NCBI RefSeq assembly: GCF_006345805.1
Contig: NW_021826444.1
Coordinates: 1-13,014 of the forward strand
Length of the DNA stretch: 13,014 nucleotides
Direction of reading: 5' to 3'
DNA from: Octopus sinensis
Taxonomy: Eukaryota
Shown here: positions 1-13,014 of the stretch, piece by piece
How the letters are laid out: each line of letters starts with the position of its first letter
Numbering within the stretch: position 1 is the first letter of the stretch
The notes under the pieces: model-generated
The model's database searches: none
What the model was told of the DNA's origin: nothing
Seen by the model: only the letters and a program-made list of their open reading frames with translations
Position numbers and translations under genes: made by a program

Positions 1-325
1 GGTGTATGTCCGTGTGTGTTTGTGTGTGTGTGTAGGTAGATGTGTGTGTCTGAGTGAGGGTATGGCTGTGTAGGTGTGTGTGTGTATGAATGTAAGTGTG
101 TGTATACAAGTGTAATGTATGTATGTAGGTGTGTGTGTGTGTGTATGTGTACGTGTGCGTGTGTATGTGTGTGTGTATGCCTGTGAGTGTGAGTGTATGG
201 GTGTATGTCTGGTGTGCGTATGTCTGAAGTAGGTATGTATGTGTATGTATGTATGTGTGTGTGTGTGTGCAGGTATGTGTGTGTATGTGTGTGTTGAGTA
301 GGTGTGCGTGTATGTATGTGGGTAG
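1..325. repeat. Degenerate (TG)n/(TGTA)n microsatellite
   Basis: Interspersed tgtg and tgta units are directly visible; they account for the V/C/M-rich start of ORF 249..542. Confidence 0.95.
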
Positions 326-458
326 GGATGCATGCGAGTGTTTTGTGGGTATGTATGCATACATACGCACGCGCACATCCGAAGCAGCCCACCCACACAC
401 GAAGCGCGCCCACGCACACAACGCACAAGCAGTACAACATATATATATATATATAGGG

Positions 459-602
459 AAAGAAATAGTCATTGGCTTTAACCGCAGCCTGCATATGACT
501 TCGGATTCCTTTACAACTCTTTTGGACGGTCTCTTTGTTTAAGTTGGTAAATGCTGCTATAATCTTTGCCTTCGGTTCATCTTTCGTGTCACAAGGAGTT
601 TT
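459..602 (-). pseudogene. Relic C-terminus of a Tc1/mariner-superfamily (maT/DD37D-like) transposase
   Basis: Minus-strand manual translation is KTPCDTKDEPKAKIIAAFTNLNKETVQKSCKGIRSHMQAAVKANDYFF (48 codons, no stop). This resembles the typical transposase C-terminus pattern '..T.DELK..I..AF..L..E.V.KAC..FR.RL.AVV.ANG.F'. It is flanked by microsatellites, with no catalytic region and no TIR seen. Family assignment is by recall, not by search. Confidence 0.75.
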
Positions 603-667
603 GAGGGAAAGGCTATACGCATGTATATTTTTTATTTTGGAGATTGAGTTTTTTGAACATGCATTTA

Positions 668-759
668 CAGACAGATACATATACAAAGATACACCCACCC
701 ACATACATACACAAACATACATAGATAGATAGATATAAATGAATAGACAAATAGATATA

Positions 760-794
<35 letters not shown>
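668..794. repeat. Mixed (CATA)/(GATA)/(TG)n microsatellites
   Basis: Directly visible, including a (TG)n run at about 765-794. Confidence 0.9.
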
Positions 795-796
<2 letters not shown>

Positions 797-1379
797 AGAC
801 GTTCAACTGGACCTCCAAAAGAATTTTTAATATATTGATTTGTTAATATTGCCACTCCATATTAGAAATAGCAGGAAACATCTCTTCCTTCTAGTGTTTC
901 CTGCCTCTGAATAACTATTAATACTGGATTTGTGTAATATCTATAATCTTCAGGCTAGGTGGTGAAGGATGGAAATGAAAGAATGATGAAGTGAATGCCT
1001 CAAGGTGTTTGGTTACAACACCTTTGCGTTTGATGCTAAATTCATTATTGATCAATACTTGTTTATAAGCTTCCGGCCTCAGTGGAAAGCGGATGAGAGA
1101 AGTACAAGTACCGATAAAATAAATCGTTTTATCTCTTCAATTACGTGCAATTTCAATTACGCCAATGTCAGATGTCGTTAAACTAGACCTCACAGAAAAG
1201 TATTCGATGGGAAGAATTGTAAGAGTATTAAACGAAATCCCTTGACGTATTGTTTTTGTGTTCAAACAGCTGTAGCCCCCTGGTGCGGTAGATTTTATCT
1301 ACCGTACACCTTAAAGCCACGACATACTCATTCAGTGTACTTACGGAGTCCATGAGGGCTATGTCTCATGATTGTAAAT

Positions 1380-1612
1380 TATTTCTTTACTACCCACAAG
1401 GGGCCAAATATAGAGGGGACAAACAAGGACAGACAAAGGGACTAAGTCGAATATATCGACCCCAGTGCGTAACTGGTACTTAATTTATCGACCCCGATAG
1501 GATGAAAAGCAAAGTCGACTTCGGCGGAATTTGAACTCAGAACGTAACGGCAGACGAAATACGGCTACGCATTTCGCCTGACGTGCTTACGTTTCTGCCA
1601 GCTCGCCGCCCT
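1380..1612 (-). mobile_element. Full-length tRNA-derived SINE (family A, Meta-domain-like centre) with 12-bp TSD
   Basis: The reverse complement reads ggcggcgagctggcagaaacg...gagttcaaattccgccg (B box)...gactttgcttttcatcctatcggggtcgataaattaagtaccag...ccttgtgggtagtaaagaaat. It is homologous end to end to 10904-11131. The perfect direct repeat atgattgtaaat at 1368-1379 and 1613-1624 brackets it. Confidence 0.92.
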
Positions 1613-1649
1613 ATGATTGTAAATACCTTCGGCTTCCCCAGACACATCA

Positions 1650-1830
1650 GAACACTGTATTCATTTTATTAAATTTCTAAAACAATGGAGAATTTAATAA
1701 AATAACTTAGTCGCTATTAACGCGGTCTTTGGAACATAAACTAACAAGAAATTGTGATGGAAAACCATGACTTAAATTACTTTAAAACACTTATAGAATT
1801 AGGTACGGTCTCAGTTGGTCGATATTACTG
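1650..1830. mobile_element. Possible decayed interspersed repeat (MITE-like internal sequence)
   Basis: gaatttaataaaataacttag...ggaacataaa...gatggaa resembles, from memory only, the interior of a common octopus TTAA-type MITE. Termini are not recognisable. Confidence 0.3.
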
Positions 1831-2171
1831 ACATACCTGCTTGACTAAATGGTAAAAATAGTTATATCACTTTATACACCGAATTCAAACTTTGCACGGT
1901 TTGAAGTTTTCTATTCATTGATAATTCACGAATATGTATTGCTCAAGCACTTCAAATTTAAATCTATAAAATAGTTCCAACCACATTTTTGACTTTCTAT
2001 CAATGTTAGAGATCTCACCAAGATCAAATGTGACTTTTTATCTATGTTTAATCTTCAAGTATCAGCGGAGAACTGAGATCGATTTTATCATTTAATCCCT
2101 ATCTACCTTTTTCTGTGCGCTTATGTCCATATTTTAAAATAAGTACAAATAATTTTATATTGGGTACACGT

Positions 2172-2573
2172 AGGCGCAGGAGTGGCAGTGTGGTAAGCAG
2201 CTTGGTTACTAACCACATGGTTCCAGGTTCAGTCCCACTGCGTGGCACCTTGGGCAAGAGTCTTCTACTATAGAAGTCTTGTGAGTGGATTTGGTAGACG
2301 GAAACTGAAAGAAGCCCGTCGTATATATGTATATATATATATGTGTGTGTGCTGTTTGTGTCTGTGTTTGTCCCCCTAGCATTGCTTGACAACCGATGCT
2401 GGTATGTTTATGTCCCCGCCACTTAGCGGTTTGGCAAAAGTGACCGATAGAATAAGTACTGGGCTTACAAAGAATAAGTCCCGGGGTCGAGTTGCTTGAC
2501 TAAAGGCGTTGCTCCAGCATGGTCACAGTCAAATGACTGAAACAATTAAAAGAGTAAAAGAGTAAAGAGAGTA
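2172..2573 (+). mobile_element. tRNA-derived SINE (family B, CORE-like) with internal microsatellite and (TAAAAGAG)n tail
   Basis: A box tggcagtgtgg at 2183-2193 and B box ggttcagtccc at 2226-2236, followed by a CORE-like ccttgggcaag. It has an internal (TA)/(TG) tract at about 2322-2365 and a 3' tail taaaagagtaaaagagtaaagag. Its 3' end recurs at 9432-9488. Confidence 0.88.
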
Positions 2574-3008
2574 GTCTTGTAGAAGCTGCAAAGTGGTTTT
2601 CACAATGAGACGTATGCTGTCAACTTATTTCTCTGACAAAAATTTGAAAAGATAAAGACAAAAACCATAAGAACACTCGGTAAATTTAGGACACATCTCT
2701 TATATATTCAGATTTCAATCCCCCCGTCGACCGTGATTTTGAGAACTTTAGCAGAAGTCGATGAAAAAACTGCCTGTCAAATAACTGATAAGTGATGCGA
2801 ATCAATCGGTTAAATCTCCCGTGTCGGTTTGTACCAATGTAAGGTAAACAGAAAACAGTAATTTTGTGAAGTGCCAAATGAATAGAAAAAAAAATCGGTT
2901 AAGTGAGAATATATGCCAAATAACAACACAATTTTCACAACGGGGGAAAATATTGAGTATTGAGAATTCACAATCAGGTAGGCACATATGTTTGTTTCCA
3001 ATGTATTC

Positions 3009-3110
3009 ATACACACACTCACACACACACACACACATAGTCATACACACACACAGTCACACACACACAGAACATACATACATACATACATATATATATA
3101 TATATACATA
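3009..3110. repeat. (CA)n/(CATA)n/(TA)n compound microsatellite
   Basis: Directly visible. Confidence 0.95.
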
Positions 3111-3204
3111 AAGAGATACATATCTTCTGGGTCCCTCTGTTTCCATGAAGCAGAGAATAGTGTTAAGAAGAAAAAATTTATTTATAGACGTGAAGCTATT
3201 TATG

Positions 3205-3349
<145 letters not shown>

Positions 3350-3763
3350 GCAGATGTGTATGCGTGAGAATGTATGCTATAGAAGCAGAATAACAAAGCG
3401 AAATATGAGGAGAAAAGCGGGAAAACAGAAAAAAGAAGAAGAGAAGGACAATGTAAATGAAATATATAAATAAGAGAATGAGCTGTCCTTATGCTTCTGA
3501 CAATTATTGACATCATCACCGTCATTATCACCAATTTCATCTCCATCATTATCCTGGTCCCCTACGAAGTGTTGAATTATTAGATTGGGAATACATTTAA
3601 ATTTTGAATCTAGTGAACAATAAGTGAATGCTTCAATGTTTTGATGTGGAAATTTAATATTGAAGAATTAATTGAGGGAAAAATAAATGAATGGATAAGC
3701 GGAGGAAATAAGGCACTAAATAAATATGTTAAAGAAAAATTCTAAATTTGGAATAATTTGGGA

Positions 3764-3795
3764 TTATAATAATAATAATAATAATGATGATGAAG

Positions 3796-3834
<39 letters not shown>

Positions 3835-3872
3835 TAATAGAAGAAGAAGATTATGAAGAAGAAGAAGAAGAA
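3764..3872. repeat. (AAT)n grading into (AAG)n trinucleotide tract
   Basis: Directly visible; it abuts the 5' truncation point of the LINE relic. Confidence 0.95.
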
Positions 3873-4310
3873 AATACTTTTAGACGAATAGATGTAAGTG
3901 TTGCCAATGATCAAAATATATCTGTAAAGGAATTTAACAAATTTATAAAACATAAGGACTTGGAAATTTAAATACAAAAGATGTGGCATCTTAAAGCGAG
4001 AACTGTTATTGTGGGTGTCCTATGTATGATTAGAAAGGGCTGTCAGAAACATCTTGATAATAACCAAGGAGAACAATGTCGGGGTGAAATCCAAGAGATT
4101 GCGCTGACAAGCATATTGCCCACATCCTTAGAAAAACTCTATCAGTTTAAATATCTGTATTATATAACATGAAGATATTTCGCTACTTGCCCCCCCCCAC
4201 CAAGCTTTCAGTCATCCTGTAACATCTCTTATCCTACACTCACCCTAGGATGCTGGGTGTGTCACGGCGAGTGATTGTATCAGATATGCATATTAAAAGT
4301 AAACAATAAG
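3870..4310 (+). mobile_element. 5'-truncated R4/Dong-type non-LTR retrotransposon relic 1 (restriction-like endonuclease C-terminus plus 3' UTR)
   Basis: Translation is ENTFRRIDVSVANDQNISVKEFNKFIKHKDLEI*IQKMWHLKARTVIVGVLCMIRKGCQKHLDNNQGEQCRGEIQEIALTS, then a frameshift, then IAHILRKTLSV* (stop at 4148-4150). This matches the RLE pattern IDVSVP.D.N...KE..K..KY.DL..EI..MW....PV.VGALG...IQK..L..TAHILRK.L. It has one in-frame stop (3969-3971) and one frameshift (~4113). Confidence 0.9.
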
Positions 4311-4490
4311 ATGGAGGAGGACGAGGAGAAGAAGAAGAACAAGAAGAACAAGAAGAAAGAGAAGAACAAGAAGAACAAGAAGAAAGAGAAGAAGAAGAAG
4401 AAGAACAAGAACAAGAAGAACAAGAAGAAAGAGAAGAGAAGAAGAAGAAGAAGAAGAAGAAGAAGCAGAGGACGACGACGACGACAAAAA
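4311..4490. repeat. (GAG)/(AAG)n/(AAC)/(GAC) purine-rich trinucleotide tract with a 27-bp higher-order unit
   Basis: aagaacaagaagaacaagaagaaagag occurs exactly at 4335-4361, 4362-4388 and 4407-4433. Confidence 0.93.
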
Positions 4491-4559
4491 GCAACAAAAA
4501 TGGGTTGAAAGATCATTTGAGGATGATGATGATTATGATGATAGTGATGATGATGATGA

Positions 4560-5135
4560 AACAAAGAAAAATAAGAAGCATTAATAATCTCTTGGGTGAA
4601 TGCAGTAAGCTAGCACAAAAAGAGTGTAATACAAGGTATGGGCGTAATGATAAAAGGTTGTTGCTGAGTGTGTGACTTCGAAAGTGTTATGAACATGAAC
4701 GAGGTTACTGTGACTCGGTATATGTATTACTGAATTTCAGGGGACTTCTATATACAAACTGACGATACAACTGAAGCAAGAAGACCAGTTATGATTATAG
4801 AGGGGAAAATAAACAGTGTAAGATCATACACATTGCCATATCATATGATAAAAGAGAGGATGCAAGATAAATTGAAAAAAATTTATTGAAATATATCAAG
4901 ACCTAGCCAAAAAGTTCAAGATATTTTGGAAGTCTAAGAGTACAATTATTCCTGTGGTAATTGGTGCCTTTGCTACAACGCCCAATCCGCTACATAAACA
5001 GCTGTTGAGAAATACAATCCTGTATTCTACAAGAATCATAAAACAGATTCTTGACATGAGGAGACTTTTTGCCACCAAATTTCAAGATAACATCTCATGC
5101 CAGCTAATAAAATTAAGATGTAATCGGTGAGGAAT
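4560..5135 (+). mobile_element. 5'-truncated R4/Dong-type retrotransposon relic 2 (end of CCHC knuckle, RLE domain, 3' UTR)
   Basis: Peptide blocks in changing frames are SINNLLGECSKLAQKECNTR (cf. E..NH.LS.CSKLAQKEYKRRHD), DFYIQTDDTTEARRPVMII (cf. WDF.IQTD..I.ARRPD.I), KQCKIIHIAISYDKR (cf. C.IID.A.P.D), YQDLAKKFKIFWKSKSTIIPVVIGAFATTP and LRNTILYSTRIIKQILDM. It is preceded by (GAT)n at 4521-4559 and followed by (AAT)/(AAC)n. Confidence 0.88.
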
Positions 5136-5150
5136 TATAATAATGATGAT

Positions 5151-5183
<33 letters not shown>

Positions 5184-5193
5184 AATAATAATA
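5136..5193. repeat. (AAT)/(AAC)n trinucleotide tract
   Basis: Directly visible between LINE relics 2 and 3. Confidence 0.95.
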
Positions 5194-5197
5194 AGCT

Positions 5198-5576
5198 ATA
5201 CCTGGATCCTCAAAACTACAGACTATCCAAAAGATATCCCTCCTACACAAGATATTATCAACTCAAATATACAATCTAAACAAAGAACCCAGACACAAGA
5301 CACACTCTATGCAGCAATTTCCCAGCGAAATTAACTGCCACCAGCAAGCCAAATAACCTACGCATTATTCACTCAACACGCAATACGGCCAGTAATACAA
5401 CGGAAGACTGCACCACACCTCAGGAAAAGAAAAACTAACGCAAAATAATACCGGGAAGATTTTGCGCACTCCCAACAGAAATGAACACACAATGCTATGC
5501 ACATCCCAGCAATACAGAGGTGCAGCAGGTGATGTAGTAGACATTTGCCTAAAACTATCAGATATTGCACATCTAT
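5198..5576 (+). mobile_element. R4/Dong-type retrotransposon relic 3 (extreme ORF C-terminus plus 3' UTR) ending in (TAA)n
   Basis: Starts IPGSSKLQTIQKISLLHKILSTQ (cf. IPG...L..IQK.ALLGTAHILRK.LS, with a short deletion), followed by a C/A-rich UTR-like stretch that ends in (AAT)n at 5577-5623. The peptide match is short. Confidence 0.65.
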
Positions 5577-5577
5577 G

Positions 5578-5614
<37 letters not shown>

Positions 5615-5623
5615 TAATAATAA
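5577..5623. repeat. (AAT)n microsatellite, the putative retrotransposon tail or target
   Basis: Directly visible. Confidence 0.95.
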
Positions 5624-6564
5624 CGGGTAGTCATGATGGGTATACTGAGCTTCGTATATTTTACGACAGTGTCACTTTGATGGCATGCACTGCTCTCTCA
5701 CTCAAAAAGGCATTTTGACTGCAATTTACCGTAGAGAATAATTCTCGTTTGTGCAAGATGTTATAAAGTACCAAATCATTTCAGAGAGCCTCCTGTGACA
5801 CGATTAATGCATTTGAGGTTCCTTAGATATCACTAAGTCCTGTTACACTGGAGTCATTCCTTCAATGTCATTGGACACCGTAGAAAATCAGGCAAAATAT
5901 CTACTGAATGCATGCGAACAGCCACCAGGCTAAAACAAATCTTGTATAAGTCAGACGAAGCAATGTTTGGAATAAAGTTAGTTTCTATATCAGTTCATAT
6001 ATATTTGGGACATATTTGACACATAATAAACCAGTTCTTGAAAGGTTGAAATAACTTATAGCGTTGAAGTATTGAAATAATTTATGGCAACAAGAATATT
6101 AAACTATTGAAACAGAATAACGAACTCTGATGTATGTAAAAAGTTCAAGCCTCTTTTTTTTTTAAAGGTTATATCACTAAAAGTTATACAGAAAGAAAGG
6201 ATTGTAAATAGAAATAGAAATATACATACAAGCATTCGCTTCTTACAACATCATAAAGAAAGATATTAATATTAGACCTTCGTTGATGATTAATAGGTGG
6301 GTTATGTATTTATAATAGATTTTCAATTCTTTGAAGAAGGAGTGTTTTTATTACTTCTGTGAAACATTCAATAATGCAGTAAGAACACGCGCGCACTCAC
6401 GGACGTTTGCACACATAGAGACAAACAGACAGATAAATGGATAAATATATAGATATGCATACAGGCAAGCACACAGCTACATACAAACACATATGTATCT
6501 TCTACAAGCTGAACAAATAACAAAGTTTAATATATTCAAGATATAAATATGTGCGTGTTTATGA

Positions 6565-6640
6565 GGTGGGCATGGCTTAGTGGTTAGAGTGTTGTACTTG
6601 CGATCGCCAAACCATGGCTTCAGTTCCTAAACCGAACACG
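6565..6640 (+). mobile_element. Decayed tRNA-derived SINE head
   Basis: A consensus A box tggcttagtgg at 6573-6583 is followed by ttagagtgtt and a degenerate B box ggcttcagttcc at 6616-6627, at tRNA-like spacing. No complete cloverleaf is present. Confidence 0.55.
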
Positions 6641-7196
6641 TTTCCGTTTACATAAGTTACACAGCTACATTGTGGAATTGAAATAAAGTCAACCCCGGTT
6701 CAGCAAAATACTTAGAATATTATTTTTAAATTTCAAATAGATTTTGAAATGATTTGTGGCCTTTTTTTCTTAATTTTAAAACCATTAATTAATCGCATCT
6801 TTCAGAAGACACTGCAACACTTGGGACTGAAAATATTTTACTCTTCAAAATCTTTTAGAATTCTTTTTTAAATCAAGGTCTTAAATTTCAGTATTTCACT
6901 GAATTACCACCGGATATTATCTGTACGAACTTCGTATTAATACACACATATTTGAGCATCCAAATGATCTTATTTCGTAACGAGAGGATTTTTGGAAACT
7001 ATACCAAGGCCGATTTGATGGAGGGAGTGACCCAATGTACAGTACATACATTCAATCACTATAAACAAATGCTCTCTGGAGGTCGTTCGGGAAACGGCTA
7101 AACCACTCATACGTCGTCTGCGACGGGTGAGTCCAAAATGCCGATTTTATGAGGTAGCCAAGGCGGGCAATTTAAACTGGTCGTGTACATAAATGC

Positions 7197-7244
7197 ATAT
7201 ATATATGTATGTATATACGTTCGTATATGTAAGTATATCGTATG

Positions 7245-7280
<36 letters not shown>

Positions 7281-7307
7281 TAGATATATAATATATATAT
7301 ATGTAAC

Positions 7308-7339
<32 letters not shown>

Positions 7340-7456
7340 CGATATATATATATATATATATAGAATATATGTATATATATATATATATATATTATATATA
7401 ATATATATATATATATATAGATAGTATATATATTATATATATATATGAATATATAG

Positions 7457-7490
<34 letters not shown>

Positions 7491-7571
7491 TAGTATATAT
7501 ATATATAATATATATATGTATATAGATTATATTATATATATACTATATATATTATATATATATATATAATA

Positions 7572-7603
<32 letters not shown>

Positions 7604-7622
7604 GATATATATATATATATAT

Positions 7623-7665
<43 letters not shown>

Positions 7666-7733
7666 ATATATATATATGTATATATATATATGTATATATA
7701 TATATGTATATATATATATGTATAATATATATG

Positions 7734-7765
<32 letters not shown>

Positions 7766-7825
7766 TAATGTAATATATATATTATATATATGGAGTATAT
7801 ATATATATATATATATGTATATATA

Positions 7826-7884
<59 letters not shown>

Positions 7885-7936
7885 TGTAATATATATATAT
7901 ATATATATATGTAATTATATATAGATATATATATGT

Positions 7937-7989
<53 letters not shown>

Positions 7990-8098
7990 ATATATATATA
8001 TATATATATATTCTATATATATATATATATATAGATATATATTATATATCATATAATATATATGTATGTATATGTATATATATATATATATACATGTA
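7197..8098. repeat. Very long imperfect (TA)n microsatellite (~900 bp)
   Basis: Directly visible, with scattered single-base interruptions and phase shifts. Confidence 0.98.
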
Positions 8099-8310
8099 TT
8101 TGTATTTATGTACTGAGTGTATTCCACTGGCAGAGCATCTCTTATGCAAATTCAGAAATCGCGGATCTGGAATTATCCAGTACTTTTTTTGCTAGTTTAT
8201 AGTTGTCACTTTGTCTTCGCTCCTAGTGCTATATGAACATTTAATGTGGTTTTAGAGTTAAGTTTTGACTGATACTTCCAGCGTTGTGGTATCTCTTAGA
8301 TACCCTAAAT

Positions 8311-8316
8311 TATAAT

Positions 8317-8362
<46 letters not shown>

Positions 8363-8442
8363 TGTATGTATCTATGTATCTATGTCTGTATGTATGTACG
8401 TATGTATGCATCTATATATGTATGTATGTATATATGCATATG
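8311..8442. repeat. (TA)n/(TATG)n microsatellite
   Basis: Directly visible. Confidence 0.95.
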
Positions 8443-8489
8443 TTTAATCGAGTGATGCCTAGTGTTCTGCTTATTCATTTTTATTATAA

Positions 8490-8702
8490 CACTTTAGCAT
8501 TTAAATGGGCCACATCCAGCCAAAATATTCTGTTTGTTTTATGTTCAAAGTGACCAGCCTTTCGTACCCACCCTACAATGTCAGAGTATGAATAATACAA
8601 TCCTAACATTGAAATTTTGAAGTTACAAGATAATGCACGATTAATTCAAATCTATGTGAATAAATAAGCATTACATGTTAGAGTAAACTAAATGCCAAAG
8701 GG
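8490..8702. mobile_element. piggyBac-like MITE (213 bp) with 14-bp TIRs and TTAA-type target site
   Basis: The left end cactttagcattta (8490-8503) matches ccctttggcattta, the reverse complement of the right end (8689-8702), at 12/14 positions. Flanks are ataa (8486-8489) and ttaa (8703-8706). CCC...GGG termini with TTAA are the piggyBac signature. Confidence 0.78.
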
Positions 8703-8708
8703 TTAATC

Positions 8709-8712
<4 letters not shown>

Positions 8713-8753
<41 letters not shown>

Positions 8754-8781
8754 GACATACATGCATACATACATACATATA
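8713..8781. repeat. (TA)n/(CATA)n microsatellite
   Basis: Directly visible. Confidence 0.93.
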
Positions 8782-8887
8782 CGGTTTATTATTTTTAGCG
8801 TACTTTAACGTATACTCAGAGCTCCGTTTAAAAAGTAACGGAAAATGGTTACACAGTCGTTCGCTTTCACTTCCCACTTCTCCCAAT

Positions 8888-8893
8888 TTTCTC

Positions 8894-8939
<46 letters not shown>

Positions 8940-8975
8940 TTTCTTTCTTTCTTCCTCTCTCTCTCTCTCCCTCTC
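8888..8975. repeat. (TTTC)n/(TC)n polypyrimidine tract
   Basis: Directly visible. Confidence 0.95.
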
Positions 8976-9431
8976 GCTCGGTCGCTACCCACGTGTAGAA
9001 AAAGCGATTTATATGGCCTTTTCTTTTACGATTTTGTAAAAATCCTCCATCTGTGAGTAATTAATCATCTCTTAGCCTCTGAGAGAATATTAGCTTTCCC
9101 TGATGGAATATTGCTAATTCTAGTATATTTTAAACCAGACATAAATTTGATCTAAAAATAGCAAGCAAATCTCCTTCAAATCGCATCATCTCACACTGGG
9201 AAGAAAACATTGGATAATTAGTTACTATATGCAGTATGTCTGAACGAAATACGTGAATACAGATCTATTCAATCAACACTTATCATATACACCTCTCCCT
9301 TCTTCCGCATAGATTCTACGTTCCTTGTCGGATAATTTTGATAAACTTCCTTTAATAAACATTCGTTATAAAAAAAACTTACGTATACGTATTGCATTTA
9401 ACTTAGTTTTTTAATTTTTTTAATGAACATA

Positions 9432-9488
9432 GGTGCTCCAGCATGGCCGCAGTCAAATGGCTGAAACAAGTAAAAGAATAAAAGAGTA
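9432..9488 (+). mobile_element. Severely 5'-truncated copy (3' end only) of SINE family B
   Basis: gtgctccagcatggccgcagtcaaatggctgaaacaagtaaaagaataaaagagta aligns with about 2509-2563 (ttgctccagcatggtcacagtcaaatgactgaaacaattaaaagagtaaaagagta). Confidence 0.88.
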
Positions 9489-9495
9489 TTGATTA

Positions 9496-9878
9496 CTAGC
9501 AGTATCGCCCGGCTTTGCTCAGGTTTGTAAGGGAAATAACTATAAAGCATTTTTAGAGAGTTATAGCAAAAAATAGCAAAAAAATGGAAAAAAATGATGC
9601 TAAATTTTTGTTTGATAGTTAAAAAAGGTGGAGTTGCGTCCCCTACACAGTTTGTGGTTTGTGTTCCTGATTCTCGACCCCATGTCGAATTTATCGATTT
9701 TTTCAGAACTGGGGGAACTTTTCAAAATTTTCGCTGCGTTAGTTTTGAATTATGACATTGGGCTATGTGTGTGTCAAGTTTCATCAGAATCGGTTGAAAG
9801 CCGTGGTCAGGGTGAGGTTACAAGCAAACAGACACACAGAAACACGCACAGACAAACTGCCGTTTATATAGAGAGAGA
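9496..9878 (-). mobile_element. Non-autonomous Helitron (383 bp), both termini intact
   Basis: The minus strand begins A|TCTCTCTCTATATAAACGGC and ends ...cctgagcaaagccgggcgatactgCTAG|T. It shows 5' TC, 3' CTAG, a GC-rich subterminal hairpin (9508-9523) 8 nt from CTAG, insertion between A and T, and no TSD. A (CTGT)-like microsatellite and aaccgatt..atgaaa follow the 5' end, as in Lep1-type Helitrons. Confidence 0.85.
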
Positions 9879-10589
9879 TATTCGCTTTAAGCTACAGGAA
9901 GATCATTACTTTAAAACGTCTGTTTGTGCACGCTCTTGCAAATAAAAACAGTGAAATTATATTTTGCTTAGAACTAAATATTTACGTAATTTATGATGTT
10001 TTAGAAAAAGAGTTTAGCTTCCGACAGTGTAGGATCGTGACAAGTTTCCAAACACCGTTTAAAATATATTCAGCTCACATTCGCTGGCAACGTTGTTTAA
10101 AAAAACATATAAAAGAACCCGACTCAATTTCCGATCCGTGAAAAAGAGGAGCCTTTGTTTCTTATCGAGTGATGACCTAATTTACATAATTTATGGTAAT
10201 AATGTGACGATCAGGAAGAAGACACTAAAAGAAGCTTGACTGATTATTTCAAGGATGCTGGTATGAGAATATGTCACTGACCGTAATTTCGCAATTCCTC
10301 TGCAGGTCATCGGATAACGGATGCTCAGAGAACAATTTGATTTTTCTTAACAATATAATGTAATACTGGTAGTAGGGGAAATATCTCATTGCCTAGGGTA
10401 GAAATGACTGTTACTGCTATCATTGGTTATGTTAATAAAATGGGTTACGGTGGATTAACGGATTCTATAGAGCGTTGTTCAAAATATATTCAGAGTTTAC
10501 TCTCACCTGGGTTGACTTGGTGCTTTCTTCAAAATAAGGAGCTACTCAGAGACTGGTGATTGATTTAATCTATCATACACTATGAATTC

Positions 10590-10797
10590 TGATTTCAAAT
10601 TCTGGCACAAGGCCAGAAATTCTGGAGGAGTGGAGAAGTCGATTCCCTCGACTCCAGTTCTCAACAGGTACTTATTTTATTGAAAGGACGAAAGACAAAG
10701 TCGACATCGGCGGAATTTGAACTCAAATCATAAAGACTGACGAAAATGGCGCCAAACATTTTTTTCCCGGTGTGCTAACGATTCCTCCAACTCGCCG
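10590..10797 (-). mobile_element. Older, diverged SINE related to family A with a different 3' tail
   Basis: Contains ggtacttatttt..gaaaggacgaaagacaaagtcgacatcggcggaatttgaactca...gtgctaacgatt...ctcgccg, homologous to about 1445-1610. Its tail (atttcaaattctggcacaaggccagaaatt) differs from that of the younger copies. Confidence 0.82.
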
Positions 10798-10811
10798 ACT
10801 GATAGATATTA

Positions 10812-10902
10812 ATCTGAAATTTAAGCACAAGACTAGCACTTTCGAGGGAGGGGCTAAATCGATTATATCGACCTCTTTGTTCAACTGGTAATTTCTTTAT
10901 GT
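10812..10902 (-). mobile_element. Partial second old family-A-related SINE (3' part), interrupted by the young SINE dimer
   Basis: aaatttaagcacaagactagcactttcg...aatcgattatatcgacc...tcaactggta parallels about 10597-10670. Confidence 0.65.
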
Positions 10903-10903
10903 G

Positions 10904-11315
10904 AAGGCGGCCAGGCAGCAGAAACGGTAGAACGCCGGGCGAAATGCTTAGCGGTATTTCGTCTGCCGCTACGTTCTGAGTTCAAATTCCGCCGAGGTCG
11001 ACTTTGCCTTTCATCCTTTCGGGGTCGATAAATTAAGTACCAGTTACGCACTGGGGTCGATATAATCGACTTAATCCGTCAGTCTGTCCTTGTTTGTCTC
11101 CTATGTTTTTCGCCCCTTGTGGGTAGAAATAGGTATTTCGTCTGCCGCTAGGTTCTGAGTTCAAATTCCGCCGAGGTCGACTTTGCCTTTCATCCTTTCG
11201 GGGTTGATTAAATAAGTACCAGTTACGCACTGGGGTCGATATAATCGACTTAATCCGTTTGCCTGTCCTTGTTTCTCCTCTCTGTGTTTAGCTCCTTGTG
11301 TGTAGTAAAGAAATA
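10904..11315 (+). mobile_element. Young family-A SINE as a head-to-tail dimer (full monomer plus 5'-truncated monomer)
   Basis: Monomer 1 spans 10904-11131 (B box gttcaaattcc at 10980-10990). Segment 10953-11131 is repeated at 11132-11315 (second B box at 11159-11169). Candidate TSD is ggtaatttctttatgt (10887-10902) / ggtacttactttatgt (11316-11331), matching at 14/16. Confidence 0.92.
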
Positions 11316-12647
11316 GGTACTTACTTTATGTTAGCGAGTCCCGTTCGAACCACCAGAGTGTGGTTTTTCGATTTTTTTTTGTATGGGCTTTATGAAAGGT
11401 ATGTATAGTGTAAAGTTATAACGCTGCTCATGTTAGATTTAATAAAGATATCATATTGGGGCTCTGCGATAAAAAGTAAAATGAGACTCGGGAGCCAACA
11501 TGTTAATAGCAAACCTAAACAAGGTTTTCGAAACACCCAAATATATTTATTTAAGACTCTGTACGTTCTGACTTCACAGATCTTAAAGTTCAGCTTTGCT
11601 TTTATCCTTACGCGACTGATAAAACAAATAAGAAAGTACTTGTCAATGCGTTATATCAGTTATATATGAATACCGTAATGTATAGTTATTGACCAGTGTT
11701 AGAACTTAATTTGATAAAAAGTAAATGAGTAGGCAGCTTGTCTCACTGTCAGCTCGGAGGCAGACATTTTTATTCACATAGCTGCTGTATGCTATGACGT
11801 CTTCCAAGAAATAAAATTGTGGTTCAGACTACATATTTCTGAAAACAATTTTGTCGTTTAATCTCATTTCAGATTCCATGTTGTTCAAATAAGATTGTCT
11901 ACAATAATATCCAAATCATCCTTGCTGTTTGAAACAACAGGGAAATATTTAAGGGACATTTAATTGATATTTTAACAGATCATTCATTTTGCTAGAGGCT
12001 TCTCTTGTATCTGATAGGATCTTACATAAGGTCACTTTATGACCCTAGCAAATTATAATCTGCAAATGTTTACATAAAGTTAGTACAGTAATCTACAAAA
12101 GAATCACATACTGAGCTTATCTTATCGAGGTAGATTTAACTGATTTCACTAACAGATTGATGTCCCGGGTAGAGGTTTCGCTTGTTGGGTGATAGATGCC
12201 ACACTTAAAAGTACTACATAAACGTAAAGAAACTGTAAACCATATACGAAGTGAACTTCAAGTGTTGAATTCTAATATCCGTAAAGGTCACATTAAAAGA
12301 TACGTACAGAGTTACATATAGATCATAATGTATTGAAAATATAGGAATACTTAGATTGACGTAACTGATTTTATCAGGTTGACTCGTAGGCGATATTCTT
12401 TCACTACCTGTAATTCATGGATTAAGAGTGATTGTATTACAGTAATCAACTTACCGATGAAAATTTTACTCAACAATGTTATATTCAATGAAAGCAAGCT
12501 GGTTTCTTTTTCAAGGAAACCTTTAATGACAGGTGTTTAATCCCATATGTCCTTTTGTTTATAAAACGCTAAATTGTGGTTGAGAGAGAGTTGTTTGTTG
12601 TTCTCAGTAGGTCGAACAATCGCGTAGCACTTCGTGAACAACAATGT

Positions 12648-12659
12648 TGTGTGTGTGTG

Positions 12660-12689
<30 letters not shown>
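12648..12689. repeat. (TG)n(TA)n microsatellite adjoining the palindromic element
   Basis: Directly visible. Confidence 0.95.
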
Positions 12690-12693
<4 letters not shown>

Positions 12694-12741
12694 AAACAAG
12701 TCAAGATAGAAAATGCTAAAATAATTTTATAAAGAACATCT

Positions 12742-12778
12742 CAGTACCGGTTTCGATCATTTGAGACCTTTTCAACTG
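12742..12778 (-). ncRNA. Putative minimal type I hammerhead ribozyme (U3-A8 variant core)
   Basis: Minus-strand RNA reads CAG [helix I] UUGAAAA [core] GGUC-ucaaau-GAUC [helix II] GAAA CCGG UA [helix III palindrome ACCGGU, GUA cleavage triplet] CUG [helix I]. The predicted cut lies between 12745 and 12744. Confidence 0.7.
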
Positions 12779-12934
12779 TAACAATTAAAACATTAAATTT
12801 AGAAAAATTAAAAGAAAAGTTTTTTTAAAAGAATATTTACATAGTGTTCAATATGAACACTATATGAACACTATACAAATATTCTTTTAAAACATTTTCT
12901 TTTAATTTTTCTAAATTTAATGTTTTAATTGTTA

Positions 12935-12971
12935 TAGTTGAAAAGGTATTAAATGATCGAAACCGGTACTG
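12935..12971 (+). ncRNA. Second putative minimal hammerhead ribozyme copy (slightly decayed)
   Basis: Plus-strand RNA reads UAG UUGAAAA GGU-auuaaaug-AUC GAAA CCGG UA CUG. The core is identical to the other copy, but helix II is reduced to 3 bp and helix I has a U-G pair. The predicted cut is after 12968. Confidence 0.6.
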
Positions 12972-13014
12972 AAATATTCTTTATAAAATTACTTTAGCAT
13001 TTTCTATCTTGACT

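Follow-up and report, generated by a model that had tools for sequence, protein, structure and literature searches.

The last 316 bases of this contig form an inverted repeat, and each arm carries a motif that reads as a minimal hammerhead ribozyme, one on each strand. This raises the question of how two such motifs came to lie back to back, and whether they still function as ribozymes. The window analysed here is the entire contig of 13,014 bases, from a 2.72-Gb genome that is rich in microsatellites. With a probability of a little under 0.9, we consider the palindrome to be a short Penelope-like element (PLE) insertion made of two back-to-back 5'-truncated 3' ends, each with the hammerhead of its family; the intact motif likely self-cleaves as a dimer, and both copies in the window are predicted to be inactive.

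The terminal palindrome and its two motifs

Sequence comparison placed the arms of the repeat at 12699-12839 and 12874-13014, with 89% complementarity. The features of the region are as follows.

12663..12689, no strand: (TA)n microsatellite, likely the insertion target; arms of the family meet an AT run likewise
12690..12851, minus strand: left arm, a 5'-truncated PLE 3' end (pLTR), 92-96% identical to 29 other loci
12742..12778, minus strand: left-arm hammerhead motif with U3-A8 core, read from the sequence
Parts of the minus motif: helix I 5' strand 12778-12776; core U3-A9 12775-12769; helix II 12768-12755; G12-A14 12754-12752; helix III palindrome (6 nt) 12751-12746; A17 12745; predicted cut 12745/12744; helix I 3' strand 12744-12742
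12851..12875, no strand: inversion junction with an 11-nt tandem duplication (TRF period 11, 2.3 copies)
12852..13014, plus strand: right arm, a second, inverted 5'-truncated copy of the same PLE end, stopping at the contig end at 13014
12935..12971, plus strand: right-arm hammerhead motif with U3-A8 core, read from the sequence
Parts of the plus motif: helix I 12935-12937; core 12938-12944; helix II 12945-12958; A17 12968; predicted cut 12968/12969

In each arm the order is helix I, UUGAAAA, helix II, GAAA, palindrome, GUA and helix I', which matches the motif order and both cut sites claimed in an earlier, sequence-only reading of this DNA. Both arms have GUA as the cut triplet (NUH) and a Watson-Crick 3-8 pair (U3-A8), and G5, G12, A13 and A14 are present. 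The left-arm helix II is 4 bp long, one pair being G-U through mutation; in the right arm an A-G mismatch leaves helix II with three pairs, and helix I contains a U-G. One helix II change is common to both window copies and is found in 0 of the 27 other arms of the closest subfamily.

An alignment of the arms over 152 columns shows 9 substitutions and one 2-nt gap between them, and two changes common to both that are absent from the 27 other arms of the nearest subfamily. Together these differences and shared changes indicate a single source for both arms, followed by drift, and the two motifs are one repeat end met twice, not independent occurrences. The left arm adjoins the (TA)n tract directly at its 3' boundary and has no tail. 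At the junction the arms are only about 10 nt apart, which leaves no space for a promoter. None of the short-read contigs bridges this junction, all of them breaking at the microsatellite; the inverted join therefore rests on the present assembly.

No recognisable gene adjoins the palindrome, as judged by Pfam and a genome copy search of the flank. The region 11350-12600 was considered as a PLE open reading frame and rejected, having no Pfam match in the three minus frames read through stops and only a single copy in the genome. Within it, 11700-12600 is single-copy sequence with no Pfam match in the three minus frames, and 12300-12640 is present in three DNA runs. Elsewhere in the window, 1380-1610, 10906-11315 and, in part, 10590-10900 are copies of an abundant repeat, one of them a 179-nt tandem; the repeat is common in the other loci, and we take it to be SINE-like. 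An 84-residue stretch at 4876-5130 (plus strand) is presumably like the C-terminal restriction-like endonuclease of R4/Dong-type LINEs, and about 9530-9870 lies a stretch that we take to resemble a non-autonomous Helitron-type repeat.

At 12776-12830 (minus strand), and in family copies, the helix I 5' strand is a YAG preceded by a long run rich in U, resembling a 3' splice site, and in Penelope of D. virilis the intron end is located at helix I (PMC4209133, in part). No strong splice donor was seen, and one guessed donor gave 0 exact spliced-junction matches in the genome. The U-rich 5' flank belongs to the published consensus of PLE hammerheads (same source), and the AG is absent from four aligned distant homologues. 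The odds of a splice acceptor overlapping helix I are low.

The element family and its inverted pairs

Exact matches to the motif pattern of the family number 2,271 in the genome and matches to a wider pattern 3,420, with 0 in each reversed control, so the motif exceeds chance. Of 896 candidates in a search with the left arm, 40 were scored, giving 45 matches; the 29 other loci compared keep their 92-96% identity over the arm and end at the AT run. Three pattern-matched loci run upstream into a GIY-YIG frame. Among 20 further stretches, L033 and L037 have frames of 748 and 637 residues that contain both RT and GIY-YIG, and the arm sequence terminates RT/GIY-YIG elements at L033, L037 and L040. 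At L033 the arm end lies 766 nt downstream of the stop of the 748-residue frame, while in L040, whose pLTRs are in direct orientation, 4,325 nt separate the two motifs and the 5' one lies 123 nt upstream of the ATG. Because the same end is found on these three elements, the window arms are the final 160 bases or so of a PLE, and the Penelope-like origin suggested from the letters of the window is borne out.

The RT domain (PF00078) is found at E 5.5e-8, above the cut-off. GIY-YIG (PF01541) is found at E 2.7e-4 and 21.6 bits, just below the Pfam cut-off of 22.6, and many homologues carry PF01541. The translations of L033, L036 and L037 have a C-x4-C-xx-C linker ahead of the endonuclease; a CX2-5CxxC linker is described as a mark of Neptune and Nematis PLEs (PMC8557442). 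We identify the family from its sequence as an EN+ PLE with a Neptune/Nematis-type Cys linker. Its named protein relatives come from bivalve molluscs; a scan of a genome-contig set found no relatives. Seven close PLE protein relatives (P0031, P0043, P0054, P0098, P0102, P0111 and P0120) are filed as bacterial gill symbionts of bivalves, and they are likely bivalve host DNA in those assemblies. None of the available contigs is recorded as RNA; contigs of the family are present in one possibly-RNA run, which cannot reveal strand, ends or locus.

The arrangement in the window recurs across the family. Among the first 100 matches listed, 42 motifs sit in minus-then-plus pairs, and 21 of the 25 neighbours closer than 6 kb have this orientation, as in the window, with three direct and one convergent. 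We examined by script a 30-nt tail in 23 inverted loci besides the window, which were selected as pairs and describe pairs rather than their frequency: exactly one arm carries it in 18, both in three and neither in two. The tail sequence is the stretch between the 5' pLTR and the ATG. In 17 of the 23 loci no other locus's arm beats the partner arm, and for the window pair none of 97 other arms is closer than the partner, the best of them being tied with it. Single arms occur at 44 of 69 loci, with inner truncation points that differ between loci. At L003, unlike most pairs, the host flank is inverted together with the element and both arms have the tail. Copies of PLEs that are 5'-truncated and inverted, with a one-sided tail, are standard (PMC8557442, PMC2377424), and opposite-strand hammerhead pairs 100-700 bp apart are known from PLEs of Schistosoma (Cervera and De la Pena 2014, PMC4209133). 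On sequence grounds, the inverted pair is the usual product of PLE insertion, seen across the family. The earlier proposal of one ribozyme per strand holds to the extent that each strand has one sense motif; however, the layout is a by-product of PLE integration, and both copies are predicted not to fold.

We propose that at integration the endonuclease of the element would nick the (TA)n tract, and two cDNAs would be primed close to the AT-rich boundary of the RNA. Both would stop after about 160 nt and then join 5' to 5', which would put one sense motif on each strand. In a published model, two pLTR motifs cut out a unit-length RNA, which may circularise (PMC4209133); in a full element of the present family, following this model, the 5' and 3' pLTR motifs would pair through the palindromic helix III and release unit-length RNA. 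Of 65 arms picked by the core pattern alone, 62 continue beyond the predicted cut site, and 42 meet an AT run 55-56 nt past it; copies overall run 55-90 nt past. The RT template thus cannot have been a cut linear monomer, but would be either an uncut tandem read-through or a re-ligated circular RNA. As a tentative and rather speculative extension, the hammerheads may cut the transcript and rejoin it into a circle on which the RT primes twice, about 30 nt apart, giving outward arms that extend across the ligated cut site, one of them tailed, with the inverted arms silencing new copies as double-stranded RNA. If this were true, the near-intact frames and near-identical arms would allow a direct test of hammerheads and circular RNA in retrotransposition, and of whether U3-A8 tunes cleavage.

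The hammerhead fold and the state of the window copies

Support for the fold comes mainly from comparison between lineages. A metagenome scan gave 28 loci, in nine of which the sequence extends 180 nt or more beyond the match. In five of these nine distant homologues a C3-G8 motif follows 121-202 nt downstream, its helix III laid out in the same way (one motif is common to two of the five), and U3-A8 occurs in none of the nine. In an alignment of 13 rows that includes four distant homologues, 93.5% of the cells are paired against 65.8% when shuffled (0/500) and 23-43% in slid controls; the rows were hand-picked by core pattern and are related, and the shuffle counts are not probabilities. Eight of ten pairs have double changes, and the 3-8 pair is UA in nine rows and CG in four. 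The core columns are invariant while the helices change in sequence, among homologues with 41-47% protein identity. Covariation across lineages therefore supports the hammerhead fold of the family, and the predicted folds of intact copies agree with the type I hammerhead originally suggested; the view of U3-A8 as a compensatory core pair is likewise supported by the UA and CG rows.

Within the genome the signal is smaller: over 19 rows, 87% of the cells are paired against 79.5% shuffled. The first pair of helix II (10.1-11.1) is G-C in young copies and A-U in older ones, and the third pair of helix I is broken in an older subfamily (four of 19 rows unpaired). A second PLE family (L134, L149, L151-L154, L156 and L157) has the U3-A8 core, a 5-6-bp helix I in which A-U replaces C-G, and a weak helix II closed by U-U, a closure that recurs in the distant homologues L165 and L168; seven of its eight loci have frame remnants, with protein identity up to 50%. 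We also looked for covariation of positions 3 and 8 inside the family, where three C3-G8 loci seemed promising. Among the matches listed there are 41 C3-A8 rows, 57 G8 rows (nine clearly from other families and about 48 family-like) and two or three doubles; single changes are common, and the doubles fit chance. The covariation anticipated for this motif is thus present for helices I and II and for the 3-8 pair between lineages, but positions 3 and 8 are uncoupled within the family.

With a generic canonical-core pattern there were 245 matches, fewer than the 257 of its control, so only recurrent families from it were used. One of these (L053-L068, for example L064 at G000:C1:182077512-182080540) is a second, canonical-core hammerhead family with head-to-tail units of about 355-360 nt; it accounts for 42 of the first 100 matches listed for the generic pattern, its first copy is often inverted as in PLE insertions, and it resembles a non-LTR retrozyme mobilised by the PLE machinery. 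L082-L106 belong to a set of 158 canonical-core motifs (control 1), old and diverse, of which 100 were listed; tblastn located no PLE frame closer than 1.5 kb. L147 and L148 combine the U3-A8 core and a 5-bp helix II with a poor helix I, and there is no PLE frame for about 2.5 kb around them. L136 and L150 were rejected as U3-A8 motifs, since by eye they are better read with a canonical core, a helix I of 5 bp and a long loop II (about 30 nt).

The two window copies fare less well than intact copies in fold predictions. The predicted probability of helix II is 0.06 in the left arm and 0.02 in the right, compared to 0.95-0.97 in intact family copies, and that of helix I in the left arm is 0.11. 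For dimers of intact representatives, the MFE structure in three of three cases is the domain-swapped helix I fold with a 6-bp palindromic helix III, in keeping with the suggestion that the palindromic helix III favours dimers. The window arms give other dimer folds, neither of which is a swapped-helix-I hammerhead. The two window copies are therefore predicted not to fold as hammerheads, and on these models the locus is most likely an inactive relic. As a hairpin, the whole palindrome has a computed energy of -182.7 kcal/mol (z -33). By geometry the antisense arm is transcribed first in either direction; in read-through RNA at the locus it would emerge first and would lock the sense motif in a long hairpin, and the masking by the antisense arm that had been proposed is supported by this modelled stability.

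The strong hairpin and the sense motif on each strand could also suggest a working two-way device, with one ribozyme per direction of transcription under the control of the antisense arm. We find this barely credible: the same geometry is routine in the family and in other PLEs, helix II stability is lost in both copies and the arms are 9 substitutions apart, motifs on opposite strands cannot dimerise within one transcript, and no gene was recognised next to the palindrome. That the element is short and its inverted arms long would also suit a MITE or fold-back DNA transposon with terminal inverted repeats, a reading that can practically be set aside: the arms form the 3' end of an element that encodes RT, a linkage to the RT/GIY-YIG frame that already refutes it, and both the many single-arm loci (44 of 69) and the varying inner truncation points count against it. 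An assembly artefact such as a fold-back read would account for a palindrome that reaches the contig end exactly and whose junction is bridged by no short-read contig; but 9 substitutions with only one gap between the arms are, in our judgement, unlike the pattern of read errors, and inverted pairs just as short are embedded in chromosome-scale contigs (L041, L043, L048 and L049), making an artefact very unlikely.

A different objection concerns what the motif does in the family as a whole. It may chiefly give the RT a structural or protein-binding signal and cleave little, if at all, in vivo. The 62 of 65 arms that pass the predicted cut site fit this, since RNA cut to a linear monomer was not what was copied; run-on past the site is also predicted by a re-ligated circular template. 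Published minimal hammerheads of PLEs showed weak cleavage even in dimeric form, and their authors allow for other functions (PMC4209133); moreover, Naiad PLEs spread without canonical hammerheads (PMC8557442). On the other side, the 3-8 pair and every catalytic position of the core persist in spite of the turnover of the helix sequences, and we regard a mainly non-catalytic role as improbable. We therefore prefer an inverted pair of PLE ends whose family motif is a likely dimeric ribozyme.

Comparison with known systems

The locus itself is of little importance. Its family is more useful: what hammerheads do in PLEs is still a question (PMC8557442), and near-intact elements, age-graded subfamilies and natural core mutants are available here for testing it, so this young family is a usable test system. 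There is also a caution for annotation. In the window Rfam gave only a sub-threshold HH9 match (17.3 bits against a gathering threshold of 52, E 4.4), and in five other loci no hammerhead family at E 0.5. It was correctly suggested that CUGANGA-based searches would miss this variant: in this one animal genome more than 3,000 hammerhead motifs lie outside CUGANGA patterns and below the threshold of Rfam. The idea of a notable or overlooked variant is nevertheless not supported: in Schistosoma mansoni the U3-A8 core has its own published descriptor, with about 1,300 hits (Cervera and De la Pena 2014, PMC4209133), the only paper that we found on this core.

We found no description of the octopus family's hammerhead in the literature, the supplement of the 2014 paper, which lists other molluscs, having been searched in part. 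The words 'hammerhead' and 'ribozyme' are absent from a 2026 octopus repeat annotation.

The element is structurally no different from EN+ PLEs of the Neptune/Nematis type as described in the cited parts of Craig et al. 2021 (PMC8557442) and Schostak et al. 2008 (PMC2377424): RT followed by GIY-YIG, the CX2-5CxxC linker, partial tandems, an inverted 5'-truncated copy, a 30-40-bp tail at one end, and microsatellite targets. Non-LTR retrozymes resemble the octopus motif in being animal repeats with a type I hammerhead and a palindromic helix III, but they are head-to-tail non-coding tandems (PMC7229834; Li et al. 2026, 10.64898/2026.07.22.740005, both in part); the window palindrome joins two ends of a coding element in inverted orientation, and we rejected a retrozyme on these grounds.

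Among hammerheads of PLEs, those of Drosophila, rotifers, shrimp and mosquito likewise have a short helix I and a palindromic loop 3 that completes helix III in the dimer; they are described, in the sections of PMC4209133 cited here, with the canonical core, in contrast to the U3-A8 and the bulge-free helix II of the octopus family. The closest parallel in the core is given by the pLTR hammerheads of Cercyon PLEs in S. mansoni, from the same source. Both are of type I with U3-A8 and lie in the pLTR, both occur mostly as single truncated copies and also as opposite-strand pairs about 100-700 bp apart, and both have U-rich 5' and AU-rich 3' flanks and G10.1-C11.1. The octopus family differs from Cercyon in its small palindromic helix III and in an element with the Neptune/Nematis-type Cys linker, and its helix II has 4 bp directly after A9, compared to 7-8 bp and an unpaired base after A9 in the Schistosoma-type minimal hammerhead. 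Because C3-G8 occurs in five of the nine distant homologues and U3-A8 in none, the U3-A8 of the octopus family may have arisen separately from that of Cercyon. Both the U3-A8 core and the opposite-strand layout are already published for PLEs (PMC4209133).
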